Part shown: piece by piece, positions 1-64,000 of the stretch
How positions within the stretch are numbered: the first letter of the stretch is position 1
How the letters are laid out: the number at the start of each line of letters is the position of its first letter
Notes under the pieces: model-generated
Databases searched by the model: none
The model's input: the letters and a program-made list of their open reading frames with translations, nothing else
What the model was told of the DNA's origin: nothing
Program-made: the position numbers and the translations under genes
IMG/VR virus record: IMGVR_UViG_3300018430_000021
Location: 192,001 to 256,000 of that record
Source of the DNA: a virus
Lineage: Duplodnaviria > Caudoviricetes
Reading direction: 5' to 3' (one strand)
Length of the DNA stretch: 64,000 nucleotides

Positions 1-984
1 ATGGCACCAGGCATACCTATTTCTACTGGCACTCATATGCAGTTTGAACTACAATCTGATATAACCGAATTTGAATTTGGTTGTGCAATGTCTGCTATGG
101 GTTGTATATCAAAATATGATAATTCTACTGGCTTAAGCCAATTAAAAGCTGTTAATGGTTCTTGGAAATATTGTAATAATATAGTAGATTTTGGTTATCC
201 TGGCGGTAATTCAAATAATTTATTTTATAATGCTAGTAGTCTTGAAACAATACCAAGTAGTTGGGAAGGTTTGGAAAGCGTAACATCATTTAATGCAAAT
301 AGCATGTTTTATAATTGTCAAAAACTTGTTTCTATCCCAAGTTCATTTAATCATCTTGGAAATAAATCATATACTGCTACTTGTAGCATGTTTTATAATT
401 GTTATGCACTAAAAAATGGACTTAAAACCTGGGAAAATCTGGATAATGTAACAACCGCAGATTCAATGTTTTATAATTGTGTTTCTCTGGAAAGTATACC
501 AGATAATTTTGAACATTTGGGTAATTTAATTGGTTGTCAATCAATGTTCTATAATTGTTATAAACTAAAAGAAGTTAAATCTTGGAATGGTATTAATGGT
601 ATATATAATGGATATAATATGTTTTATAATTGTTCTGGATTAAGCGCAATTCCTTCAACATTTAATGGCATTAATACTAAATTTAAAGCACCATCAATGT
701 TTCAAAATTGCTTTAATTTAAAATCTATACCAGCTGCATCAGAATGGGATAGTTTATTTCAAAGATTAACTGTTAGTAATTATCCTAATCCATGTAGTTC
801 AACTGATGTAGTATCTATATCAAACATTTTTAATGGATGTTCTGCTATTACTGGTACTGTAAAAGAAATATTAGATGTTTTTATTCGTTATAATATTTCA
901 AAAGCTGGACAATTTTATGGTTGTAGTGGTTTTAGTGATTATAATGAATGTCACGGTACATCAACATATAGTGGATATATTTAA
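1..984 (+). CDS. BspA/DUF285-like leucine-rich repeat protein (may be 5'-truncated at window edge)
   Basis: Repeated ~25-aa units with SMFYNC..L..IP motif; AT-rich; followed by a hairpin terminator. Confidence 0.75.
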   Translation: MAPGIPISTGTHMQFELQSDITEFEFGCAMSAMGCISKYDNSTGLSQLKAVNGSWKYCNNIVDFGYPGGNSNNLFYNASSLETIPSSWEGLESVTSFNANSMFYNCQKLVSIPSSFNHLGNKSYTATCSMFYNCYALKNGLKTWENLDNVTTADSMFYNCVSLESIPDNFEHLGNLIGCQSMFYNCYKLKEVKSWNGINGIYNGYNMFYNCSGLSAIPSTFNGINTKFKAPSMFQNCFNLKSIPAASEWDSLFQRLTVSNYPNPCSSTDVVSISNIFNGCSAITGTVKEILDVFIRYNISKAGQFYGCSGFSDYNECHGTSTYSGYI

Positions 985-985
985 T

Positions 986-1016
986 AAAAAGACCTCATTA
1001 CGAGGTCTTTCTTTTT
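986..1016. terminator. Bidirectional intrinsic terminator
   Basis: AAAGACCTC-ATTAC-GAGGTCTTT inverted repeat between convergent genes. Confidence 0.8.
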
Positions 1017-1311
1017 AACATTCTGTTTTCTTATCGTACCAGTAGAAACCTACATGGTTTTCGTTTTCGTAATAATTGAAACAGTATCTGGATTTTTCAA
1101 GAGATGAACCGTGATTCATGATTTGAGTAATCGTAGAAGCAAGTTCAGTCGAATTTCGTTTGTATTGCATAAAAGCAATATCCAAATCTTTTTGCATTCC
1201 AGGAAGAACCTGCTTTGTAAAGAGCTCTCGTTCTTTTTCGGTCATTTCTGGAATTTCAAGTAATGTCAAATGCGGACTTTCGTCCATATAGTTTAAAGAT
1301 ACTTTTACCAT
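1015..1311 (-). CDS. hypothetical protein
   Basis: Tiles with neighbours, SD upstream. Confidence 0.6.
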   Translation of the reverse strand: MVKVSLNYMDESPHLTLLEIPEMTEKERELFTKQVLPGMQKDLDIAFMQYKRNSTELASTITQIMNHGSSLEKSRYCFNYYENENHVGFYWYDKKTEC

Positions 1312-1322
1312 TTTATTTTCCT

Positions 1323-1931
1323 TTAAAGTTTTGGAAATCCTATTACATCTATAATACCGACTTTTCGAGCTTCTTCGGCAGACATGTAATAGTCCTTTTC
1401 AAGTTTTTTTGTAAACCAGGAAGCAGTTTTGGAAGAGTGTCTAGCAAGAATCTTAGAAAACGCTTCATTGGTTACAGTTAATTCTTTCTTACAAATATCA
1501 ATACTGTCAATATGACCGTCAATGTCGTCATAGTAACTGTTGTGAATCATGACTCTGGAATTCTTTGTACAGAACCTTGCACCTTCTGTACCGTTAGCAA
1601 GAATAATAGAAGCCATACTGGAACATTCGCCACAAGCAACGGTCCAGACTTCGATTCCACAATCTTTCAAACAGTCAATAGCATCAACAACAGCCATACC
1701 AGAAGTGGTATCGCCGCCTTCTGAATTGATAAAGATACATACACGTTTTCCAGAATTGTCATTCCAGTAAACGAGATATTTTAGAATATCAGAAACACTT
1801 TCCTCGTTAATCGGACCCTCAAGCCAGAGAATACGGTTTTCAAGGAAATATGTATCGCGGGAAAGCTCAATGTCATTATCCATTTTTTCTTCTCGTTTCT
1901 GTTGTTTATTCTTTTTAAATATTCCGCTCAT
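1323..1931 (-). CDS. clpP: ATP-dependent Clp protease proteolytic subunit
   Basis: RILWLEGPIN, INSEGG, CSSMAS (catalytic Ser), RVMIH, DYYMSAEEA..GIID motifs. Confidence 0.92.
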   Translation of the reverse strand: MSGIFKKNKQQKREEKMDNDIELSRDTYFLENRILWLEGPINEESVSDILKYLVYWNDNSGKRVCIFINSEGGDTTSGMAVVDAIDCLKDCGIEVWTVACGECSSMASIILANGTEGARFCTKNSRVMIHNSYYDDIDGHIDSIDICKKELTVTNEAFSKILARHSSKTASWFTKKLEKDYYMSAEEARKVGIIDVIGFPKL

Positions 1932-1932
1932 T

Positions 1933-2799
1933 TCAACCTCCGATTGTACCTAAATCTAACCTGCCGCTACACGGTGTAAACGTCATTTCACCGAAGTATG
2001 GTCTTCCGCCGACATAATAAAAATCTACTCTCACAAAGTCAAAAGGTTTCGCCATAATTTCTACATAAGGAATCATGGAATCAATCATTTCTTTTTGCTT
2101 CTTATTTAGATTATCCATGGCCGGTTTTACACCGATATACCAAGGATTCTGTTTTCCTTCCTTATCTACAAATGCGATATATTCTTCAAGATTCTTTCCG
2201 AGTTTCTTGGTCAAAGAAATTCCTTCGATATTGCCGTTGATGCACCAGAAACCGTAATCGGTTGGTGTATCGACAAGGATCTTTTGGAATAAAACACCAG
2301 CCGGCATTTTTTCATACTGGGCTTCATATCCGGCAATATAGGCGTATTTCAGATTACTCCATTCAGCTATTTTCTGAACTACATGTTCGATAACCTTGTC
2401 GTTTACAGTATTGACTTTAATATTCCAGCCGCTGCCGTGAGTCATCTTTACAATCATTCCGGGTTGTAAGTATTTCTTACATGTATCGAAATCAATAGGA
2501 CCACCCCAATGCATAAACGGCGTAGGAATCTTAAGTTCTGGTGCAATATGATTCTGGGCATAATATTTATCAGCCCATTTGGAACAAAGGTCACAATACT
2601 TTTCATCGGTAGCTATTCTGAGTTTTTGCTTACAGATAATATCGACGACATTGGAAGGATTATCGACATTGGCCCAAGGTACATTTTCCTTAAGCCAGTC
2701 CTTGCAATACTGTACCTTGTCTTCTGCGAATCTGCAGGAGTTATAGACACTTTGATGTTTTCCGGCGAGCCATTCTTGTTTGTATTCTTCTTCTGTCAT
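1933..2799 (-). CDS. TupA-like ATP-grasp protein
   Basis: ADKY, VKMTHGSGWN, FDFVRVDFY...YFGEMTFTPCSG motifs. Confidence 0.85.
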   Translation of the reverse strand: MTEEEYKQEWLAGKHQSVYNSCRFAEDKVQYCKDWLKENVPWANVDNPSNVVDIICKQKLRIATDEKYCDLCSKWADKYYAQNHIAPELKIPTPFMHWGGPIDFDTCKKYLQPGMIVKMTHGSGWNIKVNTVNDKVIEHVVQKIAEWSNLKYAYIAGYEAQYEKMPAGVLFQKILVDTPTDYGFWCINGNIEGISLTKKLGKNLEEYIAFVDKEGKQNPWYIGVKPAMDNLNKKQKEMIDSMIPYVEIMAKPFDFVRVDFYYVGGRPYFGEMTFTPCSGRLDLGTIGG

Positions 2800-2806
2800 T
2801 TTCTAC

Positions 2807-3961
2807 CTATAAGTTTGCAAGTGCTTCGTATTCTTTATATTCGTCACGGTAATGCGTAAGGATGTTATAGAACGTTTCTGGCGGGTGTCGTTTTTCATTC
2901 GGAGAATTGATAATCTTTCCTACATATGAATAGTAATAGTGCCACAAGATAAGGATGATTCTTGTACATGCATTACGCATATAGAATTCCGTCCAGATAG
3001 TTCCATAAATTGAAAGGTCATAAATGGATTCTTCGTAGTCCCTGTCGCGTTCGATATGACCGTCTTCGAAAGTAAACTGATAATCGCTCGGTTTATTTCC
3101 AGGAAGGCAATAATGGAGCATGTCAGTATTTGGAATATTAAACGGGTCATGGAATTCTTCGTTAGCCCAACTATAAACACGAACATTCAACGAAGAATGC
3201 TTTTCGACATGGAAATAGTCGGTATTCGCATAGAGATAAACGTAGAAAGACTCGTCGCTTCCGAAAATATTATGGTGTTCAAACCAGAAAGAATTCCTGT
3301 ATCTTTCAAATTCTTCTTCGAAATGGTTTTCTCGGAAATCCTTTGAATAATAGACTAGACCGCCATTTGGCCAAAGAATATTAAAATCTATTTCATTCTT
3401 GGAGATGTTACGGATTTCATTAAGAAGCGTATGGAAATTCATCTTATGTGCCTTGGCGACACAGAAAATAAACGACTTTAATGTACCGGAACAAATCGTA
3501 GTCCCATCATAAGATTCGAATAATTGAATTCCGGTATTTGTGATAATGTGCTTTTCCCAGTCTACCTTTTTAACAAAAAGCATATCGGTATCGCAGATAA
3601 TAATATCTTCGCCCTTTGCTATATTCTTAATGCAGTATACCTTAGCATTATAGATATTTTCCTGCGAGGTAAACGTATGTGCCGAAGTGGGAGTTTTCTT
3701 GTCGGCCAATCCTATATAATTATTCTGGTTAAATACTTCATATTTGTCGACAACCTGATAGGAAATCAGATTGCCACAATTTTCATAAAACAGGAATTCA
3801 TCCAATAACTTTTTTGTCGAAAGATGCGTAATAGCGACAATAATCGGAAGCGTATTTCCGTGCATAATGTAGCTTTTGAGAATTGTCAAAAGTAGCTTAT
3901 GGTCATTATCCGGAATTTCAGTATAGCCACAATTATAGAGGAACGGTATAACTAGTTTCAT
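2807..3961 (-). CDS. putative GT-A glycosyltransferase
   Basis: IIICDTDMLF (DxD), PNGGLVY, SDESF, MLHY motifs. Confidence 0.6.
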   Translation of the reverse strand: MKLVIPFLYNCGYTEIPDNDHKLLLTILKSYIMHGNTLPIIVAITHLSTKKLLDEFLFYENCGNLISYQVVDKYEVFNQNNYIGLADKKTPTSAHTFTSQENIYNAKVYCIKNIAKGEDIIICDTDMLFVKKVDWEKHIITNTGIQLFESYDGTTICSGTLKSFIFCVAKAHKMNFHTLLNEIRNISKNEIDFNILWPNGGLVYYSKDFRENHFEEEFERYRNSFWFEHHNIFGSDESFYVYLYANTDYFHVEKHSSLNVRVYSWANEEFHDPFNIPNTDMLHYCLPGNKPSDYQFTFEDGHIERDRDYEESIYDLSIYGTIWTEFYMRNACTRIILILWHYYYSYVGKIINSPNEKRHPPETFYNILTHYRDEYKEYEALANL

Positions 3962-4026
3962 ATCATGGTAAATATAGAAAAAACATGCTGGTTTGTAACC
4001 TGCATGAGCATGTTTTTCTAAAAATA

Positions 4027-4947
4027 TTAAAATAAAGAATTAATAAAATCCAGAACTTTTTGAAAAAATGATTTTGTCACTTTTTCTTCTTTTTTGACAA
4101 CTTTGCGAACTTCGGTAAACTTGATATTTTCTGTTTTTACTGGTTCTTGTTTGACTTCTACGACCGGTTCTTTGACAGGTTCTGGTTCTGGAATTACCTT
4201 CGGCTTCGTATCTTCAATCCATTGGTCTTCGACGAAACGGATCTGTTCATACGGGAAATCGAACTTGTCCTTGCGTACCTGTGTATGCGTGAAGATTCCG
4301 CAGAAGTTTTGAGCTTCTTTGTCGTTTTCAAACATACCGTCGAGCTTGTAGTTGTGTTGAATTCCGCAAGCTTCGCAAAGGTAGTTAACAAGGTCATAGA
4401 TAGCGTTCTTCTGGTCTACCGTAAGTCTGGAATAATAATCATATCCTCGGAAGCTTATGTTTTCGACATGTCTATCTTCGGTACAATACAACTGCTTGTA
4501 GGCATTGTAATAACCGTCTTCTTTCTTGGTCAAAGGACCATAGTTAGATACTTCGATTCCGATAGCGGACTTGCTCATTTTAGAATTAGTACCTACACAG
4601 CCAGAGCCGAGATGATATGACCAGTTTTTTCCAGAATCCAACGGAATAAGATTATAGATTCTACCATGTCTGTCGATAACATAATGTACGGACATATGGT
4701 TATTCGGTTTTGTCAGAGTAGCGACATCGCCAGAAATGGTTCCAACCGTAAAATGGAGGCATATTTGTGTCTTCTTTGCGGTTGTCGTGTAGTAGTAACT
4801 AGAATCGGCCATTTTAAGCACATAAATGCTTGTTCTAGGTGTTATTTTAATTTCCCTTTCTATCTGGTAGGTCTTACCGGATGAGTCCTTATGACGCGTG
4901 AAAAAGGTATTTTCTTTTGATTCTAAGGTATCTACTATTGCACTCAT
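4027..4947 (-). CDS. N-acetylmuramoyl-L-alanine amidase (Amidase_2), candidate endolysin
   Basis: ICLHFT, SVHYVID, WSYHLG, AIGIEV, IFTH...KFD motifs; late-promoter variant CATAAATA upstream. Confidence 0.85.
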   Translation of the reverse strand: MSAIVDTLESKENTFFTRHKDSSGKTYQIEREIKITPRTSIYVLKMADSSYYYTTTAKKTQICLHFTVGTISGDVATLTKPNNHMSVHYVIDRHGRIYNLIPLDSGKNWSYHLGSGCVGTNSKMSKSAIGIEVSNYGPLTKKEDGYYNAYKQLYCTEDRHVENISFRGYDYYSRLTVDQKNAIYDLVNYLCEACGIQHNYKLDGMFENDKEAQNFCGIFTHTQVRKDKFDFPYEQIRFVEDQWIEDTKPKVIPEPEPVKEPVVEVKQEPVKTENIKFTEVRKVVKKEEKVTKSFFQKVLDFINSLF

Positions 4948-4950
4948 GAA

Positions 4951-5712
4951 TTATTTATGAGTGTGACCTTTTATTACCTCTATCATTATGTTTATGGCTT
5001 TCTTTGCATGGTCTAAAACATCTTTCTTTTGAAGAGAACTGATAACATAAAGTTCCAGACCTCTGAAAAAAGATATAACGGCAAAACCTTCATTTTCCTT
5101 ATAACCGATAACCAGCTTCGAGTTATCTGCAAGGTCATTGAATGTATAGGTATGACTGAGCTCACCAACATCGTCGTTGACTATGGTATCAGCATCGAAG
5201 TTATTTTCGGTTCTTTTTTCGAATTTGAACTTACATGTTTCGGTCAGATAGCGTTCAATATCGTCGAATACGGTAAGATCCAGGCAATCGATAGCGAAAG
5301 CATTGCGTTCGTTGATTTTGATATTATAAAGCCTGTAAAGTTCCTTTTCGACTAAATCGCAATAATCTGCAATTTCTTCTATGGCTAACATGGGTTCATG
5401 GATAATCTTGGCAAGAAGGTTATCCTTGTCCTTAAAATGTTCTTCGAATGTGGTAATACCGCGAAGCTTGGTTGTGTTAGAATAGTCCATGATGGAATAA
5501 TTAACATCGTCAACCTTTACTATGGTAAATACAAAATCAGTATTTGTATATTTAGGGCCGTTATGGTAGAAATCTGCAAGTTTCTTATCTGCAAGGTGTC
5601 TGGAAAATGAAAATTCATCATCACGAATATAGATATACCATGAAACCGGATGGAGCGTACAGGCTCTTTCCAATTCTTTGAAGATTGGATCTATTACTTT
5701 GGTATTTGCCAT
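4951..5712 (-). CDS. hypothetical protein
   Basis: Long ORF tiling the operon. Confidence 0.7.
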   Translation of the reverse strand: MANTKVIDPIFKELERACTLHPVSWYIYIRDDEFSFSRHLADKKLADFYHNGPKYTNTDFVFTIVKVDDVNYSIMDYSNTTKLRGITTFEEHFKDKDNLLAKIIHEPMLAIEEIADYCDLVEKELYRLYNIKINERNAFAIDCLDLTVFDDIERYLTETCKFKFEKRTENNFDADTIVNDDVGELSHTYTFNDLADNSKLVIGYKENEGFAVISFFRGLELYVISSLQKKDVLDHAKKAINIMIEVIKGHTHK

Positions 5713-5715
5713 TAA

Positions 5716-6423
5716 TTACCGTTTGATAAAATATTTTTTGTTTCCAACGCTGAAACTCTTGAGCCAAGGCGCAGCATACTTGATAAGTGTCTTCCAGGAG
5801 AACTTCCAGTATTTCTTTGTACGTTTCATGGGAAGTTCATAGAGTGCGTCAATGCATTCCTTCAAATCATCCATTTCTGCCGTGGAAGTACAGATACGGT
5901 TTAAATAACCCCAGACATCTCCATGACGGATGAAATAGAAAACATTGTCGCTGTTGACGAGGATAACTCCGAGTTTTCCCTTCGTAGTTCCCCAACAGAT
6001 TTGGCCGTTCGGAAGAGAACAGTAACCTGTAAAGTAAGGCGAGATAACGCCATTGTCGAGAAGATAATCCAGACACTGTTTCGCTGTCATGGACTGCATC
6101 TTCTTTGAAATAATAATATTCTTTTTGGCCTTAAGGTCATCGGCCTTGGATTCGTACTTAAGGATAGAATCAATAACGGTCCTGGTAATAACTTCGGTAT
6201 CGTAACTGTCGATATAAAGGCGTTGGAAACCGCGGATTTCTACCATTGAGCCGACATTGATAACGTCGTAGTCATTGTAGGTATAAAGGTCCGGACTGAA
6301 TGTACCGACGATAATTCCGTCATATACCAGTCTGGTCATATCCGTTTCACGCTTCGTCGTGATGTGATAGCCCTTTTCCTTGAACAGGTTTAACAATTCC
6401 TCGATATTGATTTGTGTGTACAT
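5716..6423 (-). CDS. hypothetical protein
   Basis: Long ORF tiling the operon. Confidence 0.7.
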   Translation of the reverse strand: MYTQINIEELLNLFKEKGYHITTKRETDMTRLVYDGIIVGTFSPDLYTYNDYDVINVGSMVEIRGFQRLYIDSYDTEVITRTVIDSILKYESKADDLKAKKNIIISKKMQSMTAKQCLDYLLDNGVISPYFTGYCSLPNGQICWGTTKGKLGVILVNSDNVFYFIRHGDVWGYLNRICTSTAEMDDLKECIDALYELPMKRTKKYWKFSWKTLIKYAAPWLKSFSVGNKKYFIKR

Positions 6424-6431
6424 AGGTTTCC

Positions 6432-6728
6432 TTATTTAAGATCCAATGGAACAAAAGCGCTTGAGTGACAATTCTGCGGGTCTTCGAGTTCATAAACACC
6501 CATGTCACGTAAAACATTAGGAAGTTCCTTGAAGGAACATGTCCTGTCGTTAAAATCAATACATTCGGTCTTAATGGTAGCGTTCTGTGTAGCTACGTCA
6601 TAAGTGATAGTAAATTTCTTGGAACCGTTTATGTATTTAGTAACGAAGAATTCGCTAGCATAGAAATGCTTGAGCTTTCCTTCGATATTCTTGAATTTCC
6701 ATAATGCAAAAACGTCAATGCCCATCAT
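6432..6728 (-). CDS. hypothetical protein
   Basis: Tiling ORF. Confidence 0.6.
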   Translation of the reverse strand: MMGIDVFALWKFKNIEGKLKHFYASEFFVTKYINGSKKFTITYDVATQNATIKTECIDFNDRTCSFKELPNVLRDMGVYELEDPQNCHSSAFVPLDLK

Positions 6729-6729
6729 A

Positions 6730-6927
6730 TTAGAACCTTATAGTAAAAGTAAAGGACTGATAACCTTCTGCAATTTTAACCCAGTTAGGTGCGATTTCGA
6801 AATACTTATATTTTACTGTATTAGAATTCCAGAAGTCAATCTCCTGGCAGAACTGCGTTGTAAAGAACGGAGAGCAACAGCACCCGAATGAACAGAGAAA
6901 TAACAGTAACAATATAATCTTTCTCAT
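6730..6927 (-). CDS. small putative lipoprotein or secreted protein (start probably MRKIILLL)
   Basis: Signal-peptide-like N-terminus with Cys, just downstream of promoter at 6935-6966. Confidence 0.5.
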   Translation of the reverse strand: MRKIILLLLFLCSFGCCCSPFFTTQFCQEIDFWNSNTVKYKYFEIAPNWVKIAEGYQSFTFTIRF

Positions 6928-6949
6928 AGTATTAAATATAGCAAAAAAC

Positions 6950-7396
6950 TTACTTTTTGTCAACCTTCTTTTTGGTTTTCTTATTATTTATGGCCATGTT
7001 CTTTTGTACACGGACCGGCATAATCTGGTCAAGGTCGGCGTCACCTATTGCATTGACGAGAATTTTCAGCTTATGCATGATTTCGTTCTTATTCTTGGAA
7101 TATTCAATCATGGCCGTTAAGTCCTTAAGTCTTATGGCCCAACGGTATTCATTGTAGTATTTCAGACTGACTTTCTTTACGTTAAATCCGGACTGTAAAA
7201 GTTCTACATCCGGATAGGCCTTCGCGAGCAAGTGATGGGCGATAAGGTGTTCTTTTGGTGTAAGGTAAATCCAATTTGTTGGAACATCTGGACCGCCGAG
7301 GGACTGTGGAATAATATGATGCTTATCGTAGAGAATCGATGGTTCCCTACCTGCAGCTTTGGAAATAATCGCGAAGTAAATTTTCAAATAATTCAT
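6950..7396 (-). CDS. HNH endonuclease
   Basis: DKHHIIPQSLGG...N...LTPKEHLIAHHLL. Confidence 0.85.
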   Translation of the reverse strand: MNYLKIYFAIISKAAGREPSILYDKHHIIPQSLGGPDVPTNWIYLTPKEHLIAHHLLAKAYPDVELLQSGFNVKKVSLKYYNEYRWAIRLKDLTAMIEYSKNKNEIMHKLKILVNAIGDADLDQIMPVRVQKNMAINNKKTKKKVDKK

Positions 7397-7465
7397 TTAT
7401 AAACCGTAATACACGATAATACAATTACTACTGCAGTAATTAGTAATATCGTAATGATGTCTGCT

Positions 7466-7759
7466 TTAGACTTCATATTTATAACCACGTTCCTTGAGGA
7501 TTTTTTGAATTTCTTCTTTAAGAATTGTATATGTTCCTAAGTCCATTCGCTGGTCGAGAAGATAGAGTAAATCGTCGTCAATATTTGTATATTCATGAGA
7601 CGCATCGTCAAGCTCAGATTCTAGTCTTTCAACTTCTTCCTTATTAGAATCGTTTTCACGTTCGAGGTCGTCATACTTTTCCTGAAGGTCATCTGCATAA
7701 CTCTTGATACGTTCGACAATATCTTCAAAATCATTGCTGTCGTTAAAATAAAGTGACAT
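7466..7759 (-). CDS. hypothetical coiled-coil protein
   Basis: ORF with SD GGAG. Confidence 0.65.
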   Translation of the reverse strand: MSLYFNDSNDFEDIVERIKSYADDLQEKYDDLERENDSNKEEVERLESELDDASHEYTNIDDDLLYLLDQRMDLGTYTILKEEIQKILKERGYKYEV

Positions 7760-7835
7760 AATAAAAATCTCCTTGAAACAAATATAGTAATTATTCCAAG
7801 GAGATTAAACTTAATCGGTAAAATATTTGGGTATT

Positions 7836-8633
7836 TTATAAAATGTCGTTATCGTAAAGGAATTCGGCAGATTCTACTGTCATTGCGTCTTCGAAATTGA
7901 ATTCATCATCGGCGAACAGATAGTTTCTGCGTCCGTTGTCATACATGTACTGGACGAAATCAGCAGCGGTAACATTCTTAAGGAACGAATACTTAATGTC
8001 GGACTGAGAAGATTCAACTGGTTTGTTTTCGAATCCGCCCATTGCTACATGCTGTGTAAATACCGGGTTTTTGTAATAGTTAACCTTGAAACCACGTCTT
8101 CTGAGAGAATTGATTTCTGGTCCGTAAAGCATCTTTACAAAAACACCAATCGGGAAATAAACCTTTTCGCCAGTCTTGTCGTCGACATAGTATGTGTCCT
8201 TGTAGACAAAGAACATACCATTGCTCTGGCGTTCAAGGCTCTTAAGTTTATTACCAGAAGTATATCGCATTAACGGATATTTAAACTTGAACTTGCTGTT
8301 GAGTTCTGCACATTTCTTTACAAATGCGGGTCCATGACCGGCAAGATTCTTGAAGTCGTCATTAACATGCGGGTCATATTCATCTTGCCAGGCGTGAATC
8401 ATCTCATGCACGATAGTATTTCTCATGATTTCTTCAGAAACACTTTGCATGTTAATATTGAAAGTGATATAATGAACATCATCTACTGTTTTTTCATGAG
8501 CATTCGTATCACTTTTGGCATTGTAAAGTTGCTTAGACCATTTAACAACGATAGGTAACTTTATTTCATTATTGAAATAAATCCTATTATAGCTTTTTAC
8601 TTTTCGTTGAAGTATGTCTAGTGTCCATTCCAT
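7836..8633 (-). CDS. SprT-like zinc metalloprotease
   Basis: YN..YF, TIVHEMIHAW, GHGPAF motifs. Confidence 0.85.
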   Translation of the reverse strand: MEWTLDILQRKVKSYNRIYFNNEIKLPIVVKWSKQLYNAKSDTNAHEKTVDDVHYITFNINMQSVSEEIMRNTIVHEMIHAWQDEYDPHVNDDFKNLAGHGPAFVKKCAELNSKFKFKYPLMRYTSGNKLKSLERQSNGMFFVYKDTYYVDDKTGEKVYFPIGVFVKMLYGPEINSLRRRGFKVNYYKNPVFTQHVAMGGFENKPVESSQSDIKYSFLKNVTAADFVQYMYDNGRRNYLFADDEFNFEDAMTVESAEFLYDNDIL

Positions 8634-8636
8634 AAA

Positions 8637-9440
8637 TTATCCAAAAATACGCTTGATTACATCACTAGGAGGGTCATCCGGGTCATATCCGTAAACTTCT
8701 TCATATTCTACAGCGTTGCTGGGAATATCGAGGTCGGGATATTTCGATGAAGCGATACGATATGCGGCGTCATAAGCGGCATGCGGGCCGTAGCTTCTGG
8801 AATCGTCTGCATTCATGTTAGAAAGAATCGCTTTTTCAACTGCTGGATCTGGGTCGGGAAGATAGTCGCTGTAATCTTCATTCAGCAAGTAGTTTTCTGC
8901 GAGAAGTGAAGCGGCAGCATCAAAAGCTGGATTGCTGGATTCATTGATATAGCCATTTCCAAGGCAAGTAGAAACCCACTTTAATACGTCTTCTTCGTTT
9001 TCGGTAGAAACGTAGGCAACACCACGCAATTTTTCTTGTTTCTTCTTATCGATACCACCGATAACACAATCGAAGTTGATTCCATTTACGCCGTTATTGA
9101 CATGAATCTGTAAGAACGGACCACCAATGACACCATCATCAGTAGTTCTGATTTGAATAGTCCTGTAATCATAACGCTTTACGAAATAATCGTAGTCTTC
9201 GAAACGATTACAAACTTCGTCAACCTTCGCAATAAGTTGGTTTGTATACTTTGCTTCCTGTTCTTCGCTTTTTTCGCGTTCACGACTAAAATTTTCAGGG
9301 CCTTCCATGTTATTCCATGATTTTTCAGAATCACGATAATTGTCTTCCTTTGTTCTCTTGTCGAGCGGATTGCTTACATCGCGGAATTCACAGAGATAAC
9401 CGGCCTGTTTTAAAATTTCTTGAGCTTCATTTAATTCCAT
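8637..9440 (-). CDS. putative internal head protein
   Basis: TATAAATA upstream; N-terminal MELNEAQEILKQAGYLCE motif shared with two other late genes. Confidence 0.55.
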   Translation of the reverse strand: MELNEAQEILKQAGYLCEFRDVSNPLDKRTKEDNYRDSEKSWNNMEGPENFSREREKSEEQEAKYTNQLIAKVDEVCNRFEDYDYFVKRYDYRTIQIRTTDDGVIGGPFLQIHVNNGVNGINFDCVIGGIDKKKQEKLRGVAYVSTENEEDVLKWVSTCLGNGYINESSNPAFDAAASLLAENYLLNEDYSDYLPDPDPAVEKAILSNMNADDSRSYGPHAAYDAAYRIASSKYPDLDIPSNAVEYEEVYGYDPDDPPSDVIKRIFG

Positions 9441-9463
9441 GATTTCTCCTTAAACTTTTATAT

Positions 9464-9471
9464 TATTTATA
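9464..9471 (-). promoter_or_regulatory. T4-type late promoter TATAAATA
   Basis: Exact match upstream of SD AGGAG and ATG at 9440. Confidence 0.75.
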
Positions 9472-9521
9472 AAAACCCAGGCTGTTAACCCGGGCTTTAT
9501 ATGGAGATGATAAAATCGGAA

Positions 9522-12500
9522 TTACTTGTTTGTCGGTCTCTTGTAACCAAATACCTTCATGGTGTCGTCCTTCTTGACGGTTCTATCACCCTTCTTCTGG
9601 TCCTTATAGTCACAACGGTGTTTAGCGACGGACTTGCTGAAGAGTTTTGTGATATAGGCTCCGGTACCAAGAGAGTGATGGTTCTTAGCCTTTACGTTAC
9701 CGTCGCGGTCAGAGAGCCAATCTATGACCATCTGGACTGTACCTGCACTAGTAGTCTTGGCCTCGTCATTCAACGTAAATTCGATATTGAAATCGTTTAC
9801 GTAGTTCGCATTGTTGGTATAGACCCAGAGATGCAAGTTGTATGTAACGTCATAAAGCGGAATATTCAAACCATTCTTCTTGTATTCCTTCTGGAATTCT
9901 TCTGTACAATGTTCTTCAACATATTGATCGACAGGAATTCCCTTTGTGGAGGCACCAACGATATTACCCTTGTCGTCAACCGGAATCTGACCGTTCTTCA
10001 CGATGTCATCGAGCGTAGCAAGAGAACCAGTCGGAGAAACGGACGGAAGAACAATATCGACCTTGAAACCGACACCGATTACGTCCGGAATTGTATCATT
10101 CTTTGGATCCACAAACTTCACGTCATACGGTTTCTTGTCATTGTACTTGTGACCATTGGAATAGTATTCGTCAACCTTGTCCTGGTCAACCATAGTAACC
10201 GGATGTACAAGTTCAATGTCAATATCCTTAGCTTCCTTCATGATAACCATGACAGTATCGGCAGCTACGTTTCCAGCCTTATCGACGTAACGACGGATAA
10301 CATTGTTAACACCCTTTTCGAGACGCTGCAAGTTCAAGGTATCTTGGGTTTCACCGTTGACAGTCCATTTTACCGGAATAGCATTGGTGTTATATACCTG
10401 ACCGTGAACAGGGTCGAGAATTTCAAGCTTAGGCGGAATATCGTCGAAGACAATTTCTACGCTTGCAGAAGCCTTGTTTCCAAATTCATCTGTATAGTCA
10501 TAACTAATCGTATATGCGATATTTCCTTCCTTATTCTTGACAATCTTCTTCTTGTCGTCGAGGTTGTAAGAAACAGTAGTACAGGAATCGATGTTATACG
10601 ATACAGAATAATCTGTAATTCTCTGGCCAGTAAGATTGTCAACCTTATAAGAAACAGTTACGTCCTTGCCGTTGACTTTCTTCGTATAGGTAACAGTCTG
10701 AACTGTATCTAAACGATTTCCGTTTTTATCTACAAGCTGAGTAAGAGTAATCTTGGTTCCGTCAACTTCGATAACTTCCTTCATTTCGATAACACCCTTG
10801 CCGATAGTTGTAGATGTAGCGAGAGATTCATCGATGAGATAGTTGTATTCCTTAACCTTAATATCCTTGGTCGGGATAGTATCAAGTTTTACGGTAATAT
10901 CGAAGTGCTTTTCAGTCTTATGAACTGTGTCTTTGACAGTAACCATAATCTGATTTTCCTTCTTATTAACATAAATCTTGTCGTCTTTTTCTTCTTCGAT
11001 TGTGATGTAGTCAATCAAAGCGTCAGTAGACTTAGCATTTGTCAAAGTAACAACCGGAGGAGCATCGTTGAATATAACTACGATAGAATCACAGACAGTC
11101 TTCTTTTCGTTACAAACCTTGATAGTCGTATCTTTCTTGATATGCGGGAATTCCTTATTGGTTTCACAGCTATCACCTTCACAAAGTGTCCATTCAAACT
11201 TATGGTCCGGGTCATTTGTTTTAACCGTGTCCTTAGGCTTTTCGTCGTCCCAAGTAGTGATTTCAACCTTTTCAGGTTCATCCAAAACTCGGATAACTAC
11301 TGTAGCAGTATCATAGAAAGTACCGTCGGTAACAACAACCTTAACAGTGTCCTTGGTCTTCTTTTCGTAATCTATAGGATTCTTTATTACAAGAGTACCG
11401 GTAGAATCAATCTGATAATTAGTTGTATCGGTCAAGAAATACTTAGGAGTAGTCTTGTCTTCGTCCGTTGCCGGAATCTGACAAACCTTACCGGTATAAT
11501 TTTCCTTGACAGAACAAGTGGTGTCGTTTACGTGAACTGGCTCATTGACATTACCAACGGTAATCTTATATGTTGCCGTATCAGCTGCGCCGCTGGAATC
11601 CTTTGCGATAACAGTAATCTTGACTTCTGGAGTTTTTTCATAATCAAGCGGCTTTGTAACTGTCACCTTGCCGGTAGAATCAATCTTGAAACCAGGTTCC
11701 TTGATTTCGTAAATGACCTTATCTGTGTCTGGGTCAACGGCGACAATAATTCCTACGAAGCAGGTATCGCAATTTTCAGGAACAGTAAGGGAATCATTCG
11801 GCTGTAAAACCGGAGGTTCATTTACATTTGCAACATTAATGTAGATTATGGCAGTATCAGTATTGCCATTGACGTCAGTAACAACAACCTTGAGCGTATC
11901 GGCCTTTGTTGTCTCGTAATCGAAAGGATCTACCAGTCTAAGAACACCAGTATTACTATCGATGCTGTAATGCACAGTATCATCGCAAGAAAATTTAACA
12001 GGCTTTCCATCTTCATCTTCTCCTTTAACGGTTCCGATGATTCCCGTAACTCCCTCTTTAACAGTTAACGTGGTATCATAAGCATGTACAGGTTCATCGA
12101 CATCTATAATATTTACAATAAATGTCGTGTCCTTCTTAGAACCGTCAGTGGAGGTAACAGTAACAGTTACAGGATATTTGTCCTTAGTTTCGAAATCGAA
12201 GATAGTATTTGTAGTAATTACACCAAGAACCGGGTCAATCTTGAAATTAACCACGTCGTTAATGGAGTAAGTAACATCTGTACTATCTGCATCCTTACCG
12301 ATGATAGCACCGATAATAGTTCCTACATCTGCATTTTCTTCAACTTTTTCAATCTTTCCAGAAACAGTAATCGGTTCCTGAATGTTCGTAATCTTGATGG
12401 TATAGTTAGCACTGTCAGCAAATTCACCGTCTTCGACTTTGACCTTGACTACATAAACAGTATCTTCAGTTTCATAGTCGAATACGTGCTTAGTCTTGAT

Positions 12501-14003
12501 TACACCGTCTTCGATAGTGAACAATCCACTGGTATCTTCAATAGACCAGACGAGCGGAGCTAAACCGTCATCTGTATACTTAATTTCCCCGACTTTTCCA
12601 GTTCCTGGCGGAATACGTAATTCTTCCTGATAGGTCTTGATAGTATCAGACTTGTCGAGAACGATAGAAGTATTCTGCTTGAGTTGAGCATCTTCAATTT
12701 TAATTGGAAGTTCACCAGAAGTTTCACCATTAGGCAAAACTGCACCAGTGATACTATCAATTCTCATAATCAAGTAATCATTATCTTCAACTAGGCTATC
12801 AATTTTGACATTGACTTTGATTGTATCAAGCGGAGATTTTTGACCAATAGGAATTTTTGTTGTAACAGCAGATTCACCGCAAATCGGTAAATTTGGTCCA
12901 ATAGGTTCCATATTAAAGTCATCTACAGTGACACCATCTTTCAAATCGAAACAATATGTAAAATAGACATCAATAGTAGCTGTATCAGATAGACTAAGCG
13001 GAATAACAACAGTAGAATCGTTTTCTTTTAGACCTCCTTGCTTTTTTAATTCTGGAAAATCAAGCGTATCAGGGTCATATTTAACGAATCTGAAATTTTC
13101 ACCTTTAAAATCATTACCGATTTCAAGTTGATTTGCTAACAACTGACCAGAAAAATCAAGGTTACACTTTAAGAAAATCTTAGATGTGGTGATAAATGAA
13201 CCTTGAATTGGAACATTATCAGTATTATCAAATATAATGTTTTTATTAGAATAAATTAAAACATTACCTTTATACTTATTTTGTGGTAATATAGAATCAC
13301 CAAGAATAACACTAATTGTTGTATGGTTTCCAATATACAAAGAGTCAACAAAAATTCGAGTTAGACGGTTCTTTTCCATCTTAATATAAATTTTACATTT
13401 ATCATGACCACCCACACAAGTATGAATATTCTTAAAATATAAATCATATTGACCTTCGCCTTCTGGAACATAAATGGTATCAGATTGTTCATCTTTTGTC
13501 AAAATAATATCATTTTGATAACCTTCGGTAGGCCATGCAATGGTAGGTATCTGTAATGTAGCTGATGCATCAGGAACAGAATCACAACTGAAGTTTCCGG
13601 TTACATTAGAAGCATTTTTATCTATCAAACAAATATTTCCAGCATATTCGCCACGAACATCTGAATTAAAGGTATTAGCTCTAACTGGGCCAGTAGTAAA
13701 TTTGCTGTCCATACCTAAAGTTATATCGCCAGTTGTTAATACTGGACCGCCTAAAACAATCTGACCATTACCATCGGAATAAATGTTTCCTCTTGAACCA
13801 TTCCAACCAGATTTATCTGTGATTTTTATATTATGCCCCATTTTAATATAATCGGTACCCCATAACTTATATTGAAGCATATAATCAAACTGGTTCTGCT
13901 GTGTTGCAGAATCAACGGCAATGCCTGGGAATTCGAACGGCTTATAGTCCGCACCTACTGCGAACGCTATGAATAGAAGTAATAATGCAATAATTTTCTT
14001 CAT
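9522..14003 (-). CDS. Secreted cadherin-repeat surface protein, Fibrobacter-type
   Basis: Signal peptide; about five cadherin repeats (V.EN, FDYE, I.DVNEP); C-terminal LGTGAYITKL...VFGYKRP. Confidence 0.8.
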   Translation of the reverse strand: MKKIIALLLLFIAFAVGADYKPFEFPGIAVDSATQQNQFDYMLQYKLWGTDYIKMGHNIKITDKSGWNGSRGNIYSDGNGQIVLGGPVLTTGDITLGMDSKFTTGPVRANTFNSDVRGEYAGNICLIDKNASNVTGNFSCDSVPDASATLQIPTIAWPTEGYQNDIILTKDEQSDTIYVPEGEGQYDLYFKNIHTCVGGHDKCKIYIKMEKNRLTRIFVDSLYIGNHTTISVILGDSILPQNKYKGNVLIYSNKNIIFDNTDNVPIQGSFITTSKIFLKCNLDFSGQLLANQLEIGNDFKGENFRFVKYDPDTLDFPELKKQGGLKENDSTVVIPLSLSDTATIDVYFTYCFDLKDGVTVDDFNMEPIGPNLPICGESAVTTKIPIGQKSPLDTIKVNVKIDSLVEDNDYLIMRIDSITGAVLPNGETSGELPIKIEDAQLKQNTSIVLDKSDTIKTYQEELRIPPGTGKVGEIKYTDDGLAPLVWSIEDTSGLFTIEDGVIKTKHVFDYETEDTVYVVKVKVEDGEFADSANYTIKITNIQEPITVSGKIEKVEENADVGTIIGAIIGKDADSTDVTYSINDVVNFKIDPVLGVITTNTIFDFETKDKYPVTVTVTSTDGSKKDTTFIVNIIDVDEPVHAYDTTLTVKEGVTGIIGTVKGEDEDGKPVKFSCDDTVHYSIDSNTGVLRLVDPFDYETTKADTLKVVVTDVNGNTDTAIIYINVANVNEPPVLQPNDSLTVPENCDTCFVGIIVAVDPDTDKVIYEIKEPGFKIDSTGKVTVTKPLDYEKTPEVKITVIAKDSSGAADTATYKITVGNVNEPVHVNDTTCSVKENYTGKVCQIPATDEDKTTPKYFLTDTTNYQIDSTGTLVIKNPIDYEKKTKDTVKVVVTDGTFYDTATVVIRVLDEPEKVEITTWDDEKPKDTVKTNDPDHKFEWTLCEGDSCETNKEFPHIKKDTTIKVCNEKKTVCDSIVVIFNDAPPVVTLTNAKSTDALIDYITIEEEKDDKIYVNKKENQIMVTVKDTVHKTEKHFDITVKLDTIPTKDIKVKEYNYLIDESLATSTTIGKGVIEMKEVIEVDGTKITLTQLVDKNGNRLDTVQTVTYTKKVNGKDVTVSYKVDNLTGQRITDYSVSYNIDSCTTVSYNLDDKKKIVKNKEGNIAYTISYDYTDEFGNKASASVEIVFDDIPPKLEILDPVHGQVYNTNAIPVKWTVNGETQDTLNLQRLEKGVNNVIRRYVDKAGNVAADTVMVIMKEAKDIDIELVHPVTMVDQDKVDEYYSNGHKYNDKKPYDVKFVDPKNDTIPDVIGVGFKVDIVLPSVSPTGSLATLDDIVKNGQIPVDDKGNIVGASTKGIPVDQYVEEHCTEEFQKEYKKNGLNIPLYDVTYNLHLWVYTNNANYVNDFNIEFTLNDEAKTTSAGTVQMVIDWLSDRDGNVKAKNHHSLGTGAYITKLFSKSVAKHRCDYKDQKKGDRTVKKDDTMKVFGYKRPTNK

Positions 14004-14030
14004 GTTTAACTTCCTTTAACTTTCAATATA

Positions 14031-14079
14031 TATTTATAACAGCCACAAATATAGCAAATTTATTGCATCTTGTAAACCC
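14031..14079 (-). promoter_or_regulatory. Tandem early (14048-14079) and late (14031-14038) promoters for the cadherin gene
   Basis: GGGTTTACA-N17-TATATT and TATAAATA on the minus strand. Confidence 0.65.
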
Positions 14080-14089
14080 CATAAATATA

Positions 14090-15061
14090 ATGATGAATTT
14101 AATAGAAGCAAAATCGGTTTTAAAGTCCTCTGACTATATCCTCGAGTCCAAGGGTGACATAGTTATTCAGAATTTGTTGAATACTCTCGTTACGGCATGT
14201 GAACTTTACATTTCGCATGACTATGAAAGAATTCAGAAGGCTTACAGGTCTGCAAGGGCACAGACGTTTCTGTCAAGTGACCCGATAATTCTCCCGAAGA
14301 AAACGTATACCAAGGCCGGTATGACATTTACCGTTCCTCCCGTTATGTTCATGATGGACAAGGACTTCAAGCAGTTCAATCATGATAATTCATGGAATGT
14401 TAGCGGTGTCTATGAATCAAAGATTTCAGAAAATCCGAAAGTAAGTGCTCTTATGGACAAATTCGGTGTCAAGAAGACATGGGCCGGCGTCGTTATTATT
14501 ACCGAGCAGACAAAGTTCAGTAAGTTTAGCAAACCGGAATTCTTGGATGTATTTAGGACAAATATCCGAATGACTTTGAAACATGAGCTTCTTCATTATG
14601 TTCAAGGAATTGCGAAGAGAATCGCGGAAGACAGGATTACTCCTATTATCGAGGAACAGAACAGTTATATTCTGAATATTCTTAAAGATACGAGCATTGT
14701 ATATGATAACGAAGAAGTAGATTCCGAAGACGAATATACAAGATATATGCTCAAGAGTAAGGAAATCGATGCAAGATTCCATCAGGAAATCACGACATTC
14801 CTTGTTACCCGCAAGATAGATCCAAATAATCTGGAAGATGCGGCCAATAAGTTTATTTCCACATATATCTGGAAGCTTGAAGACTTACCGGAAAAAACAA
14901 AGACCGCAATTTATAATCGACTCATCTTTATTTTAGAGCAGTGCAAGGAACTTGGATTGTTTGAAAAAGTCACCGATGAAGACGGTGACGAAGAAGTAAA
15001 GATTAAGCAGATTTATAGAGAAAAGGGCGATGCCGCCCTTTGGAATCTTATTGGGAAATAG
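14090..15061 (+). CDS. HExxH metallopeptidase-like protein, putative head protein (start probably 14090 or 14093)
   Basis: TLKHELLHYVQ, EIDAR; N-terminus MNLIEAKSVLKSSDYILE; CATAAATA at 14080. Confidence 0.65.
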   Translation: MMNLIEAKSVLKSSDYILESKGDIVIQNLLNTLVTACELYISHDYERIQKAYRSARAQTFLSSDPIILPKKTYTKAGMTFTVPPVMFMMDKDFKQFNHDNSWNVSGVYESKISENPKVSALMDKFGVKKTWAGVVIITEQTKFSKFSKPEFLDVFRTNIRMTLKHELLHYVQGIAKRIAEDRITPIIEEQNSYILNILKDTSIVYDNEEVDSEDEYTRYMLKSKEIDARFHQEITTFLVTRKIDPNNLEDAANKFISTYIWKLEDLPEKTKTAIYNRLIFILEQCKELGLFEKVTDEDGDEEVKIKQIYREKGDAALWNLIGK

Positions 15062-16343
15062 TTTTCACGAAAGTCTTATTGAATGACTGGAAAGGAATTT
15101 CCTCTTCTATTTCGTAATCGTCGTCATAACATAGGATTACGTTATTGACGTCATCTACTTCGATTTCCGGATAACGCTTGTCGAACATGAGCTTACCGGT
15201 AGTTGTATTCAACAGGTTTTGACCTGCATGGAAATAACTTACGGTAAACAGGTTCATCATTGGCGTTTCGTTTAAACTCTGACATTTTTCATCGTCGACA
15301 AAACGTTTTCTCTTCAAGTCAAAAATCAAATAATCGTATTTACCTTCGCAAAGAACAAAATTTGATAAATCGGAACGATAAGACTTCATGACCAATCTGG
15401 TAAACTTCTTATCGGTAAGAAATTTTCCGTTTTTATCAATAAGGGTATACTGACCGAAACGACCGCTTTCATCTGCACAGATTGCCGCGAATACTTCATA
15501 ACCTATATGCTTATAGACACAGGCATAAATGTCGTTATCCCAAAGTTTTGTATTCATCTTGAAGAACAACTTGTTCGGCAAGAAATTATAGGTTAAAACT
15601 TTGACATTCTTCAGTGTCTTAAGGTTATTGATATTCAGTTCGTCTTCGGCGACAGTTCTATGACGACCAACGAGATATGCGGTAAAAGCCCAGTTGACAT
15701 CGTTGTTTTCTACTTCGGCGGACATGACGACATAAAAATGTTTATTGACGTCAAGATTTGTTTCATCATCGTCGTCATCTTCTATATTTCCACTATTCGT
15801 AGGAACATGTGCGAAGTCTAAAGCGATATGTTTCGAAACAGAGAAAGAATTAAATTCCTTTGTAGTGTTATCGAGCATAGGAATAATTCTTTCGGGATTA
15901 TAAAAGATTTTCTTGTCTTTCTTATATGCCGAGATAATATCAGTAAGCGAAAGAGTCAGACCGCGATAAACTGTTGTATAGCCTTTGCTCATGTACTTTT
16001 TAAGGAAATTCCATTCGCACTGAACAAGGTCGTTAGCTTCGCGGTTTTTCTTAAGATAATTCGCTACGTCTTCATTGGATTCGAGTTCTTTCAAAGTAAT
16101 ATCGTTAATTGCATTGACGTCAATCATGCCAGAAAGGACCGCAAGAGCGATAGTATAATAATCCTTCTGTTTTACATTCAACCATAAGGATCCGTCCTTA
16201 TCGTTGTAATGAGTTGAAGTATAATCTACTTTTCGTTTTTCGCGGCCCTGTTTGGCCAAATCTGCATACTTACCGTATTTTTTCTGGGTAAGAGCAGGAA
16301 GTTCAGACATTTCATTTAGATAATTTGAAAGACTCTTGTACAT
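15048..16343 (-). CDS. putative R-S-E class ADP-ribosyltransferase with C-terminal beta-repeat region
   Basis: TVYRGL, FNSFS, AEDEL motifs in order; CATAAATA at 16348-16355. Confidence 0.6.
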   Translation of the reverse strand: MYKSLSNYLNEMSELPALTQKKYGKYADLAKQGREKRKVDYTSTHYNDKDGSLWLNVKQKDYYTIALAVLSGMIDVNAINDITLKELESNEDVANYLKKNREANDLVQCEWNFLKKYMSKGYTTVYRGLTLSLTDIISAYKKDKKIFYNPERIIPMLDNTTKEFNSFSVSKHIALDFAHVPTNSGNIEDDDDDETNLDVNKHFYVVMSAEVENNDVNWAFTAYLVGRHRTVAEDELNINNLKTLKNVKVLTYNFLPNKLFFKMNTKLWDNDIYACVYKHIGYEVFAAICADESGRFGQYTLIDKNGKFLTDKKFTRLVMKSYRSDLSNFVLCEGKYDYLIFDLKRKRFVDDEKCQSLNETPMMNLFTVSYFHAGQNLLNTTTGKLMFDKRYPEIEVDDVNNVILCYDDDYEIEEEIPFQSFNKTFVKTISQ

Positions 16344-16359
16344 ACATTATTTATGACTA

Positions 16360-17172
16360 CTATATCTTTTCAAAATATTTCTTTATAGTCATATCTATTG
16401 TATCGTAACCGCCATAACCCGGATTGTTATGTATATTCTCGTCATACGGGTGTTTCTCGCATGCGGCACTTCCACGAGCCCATTTCTTTTTCCAGTCGTC
16501 GATAGACTTCAGATGATAGTGGTAAAGACGAATTCCAGCTTCATGGTCAGTAAGACCGTAAGTAGAATCCTTTGTAATGTCAGAACCGACTACCTTAGCC
16601 ATACGGAACCATTCCTTGCTTCCAGGATATTTGGTAAACGGAATATGACCGACTTCTCTGTTATTCTTGCTGAAACAGAACTTAATATTCGGACTGTATA
16701 AAATAATACACTTTCCTTGGCTGGAAACGTCGTTTCTTCTATAATAATTGGTAAACACGTAAGGAGCAGAACGCTGTTCATTAAGATGTTTGGAACTCAT
16801 ATAGATTTGCGGTACACAGATAACATCGAGGGGCGTTTCCAAGAATACGTCACCGATTCGTGCTTCCCATCTTCCGTCAAACCAGAAATATTCGTCATCG
16901 TCAGCAAATATAACATAGTCGTTTTCCGCAATATTATATGGATTTTCGGAAAGTATGGTATCAAACAGCTTCCACTGGTTTGGCCAGCCAGAAAGTTTTT
17001 CATAGGTATCTGGGTCCTTGACGACAGACTTGATGTCGACTGAGGAATCGTTGTCTATAACATGGATCTTGACGTTTCCGCCCAGGGAACGATAGTATTT
17101 GTACCAGGTTTCGAAATCGAGAATGTTATAGGATTTGGTGAGACAGATTATATGGAGGGTATTATTTGTCAT
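16360..17172 (-). CDS. GT92/GT2-like glycosyltransferase (start probably MTNNTLH)
   Basis: W.KYY..LG, HVIDNDS, VIFADDDEYF, LYHYHLKS; paralog of 37169-38017. Confidence 0.75.
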   Translation of the reverse strand: MTNNTLHIICLTKSYNILDFETWYKYYRSLGGNVKIHVIDNDSSVDIKSVVKDPDTYEKLSGWPNQWKLFDTILSENPYNIAENDYVIFADDDEYFWFDGRWEARIGDVFLETPLDVICVPQIYMSSKHLNEQRSAPYVFTNYYRRNDVSSQGKCIILYSPNIKFCFSKNNREVGHIPFTKYPGSKEWFRMAKVVGSDITKDSTYGLTDHEAGIRLYHYHLKSIDDWKKKWARGSAACEKHPYDENIHNNPGYGGYDTIDMTIKKYFEKI

Positions 17173-17320
17173 CTGGGTAATCTTGTCCAAGAACGGCTAA
17201 AAGTACGGCACCTACGATAGTTAAAATGCTTGAAGCGGCATAGGATTCGAAAATAACCCATATTGCCCAAGCTACAAAGATAAGTAATAGTGCTGAAATT
17301 AAAGTTATTTTGTGTTTCAT
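17162..17320 (-). CDS. 52-aa two-TM membrane protein (not in ORF track)
   Basis: MKHKITLISALLLIFVAWAIWVIFESYAASSILTIVGAVLLAVLGQDYPDDK translated by hand. Confidence 0.55.
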   Translation of the reverse strand: MKHKITLISALLLIFVAWAIWVIFESYAASSILTIVGAVLLAVLGQDYPDDK

Positions 17321-17353
17321 ATATTTAAATATAGCAAACTTTTAAAAAATGTT

Positions 17354-17361
17354 TATAAATA
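17354..17361 (+). promoter_or_regulatory. T4-type late promoter TATAAATA
   Basis: Exact match upstream of 17387. Confidence 0.75.
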
Positions 17362-17386
17362 AGATATATAAGAATTTGGAGTTTTT

Positions 17387-17836
17387 ATGCCTAATAACAA
17401 TTTTTTGACAGAAGCGAGCATGATTCTCGATTACGGCTACGGTGCAACGCCTAAGATGAACGAAAATGCCTATGACGACCGTGTAGCCCAGGATGCAAAC
17501 GAAGACGAACAGTTTATGAACCAGATTGAAGAACCTGAGGCAACAGCCGAACCTGACGAAACAGCAGACTTGCTTGCCAAGGCAGCAGAACTTTCAGAAG
17601 TTGCTCAGACTCTTATCGAAGTCAAACCTGAACAGGTAAAGGCCATGGGTGAAGAAGGTGCAAGGAAGATTTTTGCTCTTGCCTATCTCGGTTCTGAATG
17701 TAATGCCATTGAACAGGCTTATTCTGACTTCATGAACGCCGATGAGACTATTGAAGTTAAAGAATCCACTGACAATATGGATTATCTGGCCAGCCGAATG
17801 CTCCGCGAACCTGGTATGCTGGAAGACGAAGAATAA
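17387..17836 (+). CDS. acidic putative head or scaffold-like protein
   Basis: Late promoter, SD GGAG, several L/I-x-E sites, very acidic. Confidence 0.55.
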   Translation: MPNNNFLTEASMILDYGYGATPKMNENAYDDRVAQDANEDEQFMNQIEEPEATAEPDETADLLAKAAELSEVAQTLIEVKPEQVKAMGEEGARKIFALAYLGSECNAIEQAYSDFMNADETIEVKESTDNMDYLASRMLREPGMLEDEE

Positions 17837-17855
17837 TTTTACTCACCTGAAACAT

Positions 17856-17882
17856 AAAACCGACCTTATGGGTCGGTTTTTC
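17856..17882. terminator. Bidirectional intrinsic terminator
   Basis: AAAACCGACC-TTATG-GGTCGGTTTT between convergent genes. Confidence 0.85.
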
Positions 17883-17893
17883 TTTATAATTAC

Positions 17894-18490
17894 CTACTTG
17901 TGTTTGATAGGTTCTTTATAATGATGTACTTCAACAGTTTTCTTAACCGTATCTACGATGAGTAAATCCAGATTGGAAAACTTAAAACCCTTGGAGTTAA
18001 TAACGTCATAAGCACTAATTCCCGGATTTCCGGTCATATAGTGATAGATATAACGAATTAACATTCCATGAGAAATAGCAATTACAGCATTCGTGTTATT
18101 TTCGTGACGAATGTCGTTTCCCATATCATGCAAGACAATCTTGGCACGTTTTTCCATCGTAGAAGCTGGAAGGAAAACTAGCCGATTGAATTCTTCTTCT
18201 GTAATTTCCCAGAACTTTTTGTTTCCGAGAGCCTTGCATTCGAATTCTCCAAGACTCTTGGTCACTTCGCACGGAAAACGGTCAAAAAGAAGTTTTGCCG
18301 TGCTGATGCATCGTTTTGTAGGAGAACTGACAATAACCTTCCTGTCTTCTTCAGGAATAAACTTGCCAACACAATCTTCCCAATCGTCCGGCTTGTCATA
18401 AAGGTTAATATCCGAGTTTTCATATCCGGCAATCATCGAACCAGAGAGGTTTGCCGAAGTCGGTGCATGTCTGATGAAATAGAATTTCAA
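17894..18490 (-). CDS. histidine phosphatase (phosphoglycerate mutase family)
   Basis: YFIRHA, SSPTKRC..TA, LGE, AISHG motifs. Confidence 0.85.
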   Translation of the reverse strand: MKFYFIRHAPTSANLSGSMIAGYENSDINLYDKPDDWEDCVGKFIPEEDRKVIVSSPTKRCISTAKLLFDRFPCEVTKSLGEFECKALGNKKFWEITEEEFNRLVFLPASTMEKRAKIVLHDMGNDIRHENNTNAVIAISHGMLIRYIYHYMTGNPGISAYDVINSKGFKFSNLDLLIVDTVKKTVEVHHYKEPIKHK

Positions 18491-18687
18491 CGGTAACTAT
18501 CTCCAATAGTGAGTTCTTGTTCAACTAAAACGTTTTCGTCGTTAAAGATATTCTTAAGTTCAATAACCTTGAGGTTATATTCTTCTGCGACTTTATTAAA
18601 TGGATCAATGTTATTAAACAACATCTGGTCAACGAGTTCTTGCGGGATTGCCTTATCACTTAAATTCTTAACTTTTACTGTAACCAT
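18487..18687 (-). CDS. hypothetical protein
   Basis: Tiling ORF with SD GAGG. Confidence 0.55.
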   Translation of the reverse strand: MVTVKVKNLSDKAIPQELVDQMLFNNIDPFNKVAEEYNLKVIELKNIFNDENVLVEQELTIGDSYR

Positions 18688-18943
18688 AATATCCTCTAAA
18701 TATTTATTTTTCGGTAAAGTGATCGAATATACCGGCTAGAATCGAAATTCCGATAATCAATAAAACGACAAAACCTGCCGCATAGACTGCTGAGGCGAGT
18801 TCACTATAAATTCCGGCTGTTCCTGAACCTGCATTCTGGGCGGCGAGGAGGATTCTCATTGTTTCTACGTCAGTGTTCATATATTAAATATAGTTTTCGC
18901 CGTAATTTATTCGTAAAAAGCCAGTGATATAAATCACTATAAA

Positions 18944-19110
18944 GTATGTAAGCCGTGAATATGTCCGTGTCACCCTATCCTTAGTAGCCGAGTCCACGAA
19001 TCTCCGCCGGGGTGTAACTACCTCCCCAACTGCTTTATTAACCACGTGAATAATTGCGCTTTCGGCGCCAGCGCCCTATCGGACCACAGACATATTCACG
19101 ACTTACATAT
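18944..19110 (-). ncRNA. Structured ~165-nt ncRNA, Y-RNA-like
   Basis: ~25-bp terminal stem with UGGUCCGA/UGAC motif; internal hairpins; promoter directly upstream. Confidence 0.6.
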
Positions 19111-19112
19111 AC

Positions 19113-19144
19113 AATATAGTAATTTTTTATCCTCTTGTCAACCC
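19113..19144 (-). promoter_or_regulatory. Early promoter GGG-TTGACA-N17-TATATT
   Basis: Matches the repeated consensus. Confidence 0.8.
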
Positions 19145-19912
19145 TTAATCTTCGTCTTCGCCATCAACATTGAAATAATGTTCATAGGCTTCGTCGATGT
19201 TCTTAATGCCGAGATCCTTAAGACTTGGAATAGGAAGTTCATAAAATTCATCCTTCTTCGCGTCATATCCGGTAATCGAAATACCGTCAATCTTGAATCG
19301 GTTGCACGGTTCATAGAAGAAACCATGAAGATAAAATTCCAAAAAATCTTGAAGTGATCCAAGATTATACCATGCGCCATCATAATCAGAAAGGTCATCA
19401 TAGTGTTCAAGAATTGCCAGCTTGATTAGCTCTTCAACGCTTGGCTCGCCATCCTGTTGACTTGAAACCGTAATACAGTCAGCATCACGTTGGTCAATAT
19501 CGAATGTGACGACATAGTAAGATTTCTTCTTCTTGACAGTCTTCTTGAAAGAATCGATACCGGAAGGAATCTTTGATTCATCAAATTCGGGTCTACCCGC
19601 TACAAGCTTGATAGCTGCAATATTTTGAGAGCCGAATCTAAATTTTCTTGTATCATTGCCGTTTTTTACTTCGAACTTCGTACAGTATTCACCAAGACCG
19701 CTTACATATTCTTCATAAACTCTGGTAATTTCGCCGGTAAATGGTTCATTGAGATACTTTGTAATTCCATCACGATTGTAAGTATAAACGGAAACGGTGT
19801 CACCGCGTCTTACCTTTTTAACATCGGGCAAAGATTCGTCGATTTCCGGGGCGACAATTTCTGGTGTTTGTTTTGCAAGGATAGAGTTAAGCATTTCTTC
19901 TTTTGTAGGCAT
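19145..19912 (-). CDS. hypothetical protein
   Basis: Long ORF, SD AGGAG. Confidence 0.75.
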   Translation of the reverse strand: MPTKEEMLNSILAKQTPEIVAPEIDESLPDVKKVRRGDTVSVYTYNRDGITKYLNEPFTGEITRVYEEYVSGLGEYCTKFEVKNGNDTRKFRFGSQNIAAIKLVAGRPEFDESKIPSGIDSFKKTVKKKKSYYVVTFDIDQRDADCITVSSQQDGEPSVEELIKLAILEHYDDLSDYDGAWYNLGSLQDFLEFYLHGFFYEPCNRFKIDGISITGYDAKKDEFYELPIPSLKDLGIKNIDEAYEHYFNVDGEDED

Positions 19913-19926
19913 TATTTGTTCTCCTA

Positions 19927-20691
19927 TTAGCCAAATCTTTTACGGATTGCCGCTTTTTCTACTTTGGTCTGCTTGATACCAAGTTCTTCGCACTTTTCAG
20001 CATCGTTAATAATACGGTCGTAGATTTGACGAGGCGTAGCGTGCATATCCAAATCGTAATCCTTCGGGTGTGCTTCATAATACGGGATAACGAACTTTTC
20101 CACGAATTCTTTTTTATATAACTTATTAATTTCTTTTTTACGCTGATCAATGACCTTACATGCCTGTGCGCGGGTCATACGTTTTCCGTCGACCCACATT
20201 TCATCCATCGGGTCGTCGACATCCTGCATAAGATACTTTTGAACTTCTTTAAGAATCTTAGGACCGTAATTCAACAGATAGAAATAAGAAAAATAGAAAT
20301 GCTTGTCATAACCAAATTCTACGTTAGCACTCTGAGATTGTGCAACGTTTTCATAAGGAATACCAAGTGCAATAGGACATGATAAGGAAAAACGATAAGA
20401 CTTGTATTCATCGCTCGCCCATAGATGAATACAGGCATCACGCCATGAACCTGTATAACATTCGTTATAAAGAGAATTAGCCGTATGCCAGCCGTGTACT
20501 TTTTTAATTTTTGTTTCCGGTAAAAGCAGATAAGCTTCAGCGCCGATATTCTTGAAAGGACAGGCATCATCAAGATGACAATCGGCATATCGATAGTTGC
20601 TGAATTGCTCTTTATTACCATACCCATGTTTGAGAGGCATTATATCTTTAAAAGCTTCGTTGAGTCTTTCAAATGATTTAGTAAAATCCAT
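19927..20691 (-). CDS. hypothetical protein
   Basis: Long ORF downstream of promoter. Confidence 0.75.
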   Translation of the reverse strand: MDFTKSFERLNEAFKDIMPLKHGYGNKEQFSNYRYADCHLDDACPFKNIGAEAYLLLPETKIKKVHGWHTANSLYNECYTGSWRDACIHLWASDEYKSYRFSLSCPIALGIPYENVAQSQSANVEFGYDKHFYFSYFYLLNYGPKILKEVQKYLMQDVDDPMDEMWVDGKRMTRAQACKVIDQRKKEINKLYKKEFVEKFVIPYYEAHPKDYDLDMHATPRQIYDRIINDAEKCEELGIKQTKVEKAAIRKRFG

Positions 20692-20713
20692 TATGTTTTT
20701 CCTTTTTTATCAT

Positions 20714-20746
20714 AATATAAAAAAAAGAGTTGACTTTCGTCAACCC
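20714..20746 (-). promoter_or_regulatory. Early promoter overlapping a terminator hairpin
   Basis: GGGTTGAC-GAAA-GTCAACTC-T-tract-TATATT. Confidence 0.75.
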
Positions 20747-21699
20747 TATAATGTGTAAGTCTTTGCTGAGCCCTTGCCGGTAAAATATACCATACGGTGT
20801 CGCTTATAGGTATTACCGTCTTTACCTTTCCAGCTCGGAGGATAAATCAACTGTGCAAGAGAAATATCATTCTTACCCTTGTTTATACTATCCTTCATTA
20901 TCCACTTGTCCATAAAATATTCAGAAAAACGTCCTTTATTGAATTTGAGTTCGGCCAGGACTTCTTTCTTGTTTTTCTCGATAGCCTTGGCCAGATAGAA
21001 CAGACTTCCACCGGCCGCATATTCAAGATGCAACATTCCTTTGATAGTAGACTTGTCCATGTGTGAAAGAACTTCAGGATCTATCTGTTTCAGTTTCTTG
21101 ATATAATATCGCTTGATAGTTCGGTCAATGTCCTTAGCGGACGTCTCGTCAAGAATCCACTGCGACCAGACAGATTCCAAATCGGTACGCCCGATAGACC
21201 ACCTGATAATATCTTCGATAGTGCCTTTAAACCTTTCACCGCTGTTCTTGTTTACGATAACGATAGGCTTATCATACTTGATAACTTTCTGCATCATGAA
21301 AGCGGTATTGCCGCCGCCGAAATTAAGCCCGCTCGGATTACTTTTTCCGTCCATCTTGTTGTGATAGAAAGAATTGATATTTCCTTCCTTGATGCCGATG
21401 GAACCGTTATAGATTTCGCTTTCGAAGAAGTTATCGAAAACGTCCTGAGTAATCTTTGTCTGGCCGAGAAGACCTTCACGAGGACGTTCTTTCGTTTCCA
21501 TCATGATACTGTGTTTCTTTTCGGTTTCAGGTACGTAATGATACTTGTATTCGAGCATGCAGTAACAACCGAGGAACATTAGACCTGGTAAGATTTCCAT
21601 GACGAAAAACTTTACAACGGCCCAAGGCTTTCTCTTCAGCCAGTACCAAGTGTAAAGGATTGTACATACCAAAAATAATATTAAGAATGTTATAATCAT
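20746..21699 (-). CDS. membrane-anchored hypothetical protein
   Basis: Two N-terminal TM segments. Confidence 0.7.
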   Translation of the reverse strand: MIITFLILFLVCTILYTWYWLKRKPWAVVKFFVMEILPGLMFLGCYCMLEYKYHYVPETEKKHSIMMETKERPREGLLGQTKITQDVFDNFFESEIYNGSIGIKEGNINSFYHNKMDGKSNPSGLNFGGGNTAFMMQKVIKYDKPIVIVNKNSGERFKGTIEDIIRWSIGRTDLESVWSQWILDETSAKDIDRTIKRYYIKKLKQIDPEVLSHMDKSTIKGMLHLEYAAGGSLFYLAKAIEKNKKEVLAELKFNKGRFSEYFMDKWIMKDSINKGKNDISLAQLIYPPSWKGKDGNTYKRHRMVYFTGKGSAKTYTL

Positions 21700-21709
21700 T
21701 TCGGCCTAT

Positions 21710-21741
21710 AATATAGAAAAAGAGTTGACTTTTGTCAACCC
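21710..21741 (-). terminator. tRNA-array terminator doubling as early promoter
   Basis: GGGTTGAC-AAAA-GTCAACTC-TTTTT-C-TATATT immediately 3' of the last tRNA. Confidence 0.75.
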
Positions 21742-21747
21742 TTATAG

Positions 21748-21829
21748 CGGAAGATGAGTGACTCGAACACCCAAGCCATGACGGCGGCAACGTTCGAAAT
21801 TGCTGGCTTACCAATTAGCCTAATCTTCC
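21748..21829 (-). tRNA. tRNA-Ser(CGA)
   Basis: Cloverleaf GGAAGAT/ATCTTCC, loop TT-CGA-AC, long V-arm, G73. Confidence 0.93.
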
Positions 21830-21834
21830 ATTAG

Positions 21835-21926
21835 AAGAGGTGGTAGGATTCGAACCCACGGCCCGGGATGATTACCGGATCACTGGAGTTCAAATCCAGC
21901 GCCATAAACCGCTCGGCCACACCTCC
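21835..21926 (-). tRNA. tRNA-Ser(TGA)
   Basis: GGAGGTG/CACCTCT, loop TT-TGA-AC, long V-arm, U73. Confidence 0.92.
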
Positions 21927-21935
21927 GAAATTTAG

Positions 21936-22021
21936 CTGAGGATGAAAGACTCGAACTTTCAAGCAGATTACTCCACGGCGGCCTTCCAAGCCACTCCCTT
22001 ACCAATTAGGGTTAATCCTCA
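21936..22021 (-). tRNA. tRNA-Ser(GGA)
   Basis: TGAGGAT/ATCCTCA, loop TT-GGA-AG, long V-arm, G73. Confidence 0.92.
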
Positions 22022-22025
22022 AAAT

Positions 22026-22184
22026 GAATACATGCAATGTTTTATACTGACGAGACTCGAACTCGCTTCATACGAATTGTAATTGGCATTTGCAAGAGTA
22101 TCTACCAATAAACGTACCCTTTCCTGATACTTTCGGACGCACGTTCTCTCCTACCTTGATCCAATATAGAGCACGCACATATTC
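22026..22184 (-). ncRNA. tRNA-like structured RNA without a clear anticodon
   Basis: Outer stem GAATATGTGC/GCATGTATTC; acceptor-like TATATTG/CAGTATA stacked on T-arm GCGAG-TTCGAGT-CTCGT. Confidence 0.6.
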
Positions 22185-22188
22185 TTAG

Positions 22189-22265
22189 TCGGCAACATAG
22201 GACTTGAACCTACATGTAACCATTTACTCTTTCTACGCCTTATCAGAGCGAGGAGATAGATGCCG
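22189..22265 (-). tRNA. non-canonical tRNA-Ile(GAT), copy 1
   Basis: Acceptor CGGCATC/GTTGCCG, loop CT-GAT-AA, normal T-arm, no D-arm in the usual place. Confidence 0.75.
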
Positions 22266-22276
22266 ATAATATTTAG

Positions 22277-22353
22277 TCGGTATCATAGGAATTGAACCTA
22301 CATGCAACCAATTACCCTTTCGACGCCTTATCAGAGCGAGGGGATAGATACCG
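22277..22353 (-). tRNA. non-canonical tRNA-Ile(GAT), copy 2
   Basis: Acceptor CGGTATC/GATACCG, loop CT-GAT-AA, compensatory changes versus copy 1. Confidence 0.75.
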
Positions 22354-22420
22354 ATAGATATTGACATTTTTCAGTGATCCAGTTATTGGCTTAGATATGT
22401 CCAATGTCAATAATTTTTAG

Positions 22421-22494
22421 TCCCGGAGGTTGGGCTCGAACCAACGACCTTTTGATTATGATTCAAACGCTCTAACCAGCTGAGCTACTCCGGG
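22421..22494 (-). tRNA. tRNA-Met/Ile2(CAT)
   Basis: CCCGGAG/CTCCGGG, loop AT-CAT-AA, A73. Confidence 0.92.
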
Positions 22495-22498
22495 AAAA

Positions 22499-22558
22499 TA
22501 GCGAGAAGTATATATTACGGATTTAAAGTCCGTTTTTATATAGGAACTTCTTTTGCTA
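22499..22558 (-). ncRNA. mini-RNA carrying an anticodon-like arm with TTA (ochre)
   Basis: Rod ending in ACGGA-CTTTAAA-TCCGT; terminal helix shared with 22571-22655. Confidence 0.55.
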
Positions 22559-22570
22559 TTAAACTTTTTA

Positions 22571-22655
22571 TAGCGGGATGTAATCGCCATACGGCTTCGG
22601 ATTTGAACCGATAAGGCATGTGAGCCTATTACCAAAATAGGAACATCCTATGCTA
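22571..22655 (-). ncRNA. mini-RNA with D-like and T-like arms, no anticodon
   Basis: CCTATT-TTGGT-AATAGG and TCGG-TTCAAAT-CCGA hairpins inside the shared terminal helix. Confidence 0.55.
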
Positions 22656-22660
22656 TGTAG

Positions 22661-22750
22661 AGCTATCTGCAGGATTCGAACCTGCGACGGGGATTTTATC
22701 CACAGCGGAGTTGCAGTCCGCTACCTTCGACCGCTCGGTTACAAGACAGC
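22661..22750 (-). tRNA. tRNA-Cys(GCA) with long variable arm
   Basis: GCTGTCT/AGATAGC, loop CT-GCA-AC, U73. Confidence 0.88.
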
Positions 22751-22761
22751 TTAATTTTAAA

Positions 22762-22884
22762 TTCCACCGCGTGCTTTTACCGAAGAGCCCGCGAAAACTT
22801 CAGTGGCCTACCACCTTGTTGTTTCATACTAAACACGACCGCTGTTTTAAGGCCGCAGCCTTTTTCGCACAGCGTCACGGCGAA
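22762..22884 (-). ncRNA. GC-rich rod-like structured RNA
   Basis: Nested stems TTCGCCGTG/CGCGGTGGA, GCGAAAA/TTTTCGC, GGCCT/AGGCC, TGTTT/AAACA. Confidence 0.5.
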
Positions 22885-22893
22885 CTATTTTCG

Positions 22894-22980
22894 TGCTAGC
22901 TAAGGGAGTCGAACCCCTGTTGTTAACTCGTAAGAGACGTGATCTACAGTCACGCGCAATCGCCACTCTGCCAAACTAGC
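22894..22980 (-). tRNA. tRNA-Tyr(GTA)
   Basis: GCTAGTT/AGCTAGC, loop CT-GTA-GA, long V-arm, A73. Confidence 0.92.
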
Positions 22981-22987
22981 ATTTTAG

Positions 22988-23072
22988 TGACAGCGGTAGG
23001 ACTCGAACCTACGGAAGCTCGTTAGAGCGGGAGGGTTACAGCCTCCAGGAATTGCCGCTATCCGACACTGCC
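22988..23072 (-). tRNA. tRNA-Tyr(GTA)
   Basis: GGCAGTG/CGCTGTC, loop CT-GTA-AC, long V-arm, A73. Confidence 0.92.
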
Positions 23073-23151
23073 AAATATCGGGCTTTCACCGATTGCCCGA
23101 ACAAACGATCCTATACAACATACGTCTCAAGGGTCTGTTCGATCATATAAT

Positions 23152-23186
23152 AAAAAAATAAAAGCGTCACTTTTCGGTGACGCCTT
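23152..23186 (-). terminator. Attenuator terminator upstream of the tRNA array
   Basis: AAGGCGTCAC-CGAAAA-GTGACGCTTTTATTTTTTT. Confidence 0.88.
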
Positions 23187-23214
23187 GAAACTCTATAAAT
23201 GAGTATTCTTGGTG

Positions 23215-23310
23215 TCACCCACCAGTCTTAATAATATACATGCCATAGATTGAGGATGTGGAGCATCCGCAAATCGAAGAACATTAATATGTATATAACT
23301 GGTGAGTCAT
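23215..23310 (-). CDS. Leader peptide MTHQLYTY*CSSICGCSTSSIYGMYIIKTGG (in-frame TAA at codon 9)
   Basis: SD AAGGA; codons match the downstream tRNAs; final TGA lies inside the antiterminator strand. Confidence 0.75.
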
Positions 23311-23380
23311 TGCTTTTATCCTTTTAATATTATATATAAAAAATTTTTTGTGTTTTTTGCTTTTTGTTTTAACGTTGTTA

Positions 23381-23412
23381 AATATAGTAAATTGTGTTGT
23401 ACTTGTAAACCC
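23381..23412 (-). promoter_or_regulatory. Early promoter driving the leader and tRNA array
   Basis: GGG-TTTACA-N17-TATATT. Confidence 0.75.
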
Positions 23413-23415
23413 CTT

Positions 23416-23655
23416 TTAGAAAAAATTTTTTTCTTCCGAGTTTTTCCCTCTGATTCGGAACCACAAGAATACGACACTGCCAAGCATTATGACACCATGA
23501 ACCAGACATCCGGTGAAGTGTATTATCGACATGGAACCTTTGTGTGGACCTACAACTTCATAAAGATGTTGGTAGTTAAAAATAAACATACCGACATTGA
23601 ATATTATATAGGCCAATACGCCGAGCATCACATAAATCTTTTCTTCTTTCATCAC
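23416..23655 (-). CDS. small two-TM membrane protein
   Basis: Two hydrophobic segments. Confidence 0.6.
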   Translation of the reverse strand: MMKEEKIYVMLGVLAYIIFNVGMFIFNYQHLYEVVGPHKGSMSIIHFTGCLVHGVIMLGSVVFLWFRIRGKNSEEKNFF

Positions 23656-24461
23656 CAGCTCTCCTCATAGAGTAATACTTCGCACGGCATGCGATCTTCG
23701 TCTCGCCATTTCTTGAATCGTTCCAAGTATGTTTTGATACTGTCAAAATACCAGTAATCATAATGTAAATTACCGAAGAAAAATCCAGGACGTGACGGAA
23801 GATATTTCGCAGCTGCTTCGTTTTGATCTTGCGTAGCAGTCCAGTTGTTATGCCAGTCTACAGCTTCTGGAATATACCAACCTTCGTCGTTAGTTTCTGG
23901 TTTGTTGAATGTTTCTGCGAACGTCTTGAATTCGCCAGCGGCCATAATCTTTTCCATACGGTCGATAATGTCGTTGACATGCTGAAGAGTCAGAATCGCT
24001 AATCCGTCTTCAAGAATTTTGTTATCATAACCAGATTCAACATGCAGCCTTTCAGGAAACGAGTTATAGACATATTGAAGCATCCAGTTCTTTTTTCTCA
24101 TGTATAAAGGTTGATATTGACCTTCATAAGTAAAGCCAATTTCCTTTTTGAGAGACTCATAACGGTTTTCAACATATTCCCAGCCTGAAAGGTCAATGGG
24201 ATTCATGAAATCCTTAATGTCATAGTTAGGTTCGTTGGTACGGTCAAAGTCATAGTCGATACCTTGTTCATTTTTCTCTTCCATGATTTTACATTGTTCG
24301 TTATACCACTTGTTCCATTTCTTACTGGCTTTGTCAAGCGGCTCGCGATACTTTTCACCATAGGCGTTATAGGCAATATCATATTGCTTACTTGCATCGA
24401 GAAATTCTTCGGCTTTTTCTTTCGACGATACCCGATAAAAATAAATGTCTAAACCCATCAT
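23652..24461 (-). CDS. conserved phage protein (MGLDIY...GFFFG type)
   Basis: MGLDIYF N-terminus, LPSRPGFFFG...YDYWY, terminal YEESW. Confidence 0.7.
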   Translation of the reverse strand: MMGLDIYFYRVSSKEKAEEFLDASKQYDIAYNAYGEKYREPLDKASKKWNKWYNEQCKIMEEKNEQGIDYDFDRTNEPNYDIKDFMNPIDLSGWEYVENRYESLKKEIGFTYEGQYQPLYMRKKNWMLQYVYNSFPERLHVESGYDNKILEDGLAILTLQHVNDIIDRMEKIMAAGEFKTFAETFNKPETNDEGWYIPEAVDWHNNWTATQDQNEAAAKYLPSRPGFFFGNLHYDYWYFDSIKTYLERFKKWRDEDRMPCEVLLYEESW

Positions 24462-24582
24462 TCCTCCGATGGATATTCGTTTCTTATAGTTTCGAATTCG
24501 CGTTGTTGTTTTTCAACATCTACACGTTCGAACTTTACGCCTTCGCCTAATTCTTCTTTAGTTTCTTCGTCCATAAAACCTC

Positions 24583-25002
24583 CTAGAACATCTGGCCGAC
24601 AGCTTCGATATAGATTTCGAACCAGTATTTATCTTGTTCATCCTTTCTCAGCTTAACGATGAGTTTCGGAGAGATGATTTCCGGATTATCTTCCAATAAG
24701 TACATGTTGACTTCTTCGGTCAATATTCCTGCATCATCGTAATAGGTATTATTTTCCAGATGTTCTGTTTCGTCATATTGCCAGTTACTTTCGTATTTCT
24801 CGATAAGGTCTGTACAGACTTTATATATTACTTCGAGAAGCGAACCTGCGGAAACCGGATCCTCGTCTGTACCTGACCATTGCAGTTTAAGCCTACGGGC
24901 CAAATCAACCGCACTGTCAAGTTCAAAAGCTTCTACGGATTCAATCAATATGTTATGCCATTTATTCCAATCAATAGTCATGTTAACCTCGGTTTTCTCC
25001 AA
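24583..25002 (-). CDS. hypothetical protein
   Basis: Tiling ORF. Confidence 0.65.
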   Translation of the reverse strand: MEKTEVNMTIDWNKWHNILIESVEAFELDSAVDLARRLKLQWSGTDEDPVSAGSLLEVIYKVCTDLIEKYESNWQYDETEHLENNTYYDDAGILTEEVNMYLLEDNPEIISPKLIVKLRKDEQDKYWFEIYIEAVGQMF

Positions 25003-25382
25003 ACCATATGTCCGTCTTCTTCTTCGACGAACCTTCTTTTTTCATAAAATATTTTGCTTTCTGGTAATGTCGTAAGGTCGATATAATTATGGTCTTCCTT
25101 CAGTCGGTCAATCATTTTTCTTCCGATGGATTCACAACGGTTATTCGGATGTACTTCGAGAGAATATACATGTATATTTTCAGGAGTTCTTTCTTCGAAT
25201 ATCATAATGGCCAACGGATGTGTTACTTCCTGACTGATAAGGAACCTGATAACGATACCTTCTGTATCTATAAATTGTTTAGCACATTTAAAGGATAACG
25301 GAAAACTGTCCGGGTCTATAAGGCCCAGGCATTCCCTAGTAAACGGAAGGTCTTTCAAATATCGCATATTACGGTTTATCAA
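24978..25382 (-). CDS. GNAT N-acetyltransferase
   Basis: LEVHPNNRCESIGRKMI, FYEKRRF motifs. Confidence 0.75.
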   Translation of the reverse strand: MINRNMRYLKDLPFTRECLGLIDPDSFPLSFKCAKQFIDTEGIVIRFLISQEVTHPLAIMIFEERTPENIHVYSLEVHPNNRCESIGRKMIDRLKEDHNYIDLTTLPESKIFYEKRRFVEEEDGHMVWRKPRLT

Positions 25383-25489
25383 ACGGACGTGTAAAGAAGT
25401 CCATTATCCAGCTAAATATGATAAAAATAACTACCATGAGAAATCCGATAATAGCTACCGGAAACATGGCAACATCTACAAGAAATTCT

Positions 25490-25702
25490 TTAACTTTTGG
25501 CATTTAATTCTTCCCTACATTGCTTGAGTACCTTTTCGAATTCGCCGGACTGTATTGCTTCGTGGAGAATGTGGCTTACAAGGTCTTCAACGGTAATACC
25601 TTTTTCATCAGCTTCTTTTTGAAGCTTTTCATAAAGTTCATCAGGAAGGTCAAACGACAATACATCTGTGTTTTCATTATTCTGCATCTGGATTTTCCTC
25701 AT
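25490..25702 (-). CDS. ribbon-helix-helix DNA-binding protein
   Basis: LSFDLPDELYEKLQKEADEKGITVEDLVSHIL. Confidence 0.7.
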   Translation of the reverse strand: MRKIQMQNNENTDVLSFDLPDELYEKLQKEADEKGITVEDLVSHILHEAIQSGEFEKVLKQCREELNAKS

Positions 25703-26039
25703 CTATCGGCATTAGAACGCCGGTTCGCATGTTTTGATAAAATTTTTTACTGTAAGCTTTTCTTACTTTAGAATAATATTCTGAATCATGTTGTGCGTAT
25801 GGATTTGCCCAAACAAGTAAATACCGAACATTCTGTAGGTCTCTACGACATACAGGACATTCGGTAATAGGAGTTATACTTCCATTAACATCGAAATACC
25901 ATGGGTTTTCGTCTGTACCACGATAGAATAGGCATTTTTTAGCTTTGGTGTCATCGCGTTTGAACGTTTTAAACCAAAGCCTTGTAGTGGCATCCCATGG
26001 GCCAGACTTATATTGTATGGTTTCGCAATACTCACACAT
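25677..26039 (-). CDS. CxxC zinc-binding protein
   Basis: MCEYC...CPVC. Confidence 0.65.
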   Translation of the reverse strand: MCEYCETIQYKSGPWDATTRLWFKTFKRDDTKAKKCLFYRGTDENPWYFDVNGSITPITECPVCRRDLQNVRYLLVWANPYAQHDSEYYSKVRKAYSKKFYQNMRTGVLMPIDEENPDAE

Positions 26040-26040
26040 C

Positions 26041-26904
26041 TTATCCCCATTTTTCTACTTCTTTCCGAATATCTTCATTGGCTAAGGCATGACTTATATA
26101 AGTACGAACCTGCCTGAAGAACTCCTGCTCTGTAACAGGTCGTTCTTGTTTGTGACCATAAACTAAATCGTCAAGTTTTTCGGAAAACGCTTCCAGAGAC
26201 AATTTTTTCGGGTATTTGCGTTTTCTAAACCAGTCATCGATGTCTTTTCTGGTAACATCGGTCGGGATAGCGATTTTTTCACGTTTCATCCAGTCTTCGT
26301 GATGGTCGTTGAAATCCCAGTCGATAACACGGTCAAACCCGAAGTTGTTGAGCATTCCGTCCATGGTTTTCGGACCAAGGTTACGGAGAACTTCCATAAT
26401 TTCGGCAGCATGTTCAAGAGTAAGATACTGGTCGAAATATTTGAATTTATTCATCAAACGAATACGGTAGAGCTGGTCACGTTTTGCTTCCAGTTTATCG
26501 TAGTTTTCTGAACTAAAGTCATAAAGTTTTCCATACGGCTGTTCGTCGAAAATGATGTCGTTTACTCGAAGCAATACTTCTTCGACGTCCATATAACGAG
26601 CGAGAGCTTTAAGGAAAGCTTTGGTTTCACGTGCCGTTTCTTCAAATTCGCGGTCACGCAAAGAACCAATAACAGTAATCACACCGTTATCGTAACCGTC
26701 AGCGTTGTCTGAAGAATACGACGACGCATGCTGGGTCGCATAAACGGAAGTTTCGATTGGACCTTCAGAACCGGTAATATTAAATCCACGTTTTTCCATA
26801 TCACGAAGAGCCCAGTTGACATAATCAACAAGACGATCTTTGCGAACCGTTTCAAACGGAAGGCGAATTCTGACAATACCACTTATATACGTCCAATGAC
26901 TCAT
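26041..26904 (-). CDS. hypothetical phage protein
   Basis: Long ORF after promoter 26928-26959. Confidence 0.75.
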   Translation of the reverse strand: MSHWTYISGIVRIRLPFETVRKDRLVDYVNWALRDMEKRGFNITGSEGPIETSVYATQHASSYSSDNADGYDNGVITVIGSLRDREFEETARETKAFLKALARYMDVEEVLLRVNDIIFDEQPYGKLYDFSSENYDKLEAKRDQLYRIRLMNKFKYFDQYLTLEHAAEIMEVLRNLGPKTMDGMLNNFGFDRVIDWDFNDHHEDWMKREKIAIPTDVTRKDIDDWFRKRKYPKKLSLEAFSEKLDDLVYGHKQERPVTEQEFFRQVRTYISHALANEDIRKEVEKWG

Positions 26905-26960
26905 TATATTTCCTTTTGTTTTAGCAAAATATAATAAAAACTATTCGGTTTGTAAACCCT

Positions 26961-27287
26961 TTAGAATGTAGCGTTAGCAAATTCGTTAAATAATTTAAGT
27001 TTTTCAAATGTTACGAATACAATATCGCCATTATTATATTTGAACATTATATAAGAACAGATTTCATTATTATTCTGAGATAAAGCGACATACGGATCTG
27101 CTGCAACCGGAATAGCAGGACTTTCTGGAAATGCCTGAAATAAATTGAAGTTATCTACCTTAGCTATTAAATAATGCGAGCCAGAACTAAGGTCTTTTGG
27201 TTCACGAGACAATACACTAAATACAGTAAACAAATCCGGAGTCATATAAATGCACATGACTTTAGAATAGTCAATGTGACTATCCAC
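26961..27287 (-). CDS. hypothetical protein
   Basis: Tiling ORF. Confidence 0.55.
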   Translation of the reverse strand: MDSHIDYSKVMCIYMTPDLFTVFSVLSREPKDLSSGSHYLIAKVDNFNLFQAFPESPAIPVAADPYVALSQNNNEICSYIMFKYNNGDIVFVTFEKLKLFNEFANATF

Positions 27288-27404
27288 GAATTTAAGAATA
27301 CCGTTAAATCTTTCGCTACTTCACCGAGATTTCTTTTTCTTGAAAATCTTATTAAACCACGATTTTTCCGGATCTTTATACTTATATCGAATAATTTTCA
27401 TCAT

Positions 27405-27647
27405 TTACTCCTGTGAGCGGTGCTTAGGGTAGTCAAGATACGGCGGAAAATCTTTGCAAGAAGGATGAGAAGTATCAATCCACTCGCTGTTTTTATTCGG
27501 TTGTATAACCGGCTGTTTATCGTTAGAGTTATTTTTCTCATCAAATACCCCGAGGCGTTGAAGTTCTACAAATTCTGCAGGAGTGCAGGTAATTACTGTA
27601 TTATTTCCAATCATTACTGTCATATTAAATATCCCATTTTGTAACAA
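27405..27647 (-). CDS. hypothetical protein
   Basis: Tiling ORF. Confidence 0.55.
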   Translation of the reverse strand: MLQNGIFNMTVMIGNNTVITCTPAEFVELQRLGVFDEKNNSNDKQPVIQPNKNSEWIDTSHPSCKDFPPYLDYPKHRSQE

Positions 27648-28119
27648 TGTCGTTAAAATCGTTTTTAGCGGTTTCGATTAATTCCATTGCTTTTTCTTTT
27701 GTGATAATTTCATCGATTTGGTCTTCACGTATATCATATTGTTCATCTTCAAGATAACTTACGTAAACAGAACCCCAATCATTTGCTGTAAGGTGTGAGA
27801 ATTGCCGGTAGTCATCGTCAAACTTAATATGAACACCTTTGACTTTACATCTGAAAAAACCTCTACCGGCAAATACAATTTCTATGATATGGATAATCTC
27901 CATATCCTTTTTGTTTACTGTACTAAAAGCCTTGCGGACATTACGTCCATATTTGAGCAGATACGTATCTTTATACTTGTTTTCAAGCTTAGCCTTACAC
28001 TTGAATGCCTTTGACTCTTTAACTTGCTGGAGGCACTTATCTGCGTACTCACGGAGCTCTCTGAGGTCATCCTCGTTTGTAATAGCTTTAATCTTGGTTT
28101 TTAAATCGTTTACCGCCAT
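27625..28119 (-). CDS. hypothetical protein
   Basis: Tiling ORF, SD GAGG. Confidence 0.7.
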   Translation of the reverse strand: MAVNDLKTKIKAITNEDDLRELREYADKCLQQVKESKAFKCKAKLENKYKDTYLLKYGRNVRKAFSTVNKKDMEIIHIIEIVFAGRGFFRCKVKGVHIKFDDDYRQFSHLTANDWGSVYVSYLEDEQYDIREDQIDEIITKEKAMELIETAKNDFNDIVTKWDI

Positions 28120-28358
28120 AAATCCTCTAATTCAGATAAAAATAACTTACGGTCGCAGTTAATTTCGAGAATACAAGGTTCTGAGTCAACCTTATGTCCG
28201 TCATGATTATTCAACGGGGTAATACCGCTAACGGCTCGGCACTCCTTGCCCCAAGCGGTATTAATCCCGATAGCAATCTGTGGATTCCCTTTAATTTTCT
28301 GTAATTCAGCGATAAGTTCTTCTTTATTCATATTAAATCGTACTCCAATGCTGAACAA
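28110..28358 (-). CDS. hypothetical protein (start probably MNKEEL)
   Basis: Tiling ORF. Confidence 0.6.
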   Translation of the reverse strand: MFSIGVRFNMNKEELIAELQKIKGNPQIAIGINTAWGKECRAVSGITPLNNHDGHKVDSEPCILEINCDRKLFLSELEDLWR

Positions 28359-28656
28359 GACCGATAATCATGAGCACCAGCATCGGAGAACAATAGAAGA
28401 AATGAACTACGCCCTTAGCCGGATTGCCGGTAAGAATATTGATAAAGCTTCCGATAATGCCGAGTAACATACCAGTTGCCCAGATGACACCGATAACGAA
28501 CAGCGTCATTCCGCCGAAATAAAGCGCGGCGACCACGGAACCGATGGTGATGAGACTCGCGACAAATCCGGTAGCAGAACCTTTTTCACCGAAGAGCTCA
28601 CGGAGCATACCGAGAATTTGAACACCGAGAATGATATAGAGAAGAACTGTAATCAT
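28333..28656 (-). CDS. multi-TM membrane protein
   Basis: Highly hydrophobic; first gene after promoter 28684-28715. Confidence 0.7.
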   Translation of the reverse strand: MITVLLYIILGVQILGMLRELFGEKGSATGFVASLITIGSVVAALYFGGMTLFVIGVIWATGMLLGIIGSFINILTGNPAKGVVHFFYCSPMLVLMIIGLVQHWSTI

Positions 28657-28768
28657 GTTTTTTATTCCTTTTTGTTTGATTAAAATATAGTAAAAGTAAA
28701 CCAGGTTGTAAACCCTAAATTAGGTCTTTAACCTGGTAATTATTATTTAACGACCCAAAATAGGGACA

Positions 28769-29635
28769 TTAGACTGAACGGAACAGCCAATGTAGAATCT
28801 TCGGAATTCGATATAGATAACCGCGATTGACTGTCGGGCGGGTAAAGTATTCCACCTCGTTGCTTTTCAGAGTTGAATCAGTAGAATGCGTAACGTATTC
28901 GAAACCGTCGTTCTTGGCATACTTCTTCGTAAAAGAACTCTTGGTTTCAAACGTCGGAAATTGCGTAGACGTATGACATGCAATCTGATTACCCCGTGTA
29001 TCATATTCACGAGTAGTAATCATAAGGCAATGATGGAACGTATTATAATGAATTTCCTTGATTGCGTTGTTACCGGTATCTTCATAAACATATTCGTCAG
29101 TTGTATACCAGGTTCGGCCACGCTGCGTAGTTGTAGTCTTGTTATACAAATAACGACCGTATTCATCATATAATGTAATTGTATGGTCAACGAATTCGTT
29201 GTTATCACCATAACGCTGGGTTTTTTCTTCAACACGAGCGCCAGCATGACCTGCAAAATCGGTTTCTTTTTCGGTATAAGTACCGTCTTCATTAAAGTTA
29301 CGATACTTTACAACATTGCCTTCGTCATTGTAGAATGCAATAAAATGACAATCAAGACGACGCTTGCCATTGACATCGTACTTATAGCAGAATCGTTCAA
29401 CCGTATGAGTACCGTCTTCGGCATACGTAAGCTTATCAATATTGTCGATTTTACCGTTGGACGTATCGATAGTCATGATACGTCTGAATTTTTCATCATA
29501 AAGATTTCGTTCGACGCGAAGACGACCGACGAGATGATGCTTACGGCGAGTTACGAAATGTGAACCCGGAAGAAACCATTGGGTTTCAATGGGAGTCAGC
29601 TTAGATACACAGAGATTCTGGAGAAATTTAAACAT
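28769..29635 (-). CDS. YD-repeat-like protein
   Basis: Repeated YD..G segments (YDVNG, YNDEGN, YDEYGR, YDTRGN). Confidence 0.6.
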   Translation of the reverse strand: MFKFLQNLCVSKLTPIETQWFLPGSHFVTRRKHHLVGRLRVERNLYDEKFRRIMTIDTSNGKIDNIDKLTYAEDGTHTVERFCYKYDVNGKRRLDCHFIAFYNDEGNVVKYRNFNEDGTYTEKETDFAGHAGARVEEKTQRYGDNNEFVDHTITLYDEYGRYLYNKTTTTQRGRTWYTTDEYVYEDTGNNAIKEIHYNTFHHCLMITTREYDTRGNQIACHTSTQFPTFETKSSFTKKYAKNDGFEYVTHSTDSTLKSNEVEYFTRPTVNRGYLYRIPKILHWLFRSV

Positions 29636-29663
29636 TGTATTGTTCCTTTTGGTTTATGCGTAC

Positions 29664-29695
29664 AATATAGTAAAAGGATTGACTAGTGTCAACCC
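29664..29695 (-). promoter_or_regulatory. Early promoter/terminator composite
   Basis: GGGTTGAC-ACTA-GTCAATCC-TTTT-AC-TATATT. Confidence 0.75.
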
Positions 29696-29698
29696 TTT

Positions 29699-30028
29699 TT
29701 ATTCAAGAACAGATAGAATCTCGGTCATTTCTTCATCATGCATCTTTTTAAGGTTTACTTCCCATTCTTTTAATATCATGTCTTCTGCTAATGAACGGGC
29801 TGTATATTTCTTAAACATTTCGCAATTATATTTGGTTGGATTGACGTCCATTCGTATAATGCTATAAATGACACCGCCTTTACATTCAAAATATGCAGGA
29901 ATATCCATATTTAGAATGTTATTATGAAGCCATAACTTTTTAGGTTTTGGACCCATGAAGCTATGTATCATTTCTTCAAGCGTATCTATTTCATCGGAAT
30001 GCTTTACTTTCCATTCATGTGTCGTCAT
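29699..30028 (-). CDS. hypothetical protein
   Basis: Tiling ORF. Confidence 0.6.
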   Translation of the reverse strand: MTTHEWKVKHSDEIDTLEEMIHSFMGPKPKKLWLHNNILNMDIPAYFECKGGVIYSIIRMDVNPTKYNCEMFKKYTARSLAEDMILKEWEVNLKKMHDEEMTEILSVLE

Positions 30029-30546
30029 GAGTTAATCAATGTCTCCACATCTTTAATGACACTTTTGAGGTCATGCTTTTTCTTTTTAGGTTCTTTTTCG
30101 GTATTGTCGAGTAACCAGTACGGAAGCTTGTAGAAGAAAAAGACAAAGATATTTCCAATCATAAACACGACATTAGTAACTAACCATCCGGTAAGCCTTA
30201 TAGTCATGTCAATAATAAGTGTCGGGTACATAAGTTGAGACGCTAAGAAATAAATCTTTCCAAGTCGTTTCTTTACTGGATTTTTTGATGTTTCCATACT
30301 TGTACCCAAGAAAAAGAATACAATATGTGCAGCAAAGTATACTACGGCAATAATACTTAAAATTCCCGGATGTGCAGGCCAGATGCGTTCTGGAACAGTA
30401 AGAATATATGGGGCATTATACCTAGCAATAGTATTTGCTAGCAATACGAGACCCAAATATACTGCCGTAATACCCCAGATAAAAGGTGGGCTGATAAAAT
30501 TACGGCTAAACGCCTCATTGATGTCTTTGAGTTTCATGTAGTACAT
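30025..30546 (-). CDS. membrane protein
   Basis: 3-4 hydrophobic segments. Confidence 0.65.
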   Translation of the reverse strand: MYYMKLKDINEAFSRNFISPPFIWGITAVYLGLVLLANTIARYNAPYILTVPERIWPAHPGILSIIAVVYFAAHIVFFFLGTSMETSKNPVKKRLGKIYFLASQLMYPTLIIDMTIRLTGWLVTNVVFMIGNIFVFFFYKLPYWLLDNTEKEPKKKKHDLKSVIKDVETLINS

Positions 30547-30562
30547 TTAGCCGTTCCTTTTA

Positions 30563-30769
30563 TTAGTCCTGGCAATCGCGGTTGATGATATACTTTTCCT
30601 TAATCTCGTCGGGTGCGTCGACGAGTTCAACCTTGATCTTGGTCTTATCGATTCCCTTGTCGGCCAGACCCAAAAGGGCAACAGCCTTGAGTTCGTCGTA
30701 CTCTTCATCCGTCGCGTTATCCGGAACGGTGAATTCGCCAACATTGTAAGTAATCTTGAATTTCTTCAT
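30563..30769 (-). CDS. hypothetical protein
   Basis: First ORF after promoter 30798-30829, SD GGAG. Confidence 0.65.
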   Translation of the reverse strand: MKKFKITYNVGEFTVPDNATDEEYDELKAVALLGLADKGIDKTKIKVELVDAPDEIKEKYIINRDCQD

Positions 30770-30859
30770 ATTATTATCTCCTATTTTTTATGCTTTTAAT
30801 ATAGCAAAAAATATCGTCGATGTAAACCCTAAAAATAAAAGAGAACTTTTTAAGTTCTC

Positions 30860-31297
30860 TTACATATTTTCATCGACAAGTTTTTGTTTAAGCTCTTCCA
30901 TCTCGTTATCCAGGTTATTGACCATGTTTACCAGATGTTGCTTATGTTCAAGAATACCATTAATCTGCTCATTGTACTTGTCAATTTGCGCTTGATTTCG
31001 GGTCTTGTCGATTTTCTTTTTCAACTTATTGACTTCAATATCGGCCTGACGGATAGACTTGTCATAGTCCTGATGCCAATGTGTATTTGCGCCGTTAAAA
31101 TATGCGAACGTACCTTTAGAATTATGACCTGAAACACCTGGAGCTTGCCAGAGATAATCGAAAAGGTCTTCAACCTGTACAATTTCTACTTTTGTATTAA
31201 AATCATAGATAATATCCTTTTCGGTATCGAAAGTTTCCTTAAGAGTACCGTAAGAACATCTTCCCAAATCTCTAAAGCTCTTTAGCGTAAAAATCAT
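30860..31297 (-). CDS. hypothetical coiled-coil protein
   Basis: Tiling ORF. Confidence 0.65.
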   Translation of the reverse strand: MIFTLKSFRDLGRCSYGTLKETFDTEKDIIYDFNTKVEIVQVEDLFDYLWQAPGVSGHNSKGTFAYFNGANTHWHQDYDKSIRQADIEVNKLKKKIDKTRNQAQIDKYNEQINGILEHKQHLVNMVNNLDNEMEELKQKLVDENM

Positions 31298-31566
31298 TAT
31301 TCTTCCCCATAAGTATAGATATATTCGCCGCGTAAGTTAACGGCAATATCAAGGAACTTCAAGCCTACCATTTTAACCGGCATACGCTTGTTTTCCTTAC
31401 ATGCCACCTTTGCGTAATGCTTCCACTTGACACCAGATACATAGTCGTTTTCAATCCACTGTGTAACTTCACAGCCGCTGCGACGTGCCGAAATCAGGAA
31501 GTCAAGCTTTACGTCAGCGAATGCCGACGCAAATGCAAGCAACGCAATCAATATTACTTTTTTCAT
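31297..31566 (-). CDS. small secreted protein
   Basis: Signal peptide MKKVILIALLAFASAFA. Confidence 0.7.
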   Translation of the reverse strand: MKKVILIALLAFASAFADVKLDFLISARRSGCEVTQWIENDYVSGVKWKHYAKVACKENKRMPVKMVGLKFLDIAVNLRGEYIYTYGEE

Positions 31567-32279
31567 TTTTTGTCCTTCTTATCTTTCTTTTCTTTGTTTT
31601 CTAAAGTGTCACGATATGCTTTAATTTCATCGATAAATCCCTGACACATCATTGTTCGACCCTTTGCTTCGAGGTTTGGCAAGAAATCTTTAAAATGCCA
31701 TGTAATAAATGACCATGCATCAATCGCCGGATAATCGCCAGTAATTAAGTCTTTGTATTCTCTAGCAAATAACCCCTTAATATAGTTACGATATTCTATA
31801 AGAATATTCTGCTCCCAATCACTATGATGTTTTTCAACATCTGCAAGATAATTCATTGCAGTAAATGGAGTTAAGTGGACATAAGCAGAATGTTTGTCAT
31901 CATAATTACTAATACGTAATATATAATCCTTAAGATACGGTTCATCTACTAAGGCTTCACGGATTTTACAATATTTATTAATCGCACCTTTTATACCAGT
32001 AATAAGGTCATTAGTATGTGAATAAACCGAATAGTCTTTGATTTTACTGGTACGATATATCGGGTAATCAAGATTAATAATCTTAAAAATTGCTTTATCC
32101 TGTTCACTCATGTTTTTACGATTTCGCCAATAGACGCAAAGCCGTTCGTTAAAAGCTACGTCATCCCTAAATTCAAACCAGTCACTGAACTTGAATACGT
32201 CAACACCTTTTACAGAAAAATCAGCCTGTTCGACGATTTCCTTAACCTTTTTAATTTTACGATTTAAAAGCCAGCCCAT
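31563..32279 (-). CDS. hypothetical protein
   Basis: Long tiling ORF. Confidence 0.7.
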   Translation of the reverse strand: MGWLLNRKIKKVKEIVEQADFSVKGVDVFKFSDWFEFRDDVAFNERLCVYWRNRKNMSEQDKAIFKIINLDYPIYRTSKIKDYSVYSHTNDLITGIKGAINKYCKIREALVDEPYLKDYILRISNYDDKHSAYVHLTPFTAMNYLADVEKHHSDWEQNILIEYRNYIKGLFAREYKDLITGDYPAIDAWSFITWHFKDFLPNLEAKGRTMMCQGFIDEIKAYRDTLENKEKKDKKDKK

Positions 32280-32288
32280 ATTTACTCC

Positions 32289-32837
32289 TTACCGGGAGAA
32301 TCCTTGAATACTTCTAAATTCCGTTTTTGTAATCGGCTTTCCAGTTTCCTTAATCTTTTCGAGGATTTCGTCGAGGAATGCATCCTTATAGACACCATAA
32401 CAGATAACTCCGACCAGCACACCAAACGTTCTGTGGCTTTCGGTTTCAATCTTCTGATAATTATGACCGGCATAGCAAAAACCATCGCTTTCGTCTACGA
32501 GAACGTTTCCTTCGTCTTCACGAGAACAGTCCTTTCGAATATCCCAACTGAACAGCGGACGAACGGCCTGGTCCAACTTGCGGAGTGCTTCGACGAACTT
32601 ACGCATGTCGTCGTCCAACGGCATAGGCATGAAACAATGTTCGTCCGTACGATAGTTATCGCGTTCTACATAGTAAGAACCCTGTGTAAAGAACGGGAAA
32701 CAATACTTTCCACGATAATGGTTTTCAGACTCACTGATCCTGTGGTAATCATTTAGGACAACCTTAGCGGTCTGGCGAAGTTCTTCGTATGCGGTTTCAA
32801 CAGTGGCAATAGCCGAGGTCATATCAATCTTTTTCAT
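32289..32837 (-). CDS. hypothetical protein
   Basis: First ORF after promoter 32845-32876, probably leaderless. Confidence 0.7.
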   Translation of the reverse strand: MKKIDMTSAIATVETAYEELRQTAKVVLNDYHRISESENHYRGKYCFPFFTQGSYYVERDNYRTDEHCFMPMPLDDDMRKFVEALRKLDQAVRPLFSWDIRKDCSREDEGNVLVDESDGFCYAGHNYQKIETESHRTFGVLVGVICYGVYKDAFLDEILEKIKETGKPITKTEFRSIQGFSR

Positions 32838-32844
32838 ATATTAT

Positions 32845-32876
32845 AATATAGAAAAAGAGCTGACTTGTGTCAACCC
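32845..32876 (-). promoter_or_regulatory. Early promoter/terminator composite
   Basis: GGGTTGAC-ACAA-GTCAGCTC-TTTTT-C-TATATT. Confidence 0.75.
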
Positions 32877-32881
32877 TATTT

Positions 32882-33421
32882 TTAAAGGTTATGGTCAATC
32901 GTATATAGCGTATCGCCGTGATTAATACATGATTCTATACACGACTTAGTAGTTACCAAGTCCATCATATCACAGGGCATAGTTCGGCCCTGATATATAA
33001 GCTCTGCTGATGTATAGTAATGTTTTTTCTTCGGATGCCTTGCCATCGCGTTAGGCGACATCAAATCAAATTCGTTGTTATATGTACCATGTTTTCGCGC
33101 ATATTGACCGTTAGGTAATTGTATAACTTGGACTCCTTGGACGGTAAGAATACTTGGTACAATGTCGCCCGCCTCGATAATGAGACACTGATTAGTTACG
33201 GCGATACATATTTCATCGCTTCCATGTAATTTTAAAATTGGCGTGCAATCTGAAATAATTTTACATCTATGCCCGTCTATTTTCACAGAACCGTTATATG
33301 CAACAAATATTTCATCGGCATAATCATTAATGTGGGTATTTAAATAATTGGTTATATTATAACCTTGCGCATTAATGACTGGTCCGTTAATCTTTGGAAG
33401 TTTTTTCTGTCTTATGGGCAT
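32882..33421 (-). CDS. hypothetical protein
   Basis: ORF after promoter 33429-33460. Confidence 0.65.
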   Translation of the reverse strand: MPIRQKKLPKINGPVINAQGYNITNYLNTHINDYADEIFVAYNGSVKIDGHRCKIISDCTPILKLHGSDEICIAVTNQCLIIEAGDIVPSILTVQGVQVIQLPNGQYARKHGTYNNEFDLMSPNAMARHPKKKHYYTSAELIYQGRTMPCDMMDLVTTKSCIESCINHGDTLYTIDHNL

Positions 33422-33475
33422 ATATACAAATATAATAAAAATAAGGGCTATCGTAAGCCCTTTATTTTAATCTAA

Positions 33476-34000
33476 TTACATTCTGCCGGCTTTAATTTCA
33501 TCAAAAATATATGAACTCGTATCAACGACTAAGGCATACATTTCAGGATTTGGTCTACCGATACGCCACAATAAGAACTTGCCGACACGGGTAATAGTAC
33601 GTACAACATCATAATCAATACTACATCCGAATTTAAAAGTCAAAACTCCGTTTTTAATCAGGTTCTTGACTTCATCTGTTCCTTTAACCAACATATCATA
33701 AATTGCTTCTGCACCGTCTTTTTCCTTTCTTAGCGCCTTGTCTGCTAAAACGGTTCCGTCATTTCCAGTAATCGTAACATGATCCCAGCTAAGGTTAGTA
33801 ATATGCTGTATACCGTCATAATGTCTTTTAAAATCTTCATATGCCGGGTTATTCTGTCCGATTCGTATACAAAATCCGGCATCACGTCCGGTATTCTGAT
33901 GGTCTATATTATAACATTCGATAGTATCGCCATATTCGGTATCAAATGTATATGTTATTGATTGATTGCACGGATATTTCTTTTTTGCGATAAGCTTCAT
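33476..34000 (-). CDS. hypothetical protein
   Basis: SD AGGAG. Confidence 0.7.
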   Translation of the reverse strand: MKLIAKKKYPCNQSITYTFDTEYGDTIECYNIDHQNTGRDAGFCIRIGQNNPAYEDFKRHYDGIQHITNLSWDHVTITGNDGTVLADKALRKEKDGAEAIYDMLVKGTDEVKNLIKNGVLTFKFGCSIDYDVVRTITRVGKFLLWRIGRPNPEMYALVVDTSSYIFDEIKAGRM

Positions 34001-34016
34001 GTGTTCTCCTAATTAT

Positions 34017-34559
34017 TCATATATCAGATTTCGTGTTAGGTTCAATTTCCGTTACATCCAGCTTATACCACTTACTGTTCTCTTTCTTTACTACCTTAAT
34101 CTTCAGCGTCTTGTCGGTATCGGCAGAAATGTCATACTGACGTTCGTCAAGGATTTCGGCAGATTCGCCCTTATCGTAACAATGAAAAAGCTTTACATAT
34201 ACGTATTTCTTTTCACGGGCACATTCGAACAGGATAAAGTTATTCTTGTCGGTATGTTCGTTATTCCAGGTATAACAAAGTCCGTTAATGTTTTTGAAAT
34301 CTGAAAGCGAGAACTGACATTCAATATCAGTAGGCGTTTTGGCTTTGATAGTACGAAGGTTATAGTCCGTATTTACTACGTCATTTAGCTTTTTAAGTTC
34401 AGTATTAATTTGACTGGGAACAATTGTCCTATTAAAACATACCGTAGCGGAATTATCACGGACTTCAATAACTCCCTTAGGCATGACAACGAACTTGACA
34501 TCGTATTTATCCTGAAGTTTTTTCAGTTCCTTGAGAAATGTTTTAAGATTTTCGGTCAT
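34017..34559 (-). CDS. hypothetical protein
   Basis: Tiling ORF. Confidence 0.7.
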   Translation of the reverse strand: MTENLKTFLKELKKLQDKYDVKFVVMPKGVIEVRDNSATVCFNRTIVPSQINTELKKLNDVVNTDYNLRTIKAKTPTDIECQFSLSDFKNINGLCYTWNNEHTDKNNFILFECAREKKYVYVKLFHCYDKGESAEILDERQYDISADTDKTLKIKVVKKENSKWYKLDVTEIEPNTKSDI

Positions 34560-34577
34560 TTTCGTTCTTCCTTTTTA

Positions 34578-34787
34578 TTAGGAATTAAAAATTCTTTCAA
34601 TTTCTGCATCATGTATGATGTGGTCTTCGTAAGTACAAACCCTATTATATACTCTTTCAGCAGCCTTATAAGAATCAAATTTTACTGCGTCAAACGGATT
34701 ATATGTCCAGGCATCGTCACCAGCGCATTGCCAGTAAAAAACCAAATTGCCTCTTTCATTTCGTTTAACGATACGCCACTTATACAT
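34578..34787 (-). CDS. hypothetical protein
   Basis: SD AGGAG after promoter 34815-34846. Confidence 0.65.
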   Translation of the reverse strand: MYKWRIVKRNERGNLVFYWQCAGDDAWTYNPFDAVKFDSYKAAERVYNRVCTYEDHIIHDAEIERIFNS

Positions 34788-34862
34788 TTTAAACTCCTTA
34801 TTGGTTATGTCTTAAATATAATAAAAATAAGGACCGTTGTAAACCCAAAATGTTGTTGCTTA

Positions 34863-35276
34863 TTATAGAACATTCAGAATTTCTTTGAGTTCCTGTTTCT
34901 TGGCTTTCTTGAACTGTCGTTTTACGAACGCTTGTCTTTTTTCTTCCATTTTATCCAGGAGCTTATCTACCGTAGAGAAATATGCGGGTTTTCTTTTATG
35001 GTTGGTTTTCGGTAACGTCTTGTCGAATACGATTAACATTTCATGCGGTTCTTTGTCTCCGTCGTAGAAAGTCAGACGTGCTTCCCAAAGGACATTGTAC
35101 ATTTTATCGCGAGTCGTTACCCATGCGGTCGTGTGGTCATAATTGGACCAGTGTTCAAGCGTAAAAGTATAGTCATCGAACTCACACCAACGGGAACACT
35201 TCTCCATGCGAGCTTTCATCTTCTTGTTGACTGACGCGTAGTGTGTATTATTCATGTCCGGAAATCTATAATACAA
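34863..35276 (-). CDS. hypothetical protein
   Basis: ORF after promoter 35279-35310. Confidence 0.65.
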   Translation of the reverse strand: MYYRFPDMNNTHYASVNKKMKARMEKCSRWCEFDDYTFTLEHWSNYDHTTAWVTTRDKMYNVLWEARLTFYDGDKEPHEMLIVFDKTLPKTNHKRKPAYFSTVDKLLDKMEEKRQAFVKRQFKKAKKQELKEILNVL

Positions 35277-35338
35277 TAAATATAATAAAAATAAGGACCG
35301 TTGTCAGCCCTTATTTTTAAATGTTTCTTTAAGATAAC

Positions 35339-35716
35339 TTACTTAACGCCGAAAACCTGGTCCAAATCCGCCTTAAAGTCTTCTATGTTGTCACCGTCAT
35401 AGCTTGTATTGTTTGCGACAATCGTATAGACCGAACCGTCCGAACTGATACCGGAGAAAAGAATATTGACCATGATTTCATCGTCATATTCTCCCTTTTC
35501 GGAAATTTCAAACATTGTAACATTCATATCGTAAGTATATAGATATGTCATTGGTTCCGGGTCAGTATTCTTTTCCCTTTTATGGAAACCATAATTATCA
35601 AGTAACTTTTTAAGATAATTAATAAAATGTTCAGATTTTAACGGATGCCTGTTAACCTGCTCTTCAAGATAGTAGCCCGCATTATTCAAAACCTGCTTCG
35701 CCTCAATTAAATCCAT
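35339..35716 (-). CDS. putative internal head protein (start MDLIEAKQVL)
   Basis: Late promoter, SD GAGG, shared N-terminal motif. Confidence 0.6.
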   Translation of the reverse strand: MDLIEAKQVLNNAGYYLEEQVNRHPLKSEHFINYLKKLLDNYGFHKREKNTDPEPMTYLYTYDMNVTMFEISEKGEYDDEIMVNILFSGISSDGSVYTIVANNTSYDGDNIEDFKADLDQVFGVK

Positions 35717-35734
35717 TTGAAACCTCATTTTTAT

Positions 35735-35746
35735 TATTTATAAATA
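35735..35746. promoter_or_regulatory. Palindromic divergent late promoter TATTTATAAATA
   Basis: Reads TATAAATA on both strands between divergent genes. Confidence 0.75.
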
Positions 35747-35760
35747 AGTAAAGGTTAAAT

Positions 35761-36447
35761 ATGAGTGAAGTGAGAGAAGAATACACTGCAGAAAATTATC
35801 CAAGTTTTGGCAAGAAGTATAATAACGAGAAGGCAATCATCTCGCTGACTTCTTGGCGTGCAAGAATCAACACGGTATCAAAGACGCTGTTCAGTCTATT
35901 GAAGCAGTGTCCTGGTTTTCATATCGTCTTGGTATTGAGCGAAGAAGAATTTCCGAAAATGATGGATGAATTGCCTGAGAACTTGAAAGTATTTGCTGAC
36001 AATGAACTTATTGAAATCTTGTGGGTGTATAAGAACTATAAGTCATTTAAGAAGGTACTTTTTACGATGGATAAGTACCGTGATGTTCCTATCATTTCAG
36101 CGGATGATGATTGTAATTATGTATGTAATTATGCTGAAGAATTATATCAAACTTATTTACATTATCCTAATAAATGTATTGCTTATAGAAAATCAAAATT
36201 TTCATTTTGTTTATGTGGCCCAGCTTCACTATATACGCCGTTTTTATTTGAAAAATTTATTTTAGAATTCAAAAAATTAAAATTAACAAATTATCAAGAT
36301 GACGGTTTTTTTGCAAATATATTAAAAGAATTAAATGAAAAACCTATTGCATTACACAATAAGTTTCCTTGTAATTTTCATGATGAAATTAAACCTTTAA
36401 ATGGGTCTTTATATAATAAAGAGTGGAAAAATTCACAAATGTATTAA
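35761..36447 (+). CDS. GT-A glycosyltransferase-like protein
   Basis: IISLTSW..RI, PIISADDD, DDGFF; paralog of 38658-39332. Confidence 0.75.
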   Translation: MSEVREEYTAENYPSFGKKYNNEKAIISLTSWRARINTVSKTLFSLLKQCPGFHIVLVLSEEEFPKMMDELPENLKVFADNELIEILWVYKNYKSFKKVLFTMDKYRDVPIISADDDCNYVCNYAEELYQTYLHYPNKCIAYRKSKFSFCLCGPASLYTPFLFEKFILEFKKLKLTNYQDDGFFANILKELNEKPIALHNKFPCNFHDEIKPLNGSLYNKEWKNSQMY

Positions 36448-37178
36448 ATACCAAATAATTCAGTAATTTGTGATTTATTTAATTTACTTTTTAAATTACT
36501 CCACTGTGTTTTATTAGAATATGTTAAATGGTCATTTGTTCCTGTTTGATTATATATAAACATTCTATTAAATGAATTAATTATTATATTTTCATTTTGT
36601 AAATTAAATTCTTCTTTTAATAATTGTACTATTTTTGTATGATTGTATTTATATGGATTTATTTGTAATTTATTCCAATTTATAAATAAACTAATCATAA
36701 TTGATGTAGAACCTATCTTTCCGTAGGATGCATTAAATTCATATAGTTCATATTTTTTATTTATATCTTGTGTAAAACCTTTTTCAAAACCAATATAAAA
36801 TAAATCTGTATTATAATTAATATTTTGTTTAATAATAGATACACAATCATTTCTTATACAATCATCATGGTCTATTCGACTTAATATTATTTTTTCTTTA
36901 TTTAATTTTGATATATATTTTTCTAAATCTATAAAATTTATTATTTCTACATCAAATTTACATAATTTTTTTAACTCTAATATTTTATTTAATAAAAAAT
37001 TAGAATTTTCATGTTTTAATAAAACTAACGTAAAATTTTTATCTGTTTGATTATTTAATGAAGGTATTAAAAAATTAATCATATTTTTATAACCGTCATT
37101 TAATAAATTTTCATCAAAAATGTTTTTACTCAATTTTATACAATAAAACCTAACTAAAATTAAATGTTTTATTTCCAT
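36444..37178 (-). CDS. putative rhamnosyltransferase-like glycosyltransferase
   Basis: LIPSLNNQTDKNF, ILSRIDHDD; very AT-rich. Confidence 0.65.
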   Translation of the reverse strand: MEIKHLILVRFYCIKLSKNIFDENLLNDGYKNMINFLIPSLNNQTDKNFTLVLLKHENSNFLLNKILELKKLCKFDVEIINFIDLEKYISKLNKEKIILSRIDHDDCIRNDCVSIIKQNINYNTDLFYIGFEKGFTQDINKKYELYEFNASYGKIGSTSIMISLFINWNKLQINPYKYNHTKIVQLLKEEFNLQNENIIINSFNRMFIYNQTGTNDHLTYSNKTQWSNLKSKLNKSQITELFGI

Positions 37179-38017
37179 AATTTTAATAATCCCTCAAATG
37201 TTTTAAAAAATCTACTATATTTGTAAATTGTTTTATATATTTTTGGTTTATTTTTATTAAATGTTTTATTTGCGGCAGATTTTCTTTCACGACATTTCAT
37301 AATCCATTCAATATTTGATTTATATTGAAAATGTGCAATAAATAAATCATCACATGCACATGGTGGATTTATCCAATCATCATATATTTTTTTACCATTT
37401 ATTAAATAACTTCCCACATTATTATTTGTACAATTATATGTTGGATTATGCCCGCCATTATGCGGCATTCCCCAATACCACGTTGCCGTTGTTTTTACAA
37501 ATGTTTTTACCCAACTATTATCTTGCCGCCATATAGGATATAATTGCTTACATACATAATCTGACCATCCTGTAGCATTTTCAATAAGTGATTTTGTTCG
37601 TTTCTCTGTATATTCTAATGGAAACATGTTTCGCCAGCCAATACTAAATTTTTTAATATCTGGCCATTTATCTTGTAATGTCAAAATCATTTCATTAACA
37701 TTATTATGAAATTTATCACCAATATATAAAAACTCGTCATCATCAATAGGTAAAACCCACCATGCGGAACTTTTATTGTTGATATACTTATTATATAATG
37801 TATATTGGTTCGGCCAACCAGTTATAAGTTCATATGTAACTCTATCACCATAAGAGTCACAAACACTTTTAATATCTACCCAACTTTCATTATCAAAAAT
37901 ATGACAACAATCAAAACCAATAATGTCTAAATGCCAATGTAACCAATCTTTAAAATCTTGAAGATTATAAGATTTAGTTAATAAAACTACTTCTGATAAT
38001 TTATTTTTGTTCACCAT
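37169..38017 (-). CDS. GT92/GT2-like glycosyltransferase
   Basis: WLHWH..IGFD..HIFDNES, WVLPIDDDEFL, IAHFQYKS. Confidence 0.75.
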   Translation of the reverse strand: MVNKNKLSEVVLLTKSYNLQDFKDWLHWHLDIIGFDCCHIFDNESWVDIKSVCDSYGDRVTYELITGWPNQYTLYNKYINNKSSAWWVLPIDDDEFLYIGDKFHNNVNEMILTLQDKWPDIKKFSIGWRNMFPLEYTEKRTKSLIENATGWSDYVCKQLYPIWRQDNSWVKTFVKTTATWYWGMPHNGGHNPTYNCTNNNVGSYLINGKKIYDDWINPPCACDDLFIAHFQYKSNIEWIMKCRERKSAANKTFNKNKPKIYKTIYKYSRFFKTFEGLLKLWK

Positions 38018-38633
38018 TTTTAATAAATCCCATTATCTGTGTAAAATATTTATCTGCATACCATTCCGGAAATCGATTTCCTGCGCCCCTATAGCCTCCA
38101 CCACGACCATGTGGATCATAAATTACAAATATATTTTTATTATTTGTTTTTAAATTTTTATTATAAGTAATTACAACAAGTTTATATTTTAAATCTTCTT
38201 TTTCAATTTTCCAAAACGCCGCTTCATCATAATCCATATGTTCCCATTCAGTAATAAAAACCGGAGATTCTTTTTGGTCAAGCATACGTTTTAATCGTTC
38301 TTCATATTTTTGAACTATATATTCCCAAATTTTACAATATCTAACATCATGTCCAACAATATTTGGGATTTTATAGTTTTTATCAAATAAAAAATGAACA
38401 TATTCAAGCTTAATATTATTATCAATAGTTATAATAAATTGTTCTTGTCCTTTATTATATCTATGCGGTTCTTTTGAAAGTTCATAATTATTCCAATTAA
38501 TAGTTTCCCAGTTTGTCATTAAATAATATAGGGAATTAAAATCTAAATTTATCCAGGTAAATGGATTTGCCCTACCTTGACCAGCTTTTTGTTCTATATA
38601 ATTAGATATGCAGCAATTACCGATTAAATTCAT
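38001..38633 (-). CDS. DUF1919-like polysaccharide-associated protein
   Basis: LIGNCC...NPF, I..VH, KYEERLKRM; late promoter at 38638-38645. Confidence 0.5.
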   Translation of the reverse strand: MNLIGNCCISNYIEQKAGQGRANPFTWINLDFNSLYYLMTNWETINWNNYELSKEPHRYNKGQEQFIITIDNNIKLEYVHFLFDKNYKIPNIVGHDVRYCKIWEYIVQKYEERLKRMLDQKESPVFITEWEHMDYDEAAFWKIEKEDLKYKLVVITYNKNLKTNNKNIFVIYDPHGRGGGYRGAGNRFPEWYADKYFTQIMGFIKNGEQK

Positions 38634-38657
38634 ACTATATTTATATAAAAAGTGTTA

Positions 38658-39332
38658 CTAATAAGCAACTCTTTTCCAATATTCTTTATATATGCTGTCT
38701 TTAAATTTTCTATTCCTACAAAGACCGTTTCGTTCATCAACTTCTTTCATAGTTCCAGGCTGTGCATGAAGTCTAGTAAGAAAGATATATGGAATATTTC
38801 TTTTCTTAGCCAGTACACCGTAGAAAGCGTCGTCATGATTACATTCGATGATTTTAGGATCTTCCAAGTATTGTAATGCACCGTTGAAACAGTTTGGCGG
38901 AAACAGAGTTCCGTGTCCTCCACCACCCCATGGAATTCCACCAACAACCTGATGATATTCGCTTATGATACAGTTCTTATTTTCAAGCCATTTATCGTAG
39001 AGTTCTTGTGCATAATTTCGGATATAGATACAACCGTCATCTGCAGAAATAATCGGAACATCTTTATACTTATGCATAGTGAAAAGAATTTTCTTGAATG
39101 CTCGATAATTCTTAGTGACCCAAAGAACTTCGATTATGTTTCTTTCAATCAAAATTTTAAGGTCATCAGGCAAACATGATTCATTTGGAAATTCTTCTGT
39201 ACTGAGAACAAGAACAATATGAAAACCAGGGCACTGTTGTAAAAGACTGAAAACGGTCCTTGCAACAGTTCCGATTCTATTTTTCCATGAAGTTAGACTT
39301 ATAATCGCTTTTTCGCCCTGATATTGTTTCAT
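38658..39332 (-). CDS. GT-A glycosyltransferase-like protein
   Basis: IISLTSW, PIISADDG, GGHGTLFPP, HDDAFY. Confidence 0.75.
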   Translation of the reverse strand: MKQYQGEKAIISLTSWKNRIGTVARTVFSLLQQCPGFHIVLVLSTEEFPNESCLPDDLKILIERNIIEVLWVTKNYRAFKKILFTMHKYKDVPIISADDGCIYIRNYAQELYDKWLENKNCIISEYHQVVGGIPWGGGGHGTLFPPNCFNGALQYLEDPKIIECNHDDAFYGVLAKKRNIPYIFLTRLHAQPGTMKEVDERNGLCRNRKFKDSIYKEYWKRVAY

Positions 39333-39333
39333 A

Positions 39334-40347
39334 TTAGTCCATTAAGCTCTTTGCGGCATTTTCCCAAGTAAATCTACGATGGTTAAACGTGGTGAAATAG
39401 TTATCGTTCAATGCCTTTATACACATATTGGCCAGATAGTCGCTATACAGGTACATATCTTCAATCATTTCAGAATCATCGTAAAAATCAGAAGAAAGGA
39501 AGTTTACACCCTTACAGGTAGTACCCATACCGCCGAGACTGGTAGTAAGAATACAATTACCGGCTGCAGCATTTTCTACCGCACTGATACAGAATGTTTC
39601 CTTGAAAGCCAAACCATAAGCAGAAATACCGAGATTCGGATAACACCATATTTTAGCCTTCTTTTGTTCTTCGGCCAGTTCCGGCTTTGTAAGCCTACCA
39701 AGATTTATGATACCTGGAGCGTCAATGTCATACTTATTATAACTGCAGATTTTCAATTCAAAATCAGTAACACTGTTTTTAATTTTAGGATAAACAAGCT
39801 TTATGAAAAAATCAAGTCCACGTTCAAAGCGGCTACTCCAAACCATGGAATTCGTCTTCTTGGACATGTCAACATCCTTATAAAGATCCATATCGATTCC
39901 GTTAAGCGTTACCTTAACGAAATTACTAGCCTTGGGAATGTTATATTGCATTTCCATAAAGGTCTTATGCCAGTTGGACAATACGAAGATATGCTTTAAC
40001 TTCCTAAAATCTACGGCTTCACCAGGATAATGGAACAAGCCCATATCATGCATCATTAAAGAAATATTCTTACTCTTTACCTTATTCATTCCCTTGATAC
40101 CACGGGAATAATAGAAGTAATCGAATTCCGTAGTCGCACAAATCTTATCGAAACTTTCTTTCTTCAAATAGTGAACATTTTTATAGTCATGTTCAGCAGG
40201 AGTATTCACAAACAGGAATACTTCATGACCTAAATCCGAGAATGCTTCTGAGATTTTATTAAGCCAAGTTTCAGAACCACCCAAGAATTTGGTATTTTCG
40301 TCTACACTAATATCGAGAACACAACCGTCAAAAATACCAATTTTCAT
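39334..40347 (-). CDS. GT-B (GT4-like) glycosyltransferase
   Basis: GGSE, LSNWH, NGID, SSRFERGL, ETFCISAVE..AAG. Confidence 0.85.
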   Translation of the reverse strand: MKIGIFDGCVLDISVDENTKFLGGSETWLNKISEAFSDLGHEVFLFVNTPAEHDYKNVHYLKKESFDKICATTEFDYFYYSRGIKGMNKVKSKNISLMMHDMGLFHYPGEAVDFRKLKHIFVLSNWHKTFMEMQYNIPKASNFVKVTLNGIDMDLYKDVDMSKKTNSMVWSSRFERGLDFFIKLVYPKIKNSVTDFELKICSYNKYDIDAPGIINLGRLTKPELAEEQKKAKIWCYPNLGISAYGLAFKETFCISAVENAAAGNCILTTSLGGMGTTCKGVNFLSSDFYDDSEMIEDMYLYSDYLANMCIKALNDNYFTTFNHRRFTWENAAKSLMD

Positions 40348-41193
40348 TTATACCTCTAAACCCAATCTTTCCTTTACGTAAGCGACTTTTTCTGGCGTCT
40401 TTTCATTAAGGTTGAAATACCATTCAATTCGTTTCAAAACCGGAGTTACATAATGAGCGGCGTCGGTTGGTTCCATACAGCGGCGGTCAATATATTCTTC
40501 GAGAGACTTTGTAATATAGTGACGAACATAGTTATTATCCGTACTTACCGGTTCTGCGGACCAACGACAGTCAGAAGGCATACCATTGCTTCTACGGCAG
40601 ATTCCGTTTTCGACATAGCATGTATGAACGTCAATCATAAGACGCTTGTCAGATACACGTAAAATGGACTTGACAAACATATTTTCAGAAATACCCTTTT
40701 CGATTTCGTCACCGTTGTATTTGGCGAGCAATGGTGCTTGTTCCGGGAACCTTTCGAGTACGGGCTTGTCGTTGTAGAGCATGTTTTCGTTATCGCCATA
40801 GACACGCCAATTAAGATGAATAACGTCGGTATCTGCGAATATATCCTGGGAAAGGTATTCGTCTACTTTCTTTCCGTCAAACCAGAGAAATTCGTCGAGA
40901 TCGATAAAAGTAACCCAGTCAAAACCCACAGGCTTGATAACGTTATTATAAATGTTGTTATAGACACCTTTCTGCATTCCAGCGATCTTCAGTGCGTCAT
41001 AACCGCGAAGATTCCAGATTTTTACAGGATATTTTTTCATGAGCTCACCGGCCTTAGAGGCGAGCGAGTCATCATCCATATTGTCGTTATTTACCAAGAA
41101 AATTTTTGTGAATCCGAGTTTGGTATGATAGTCAAGCCATTCCTCGACATATCTGGATTCCTTTTTAGCAAGAGCTACGATAGCTGTCTTCAT
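40348..41193 (-). CDS. GT92/GT2-like glycosyltransferase
   Basis: EEWLDYH..LGF..IFL.NND, WVTFIDLDEF, HYITKSLEEY; TATAAATA at 41219-41226. Confidence 0.8.
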   Translation of the reverse strand: MKTAIVALAKKESRYVEEWLDYHTKLGFTKIFLVNNDNMDDDSLASKAGELMKKYPVKIWNLRGYDALKIAGMQKGVYNNIYNNVIKPVGFDWVTFIDLDEFLWFDGKKVDEYLSQDIFADTDVIHLNWRVYGDNENMLYNDKPVLERFPEQAPLLAKYNGDEIEKGISENMFVKSILRVSDKRLMIDVHTCYVENGICRRSNGMPSDCRWSAEPVSTDNNYVRHYITKSLEEYIDRRCMEPTDAAHYVTPVLKRIEWYFNLNEKTPEKVAYVKERLGLEV

Positions 41194-41229
41194 TCAATCA
41201 CCTTTTTAATTAACAATTTATTTATAAAA

Positions 41230-41598
41230 TTATAAGTCAGGAAATCCAATAAAATAGATAGCTGTATTACGAAGTTCTTCAACATCCGACGTTTTTCTCA
41301 TATCATAGGTTTTCCCTTGATATGTTAACCTTGCGATACCGTCATGGAACCTGTCAGAAAAATTGTTCATGAGCTCACCGATTAGCTTAAAATTATGAAT
41401 CAACCTATTAAAGCTATTTGTTGATTGCATACTTACTCTATTATAATCGGCAGGCTTATAAGTTACCGGTTCTTTCATTCCTTCAATAAGAGTACACGAA
41501 AGTTCTATAGTAACTTCCTTATCGGGCTTATCGTCAAGCTCAGAATATATCGGACGTCTAAAAATGTTCGTTTCTTCAGACATAATTAGAAACCCCAA
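41230..41598 (-). CDS. hypothetical protein
   Basis: Tiling ORF. Confidence 0.6.
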   Translation of the reverse strand: MGFLIMSEETNIFRRPIYSELDDKPDKEVTIELSCTLIEGMKEPVTYKPADYNRVSMQSTNSFNRLIHNFKLIGELMNNFSDRFHDGIARLTYQGKTYDMRKTSDVEELRNTAIYFIGFPDL

Positions 41599-41873
41599 GC
41601 CGAACGTTCTTCTTCATCTCGTACTTTTTGACATTTTGGACACAAGTCACCGCCCCAGTCTTCCATAATCTTGTCGTAAACATAATTCACATGTTGTTTT
41701 TCTTCGTCTGTAAGATTATGATACCAATCATCACTTGTAATCGGTTCATGGATAACGGAAACGACTTGTTCTCCACAATATGTATTAAAATCACGGCAAT
41801 CTCGTCTACCTGCAGCTTGAGTTGTCCAATGAATTTTACCGTCCGCCGTTCTGCATAACAATGGTTCTGTCAT
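41586..41873 (-). CDS. hypothetical zinc-binding protein
   Basis: H..., YCG, CPKC. Confidence 0.6.
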   Translation of the reverse strand: MTEPLLCRTADGKIHWTTQAAGRRDCRDFNTYCGEQVVSVIHEPITSDDWYHNLTDEEKQHVNYVYDKIMEDWGGDLCPKCQKVRDEEERSAWGF

Positions 41874-41875
41874 AA

Positions 41876-42334
41876 TTAAACCTCCGTGATATTGAGTTCA
41901 AAACCGCCTTCTTCACCGTCAGCATTGTCATCCCAAATACTATCATCACGAGAACTGTATTTAATATCCTTTTTATTCTGGATAGCGTCATTAATCCAAT
42001 CCATGAAGAACTTCTTGATGTCAAGTCCTGTAAATTTCTTATTTTCGTTTTCAATATAGCCTTCATCGTCAAAAGGATAATTATAATCCTTTCGAGTATC
42101 AGAAACTATATTCTGGAAATATTCATAGCATTTATTGAACGCCTTTTCAGGATCCGAACCATTATAGACGAGACGGTGTTCAATATCGAAATCATGCTGG
42201 TAGACATGATGAACTGAATATACAGTTCGTTTCTTATGTTTCTTTGCTTCCAGTTCTTCAATATAGTTCATGACTACGGTTGGAAGTTCAATCTTTGCTT
42301 TCTTTAAAATTTCTCTAAATTCTTCTGGTTTCAT
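41876..42334 (-). CDS. hypothetical protein
   Basis: Tiling ORF. Confidence 0.65.
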   Translation of the reverse strand: MKPEEFREILKKAKIELPTVVMNYIEELEAKKHKKRTVYSVHHVYQHDFDIEHRLVYNGSDPEKAFNKCYEYFQNIVSDTRKDYNYPFDDEGYIENENKKFTGLDIKKFFMDWINDAIQNKKDIKYSSRDDSIWDDNADGEEGGFELNITEV

Positions 42335-42335
42335 A

Positions 42336-42842
42336 TTAAATCTCCGGATTATAGCTTTTTTCTATTTCATAATGTTCTGCGGCTTCTCTAAAAACACTCT
42401 TAAGAGCACATTTACAAAATAATAATATTGCATCAGTTTCAGCAGGTGATACTACCTTATAAACATTACCTCTTAACCAGCCAGATTGAACAATACCTTT
42501 TGTCTTATATTCTCCAGAATTGAGAACATGGTCCAATATCCATTTATCTGATTGAAAACCATGCTCGACATGAATTGCGTCTTTCATGGGTCTGCCATTT
42601 GGGTCAATGGTAGAAATCGTATAAAGCGACTTTTCTTTTGGATTTACCTCATACTTATTACCTTTTTCATTAACTACTGTCATGTTATGTTCAACTATAA
42701 AATTGCATTCCATGACGTCATAATTATAGATAATCGTATGTCGAAATCCTGCACCCAAAGTTATCAATTTAGCATTATACTTATTTGCAGTTTTGACAAT
42801 AAATTCTGCCATTTCTTCTGGGCTATGTATCATTTCGTTCAT
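42336..42842 (-). CDS. hypothetical protein
   Basis: Tiling ORF. Confidence 0.65.
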   Translation of the reverse strand: MNEMIHSPEEMAEFIVKTANKYNAKLITLGAGFRHTIIYNYDVMECNFIVEHNMTVVNEKGNKYEVNPKEKSLYTISTIDPNGRPMKDAIHVEHGFQSDKWILDHVLNSGEYKTKGIVQSGWLRGNVYKVVSPAETDAILLFCKCALKSVFREAAEHYEIEKSYNPEI

Positions 42843-43057
42843 ATCATCATGCCTTATTATCCTTGTTTTTTATCGACTTTCATTATTTAGTCTTCCTCAT
42901 CTTCAGTCTTATTTTTCTTGAAAATTCCGGCAATAGAATCAATAATCAGGTATACGAAAATCATACCGATAATTGTTAATCCCGGATTATTCTGACAGAA
43001 ATTTAAAAATACTTCCATTATTTAGTCTCCCGTGGGTCTTTCCACTTTTCGATTTCT

Positions 43058-43306
43058 TTAGTTTTCTTGTACTTTACCGTTTTTCCATACGACTTTCTTT
43101 GTTTTCTTTTCTGTCGGTGCCCATCTTATTTTAAGGCTTTCAATGGCGTCAGACATGTTAACATAGGAATCCGGCATTGCGAATTCCGATATATCATTCC
43201 AACAGTAGTGCCACCACAAAAGCCATACCTGAGGGAAAAATTCTTTGTTGTCATAAGTTATGACTCGCTTAGTCATTTTTCTCATTAACCATTTCCACAT
43301 ATTCAT
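43058..43306 (-). CDS. hypothetical protein
   Basis: Tiling ORF. Confidence 0.55.
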   Translation of the reverse strand: MNMWKWLMRKMTKRVITYDNKEFFPQVWLLWWHYCWNDISEFAMPDSYVNMSDAIESLKIRWAPTEKKTKKVVWKNGKVQEN

Positions 43307-43310
43307 TTCC

Positions 43311-44003
43311 TTAAAAACCTGGTTCTTCAGCCGGGCAACGGAAAACCCTCAAGAAGCCGGCTACATGACCATTGGACCAATCTGGATAGTTAATAATAAG
43401 GTCATGATCTGTTGCCAGTTTATCAAGCAGGTCATTTACAAGTTCATCCCAATTTTCATAAAGAGCCTTAAAAGGACTATTCGTGTTATATAAATGTAAA
43501 ACAAACTTGCCTTCTGTATTTCTTACCTTGAATCGAGTAAGAATGCTTCTGACGTAATTTTCAACCTTATCGTAATTTATACCGGCATATTTCAAAACCG
43601 GTAAGTCAGTCGGTCTATAACCGTCGTTTTCTTCCCCAGTACCGATAATTGTATAAATATACTTTCCAGAATTTCTAACAGCTCTGCATTCGGGTTCAAT
43701 CATGTGCCATGCAACTTCTGTAAATAACTGTTCAACAGAACTGATACAAGGCATAGTACGTTGAACTTCTGCAATATTGCATACTACGTCACGGTCCTTA
43801 ATATCCAAATTTTCAAGTGGCGGATTTTCAAGATTGACCGTAATTACTTCGACTTCATCCTTGATAAGCGGAGTTACAGGAATACAGTCTTCAGGAACTG
43901 CCTGACCCCAACAAGGTTTATAGGTTGTAATACCGAGGAACTGAATCATCGGTGCACCAGTTTCTAATGTAAATCTTTTAAAAGTTACGTATCTAGTAGC
44001 CAT
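43311..44003 (-). CDS. hypothetical protein
   Basis: Long tiling ORF. Confidence 0.7.
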   Translation of the reverse strand: MATRYVTFKRFTLETGAPMIQFLGITTYKPCWGQAVPEDCIPVTPLIKDEVEVITVNLENPPLENLDIKDRDVVCNIAEVQRTMPCISSVEQLFTEVAWHMIEPECRAVRNSGKYIYTIIGTGEENDGYRPTDLPVLKYAGINYDKVENYVRSILTRFKVRNTEGKFVLHLYNTNSPFKALYENWDELVNDLLDKLATDHDLIINYPDWSNGHVAGFLRVFRCPAEEPGF

Positions 44004-44013
44004 AAAGTTTCCT

Positions 44014-44247
44014 TTATTTAATAAGTTCTATACTTTTATCATAACACCAAAGCCATTTCTTGCATCTCGAAACATAGCGAAACCATTTCATATCATGGGC
44101 ATATATCATTTTCTTATCGTCAGTTATAAAAGCCCACTGAGCATCTTTTATAGTTTCTCTAGGAGAACGAACCAAAATACATTCATGTGATTTTGGCATT
44201 TCTTCGTCAAACGTTTTCCAAGTAAATTTGTATTCTTCTACTATCAT
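44014..44247 (-). CDS. DUF551-like small phage protein
   Basis: W....EEMP.....LV...W pattern. Confidence 0.5.
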   Translation of the reverse strand: MIVEEYKFTWKTFDEEMPKSHECILVRSPRETIKDAQWAFITDDKKMIYAHDMKWFRYVSRCKKWLWCYDKSIELIK

Positions 44248-44259
44248 TCTTCTAGCCTT

Positions 44260-44541
44260 TTACCACCCACTACCACAATATGTGCTTTTCAGAGCATTAA
44301 TTCTATTATTATAATCTTCAGTGCTTTCACGCATATCATCGATTGCTTTTGTCACTTTATCCTTATCACCAGAATAAGTGTTGTGATACTCGTGACGTTT
44401 GCTGAACCAGCCAAGTGTGATAACTTCTCTGTCTATCTTGCAATCAATTTGATACTTATCAGCAACTTCGTACGCTGCTCGTGATAGACCATTAATTTCG
44501 TGTCCACTTGCTATTGTAAATGTTTCTCTGTAATCACTCAT
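44260..44541 (-). CDS. hypothetical protein
   Basis: Tiling ORF, SD GAGG. Confidence 0.6.
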   Translation of the reverse strand: MSDYRETFTIASGHEINGLSRAAYEVADKYQIDCKIDREVITLGWFSKRHEYHNTYSGDKDKVTKAIDDMRESTEDYNNRINALKSTYCGSGW

Positions 44542-44551
44542 ATTATACCTC

Positions 44552-45076
44552 TTAATCTAAAACGTTAAGACAGTTCTGAACATATCCATTTTCAAGAATA
44601 GCATTAAAACGGTCTATATTCTTTTTCAGCATATCCCGGTCATATTCCTTATTGTTGATAACAAGAGTATACAACGGATATTTTTCTTCGCCTTTAAGCA
44701 TATCATGGGTAAGCTCTTTAAAGCTGGCAATTTCCATATTTCTTGACCAGGCTTCTGACGGTATTAACGAATGTTCTCCTCTTAACATAATACAGTCTGC
44801 AGTCCATGAAAAATGTTCTACGCATTCTTGATATTCATAAGATAGAAAATTTTTATTAAATGGATTAAAGAACCCGGGTTTTCTTCTGCGTAATCTTTTG
44901 CACTTTTTATATCCACTATGAAGTGCATCTTTTTCAAAATGTAATTCACATTTACCCGGATAGAAATTCTTGGTATGACCATATTTCTTTTCATTTCTGA
45001 AATAATAATATACCTTGACATAATAGGTCATATTATGTGTATTTTCCGGTAACATTAAATATTCAGAACAGCTCAC
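44552..45076 (-). CDS. hypothetical protein
   Basis: Tiling ORF. Confidence 0.6.
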   Translation of the reverse strand: MSCSEYLMLPENTHNMTYYVKVYYYFRNEKKYGHTKNFYPGKCELHFEKDALHSGYKKCKRLRRRKPGFFNPFNKNFLSYEYQECVEHFSWTADCIMLRGEHSLIPSEAWSRNMEIASFKELTHDMLKGEEKYPLYTLVINNKEYDRDMLKKNIDRFNAILENGYVQNCLNVLD

Positions 45077-45258
45077 CAGGATTCTCCATCTGTTGTTACT
45101 TGTGGGTAAAGTGTAACAATATTCGCTATATCATAATCTTTATATGACTTCTTAATTTTTTCGATGCCTTCTTCAATAGAATTACAGTCTACATGAACAT
45201 GTACTTCCTCATATACACCATTATCTACATCGAGGTTAACTATATAATTTTGAATCAT
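45073..45258 (-). CDS. hypothetical protein
   Basis: Tiling ORF. Confidence 0.55.
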   Translation of the reverse strand: MIQNYIVNLDVDNGVYEEVHVHVDCNSIEEGIEKIKKSYKDYDIANIVTLYPQVTTDGESW

Positions 45259-45584
45259 TAGAAATTCCTTTCAAGGCATCTTTCCGCTGTTGCTTCTTCC
45301 GTTGTATAGAGATGAAGATCCTGAAGTAATGCTTCCGTAATTTCACTGAACTCATATTCATGTAAATGCTTAAGATTAGACCCAAGGCAATCAGGCTTAT
45401 CAAGCTTTTCGAAAGTTACAAGACGTTTATTATAAGAATCCATGGTAGCGATATGTTCGCCATTCTTTTCAATATAATGCTGCTTGCATACAATACCACC
45501 GCGGCTGTTACAATAAGTCTGCGGGATTTCGTTAAATGTAAAACCATTGGCTTTCAATACTCTTTTAATCTTTGCAAACTGCAT
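45258..45584 (-). CDS. hypothetical protein
   Basis: Tiling ORF. Confidence 0.6.
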   Translation of the reverse strand: MQFAKIKRVLKANGFTFNEIPQTYCNSRGGIVCKQHYIEKNGEHIATMDSYNKRLVTFEKLDKPDCLGSNLKHLHEYEFSEITEALLQDLHLYTTEEATAERCLERNF

Positions 45585-45585
45585 A

Positions 45586-45876
45586 TTATACTCCTTTTAA
45601 ATCGTCTAATGCGTTATCCATATCATCCAAAGCTGCTTCAGCCGTAATAGCAGCCTCAAAAGTTTCTACTACTTTTTCAGCAATACAATCATAAGGAAAC
45701 ACAGCACATAAGCTTTCCAGATGAATACCCCTATTTAACTTCTTACTGAAGACAATCGGTGAACGGTCGTTTTCGTCTTCACGAATTTCAATATCACCTT
45801 TGCCTTCCTTAACAATTGCTTCCATGAGTCTGGCTTCACAGTAAGGATCCAAAAAATTTGCTACATGTCGCATCAT
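45586..45876 (-). CDS. hypothetical protein
   Basis: Tiling ORF. Confidence 0.6.
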   Translation of the reverse strand: MMRHVANFLDPYCEARLMEAIVKEGKGDIEIREDENDRSPIVFSKKLNRGIHLESLCAVFPYDCIAEKVVETFEAAITAEAALDDMDNALDDLKGV

Positions 45877-46352
45877 ATAACCTCAATCTTAAAATTCAAC
45901 AAGTTTGTAAATCTCTTACCGGTGGGCAAATTCAAGCATAATCCGTCGGCTTCAATATCAAGGTTATATAAGTCACAACCTTTTACGAGATTCCAAATAG
46001 TATTACCGGATGGAGTATCTAACAGAGTAATTTCAACATCGTATGTATTATCGGCACATGGAACAATCTTAGTCACCTTACCGTAAATCTTATTAACGTC
46101 AAGTTCAAAATCGGGACCCAACGCAAATACAACAACAGACTGGCCACAATCCATCCGTTTTTCACGATATTCTTCAATAGCAAACAATACCGAGTCTTTT
46201 CTATACTCTTGAAGGTTAGTAACATTACCGGATATGATGACTTTCTTGAATCCGCCGTTATCTTCGACATCCCAGATTTCGCGTTCACTCATTTGTGAAC
46301 GACCCATAGAATACTGGTCTTCTACTGTAGGTTCTTCTCTATATTCAATCAT
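45873..46352 (-). CDS. protein resembling the core of T4 gp21 prohead protease
   Basis: LDVNKIYGKVTKI...EITLLDTPSGNTIWNLV. Confidence 0.45.
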   Translation of the reverse strand: MIEYREEPTVEDQYSMGRSQMSEREIWDVEDNGGFKKVIISGNVTNLQEYRKDSVLFAIEEYREKRMDCGQSVVVFALGPDFELDVNKIYGKVTKIVPCADNTYDVEITLLDTPSGNTIWNLVKGCDLYNLDIEADGLCLNLPTGKRFTNLLNFKIEVI

Positions 46353-46354
46353 AA

Positions 46355-46666
46355 TTACAACCCCGGAACTTCTATATCTTCAATTTCAAAATGAGTCGAA
46401 ATACGTTCCATGATACACCAACTGCCTATTGTCGAATACGAATCTAACCAGTGACAACCATGTTCGTATCTTGTAAAATCATAATGATACATGGGTTCAG
46501 TTTCACACATCTTCGCGACTTCATCCAGCTTATCCTGAATACATTTTTCGGCTTCTTCTACTGTCTTAAAACCGCCTTGAATATGTGTACCTTTACGTTC
46601 GGCTTCATCTCGTGGACCATCACAACGTATATAGCTAACTTCTGCAGTTACGATGTATAGTTTCAT
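46355..46666 (-). CDS. hypothetical protein
   Basis: Tiling ORF. Confidence 0.6.
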   Translation of the reverse strand: MKLYIVTAEVSYIRCDGPRDEAERKGTHIQGGFKTVEEAEKCIQDKLDEVAKMCETEPMYHYDFTRYEHGCHWLDSYSTIGSWCIMERISTHFEIEDIEVPGL

Positions 46667-47066
46667 GTACTAATTCCTTCAGTTCTTCTTTTTTCTTAGT
46701 TTCCATTTTTTCTCTATATCTGGGGCGTGTCATAAACGAATAAATCTTATCTATACCGGCCAGTTCGCCCCAGTAGCTACCTTTAAATCGTCGTTCGATA
46801 ATCTGGTAAAAAACACGCCCATCAAAACAGTTCAGTAAATCAATATGGTCTGTAAATTTTTGACGTTCTATACATTTTAAACCGTCATCCAGAAATTCCA
46901 GCTGGTAATATTTGCAATCGTTGTCAAATGTTATACGATACCGGTCAAATTCCAAGACTACGCCGAATATTGACCTGTAAACCTTATAGTCGATATAATA
47001 TTCGACAAGGCGCTCGGCCATATGCATAATTAAACCGTTTATTTTATCACGATAATAGGCGTTCAT
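46635..47066 (-). CDS. hypothetical protein
   Basis: Tiling ORF. Confidence 0.6.
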   Translation of the reverse strand: MNAYYRDKINGLIMHMAERLVEYYIDYKVYRSIFGVVLEFDRYRITFDNDCKYYQLEFLDDGLKCIERQKFTDHIDLLNCFDGRVFYQIIERRFKGSYWGELAGIDKIYSFMTRPRYREKMETKKKEELKELVHETIHRNCRS

Positions 47067-47067
47067 A

Positions 47068-47352
47068 TTATCCTTGTTTGTGTTTAAGCCAATTCTTCAT
47101 ATAGTCTATATCTTTCGTAATCGTAATGTCTCGCCACTGGTCATAAACAGCATAACGACCATCTGGAAGTAAGGCTACAACGATAGAATGAATATCGTCG
47201 CCATGGTTATAACAACAGATACCACAAGTACCGTTATCCTTGAAATGACATTCCGGTAAATAGCTCTTGCAAAGTTCTTTAAATTCATCAATCGACATAT
47301 TCGATTTCCTCCAGTAAATATTGGTCAACAGCACTGCCACATCCGAATACAT
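47068..47352 (-). CDS. hypothetical protein (start probably MSIDEF)
   Basis: Tiling ORF. Confidence 0.55.
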   Translation of the reverse strand: MYSDVAVLLTNIYWRKSNMSIDEFKELCKSYLPECHFKDNGTCGICCYNHGDDIHSIVVALLPDGRYAVYDQWRDITITKDIDYMKNWLKHKQG

Positions 47353-47623
47353 TATAACAAACAGTGGCTATTTTGCCGTTATTTAAAATTTCTTTCTTTG
47401 TTACTTCATATCCGCCACATTCAAAATAACCAGCCTTTGGCCAAGAATCATACCAATCTTTAATTATTTTTTTAGCCTTGTCAATATCTTTAAATACTTT
47501 GATATTTTCTGTATTTTTTATAGATACATCGCTTCCACCATTTGGGTTTCTCTTTGTGGCAGATGTATGATTCGTAACTAAATATAATTTTTTCATTATG
47601 CAACCGTCGGCATGAAGGCCCAA
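47288..47623 (-). CDS. hypothetical protein (start probably MKKLYL)
   Basis: Tiling ORF. Confidence 0.55.
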   Translation of the reverse strand: MGLHADGCIMKKLYLVTNHTSATKRNPNGGSDVSIKNTENIKVFKDIDKAKKIIKDWYDSWPKAGYFECGGYEVTKKEILNNGKIATVCYNVFGCGSAVDQYLLEEIEYVD

Positions 47624-47820
47624 AGTGCAATTTCTTTCATAGAATAATTGAAACTACCGCTATTAAAGAATACAGTACCGATATGGTTCTTAATCAAGGA
47701 ACCTATAAAGTATTCGCCATCGGTCGTCTTTACGAGAATCTTCTTATACAATCCGATAGTTTCTACATCTTCTGGAAGGAAATCACGGAATATCATTTCT
47801 TTCTTAATTTCTTTTCTCAT
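47596..47820 (-). CDS. hypothetical protein
   Basis: Tiling ORF. Confidence 0.55.
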   Translation of the reverse strand: MRKEIKKEMIFRDFLPEDVETIGLYKKILVKTTDGEYFIGSLIKNHIGTVFFNSGSFNYSMKEIALWAFMPTVA

Positions 47821-48056
47821 AATTCAATTCCTTTAATTTTCTTGATGAGGTCTTCGCACTCGTCAATAATAGTTCTGTTCTTATTCTTAATGGCCAGGTT
47901 GTAAATACTCATAATATCATACGGATATTTTGGCGTCGGATAAATCTTGATAAAATTATCGTATTTATCCAGATAACAATAAAACGACGCACCTTTATGA
48001 GATACTTCGATTTTATAAGTACCGTCTGCTTCTTCTGTTGAGTATAAGTATTTCAT
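47817..48056 (-). CDS. hypothetical protein
   Basis: Tiling ORF. Confidence 0.55.
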   Translation of the reverse strand: MKYLYSTEEADGTYKIEVSHKGASFYCYLDKYDNFIKIYPTPKYPYDIMSIYNLAIKNKNRTIIDECEDLIKKIKGIEL

Positions 48057-48119
48057 AGTTAATAATATAGTAAAAATAATAAAGGCTATTAGTCATTGAG
48101 ATGAATAATAGCCGATTTT

Positions 48120-48353
48120 TTAAGTATTTGTCAAATTATGATACACATTTAGGATTTCTTTCAAAAACTCTTCATCTGTATCATACGGACCGCAATCAGT
48201 CGCAAGATTAAGGCCTAATTCTGGAATAGTCAACTGTATCTTGTTGTCACGAATGAGGTCCAAGAACTGTTTGACAAACTCGTTCGTCGCGCTCAGCTTA
48301 TCGTAAAGTTCTTGATTCTCGTAATACAATTTCCAATATTCTCGTTCAATCAT
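48120..48353 (-). CDS. hypothetical protein
   Basis: Tiling ORF. Confidence 0.55.
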   Translation of the reverse strand: MIEREYWKLYYENQELYDKLSATNEFVKQFLDLIRDNKIQLTIPELGLNLATDCGPYDTDEEFLKEILNVYHNLTNT

Positions 48354-48355
48354 AA

Positions 48356-48625
48356 TCAGTAGTCCATGCTTGAAAATATTTCTTCGTTGACAAAACCCTG
48401 AATCTGGTCTGTCAATGCATCGAGAGCATCTTTTTCGGTCTTGTTTGGATCATACGATATATAATGCTTCAAAATATCAGGAAGGTCATCAAGCTTATCC
48501 ACATCATTGGAATTCAACATGAATATGGAAGCTACAACATTCGGTTTCTTATAAGCATCCAAATCTTTTGTAGCCAACATATGCACGAAATTCAAATTAT
48601 TTTTAAAAGATACCCTACGTTTCAT
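48356..48625 (-). CDS. hypothetical protein
   Basis: Tiling ORF. Confidence 0.55.
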   Translation of the reverse strand: MKRRVSFKNNLNFVHMLATKDLDAYKKPNVVASIFMLNSNDVDKLDDLPDILKHYISYDPNKTEKDALDALTDQIQGFVNEEIFSSMDY

Positions 48626-49205
48626 TTTTCAAGACCTTCATTGCTTCGTCATGATTATAGCCGGAATACATTTCCTTACCCATGTTGTCATAAATGAAAA
48701 GCTGACCAATCATGTTAATATCAACAGTATAATCGCCACACTGGAAACTATTGACATCAGTTTCACTGTCAATCGGTTCGCAAGTAATTTTTTTATGTTC
48801 TGCCTTTTGTAAAAAGAACTCCGTTGTCTTCTTCAGAATATAATCGTCAGCCAGAACTTCTGGATTAACAGTCTTTTGAGCAATCGACATGAGCTTATTC
48901 TTGGCCCAATCCAACGGTGCCGAACATTCAGGACAATAGTTGAGTTTAACGGCGCATTCTTCCCAGTCATTTCCAAAAAGCATTAACTGGTTATTTTCAA
49001 TAACGAGCTCACCACCCATGAAAATAGTATCAGGACCAATGTTCTTGCGATAATCAATACTATAACCAGAACAAAAGGCTCGATTATTCTTTCGTTCCGG
49101 ATCAAGAACCTTCAAATTTTCTCTATCTACAATACTGTGTAGCCATTCACAAAATTGACACATATAAATTTCTCCTTTAATAGTCTGTATCAAAAAGGAC
49201 ATCAC
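48615..49205 (-). CDS. CxxC zinc-binding protein (start probably MCQFCE)
   Basis: MCQFC...NYCPEC. Confidence 0.65.
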   Translation of the reverse strand: MMSFLIQTIKGEIYMCQFCEWLHSIVDRENLKVLDPERKNNRAFCSGYSIDYRKNIGPDTIFMGGELVIENNQLMLFGNDWEECAVKLNYCPECSAPLDWAKNKLMSIAQKTVNPEVLADDYILKKTTEFFLQKAEHKKITCEPIDSETDVNSFQCGDYTVDINMIGQLFIYDNMGKEMYSGYNHDEAMKVLKNET

Positions 49206-49491
49206 ATCCGCAAATATCCTTCAATTTCTGTTTAATTAAATGATGTGCCTCAATTAGACCGCCTTCGGACGAAAATACATTCAATTCCTTGGCGGCAAGT
49301 TTCATATCGGCATTCACCTTATCGCAAATAGAAAAATCACAAGAAAATACACTGGCTACGGCACTGGTTTCACACCAGGGCTTAGTAGTGAACCGTGACC
49401 ATAGTTCCTTATCCTTGCAAATACTGATAATGACATGGAACACGGCATAGTTAGTCATTTGGATTCGATAATTTATTGTATCATTCTCCAT
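49177..49491 (-). CDS. hypothetical protein
   Basis: Tiling ORF. Confidence 0.55.
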   Translation of the reverse strand: MENDTINYRIQMTNYAVFHVIISICKDKELWSRFTTKPWCETSAVASVFSCDFSICDKVNADMKLAAKELNVFSSEGGLIEAHHLIKQKLKDICGCDVLFDTDY

Positions 49492-49497
49492 CGCTTA

Positions 49498-49890
49498 TTA
49501 TACCTTAGTGAGTTTAACTGTACGGCGGAGCTTTACACTAGCTTCTTGGTCTAACTCGGCAATAGGTTGGATTTCAAGGTCGGCCGTAAATTCTTTAGTA
49601 TGCTTACATTCTTGTAACTTATCATCAAAGAGGTCAATAAAAATCTTATACCTTAATGGCTCCTTTTGTCCGTCGAACAACTTGGAGACATAGAAATCTT
49701 CAAATTCATCAAAGGTAATATAAGATTCATTAAAAATTCGCTTTGCCCTTAACATCAATTCATGGTCGTACTTTTCATCCTTATATGACCAGAAACGAAT
49801 TCTGAAAAGATAATTCTTCGCAATATTCGGCATATTAGCCAACTGACCAAAAACATTCATAGATTCATTCATATTTTTCCCTTTTAACAA
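49498..49890 (-). CDS. protein weakly resembling T4 gp19-type tail tube fold
   Basis: NIAKNYLFRIRF...LMLRAK...ITFDEFEDF. Confidence 0.35.
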   Translation of the reverse strand: MLKGKNMNESMNVFGQLANMPNIAKNYLFRIRFWSYKDEKYDHELMLRAKRIFNESYITFDEFEDFYVSKLFDGQKEPLRYKIFIDLFDDKLQECKHTKEFTADLEIQPIAELDQEASVKLRRTVKLTKV

Positions 49891-50291
49891 ATTTTAATAT
49901 CAACTTCCCAGTATGGACCTATATAGGACTTAAGAGCTTCCGTACTATCATAAGAAGTCCAGCTCATCGGACAAACAATTTTATCGCTAAAAATATTCGC
50001 CAAGAAACAATAGATAGCATCCATTTCATTCTTTACATGTCCGATATAATTAGCAGCCATAACAGCTGCAATTTCCAAAGCTATCTGATGTATAGTACCG
50101 ACTGTTACCAAATCGCCAGCATGTGCATTTACTACTTCAGTCATGAATTGCTTACGCAAATCCCAAACGCCCTTCATAATTTCAACTTCCATGTCACGCT
50201 CTATCTGGGCCATCTGTACTGGCGTAAGATGCGACATGTCGTCCGGGCTTTCTAAAGTAAACTTAGCTTGTACCCTAGGTGTTAGAATCAC
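49884..50291 (-). CDS. hypothetical protein
   Basis: Tiling ORF. Confidence 0.6.
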   Translation of the reverse strand: MILTPRVQAKFTLESPDDMSHLTPVQMAQIERDMEVEIMKGVWDLRKQFMTEVVNAHAGDLVTVGTIHQIALEIAAVMAANYIGHVKNEMDAIYCFLANIFSDKIVCPMSWTSYDSTEALKSYIGPYWEVDIKIC

Positions 50292-50559
50292 AGGATAATT
50301 CTCCTTTTTGTACAGTAACTTTAAGGTCTACATGGTCGACCGAATTCGATAATATTACATGAATATACGGAGCAAACACAATGCCAGAATTACGATACAT
50401 GTCATGGGTGGCAATAGCAACCATGTATAGCGGATTACTCATGTCATCCGTAATATCGGGTACCTTGATACGATACTTCTGACCTTTACCGATAAATGTT
50501 GATACAAACAAAGTTGGCAAATTTTTAGTTTCTTCGTATGTGTAATACTGTCCAAACAT
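50275..50559 (-). CDS. small protein with gp23 C-terminal-like motif
   Basis: NSGIVFAPYI. Confidence 0.4.
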   Translation of the reverse strand: MFGQYYTYEETKNLPTLFVSTFIGKGQKYRIKVPDITDDMSNPLYMVAIATHDMYRNSGIVFAPYIHVILSNSVDHVDLKVTVQKGELSCDSNT

Positions 50560-50577
50560 AACTACAATATAAAAATT

Positions 50578-51264
50578 TTAACTCTTGCTATATGCACTTC
50601 CAGGAACTATTTTCCAGCTTTTTAATTCAAGATAAGCATAATCGCCGTTATAACCACAATTAGTTTCTAATCGGATTAAGTTATTTTGATTAACTTTATA
50701 TTTTTTACAAAACTTGGATTCTAGCACATCGTAATCAATATACTCACCGTAAGAATCTTTACGTTTTAACGGACGGAAATAATGGAATGTTATTTTCGGA
50801 TTATCCGTTTTAATTGCTAGATGATAAGCAAAATCATCTTTTTCCATATTCAAAGATTCCTTTTTCTTAAGCAACAAAATATAACCAGTTTCCGGAGCAT
50901 AATCACGATAAGCCATTCCGTATATCCAAGATTCTGCATTATATTCTTTTGCTGCGATATTTACGAGTTCTTCAAAATCTCTGGAAAATAATTCATGTTT
51001 ACCGCAGCAATATCTTAACGGATCTCCATCTGTAGTAAAGAATATCAAAGTACCATTTACTGATGGACAATTAAATACAGAATGTACCATATTGAAACGT
51101 GGCAAGAATGTCTTGACGGTATCAGTAGTTTGCATTAACTTAACATCGTCTTTTATTGAACGATGGGTTACTTTAACCTTTGGCTGTTTTTTAACGACGA
51201 CATAAGTATCGCCTTCCAACATTAATTCTACAAAATTATCATGATATAATCGTTTTCTATCCAT
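50578..51264 (-). CDS. hypothetical protein
   Basis: Long tiling ORF. Confidence 0.65.
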   Translation of the reverse strand: MDRKRLYHDNFVELMLEGDTYVVVKKQPKVKVTHRSIKDDVKLMQTTDTVKTFLPRFNMVHSVFNCPSVNGTLIFFTTDGDPLRYCCGKHELFSRDFEELVNIAAKEYNAESWIYGMAYRDYAPETGYILLLKKKESLNMEKDDFAYHLAIKTDNPKITFHYFRPLKRKDSYGEYIDYDVLESKFCKKYKVNQNNLIRLETNCGYNGDYAYLELKSWKIVPGSAYSKS

Positions 51265-51266
51265 AA

Positions 51267-51488
51267 TTACCTATCAATTACTAACATATCCTTTTTACCG
51301 CCAGCTATATCATAATGACAACCGTCTTCAGCCAGATAAAAAACTTTATCATTATAAAAATTTTCTTTATTGAGCGGACACTTTATAAAACCCTGATCAT
51401 CATCGATATAATTATAACACCAAACTTCGATGTCGCCGTGTTGGTCTTTTTGTTCATTCAAAAACTCAATAAGTTCGGAAATTTTCAT
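51267..51488 (-). CDS. small phage protein (MKISELIE..HGDIEV type)
   Basis: Common phage N-terminal pattern. Confidence 0.6.
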   Translation of the reverse strand: MKISELIEFLNEQKDQHGDIEVWCYNYIDDDQGFIKCPLNKENFYNDKVFYLAEDGCHYDIAGGKKDMLVIDR

Positions 51489-51500
51489 ATCAGGCCTTAT

Positions 51501-51800
51501 TTAAACCTGTTCGTATGGAATACCATAAGGACTACGAATCGTTACGCCCTTAACTTCTTCCGTTTTATAGTTAATACAGTCTTTCGGATATTCATAGGCC
51601 GTTGCGGTTACAATATAAGAAGCCTTGCATTTCGGACATTCTCCAGTTCTACCGATAACATGTTCATATTCATTACCCATGGAACGCGTTTCGCATACCC
51701 ATGCGTCATGAATAAAACTGCCTGCCAATAATGTAAACGCATGATTACATTTATCGCATGTTACCTGAACATCTGCAATTACTTTAAATTTCATATTCAC
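51501..51800 (-). CDS. zinc-ribbon protein
   Basis: CDKC...RSMGNEYEH...CPKC. Confidence 0.6.
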   Translation of the reverse strand: MNMKFKVIADVQVTCDKCNHAFTLLAGSFIHDAWVCETRSMGNEYEHVIGRTGECPKCKASYIVTATAYEYPKDCINYKTEEVKGVTIRSPYGIPYEQV

Positions 51801-52102
51801 CTCTTATCAACCGAATGTTCTTTTATATAATCTTCCAATTCTTTCCAGCCAGATTCGTCAAGTTCTTCCAGTTTATTCTTAAAGCATTCTATGAATCTCA
51901 TCGTGTACGACTCACTACACCAGGCATTATGCTTGAGTTTCCAATATCTTTCCTCTGACTTCTTTTTATAATCGTTCAAAAGAAACTTCAGACGTTTAAT
52001 CCTGCGTTGATATACATCAATAAGAAGTCGAACATCCTCAATGTCGACTTCCTTTTTATCTCTATACTTAGTTGCAATATAATTCTTACTTATTTTCTTC
52101 AT
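51797..52102 (-). CDS. hypothetical protein
   Basis: Tiling ORF. Confidence 0.55.
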   Translation of the reverse strand: MKKISKNYIATKYRDKKEVDIEDVRLLIDVYQRRIKRLKFLLNDYKKKSEERYWKLKHNAWCSESYTMRFIECFKNKLEELDESGWKELEDYIKEHSVDKR

Positions 52103-52466
52103 CTATCTTATATGGACAATAAACCACACCAATATTGGACTGATTTATCTTAGCCTTGTATGAAAGTGTTACTGATGATAAAGATAGATTTTTATCGTCA
52201 TATAGTTTGACCGGACCAAGAGTTTCTGCTGGAATTTCTTCAGGTTTGACTTGATGTCCTTTATCACATTCAAGACATTCATATTGTGCCGGATATGAAA
52301 GTAATACGACTGGTGAAAACTCTTTTGCGGGTTTCCACTTATTACAGCGCCAGCAACGCTTATAAGGATTATCCATACTGTCTAATCCTTCATTTCCATA
52401 CAGATTTTTCTTGTAAATACGTAAACCCTTATCTGCGAGTTCTTCATAGGGAAACGACGCCTTCAT
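52086..52466 (-). CDS. zinc-finger protein with C-terminal GVVYCPY motif
   Basis: CWRC..KP..EF...CLEC. Confidence 0.55.
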   Translation of the reverse strand: MKASFPYEELADKGLRIYKKNLYGNEGLDSMDNPYKRCWRCNKWKPAKEFSPVVLLSYPAQYECLECDKGHQVKPEEIPAETLGPVKLYDDKNLSLSSVTLSYKAKINQSNIGVVYCPYKIDEENK

Positions 52467-52917
52467 ATCCTAGCTCCTTAAGTTTTTGAATGTCTTCATC
52501 TGTAAGTACAATCGGTTTTCCCGGATATTCTTCTACCTTGCCTATTATACAATAGGATAAAAACATAGAATATTCAGTTATCCAGTCTGCGACCAAATGC
52601 CTATGACAAAAATCTTCTGGTTTTTCATAACACAGAAGTATAATCTTATCCGGCGATACCTTTGTCAATTCCAACAAATCACTTACAACAGTAGTAATAC
52701 AACGTTTGGCAAGAATCTGTTTCTGAAACTGCTCCTTGTAATATTCTACGTCGCCTTTGTGCTCGCCGTTCTTCCAATTGTTCAGAATATCCCAGTTAGG
52801 TGCAAGATCCTTATATTCAAGGCCCTTATACCAGTCTGGCGTCTTTAAAGCAATAGAAACCGGAACTAGTCCGGCTTTTTCATAGGTTTTTAACTTTGCA
52901 AAATATCCAGTATACAT
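52444..52917 (-). CDS. DUF488-family protein
   Basis: YTGYFA, PDWY.G..Y..LAP, LLCYEKPEDFCHRHLVADW. Confidence 0.8.
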   Translation of the reverse strand: MYTGYFAKLKTYEKAGLVPVSIALKTPDWYKGLEYKDLAPNWDILNNWKNGEHKGDVEYYKEQFQKQILAKRCITTVVSDLLELTKVSPDKIILLCYEKPEDFCHRHLVADWITEYSMFLSYCIIGKVEEYPGKPIVLTDEDIQKLKELGYEGVVSL

Positions 52918-53603
52918 TAGACCTTCTTCATTAGGTCTTTTAACAAGACCGATTTTCCATTAAACGTATAATAAGAATCGTCAAAGCCTATCTTGTTCCA
53001 TTCCATATATTCCTTCATGGGGAACTTCAGCCAGACGAAATCTTTATCTTCCTTATGAATATAACTTCGATATGCCTTACCGGAATTCAAAACATATTCC
53101 TGCGGAAACTTATAGGTGAAATACTGGTCTCTGAACTTTACGCCAGCCAGGAACTGGTTGACGCTTGACATGATAATATCCACGGCTGTCGGAACCTTCC
53201 AATTCTTTATGTCTTCCTTGGTCTGCTGAATACGTCTCAGTTCGCGGGCTTCGTGTTCACGAATGTCAGAAATACGTTCCGGCCATCCAGATCTTTTATA
53301 GTCAATTTTACCATCTTTTGTTAGGTATACTTCTTCTCGTTTGAAGAATTTATTATGCCAGAAGTCATAGTCAAATGCTTCAAAGTCATAATCGTGTTCG
53401 TCTGGTCCTGTATAGACACAACCAGATAAAGGCCGAGAATACCTATGTCTCAACAGATAATCTTTGGCCTTATTGTAATCGCAATCATTATTGATAAATA
53501 CCTGTTTACAGACCATCATTCCATGACCTGTATCTTGGTGCAACTGTCTGACAATTTCGTGTTTAATTTCCATTAGATTCTTCTGGTTTACGTTCTTCAA
53601 CAA
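52917..53603 (-). CDS. protein with EF-Ts N-terminal (UBA-like) domain
   Basis: IVRQLHQDTGHGMMVCKQVF...DYNKAKDYL. Confidence 0.65.
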   Translation of the reverse strand: MLKNVNQKNLMEIKHEIVRQLHQDTGHGMMVCKQVFINNDCDYNKAKDYLLRHRYSRPLSGCVYTGPDEHDYDFEAFDYDFWHNKFFKREEVYLTKDGKIDYKRSGWPERISDIREHEARELRRIQQTKEDIKNWKVPTAVDIIMSSVNQFLAGVKFRDQYFTYKFPQEYVLNSGKAYRSYIHKEDKDFVWLKFPMKEYMEWNKIGFDDSYYTFNGKSVLLKDLMKKV

Positions 53604-53904
53604 ACAATTTCATGATGTCTTCGGAAATACCAAACAAAGGCTTGCCGTTTTCGTCAAAACGAACCAGGATAGAAATATTCTGGCCGTTAGGAAGCTTGAG
53701 CATGGTCATAGCTGTAAACTTCATTTTAATAACTTCACTGCCATCAGAACCGGGTTTTTTATATTCACGGATTATCGGTTCTGGAAGCGCGAATATCGCC
53801 ATCTTATCTTCATTACCCTTGGCTTCTTCCGTGAGACGTTTCCAAGTTACGATGTTTTTACAAAAATTGTTTACTGCGAAATCGTTTTTACTGAAATCAA
53901 TCAT
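53563..53904 (-). CDS. hypothetical protein
   Basis: Tiling ORF. Confidence 0.6.
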   Translation of the reverse strand: MIDFSKNDFAVNNFCKNIVTWKRLTEEAKGNEDKMAIFALPEPIIREYKKPGSDGSEVIKMKFTAMTMLKLPNGQNISILVRFDENGKPLFGISEDIMKLFVEERKPEESNGN

Positions 53905-53907
53905 AGT

Positions 53908-54195
53908 TTATTCCCAATCATTTAAATAGCGCCATTTTTTGACGCCTTTTGTATCACACGGCCATTTGTAATTCTCATCCTGTAAATCATAGGATTTCCA
54001 CCAATCATCGTCGGTGTATTCTTCCCATGGAACCATATAAGCCTTACTTGTATGACCGTCTTCATGTTCAAATTCTATTTCAACGTCGCCCCAGTTACTA
54101 CCTGGAACTTCATGATAGATTGTATCATAAATGTCATCCTGACTCCAATCCAGCCATTCTGACCATGTAGGTTCTTTATTGCCAGTCGAAGACAT
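53908..54195 (-). CDS. hypothetical protein
   Basis: Tiling ORF. Confidence 0.6.
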   Translation of the reverse strand: MSSTGNKEPTWSEWLDWSQDDIYDTIYHEVPGSNWGDVEIEFEHEDGHTSKAYMVPWEEYTDDDWWKSYDLQDENYKWPCDTKGVKKWRYLNDWE

Positions 54196-54574
54196 CTAAA
54201 ATCCAATCCTGTTCAGCCTTATCAAAGGCTTCTAAAGTTTCATCTGAATATTGGGCACGCGAACCGTTGCGTTCTGCGCGGTCGTAGGCCTTTTGTTTTT
54301 GCTCACCCTTATAGAACTGCGTATCATGCCAATAATGCCTGTCAGAGTGATGTCTGTGCAAAGAATAAGCACGCTGGCGGTCAGCCTCGGTCATACCGTA
54401 CTGTTTTTCTAAATCATCCGAAAGTTGTCGCCATTTTTCCATATTGATAATACCATTAGAATCTTTAGATTTTTCCCAAAGGTTATCATGCTCTTTCATA
54501 AAACGGAGGAGCTTCTTTTCATATCTGTCTTTTTGTCTGTTCTTCATAGTTCTTCCTCTACGAACCTCCACCAA
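54176..54574 (-). CDS. hypothetical protein
   Basis: Tiling ORF. Confidence 0.6.
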   Translation of the reverse strand: MVEVRRGRTMKNRQKDRYEKKLLRFMKEHDNLWEKSKDSNGIINMEKWRQLSDDLEKQYGMTEADRQRAYSLHRHHSDRHYWHDTQFYKGEQKQKAYDRAERNGSRAQYSDETLEAFDKAEQDWILDVFDWQ

Positions 54575-54819
54575 CCTGCATCATATACATGATGGTCACA
54601 ATCTACGTCGAAATCGTTGTCTTTTACTGGCTTCGCCCAATCCCAACAATTATGTTCCTTATCAAAGACAATTTTTGCGTTGACTATCTCATAAGGATCA
54701 TCTTTATTCCAAGGATATAATTTAATATTGACCAGAATACACCAAGACTTATCCCATTGGTCTTGATTATCCCATGGGCTAGAATCTTTGAATGTATGCC
54801 AGTCAGTATCAAATTTCAT
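54544..54819 (-). CDS. hypothetical protein
   Basis: Tiling ORF. Confidence 0.6.
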   Translation of the reverse strand: MKFDTDWHTFKDSSPWDNQDQWDKSWCILVNIKLYPWNKDDPYEIVNAKIVFDKEHNCWDWAKPVKDNDFDVDCDHHVYDAGWWRFVEEEL

Positions 54820-54820
54820 G

Positions 54821-55582
54821 TTATTTATTTATAGCGTCGAGAAGCTTTTTATACTGCTTGTTCTTCTCTTCTAGTTCTTTCTTTTCTTTTGCACGTTCAT
54901 CACGAATAACAAGCCACTGTTCATAAGTAATTACCCAGCAGCCCGTGTCATGATTAACGGTAACGCCTTCATCCGTGAAGTTTTCCTTGAAAGTTTCGAT
55001 AATGAACTTCTTGTAATCGTCCTTTTCTGCATCTGCCGGAAGCATGCCGAGATACTTGTCGACTTCATTTACATACAAGTAAACCTCAGCATTACCGTCA
55101 CGCTTAGGGTCAAGAATATCATTAAACATGAAGCCAGCATCCATATACTTAATGTACTTTTCAGCATTTGCTTCATACATCGAAATTCGTTCGTCAAAAT
55201 TCTGCTTGGTCTTTACAACTGCATCGAAAAGTTCCTGAAGGGAATTATACATTGTACTCTGAAAATCCTTATCCAAGAAATAATCTTCGAAGTCACAATA
55301 TGTAGAAAATCGCTGAATCTTGTATTCATCAACTTGTGAAATAAACTTAAACTTCTGCTTATTGTAGCAGATTTTAACCATAAATCCAAGCTTCTTATAA
55401 TTCTCCGGCCAGATATTAGCAGTTTCAAAATGAAGATTATACTTTTCTTTCAGCTGTGCGTAGATTACTGGGTCAATAGCCTTGAATTCCTGTTCGAATC
55501 GTTCAAGCGAATGATTTATTGCAGACTTATGGTCCCAAAAAACCCACAAAAATTTTTCTTTTCCGGTAAGAAGATTTTTCAT
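54821..55582 (-). CDS. hypothetical protein
   Basis: Long tiling ORF. Confidence 0.7.
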   Translation of the reverse strand: MKNLLTGKEKFLWVFWDHKSAINHSLERFEQEFKAIDPVIYAQLKEKYNLHFETANIWPENYKKLGFMVKICYNKQKFKFISQVDEYKIQRFSTYCDFEDYFLDKDFQSTMYNSLQELFDAVVKTKQNFDERISMYEANAEKYIKYMDAGFMFNDILDPKRDGNAEVYLYVNEVDKYLGMLPADAEKDDYKKFIIETFKENFTDEGVTVNHDTGCWVITYEQWLVIRDERAKEKKELEEKNKQYKKLLDAINK

Positions 55583-56037
55583 TACTTGTCTCCGTATTTT
55601 GCTTTTAATCTTTCGTATTCGGCACGTTCTTCCGCTTCTTTCTTTTCTTTCGCGAGTTGACGTTCTTTTTCCTTACGTTCACGTTGACGACGCGCTTGTT
55701 CTTTATATTTTTCGTCTTCTTCCTTAATATACTTGGTCAAGGCTTCGTCATCATAAAGGAATTCCTTTTTAAATTCAGTATAACCAATATAGTCACCATC
55801 TCTATCGGTATCGGAAGTACCAAAATCTACATAATCCGGCTTGCATTCGGTTTGACGAACATGCATATCATAGTTATCACGACCCCTGAAAAGCTGACCG
55901 CAAGACCAATCACAAAATCCCGGAACATTATGCTTTTTATAAAGTTCAGTATAAAGACGATTAAACACATGTTGTGCACGGTCTACGAGCTTATCGTAGT
56001 CTTCAAGTGTCTTATCAACATCATTTCTGTTTAGCAT
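55582..56037 (-). CDS. hypothetical protein
   Basis: Tiling ORF, C-terminal ERAEYERLKAKY pattern. Confidence 0.65.
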   Translation of the reverse strand: MLNRNDVDKTLEDYDKLVDRAQHVFNRLYTELYKKHNVPGFCDWSCGQLFRGRDNYDMHVRQTECKPDYVDFGTSDTDRDGDYIGYTEFKKEFLYDDEALTKYIKEEDEKYKEQARRQRERKEKERQLAKEKKEAEERAEYERLKAKYGDK

Positions 56038-56632
56038 TTTTGGACTCCTTTTCCTGTTTTTCTTTAATTACATCATAAATGTCATGGGCTAATTCCATGA
56101 AATCCCAATCAGCCATCGGAATCAATTCAAAATTAAACCCGTTTTCAGACGGAATACCAGACTTTTCAAAAAGTCCTTCCCAAAATTCTTCGCGTTCAGG
56201 ATAATCCGGAATATCCTCGCACCCGTCAGTACACTGGTTGGTGTACCAATATTCCGGCCAGTTAATCGGCTTAGTCCTTAAAAACTGGTTGGCATGCAAT
56301 CCAGGAAAGAACTGAACGACAATAAAGTTTACGTCGTTTACCTGTCGGCAATAAATTATAGCATTAAAGCTCAAATCAAAACCAACTGCACGTTCTGCTG
56401 TTTCAGAACGTTTCTTTAACATCTTGCCGAATGAACGAATACGATTCCAGTCAGTCTTATAATCGCCTGTAGGACAAATATCCTTATTCATGTAATCATG
56501 TTCAGCAAATTCCTTAAGCAACCATTCATGGTATTTCTTCTTAAGGTCTACAAGTTCTGCAATACACTTGTTAAGGTCGTTAAAATCAGCATTCTTCTTA
56601 AAAAGATATGCATTAGGAATAACCATTGACAT
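56021..56632 (-). CDS. hypothetical protein
   Basis: Tiling ORF. Confidence 0.7.
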   Translation of the reverse strand: MSMVIPNAYLFKKNADFNDLNKCIAELVDLKKKYHEWLLKEFAEHDYMNKDICPTGDYKTDWNRIRSFGKMLKKRSETAERAVGFDLSFNAIIYCRQVNDVNFIVVQFFPGLHANQFLRTKPINWPEYWYTNQCTDGCEDIPDYPEREEFWEGLFEKSGIPSENGFNFELIPMADWDFMELAHDIYDVIKEKQEKESKNAKQK

Positions 56633-56634
56633 AA

Positions 56635-57009
56635 TTACTCATCATCCTCTTCCAGAATTTCCTGTCTGGACTTTACCGGGTCAAAAATTGCCCAACGTTT
56701 CACATTGAAGTACATGTAATCTTTCTTGACCTTAATCGGTGTTACAGCAAACGTAATTGAAATGGGATTTCCTTTTTCGTTTTTCATCTGCATGTTGAAC
56801 AGTGTAATCCAGTTATCCGGCTTTATGTGATTGATAACGTCCGACCAATCGCTACGAAGCTTTACAGAAGTATCTTCGTATTTAATTCTGAACATATCAC
56901 ACATAAATATATTTTCAAACCAGGGTCCTTCGATACGGGGAACAAGACGAAGATTCTCGATTTCTACGTCATATTCCTGATCGGTCAAGTGATTCATTCG
57001 TACAATCAT
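56635..57009 (-). CDS. hypothetical protein
   Basis: Tiling ORF. Confidence 0.6.
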   Translation of the reverse strand: MIVRMNHLTDQEYDVEIENLRLVPRIEGPWFENIFMCDMFRIKYEDTSVKLRSDWSDVINHIKPDNWITLFNMQMKNEKGNPISITFAVTPIKVKKDYMYFNVKRWAIFDPVKSRQEILEEDDE

Positions 57010-57174
57010 TTAAACTTCTTTTCCTTTAAGAATATATCGATACACTTGTTGATACGCTTTCCGCCATCCTTATTCCAAATCATAGCGATTGTATTCTCCC
57101 AATCGCCCTTCGGACGTTTACACTTTATGCGGAGCCATTCAACAAACTGGCCGTATTCATTTTCTTCAAGTCTA

Positions 57175-57429
57175 TCAAACATTTTCTTTCTTCTTTGCGA
57201 GAACTAAAACTGCCTTAGTAGCCAAAACGATTCCTGTCGGATTAGCGGAATAAACCTTTTCACCGTTTTTCATCAACGTACAACGCCACGGAGTAGTAGA
57301 TTTATCGATTTCTATCCTATATTCCTTATCGATTTCGATAATATTATCTCCGTTACAGTTATGCGGAATCTTAGCTCTGTCCATGAGGTCACAGATATTG
57401 CTAAGGATTGTCTCATCAGAATATTTCAT
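57175..57429 (-). CDS. hypothetical protein
   Basis: First ORF after promoter 57438-57469. Confidence 0.6.
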   Translation of the reverse strand: MKYSDETILSNICDLMDRAKIPHNCNGDNIIEIDKEYRIEIDKSTTPWRCTLMKNGEKVYSANPTGIVLATKAVLVLAKKKENV

Positions 57430-57489
57430 ATAAGTACAATATAATAAAAAATAGGGGTTTTGTCAACCCCTTCATTTAATCTACTGATT

Positions 57490-57810
57490 TTACCTTTCCG
57501 GCCAGTAGCACACGATTTTCAGATTTGACAGCCAAGTCAACATAGCTTCGTAGAACTTCTCGGTAACGTCACCGTTTTCCATCAGAAATCCTTCACAGAA
57601 TGACGTAGCGGATTCGTAATAGTCATGTTCCGTATCATAGTATATGATATAGTCTTTAAGTCTCTTCGGACAGCCTTTCCAGTAATCCTTAAAAAGCGTG
57701 TCGTTATCAAAGCACATCATCTGCTGAAGCTTTGTTTCCTGAACTCGTTTTTCGACCGCCTGGTAACGTGGATCCACTACCAAATCGTCAATACCTTTCT
57801 TTGTACTCAT
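57490..57810 (-). CDS. hypothetical protein
   Basis: Tiling ORF. Confidence 0.6.
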   Translation of the reverse strand: MSTKKGIDDLVVDPRYQAVEKRVQETKLQQMMCFDNDTLFKDYWKGCPKRLKDYIIYYDTEHDYYESATSFCEGFLMENGDVTEKFYEAMLTWLSNLKIVCYWPER

Positions 57811-57811
57811 A

Positions 57812-58264
57812 TTAATATCCTCTTGTATAAGATTGAATGATTCTATCGTGGCAGTCGACTACTGCCGCCTGGTCGATACTTGTGTCACTATCGATAAGCT
57901 TATGCATTCCGGCTACTGCTGAAGCTTCGTCGTCGAAATACTTAACGGCATAGAACGGAGCACCGCCGTTATTTTTATTTTTCCCGCTATACTTCACATA
58001 GTATTCGGAACGATTGATTTCCTTAGACTGAATCTTCTTCATTTCATCAAAAATCACCTGATAGATTGCCATCAGTGCGTTCTTATTCTGATATTCGTTA
58101 GAATATTCAATCTTCTTCAGAATTTCTTCTTCACGGCGGGTATCTTCGACCATTGTCTTCAATGTTCTGACTTTTTCAGCTAATGAAAACCTGAAATCAA
58201 GCCAATGACAAAGATCCTTATCGATTGCGTTAATTAACTTTCGTGTTTCTTCAAGCTCTGTCAC
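57812..58264 (-). CDS. chorismate mutase (AroQ-type) domain protein
   Basis: LEETRKLINAIDKDL..WL..RF.LAEKV..LK..VEDTRREEEIL. Confidence 0.75.
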   Translation of the reverse strand: MTELEETRKLINAIDKDLCHWLDFRFSLAEKVRTLKTMVEDTRREEEILKKIEYSNEYQNKNALMAIYQVIFDEMKKIQSKEINRSEYYVKYSGKNKNNGGAPFYAVKYFDDEASAVAGMHKLIDSDTSIDQAAVVDCHDRIIQSYTRGY

Positions 58265-58266
58265 GA

Positions 58267-58659
58267 TTACACCTCATAATAAACATCTGCAAGTTCTTTA
58301 CATTCATCTTTATGTTCTAAATGATATTTTGACATTAAAGCCTTCATATACTTTACAGTTACATCCTTAGTCAAACCTTCACTGGCAAGTCTTTGTGTAG
58401 CCAGACAACGTTTAATCCGTTGTCTACTACAAGTATCAAGGTTATACATGGTCCGAACTTTACAAGCACGTTTATTTTGTTGACCGTTCGGATTAAAATA
58501 TACCGTATATTCCGGCAACCGTATCTTGACGCCTTCCAATGCAAGATTTACAAGTCGTTCTTTTGTTTCCTTGTAAAACTTTTCTGCCATATGCTTGGGC
58601 GTTTTACTTGTCCAATGCATTTCTTTCATACATTCGATAACGTCAGATATTGTAGCCAT
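58267..58659 (-). CDS. hypothetical protein
   Basis: Tiling ORF. Confidence 0.6.
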   Translation of the reverse strand: MATISDVIECMKEMHWTSKTPKHMAEKFYKETKERLVNLALEGVKIRLPEYTVYFNPNGQQNKRACKVRTMYNLDTCSRQRIKRCLATQRLASEGLTKDVTVKYMKALMSKYHLEHKDECKELADVYYEV

Positions 58660-58660
58660 A

Positions 58661-59293
58661 TTACTTTCCCTTAAACATAGAAGTTAAATCAAGTTCAAAA
58701 CAATAACCGCCACGTTCATAGTTTCTATCATAGTTTTTAATTTCGCCAGTTTTAAAACCAGATTCAGTAAGAGCTTCCTTAGCTAATTCTGCCGTATGTC
58801 GAATATCCCAGACCCCTTCTTTAGCTCTCCATCCGCCAGAATACAGATAGATTTTTATATCGCCACCTTCACGCCTAATTGTATTATGACAATCCTCTCT
58901 TCCGATCTGTTCAAATACGACGTCAAAATTCCTATTGCCGACACATGCATGAATCCAATCAGCCAATTCTTTACTATTGACAACCAAGTTTGCCGAAACA
59001 AGTTCTTCCGCTATAGCTTTAGCTTTACGCCGATCACCTTCTTCTTCATAAGCATGAGGATTTTTGGCTATTTCATCAACATGTTCCTGCCCTAAAGTCT
59101 TGAAATTATCAAAACTTAAATCAGACCAAGCATGAGTCTTTTTATATTCATCAATATTTTGTTCCATGTTAGAAAGGAAAACCTTTCGCCATGGATTTAA
59201 CTTTTTCTTATTTTTCTCTTCAAGCTCAGGCGGTTTTTTTACAATATCTTTTTCTGGTGTAAGCCAGTTAATTGTGAATTCATCTTTCATCAT
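58661..59293 (-). CDS. hypothetical protein, tandem paralog
   Basis: Shares LYSGGW...LTSMFK with the upstream gene. Confidence 0.7.
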   Translation of the reverse strand: MMKDEFTINWLTPEKDIVKKPPELEEKNKKKLNPWRKVFLSNMEQNIDEYKKTHAWSDLSFDNFKTLGQEHVDEIAKNPHAYEEEGDRRKAKAIAEELVSANLVVNSKELADWIHACVGNRNFDVVFEQIGREDCHNTIRREGGDIKIYLYSGGWRAKEGVWDIRHTAELAKEALTESGFKTGEIKNYDRNYERGGYCFELDLTSMFKGK

Positions 59294-59954
59294 TACTTCG
59301 CCTTAAACATAGAAGTTAAATCGATTTTAAAAGAATACGAAGTTTTAGAATAGCAGTTGCCACTATGAGTTTCTACAGCAGATACCTTAAATCCGGCATT
59401 AATCAAAGATTCCCTTGCATATTCTGCTACTCGCGGAATACTCCAAACACCATAATCAGAATTCCAACCACCAGAATACAAATGCATATCTACACCAAAA
59501 GTATGTTGTTCGATATAATTATGATCACCTGTCCTGTCGGCTGCCATCAGTTTAACGTCGACATTGTATTTACCGATTTGTTCTTCAATAACGGCTTTAA
59601 GTTTTTCGCTATTGACTAACAGCCCAGCAGAAACAGATTCTTCTGCGATTGCCTTAGCCTTACGGCGTTCGCCTTCGTCATGTGCTTCACGGTCCTTACG
59701 TGCTTTTTCATCAACACGTTCCTGACCAATACTTTTAACATTGGCGAAGCTAAGACCAGAAACTGGCGTGTTCTTGGCGAGCCGTTCCTTTTCTTTCGCT
59801 TTGATTTCAGCATCACGCTTTTTCTGTTCTTCCTCTTCTTTTAATTTCTTCTTAATTTTTTCAGAAACCTTCTTTTCAACTGCTTCAGGTTCCTTGACGA
59901 CATCTTTTCTGGATTATTCATCCAATTGATTGCGAATTCGTCTTTTTTATTCAT
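59293..59954 (-). pseudogene. frameshifted paralog of 58661-59293
   Basis: MNKKDEFAINWMNNPE.. from 59954 then a 1-nt frame change near 59905 into DVVKEPEAVEK...RRKAKAIAEE...LYSGGW. Confidence 0.65.
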
Positions 59955-60859
59955 CGGTCACTTCTCGTAATGTAAAATTCCTTGGATTCCTTTTGAGCCT
60001 GATTATATTCGTCAGCCCAAGCGTCAATATATTCATGCCATTTCTTTTCAGGAGAATTTGCCTTCTTCTGTTCGGCAATGAACTTTTCGTTTAGTTTCTT
60101 GTAATCCCTGTCGATATTCTTACACGGGAACGGACAATTATTACAACCACCGCAGTTAAAGAAACTATAACACCAAGCATTGTCATGGCAATAGGTCGGT
60201 GATTCCTTCAGATAACGAATATACGTTGCAAGCTTTTCATTGTGGGTAATATCGAGATTCTGGAGGGCGGTGATAACTGAAGTATTCAACTCTTCCAAAG
60301 TTCCATTATTTTCCAAATGATAAACTCGATGTGTCGGAACATTGATTCCTGAAGTGGTAGAATTCAAATTTTCAAACGACTGACGGGCTTCAAGATTCTG
60401 CATGTACATATCTGCATAGCCCGTTCTCTTGATAAGACGGTTATGACGAATATCAGCAGAAGCATGAATGATAACCATATCGAAGATATTGAGTCTTGCC
60501 CTTACTTTCTGAATATCCGTTGTAAGTGCGGCTTCGATGAAGATAACTTCCTTACTGTTCAAATACTTGTCGTCGACATTTTTTGTAAATTTGACAAGCA
60601 AACGATTCATAAGTTCTTCGGAAAACAACGTAGGACTAGCAAAGACCATACGCATTTTCTTCAGGTCAATCTTATTGTATTCGTCAAGATAATCCTTGCC
60701 GAGACGAGAAACTATGAACTGATAGATTTCAGGATCTTCGTAAAGCTTCTTAACCTCGCTATCGCTGTCGATAACGATATAATGTTTCTTACGCAAAAGT
60801 TCAGAAACGGCAGACTTGCCTGAACCCATCATTCCTGTAATAAGAATAAATCTGGCCAT
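59951..60859 (-). CDS. coaE: dephospho-CoA kinase with C-terminal Cys-rich extension
   Basis: ILITGMMGSGKS, VIDSD..VK.LY, FIEAAL, RHNRLIKR, LENNGTLEEL. Confidence 0.8.
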   Translation of the reverse strand: MARFILITGMMGSGKSAVSELLRKKHYIVIDSDSEVKKLYEDPEIYQFIVSRLGKDYLDEYNKIDLKKMRMVFASPTLFSEELMNRLLVKFTKNVDDKYLNSKEVIFIEAALTTDIQKVRARLNIFDMVIIHASADIRHNRLIKRTGYADMYMQNLEARQSFENLNSTTSGINVPTHRVYHLENNGTLEELNTSVITALQNLDITHNEKLATYIRYLKESPTYCHDNAWCYSFFNCGGCNNCPFPCKNIDRDYKKLNEKFIAEQKKANSPEKKWHEYIDAWADEYNQAQKESKEFYITRSDR

Positions 60860-61393
60860 CTAAACTCCTTTGTATCTGTCGTAAATTTCCTTTACCGTAT
60901 CAGGGAAAGTTCCCCAGCCGCTGAGAAAATAAAGATTAATGAGCTTTCCAGCAGTTCCGTACTTGACAAACTGTCTTACGCCACTAGAAGACATATGTTC
61001 AGAATGTGCCGGTGTCGTAAAGAATACGTACTGAAGCGATGCAGGACTTTCAGAAAGGCAATAGTTATATTCCATCTGAGTCTTTTCGAATTCAAGATCC
61101 GTTCCATTACGGAGTCCGCGAACAATATAACCAATATTGTTTTCAAAGCAAAAATCGACAAGAGCTTCTGGAGTATACTGAACAGAAACCTTGTCGGACC
61201 AATCATAACCTGTAGTCATTTCCCTAATCCACTTCATACGGAGAATCGGATTAATAGGATATGACTTTTCAGGATTTTCTGCAATAAGAACAATAACTCT
61301 GTCAAATACCTGTGCGGCTTGACGAATTACATGAAGATGTCCCGGGTGAACGGGATTGAAAGAACCTGGATAAACAGCAATTTTTTCACTCAT
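60860..61393 (-). CDS. coaD: phosphopantetheine adenylyltransferase
   Basis: AVYPGSFNPVHPGH, IVRGLRNGTDLEFE, SSSGVR. Confidence 0.9.
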   Translation of the reverse strand: MSEKIAVYPGSFNPVHPGHLHVIRQAAQVFDRVIVLIAENPEKSYPINPILRMKWIREMTTGYDWSDKVSVQYTPEALVDFCFENNIGYIVRGLRNGTDLEFEKTQMEYNYCLSESPASLQYVFFTTPAHSEHMSSSGVRQFVKYGTAGKLINLYFLSGWGTFPDTVKEIYDRYKGV

Positions 61394-61432
61394 GTTACAT
61401 AATATAACAAAAAATTTCTTTTTTGTAAATAC

Positions 61433-61951
61433 TTATTGTAACACTTCACGGTCAATCTCTCCAAGGCCACTATATGTCGCATTTATCATATCAACTAATG
61501 CGCTGTTTCGAGAATAACCCAATAATGAATCTTCGTTTATATAATCTAGTTGAGGAGATACAACAGCTGTCGGAGATATATAACCGGTATGCGGATAATC
61601 CGGATAATTAGGTTGTGAACCACACCCACACCAGCCTTCGAACTTAGGAACATTTTTCCATGCTTCTTCGACTATGCTCGCCGAAGTACAATCGGAAAGA
61701 TTACTGAAGAACTCACATACTTCGTCACGTTTTTCTGGAACATAACTGGTTCCGAGTACATGATAACAGACCGGACAGACTTGAATTTTTGTAGTCTTAA
61801 TCTTTTCACCGGTAAGGTCATTAACGAGCTGAAGATAATAATCTTCGCCTTCATTGACAATGAATAATTTAGTAGTTAAACCACGACCTTCGAAAAGATC
61901 GCGGTCACTATCTAATTCAAATTCTGAAGAATTTTCGCAATATTTACACAT
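61433..61951 (-). CDS. CxxC zinc-binding protein
   Basis: MCKYC...CPVC. Confidence 0.65.
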   Translation of the reverse strand: MCKYCENSSEFELDSDRDLFEGRGLTTKLFIVNEGEDYYLQLVNDLTGEKIKTTKIQVCPVCYHVLGTSYVPEKRDEVCEFFSNLSDCTSASIVEEAWKNVPKFEGWCGCGSQPNYPDYPHTGYISPTAVVSPQLDYINEDSLLGYSRNSALVDMINATYSGLGEIDREVLQ

Positions 61952-62025
61952 AATTTTTCCCTTATGCGTAAAATATAAAAAATTACAAATGATGTAAATT
62001 TTATTTAGCGAAAAATATCCGACAA

Positions 62026-62496
62026 TTATCGACGTTTCTTACCAATCAAGCTGTCATATTCGGCCATGATTTCATTCGGCGATTTTACACTTTGCAAGTC
62101 TTCCGGTTTCTTACGACCTTCATAATACACAACCTTATCGGAAGGTTTCTTGGTATCGTCGTTATAATGAATTTTCTTCTTGAATGCCGCAAGTAATTGC
62201 ATGGCTGTTTCATAACTAGGTAAAATCGTACCGAGATGTGGGTACAAATTTGGATATTTGTACGGTCTAAGCGCAATACCTACGTTATTACAAGTAGCGT
62301 ATTCTTCTGCATTGTACTTAATATCAGTCCAGTCAGTTGCTAAAAGCCAGCTTAAAAGCCAACAGCTAGTCTTTCTATATTGTGCGATATAAGACTTACG
62401 GCTTGCTTTATAATCCATCCGATGATATTTCATTTCACTCAAATAAGCTGGAGCCATGATTGTTTCGATAATTCTGAATTCGTATGCCATAATCAT
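62026..62496 (-). CDS. hypothetical protein
   Basis: ORF after promoter 62497-62528. Confidence 0.6.
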   Translation of the reverse strand: MIMAYEFRIIETIMAPAYLSEMKYHRMDYKASRKSYIAQYRKTSCWLLSWLLATDWTDIKYNAEEYATCNNVGIALRPYKYPNLYPHLGTILPSYETAMQLLAAFKKKIHYNDDTKKPSDKVVYYEGRKKPEDLQSVKSPNEIMAEYDSLIGKKRR

Positions 62497-62528
62497 AATA
62501 TAGAAAAAGAGTTGACTTGTGTCAACCC
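62497..62528 (-). promoter_or_regulatory. Early promoter/terminator composite
   Basis: GGGTTGAC-ACAA-GTCAACTC-TTTTT-C-TATATT. Confidence 0.75.
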
Positions 62529-62541
62529 TTTTTAGACATCA

Positions 62542-62859
62542 TTAACCTAATACGTCAAAAACACTTTCTACGTTTCGTTTCTGTATTTCCAGATAGAGTT
62601 TTTTAAAGTCATCTTCGGTTTCGTATTTTGTGTTATTCCAAATAACATAACTACCCTTACATCCGATAGCGAGACAACCGTCAGTATTGTGCCCGCCATA
62701 ATTTACGGAAAACGATAACCAGAACTTATTACCGCCCTTTTTGTTTGGTTCATCGTCATCTCTAATAGGCCGCATCTTCAAAATGTCAATATAATGAATA
62801 TGACTGAACGGTTCATTACCGAGATAACTGTAATGTAAAGCGTTTTCCTTTTCGAACAT
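62542..62859 (-). CDS. hypothetical protein
   Basis: Tiling ORF. Confidence 0.6.
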   Translation of the reverse strand: MFEKENALHYSYLGNEPFSHIHYIDILKMRPIRDDDEPNKKGGNKFWLSFSVNYGGHNTDGCLAIGCKGSYVIWNNTKYETEDDFKKLYLEIQKRNVESVFDVLG

Positions 62860-63068
62860 TAGATATGTGGTTCTCCGCAGTTAAGTTCTTCATTGAACCA
62901 GTTATTTTGTTGATACCTTGTAGAACGAATACGCTGGATTTCCTTTTCGGTTTCATCCAGTTCTTTCCTCTGTTTACGAATCTTGTCAAGTTCCTGACAT
63001 AGTTCAGTATCTGACATTTTTTCGTATTTAGACAGTTTATATTCGGCAAAGTATTTTTCTATGTCCAT
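62859..63068 (-). CDS. hypothetical protein
   Basis: ORF after promoter 63076-63107. Confidence 0.6.
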   Translation of the reverse strand: MDIEKYFAEYKLSKYEKMSDTELCQELDKIRKQRKELDETEKEIQRIRSTRYQQNNWFNEELNCGEPHI

Positions 63069-63115
63069 AACTTATAATATAGTAAAAAGCAATCTTTTTG
63101 TAAGCCCAAAAAGTA

Positions 63116-63144
63116 TTGACAACATATAGGAAATTTTCTATATT
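63116..63144 (+). promoter_or_regulatory. sigma70-like promoter TTGACA-N17-TATATT
   Basis: Upstream of ORF 63154. Confidence 0.7.
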
Positions 63145-63153
63145 AGTATTACT

Positions 63154-63516
63154 ATGATTAACAAGAATGTTCTAATTGATGGAATTCATATTCCAAATAC
63201 AAACAAGACCGCTACGGCGAATCTTGAATTTTTGGTAAATACCGTCAAGAAGTTGACGGATGTAAACAGTAAAAGCACTATCAGCGTCGGTCAATATAAG
63301 AGCGACAGATATTACGCCAAAGCTCTTGTAAATGAACGTTTCATGTTTACGTGCGGACTTGAACTCAAGGATTCTGATTATGGCTGTCAAATTACCAGAA
63401 TCGGAAAAATCGGTTGGACTAAGGAAGACATCGTTCGAAAGCCTGTGTTCGGAATGCTTACGGACTATCTCGATACCTATATTTCCGTAGCTACACGAAT
63501 CAAGTCGTACTTGTAG
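63154..63516 (+). CDS. hypothetical protein
   Basis: Plus-strand ORF with its own promoter. Confidence 0.65.
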   Translation: MINKNVLIDGIHIPNTNKTATANLEFLVNTVKKLTDVNSKSTISVGQYKSDRYYAKALVNERFMFTCGLELKDSDYGCQITRIGKIGWTKEDIVRKPVFGMLTDYLDTYISVATRIKSYL

Positions 63517-63534
63517 CTTTAAAATTAATCATAG

Positions 63535-63619
63535 TGGCCAAGGTGGGATTCGAACCCACACGCCCTTTCGGACCGATGCTTCTAAGGCACCGTTGTCTCG
63601 CCAGTTCCATCACTCGGCC
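63535..63619 (-). tRNA. tRNA-Leu(TAG)
   Basis: GGCCGAG/CTTGGCC, loop CT-TAG-AA, V-arm, A73. Confidence 0.92.
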
Positions 63620-63625
63620 ATTTAG

Positions 63626-63714
63626 TCTGCTGGGTGGGAATCGAACCCACAAGCCATTAAGGCGGAAGCATCTGAGTCTTCTGTGTCTACCATAAACTAT
63701 TCCACCACCAGCGG
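63626..63714 (-). tRNA. tRNA-Leu(CAG)
   Basis: Loop CT-CAG-AT, enlarged D-loop, one acceptor mismatch. Confidence 0.85.
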
Positions 63715-63724
63715 ATAATTGTAG

Positions 63725-63809
63725 CGGAAGCGGAAGGGCTCGAACCTTCAAGCAGATTTCTCCACGGCACTTTAGCAAAGTGCTGGCTTACCTATTAGCC
63801 TACGCTTCC
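63725..63809 (-). tRNA. tRNA-Ser(GCT)
   Basis: GGAAGCG/CGCTTCC, loop TT-GCT-AA, G73. Confidence 0.93.
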
Positions 63810-63818
63810 AAAATTTTA

Positions 63819-63900
63819 TCCTTAGGGTGGGACTCGAACCCACATGCCTTTCGGCCGCGGCTTTTGAGACCGCTGCGTATACCAATTCCGCCACCTAAGG
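63819..63900 (-). tRNA. tRNA-Leu(CAA)
   Basis: CCTTAGG/CCTAAGG, loop CT-CAA-AA. Confidence 0.93.
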
Positions 63901-63903
63901 TTA

Positions 63904-63986
63904 TCGTCAGAGCGGGACTCGAACCCGTACGTCCTGAGGACACTGGCCTCTCATGCCAGCGCGTCTACCAATTCCGCCACCTGACG
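63904..63986 (-). tRNA. tRNA-Leu(GAG)
   Basis: CGTCAGG/TCTGACG, loop AT-GAG-AG. Confidence 0.92.
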
Positions 63987-64000
63987 TTAGTTTATCGGTA

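Follow-up and report, generated by a model that had tools for sequence, protein, structure and literature searches.

Cassette A, a short element on the minus strand of this phage genome, is very probably a ribosome-mediated leader-peptide transcription attenuator that lies upstream of a tRNA operon, as judged from its sequence and that of its relatives. The anatomy of the element, the match between the codons of its leader and the tRNAs of the array behind it, the conservation of the parts and the co-variation of leader and array are observed directly in the DNA. The window analysed is a stretch of 64,000 nucleotides, bases 192001-256000 of an IMG/VR virus record of 291,102 bp that is estimated to be 70% complete. 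A sequence-only reading of this window had proposed a leader-peptide attenuator with codons that mirror the array, and this proposal is supported by three further arrays and by ~30 related contigs.

The phage is AT-rich (GC ~37%) and 159 ORFs of at least 200 amino acids are open with the standard code. Searches of the neighbouring and large ORFs with Pfam and PHROGs gave no matches, tblastn of these ORFs against GenBank phages gave none either, and blastn against GenBank phages gave matches at the tRNA level only. The best-matching region of a cultured phage is that of Serratia phage BF, in which the tRNAs are scattered among coding sequences and leader/terminator cassettes are absent. Relatives sought through the ORF beside cassette A were not found. 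On these comparisons, the phage is one without close described relatives. The stretch in the window recurs across many studies, in metagenomes of the gut or faeces of cattle and sheep. The closest proteins to the truncated alanyl-tRNA synthetase (AlaRS) of the phage are those of Fibrobacter and other Fibrobacterota (~60% identity), a similarity that hints at Fibrobacterota as the host.

Table 1. Features of cassette A, its tRNA array and the part of array B that lies in the window. Positions are those of the window.
Feature	Position	Strand	Remarks
Sigma-70-like promoter TTTACA-17-TATATT	23381..23409	-	10/12 matches
Conserved 20-nt A/T box	23328..23347	-	ends in perfect TATAAT
Shine-Dalgarno AAGGA	23319..23323	-	8 nt 5' of ATG
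Leader ORF A, 31 codons + TGA	23215..23310	-	ATG 23310-23308, TGA 23217-23215
Segment 1, codons 2-5	23298..23307	-	pairs with 5' part of segment 2
Segment 2, last four codons + TGA + 4 nt	23211..23226	-	5' part pairs with segment 1, 3' part with segment 3 (antiterminator)
Small spacer hairpin	23188..23206	-	inside 2:3 helix
Segment 3, terminator 5' arm	23176..23186	-	
Segment 4, terminator 3' arm + T-tract	23152..23170	-	
Conserved 79-nt spacer, terminator to first tRNA	23073..23151	-	A-type cassettes only
tRNA-Tyr(GTA) x2	22893..23072	-	ARAGORN, Infernal; single copy in some strains
tRNA-Cys(GCA), 91 nt, long variable arm	22660..22750	-	ARAGORN, Infernal
tRNA with anticodon CAT (Met or Ile2)	22420..22494	-	ARAGORN, Infernal
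Two tandem non-canonical Ile(GAT)-like genes	22189..22353	-	acceptor strands + CTGATAA loop
tRNA-Ser(GGA), Ser(TGA), Ser(CGA)	21747..22021	-	ARAGORN, Infernal
Array-closing hairpin terminator	21710..21743	-	overlaps next promoter (TTGACA within stem, then TATATT)
Array B distal part, Leu x3 + Ser(GCT)	63534..63986	-	in window

The promoter, Shine-Dalgarno sequence, short ORF and terminator that had been read from the letters of the window were all borne out (Table 1). The promoter is a member of a family that is repeated upstream of other tRNA loci of the same genome, and the A/T box may be a second promoter or a 5'-UTR element. The sensor codons of leader A (Tyr, Cys, Ser-UCN, Ile and Met) are codons 6-27. 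The terminator consists of a 10-bp stem (23186-23161) and a T-tract that runs to 23152, and the cassette region folds far below shuffled sequence (z = -5.8 and -6.4). For the array, ARAGORN and Infernal call the two Tyr, the Cys, the CAT and the three Ser genes of the original list, but not the two genes listed as Ile. These Ile-like genes share acceptor strands and the CTGATAA loop with a canonical Ile(GAT) gene that occupies the same place in relatives. ARAGORN with introns gave mostly false positives outside arrays, and of its calls only the Leu(CAG) and Phe(GAA) genes that fall within arrays were taken.

The A/T box occurs in exactly four copies in the 291 kb, each 10-17 nt 5' of the ATG of a short ORF, and each of these four ORFs is followed by a terminator and then a tRNA array, in the layout box, Shine-Dalgarno, ATG, ORF, terminator. 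A promoter, a Shine-Dalgarno sequence, an ATG and an ORF of 20-37 codons are found in all cassettes. Leader B and its terminator lie 320-500 nt past the end of the window. This leader has 12 Leu codons of all six types, five Ser codons and one Trp codon, upstream of an array with Trp, Leu(TAA, GAG x2, CAA, CAG, TAG) and Ser(GCT). In leader C, codons for Asp, Lys, His, Gly and Arg (CGC/CGA) are frequent, and array C holds two Asp genes, an Arg(ACG)-like gene, two Lys(CTT) genes, three Gly genes and a His gene. A Phe/Glu/Ala array follows leader D, in which Ala accounts for 10 codons, Phe for 6 and Glu for 5. Array E of this genome has no leader, so leader control is not obligatory. A related arrangement precedes the truncated alaS gene: a promoter, an ORF of 19 codons, four of them Ala, and a terminator that shares its core with those of the cassettes.

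Each leader matches the array behind it. Own-array codon matches in leaders A, B, C and D number 17/29, 18/27, 17/32 and 21/36 (47-67% of the leader codons), against 0-6 matches (0-21%) with other arrays. The expectation that leader codons would follow array anticodons beyond a null was upheld at P values between 1e-5 and 1e-11 (binomial, against the codon usage of the phage: 2e-6, 1e-11, 1e-5 and 3e-8 for A to D); leaving out the Ile-like genes, P for leader A is 2e-5. As had been counted, 15 of the 22 codons after the TAA of leader A are Cys, Ser, Ile, Tyr or Met, with all four UCN codons present and AGY absent. The match extends to synonymous codons. The Ser codons of leader A are all UCN, upstream of an array with anticodons GGA, TGA and CGA, while 5/5 Ser codons of leader B are AGY, upstream of Ser(GCT) (joint P 4.5e-4); that Ser(GCT) sits in another array was thus read correctly, and this array has an AGY-only leader. 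Similarly, the Lys codons of leader C are 5/5 AAG and array C has tRNA-Lys(CTT).

Relatives were found with the A/T box in viral contigs (~30 loci) and with a longer version of it in metagenome contigs (43 loci). All five cassette types recur among the ~30 related contigs, and in 32 distinct leader/array combinations the match averaged 0.50 of the codons within a type and 0.11 across types. The fifth type, E (L027, L113, L126), has a leader rich in Thr, Asn, Pro, Met and Val, upstream of Asn, Pro, Thr, Met and Val tRNAs. Leader and array also change together within types. In A-type relatives the leader contains CAG CAG and the array ends with tRNA-Gln(CTG); both are absent in this phage. The D' leaders contain 3-4 codons for Val and 4-5 for Ile and lie upstream of Val(GAC) and Val(TAC), to which L120 adds Ile(GAT) x2, whereas the arrays behind the D and D'' leaders have no Val tRNA. 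In type C, CGC/CGA leader codons accompany Arg(ACG). The modules can be summarized as Tyr/Cys/Ile/Met/Ser-UCN, with Gln in relatives (A), Leu/Ser-AGY/Trp (B), Asp/Lys/Gly/His/Arg (C), Ala/Glu/Phe, with Val and Ile in relatives (D), and Asn/Thr/Pro/Met/Val (E). Jointly, the five modules of this phage clade cover all 20 amino acids.

From this arrangement we infer translation of the leader, a switch between RNA structures and a natural trigger signal as follows. Transcription would start at the promoter of cassette A (23409-23381), possibly also at the A/T box, and a ribosome would load on the 31-codon leader, the middle of which is written in codons of the downstream tRNAs. When decoding is fast, the ribosome would reach the last codons or the stop and cover segment 2, so that segments 3 and 4 pair and RNA polymerase would terminate at the T-tract, upstream of the first tRNA. 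Slow decoding of any sensor codon, due to a scarce, cleaved or uncharged cognate tRNA, would stall the ribosome upstream and leave segment 2 free. Segment 2 would then pair with segment 3 once this is made, the terminator would not form and the array would be transcribed. The model presupposes coupling of transcription and translation in the host. Since the array encodes the very tRNAs that would relieve the stall, such a loop would act as a negative feedback on decoding capacity.

The sequence-only reading went further and suggested that the phage senses stalling on these codons and then transcribes replacement tRNAs, as an inducible anti-defence or starvation switch. In the anti-defence case the natural role of the attenuator would be counter-defence: it would fire upon tRNA cleavage by host anticodon nucleases or other tRNA-depleting immunity and supply replacements. 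Cleavage of tRNAs would cause exactly the stalling at array-served codons to which the leader is predicted to respond, and it follows from the circuit that extra tRNA relieves a shortage of tRNA only and not one of amino acids. To our knowledge, however, the groupings of the five modules do not follow the target sets of known anticodon nucleases. Moreover, no sequence feature indicates a defence trigger, and supply-and-demand feedback during infection by an AT-rich phage accounts for the same anatomy. Phage tRNAs are reported to counter tRNA-targeting defences such as the PARIS nuclease AriB (PMC12409363). The anatomy is accounted for just as well by simple feedback on decoding capacity as by an anti-defence purpose, and we consider the counter-defence role plausible but less likely than not.

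The predicted attenuator depends on competition for the 5' arm of the terminator, and this was analysed in 24 distinct leaders, taken from this genome and from its relatives among the viral contigs. A terminator hairpin with T-tract lies 27-38 nt past the stop codon in 24/24 leaders (-11.5 to -18.8 kcal/mol). Likewise in 24/24 leaders, the best upstream partner of the terminator 5' arm is found at -16 to +10 of the stop codon. The antiterminator duplex that these strands would form is comparable in stability to the terminator (-12.4 to -19.1 kcal/mol) and was equalled in 0-24 of 300 shuffles. The pairing sequences differ among types A, B, C/D and E, and in each the end of the ORF repeats the 3' arm of the terminator behind it. 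Members of one type differ in the spacer but hardly at all in segments 2-4. Compensatory evidence is limited to the differences between types and to the spacer hairpin (23188..23206), which has compensatory changes at three pairs among A-type relatives.

Three mutually exclusive pairings had been proposed for cassette A. In predicted folds 2:3 and 3:4 do exclude each other, but 1:2, in which the 5' end of the ORF pairs with its 3' end, as it does in each of the leaders, overlaps 2:3 by only ~5 nt and excludes it only partly. Transcripts cut before segment 4 were folded with a 30-nt ribosome mask. Here the antiterminator formed for stalls over the sensor codons and was lost or reduced with the ribosome on the last 5-8 codons, which agrees with the proposal that a ribosome finishing the leader would block 2:3 (segment 2 spans the TGA). 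Ribosome-free truncated transcripts still form 2:3. Full-length minimum-energy folds mostly keep the terminator at any ribosome position and are uninformative as a test of switching. The decision of the switch must thus be kinetic, as in trp.

The lack of a clean thermodynamic switch in minimum-energy folds would also suit a short ORF and hairpin that act after transcription, through Rho access, RNase processing or precursor stability, and some predicted folds show pairing between the A-rich 5' UTR and the T-tract. Nevertheless, every cassette has a canonical hairpin and T-tract at a fixed distance, and the copy of the hairpin 3' arm at the ORF end (24/24) is specific to competition between terminator and antiterminator. 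A post-transcriptional role in place of transcription attenuation therefore seems improbable. The array could also bypass the attenuator if it were transcribed from a promoter downstream of the terminator, a possibility raised in the sequence-only reading itself. For types B to E a promoter between terminator and array is ruled out for lack of space, since the T-tract of the terminator runs straight into the first tRNA. In type A the spacer contains a promoter-like match (GTGACG / TATGAT), which was rejected since its spacing is not conserved (17, 16, 15 and 9 nt in relatives). Two RNA-library studies yielded contigs that span the terminator (X15 record 19, X16 record 28); the libraries may contain DNA and the contigs show neither 3' ends, strand nor expression level, so that they are a weak hint in favour of the model.

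The leader A frame from ATG to TGA (23310 to 23215) was confirmed, including the internal TAA at codon 9 (23286-23284) of this contig. Codon 9 is TCA (Ser) in 4/4 independent ruminant-gut runs (plus-strand 23285 T>G), namely two DNA and two RNA-library runs, each from a different ruminant study and other than the runs that may be the source of the contig. It is also TCA in every A-type relative, so among the sequences compared the stop is confined to this contig. The TAA may reflect strain variation or a fault of assembly, and the normal leader A, as read from these runs and relatives, is an open 31-codon ORF with one extra Ser-UCN codon. The copy in this contig may be misregulated through the change from TCA to TAA. 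Recoding of TAA as a sense codon was rejected, given the 159 long ORFs that are open in the standard code and the TCA in runs and relatives. Re-initiation at the ATG that overlaps the TAA was rejected as well, as this frame gives F/D/L/R/H/N/W, which array A does not serve.

A further possibility is that the TAA of this contig is decoded through a hairpin in the array that has an anticodon-like UUA loop (22533-22517). The homologous hairpin of relatives has a UGA loop, which would match a UCA codon, so that codon and loop differ at complementary positions, and the stem is maintained via compensatory changes. The hairpin with the UUA loop lacks D and T arms, however, and is not called as a tRNA by ARAGORN or Infernal. 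In addition, the runs X11 and X13 have TCA at codon 9 and, among the changes listed for them, an alteration of the hairpin only at 22531 (stem), so they apparently keep the UUA loop. It is simpler to assume a nonsense change private to this contig, or a fault of assembly, and decoding of the TAA is very unlikely.

Homologous leaders, in which loss of the ORF or of the codon match would have spoken against an attenuator, keep both. They retain the ORF, the position of the stop codon, the terminator and the antiterminator strand at the ORF end, as well as the Shine-Dalgarno sequence. Indels come in multiples of 3 inside the ORFs and as 1 nt in the spacers. The stop codon of type C is TAG, TGA or TAA at a fixed position, and amino-acid changes in the leaders are radical yet stay within the set served by the array (H/K, K/D, D/G, K/R). 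The retained Shine-Dalgarno sequence, the phase of the indels, the varying stop codon and these residue swaps are signs of selection on translation. It is hardly credible that the leaders are functional micro-proteins with an incidental codon match, even though the peptides are conserved across relatives and the Leu-rich leader B is strongly hydrophobic and resembles a membrane or signal peptide, since there are five unrelated compositions that each match the codons of their own array, substitutions are radical but kept within the array-served set, and the RNA-pairing 3' end is best conserved, synonymous sites included.

As leader-peptide attenuators, the phage cassettes resemble the enterobacterial leaders trpL, hisL, leuL, pheL, thrL and ilvL (of ilvGMEDA), which also have a Shine-Dalgarno sequence, a short ORF with regulatory codons and a terminator 5' arm with an alternative upstream partner, the choice being decided by the position of the ribosome. 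The thr and ilv leaders, which sense several amino acids, are closest in mechanism. The enterobacterial leaders regulate biosynthetic enzymes, whereas the phage cassettes would regulate tRNAs, so that the product acts on the sensed step itself. Furthermore, the phage sensor codons track anticodons down to the synonymous level (Ser UCN/AGY, Lys AAG), the strand that forms the antiterminator falls within the last codons or the stop instead of behind the stop, and the cassettes are phage-borne, modular and present as five paralogous copies. The pheST operon of E. coli, with its pheM leader, likewise places part of the translation apparatus under a leader attenuator that senses its own amino acid. 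It controls a synthetase and responds to a single amino acid, while the phage cassettes control tRNA genes; the leader of the truncated phage alaS is the direct analogue of the pheST attenuator. T-boxes are also transcription-attenuation switches that respond to the tRNA status of one codon class, but they bind uncharged tRNA via a specifier codon without translation and regulate aminoacyl-tRNA synthetase or amino-acid genes, whereas the phage leaders have an ORF that is predicted to be translated. Other phages also have large tRNA sets that are thought to sustain translation in the infected cell. For such sets our literature searches gave no account of a dedicated regulatory sensor, whereas the arrays described here are sorted by amino acid and each has its own predicted sensor.

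An Rfam scan of cassette A gave only Phe_leader, at 21.3 bits against a gathering threshold of 55 (E = 2.7) and for the terminator only, and leaders B to D gave no match to Rfam leader families or T-box at E <= 0.1. Leader-peptide attenuation is the textbook control for amino-acid biosynthesis and not for tRNA supply, and tRNA genes are usually described as controlled at their promoters, by growth rate and stringent control. The sequence-only reading knew of no description of such attenuators in phage tRNA arrays, and our full-text literature searches gave no report of tRNA genes being controlled through a leader peptide, whether in phages or in cells. New are the regulated product (tRNA genes), the match at the level of anticodons, the phage setting and the organisation in five modules.

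If the attenuator works as proposed, what is sensed is the decoding speed of a set of codons and what is produced are the tRNAs for those codons, which would make each cassette a minimal homeostat of decoding capacity. The cassettes are short (~200 nt), modular and specific for a codon class and could report tRNA availability in vivo; as natural modules that read out decoding capacity, they might be reused as codon-specific biosensors. The many naturally occurring pairs of co-varying leader and array provide ready experimental material. For the phages themselves, codon-specific sensors would explain the sorting of tRNAs into amino-acid-specific arrays and offer a testable answer to the question of how large phage tRNA sets are deployed. 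The cassettes may show how a phage senses and repairs tRNA depletion caused by defence, and as a tentative extension, which we do not favour at present, five codon-class sensors for 20 amino acids would form an inducible and self-limiting counter to tRNA-targeting immunity or tRNA shut-off.

Several tRNA genes of array A, which follows the codon-matched leader ORF and its terminator (leader A), depart from the canonical form. In the two tandem Ile(GAT)-like genes, the acceptor stem and T arm are present together with a CTGATAA loop, and the D arm is absent from its normal place. Neither ARAGORN nor Infernal called this pair, and in the relatives (related contigs with homologous leader-terminator cassettes) its site is occupied by a canonical Ile(GAT) gene. 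A similar situation was found outside the window for the tRNA-Arg(ACG)-like gene, which scored 33.6 bits in Infernal and was not called by ARAGORN at default settings; here too a canonical Arg(ACG) gene occupies the site in the relatives. A long variable arm is an unusual feature for tRNA-Cys, and the length of the tRNA-Cys(GCA) gene is kept at 89-91 nt among the relatives. The copy number of tRNA-Tyr varies, with one copy in some strains versus two in this phage (window 22981-23074), and joints that skip 93-94 nt in the tRNA-Tyr region were present in two runs, X13 (ruminant-gut DNA) and X15 (RNA library). Array A also encodes a hairpin with an anticodon-like loop. The homologous hairpin of the relatives has the loop CTTGAAA (UGA), is accompanied by a D-arm-like hairpin and lacks a T arm. 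This difference in the loop parallels the one at codon 9 of leader A, which is TAA here versus TCA in the relatives.

Features in and around the tRNA arrays (genome, positions in the 291,102-bp phage record)
Feature	Coordinates	Strand	Remark
Two non-canonical Ile(GAT)-like genes in tandem	window 22189-22353	-	
tRNA-Cys(GCA), 91 nt, long variable arm	window 22660-22750	-	
Perfect 5-bp hairpin, 7-nt loop CTTTAAA	window 22517-22533	-	loop readable as UUA anticodon
Hairpin terminators with -35 hexamer within the stem, then TATATT	window 21710-21743; genome 288975-289010	-	
GTTCCTAT cassettes	window 22495-22660; genome 272741, 278371, 278486, 278731, 286571, 286884, 289143	-	
tRNA-Arg(ACG)-like gene, reduced D arm, long variable region	genome 271356-271435	-	
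Two tRNA genes with separate promoters	genome 278317-278429, 278560-278675 (outside window)	-	
alaS truncated to its catalytic domain (445 aa)	genome 278763-280310	-	outside window
Stretch of ~950 nt from a tRNA-type promoter to tRNA-Met, apparently non-coding	genome 287090-288040	-	outside window
ORFs within tRNA arrays C and E	genome 271525-272240, 290245-290967	-	outside window

The two hairpin terminators are combined terminator-promoter modules that end tRNA arrays, similar to the promoter-early stem-loops known from T4-type phages. The stretch of ~950 nt contains several direct repeats and an incomplete A/T box, the conserved 20-nt element found just upstream of the leader start codons. 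Judging by their position, the ORFs that interrupt arrays C and E may be homing-endonuclease-like insertions. Upstream of the truncated alaS, whose nearest named homologues (~60% identity) are from Fibrobacterota, lie a promoter, a short ORF and a terminator. Four of the 19 codons of this ORF specify Ala, and no SD is obvious in front of it; the terminator shares the core common to the terminators of leader types C and D.

Both tRNA genes with their own promoter contain an insertion of ~30-40 nt 3' of the anticodon stem, which carries the GTTCCTAT motif in the first gene listed and a TTCCTAT variant in the second. In the cassettes named after this motif, an A-rich internal loop lies between an outer helix and an inner helix of 5-6 bp, and TCCTAT follows the inner helix. 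Their stem encloses a variable insert, which ranges from a whole tRNA or a tRNA-like RNA to an anticodon-like hairpin alone. Nine of the 12 minus-strand copies of GTTCCTAT in the genome are located in tRNA regions, and ~5 copies would be expected genome-wide. The cassettes may serve as processing stems or decoys, or they may be mobile mini-elements.
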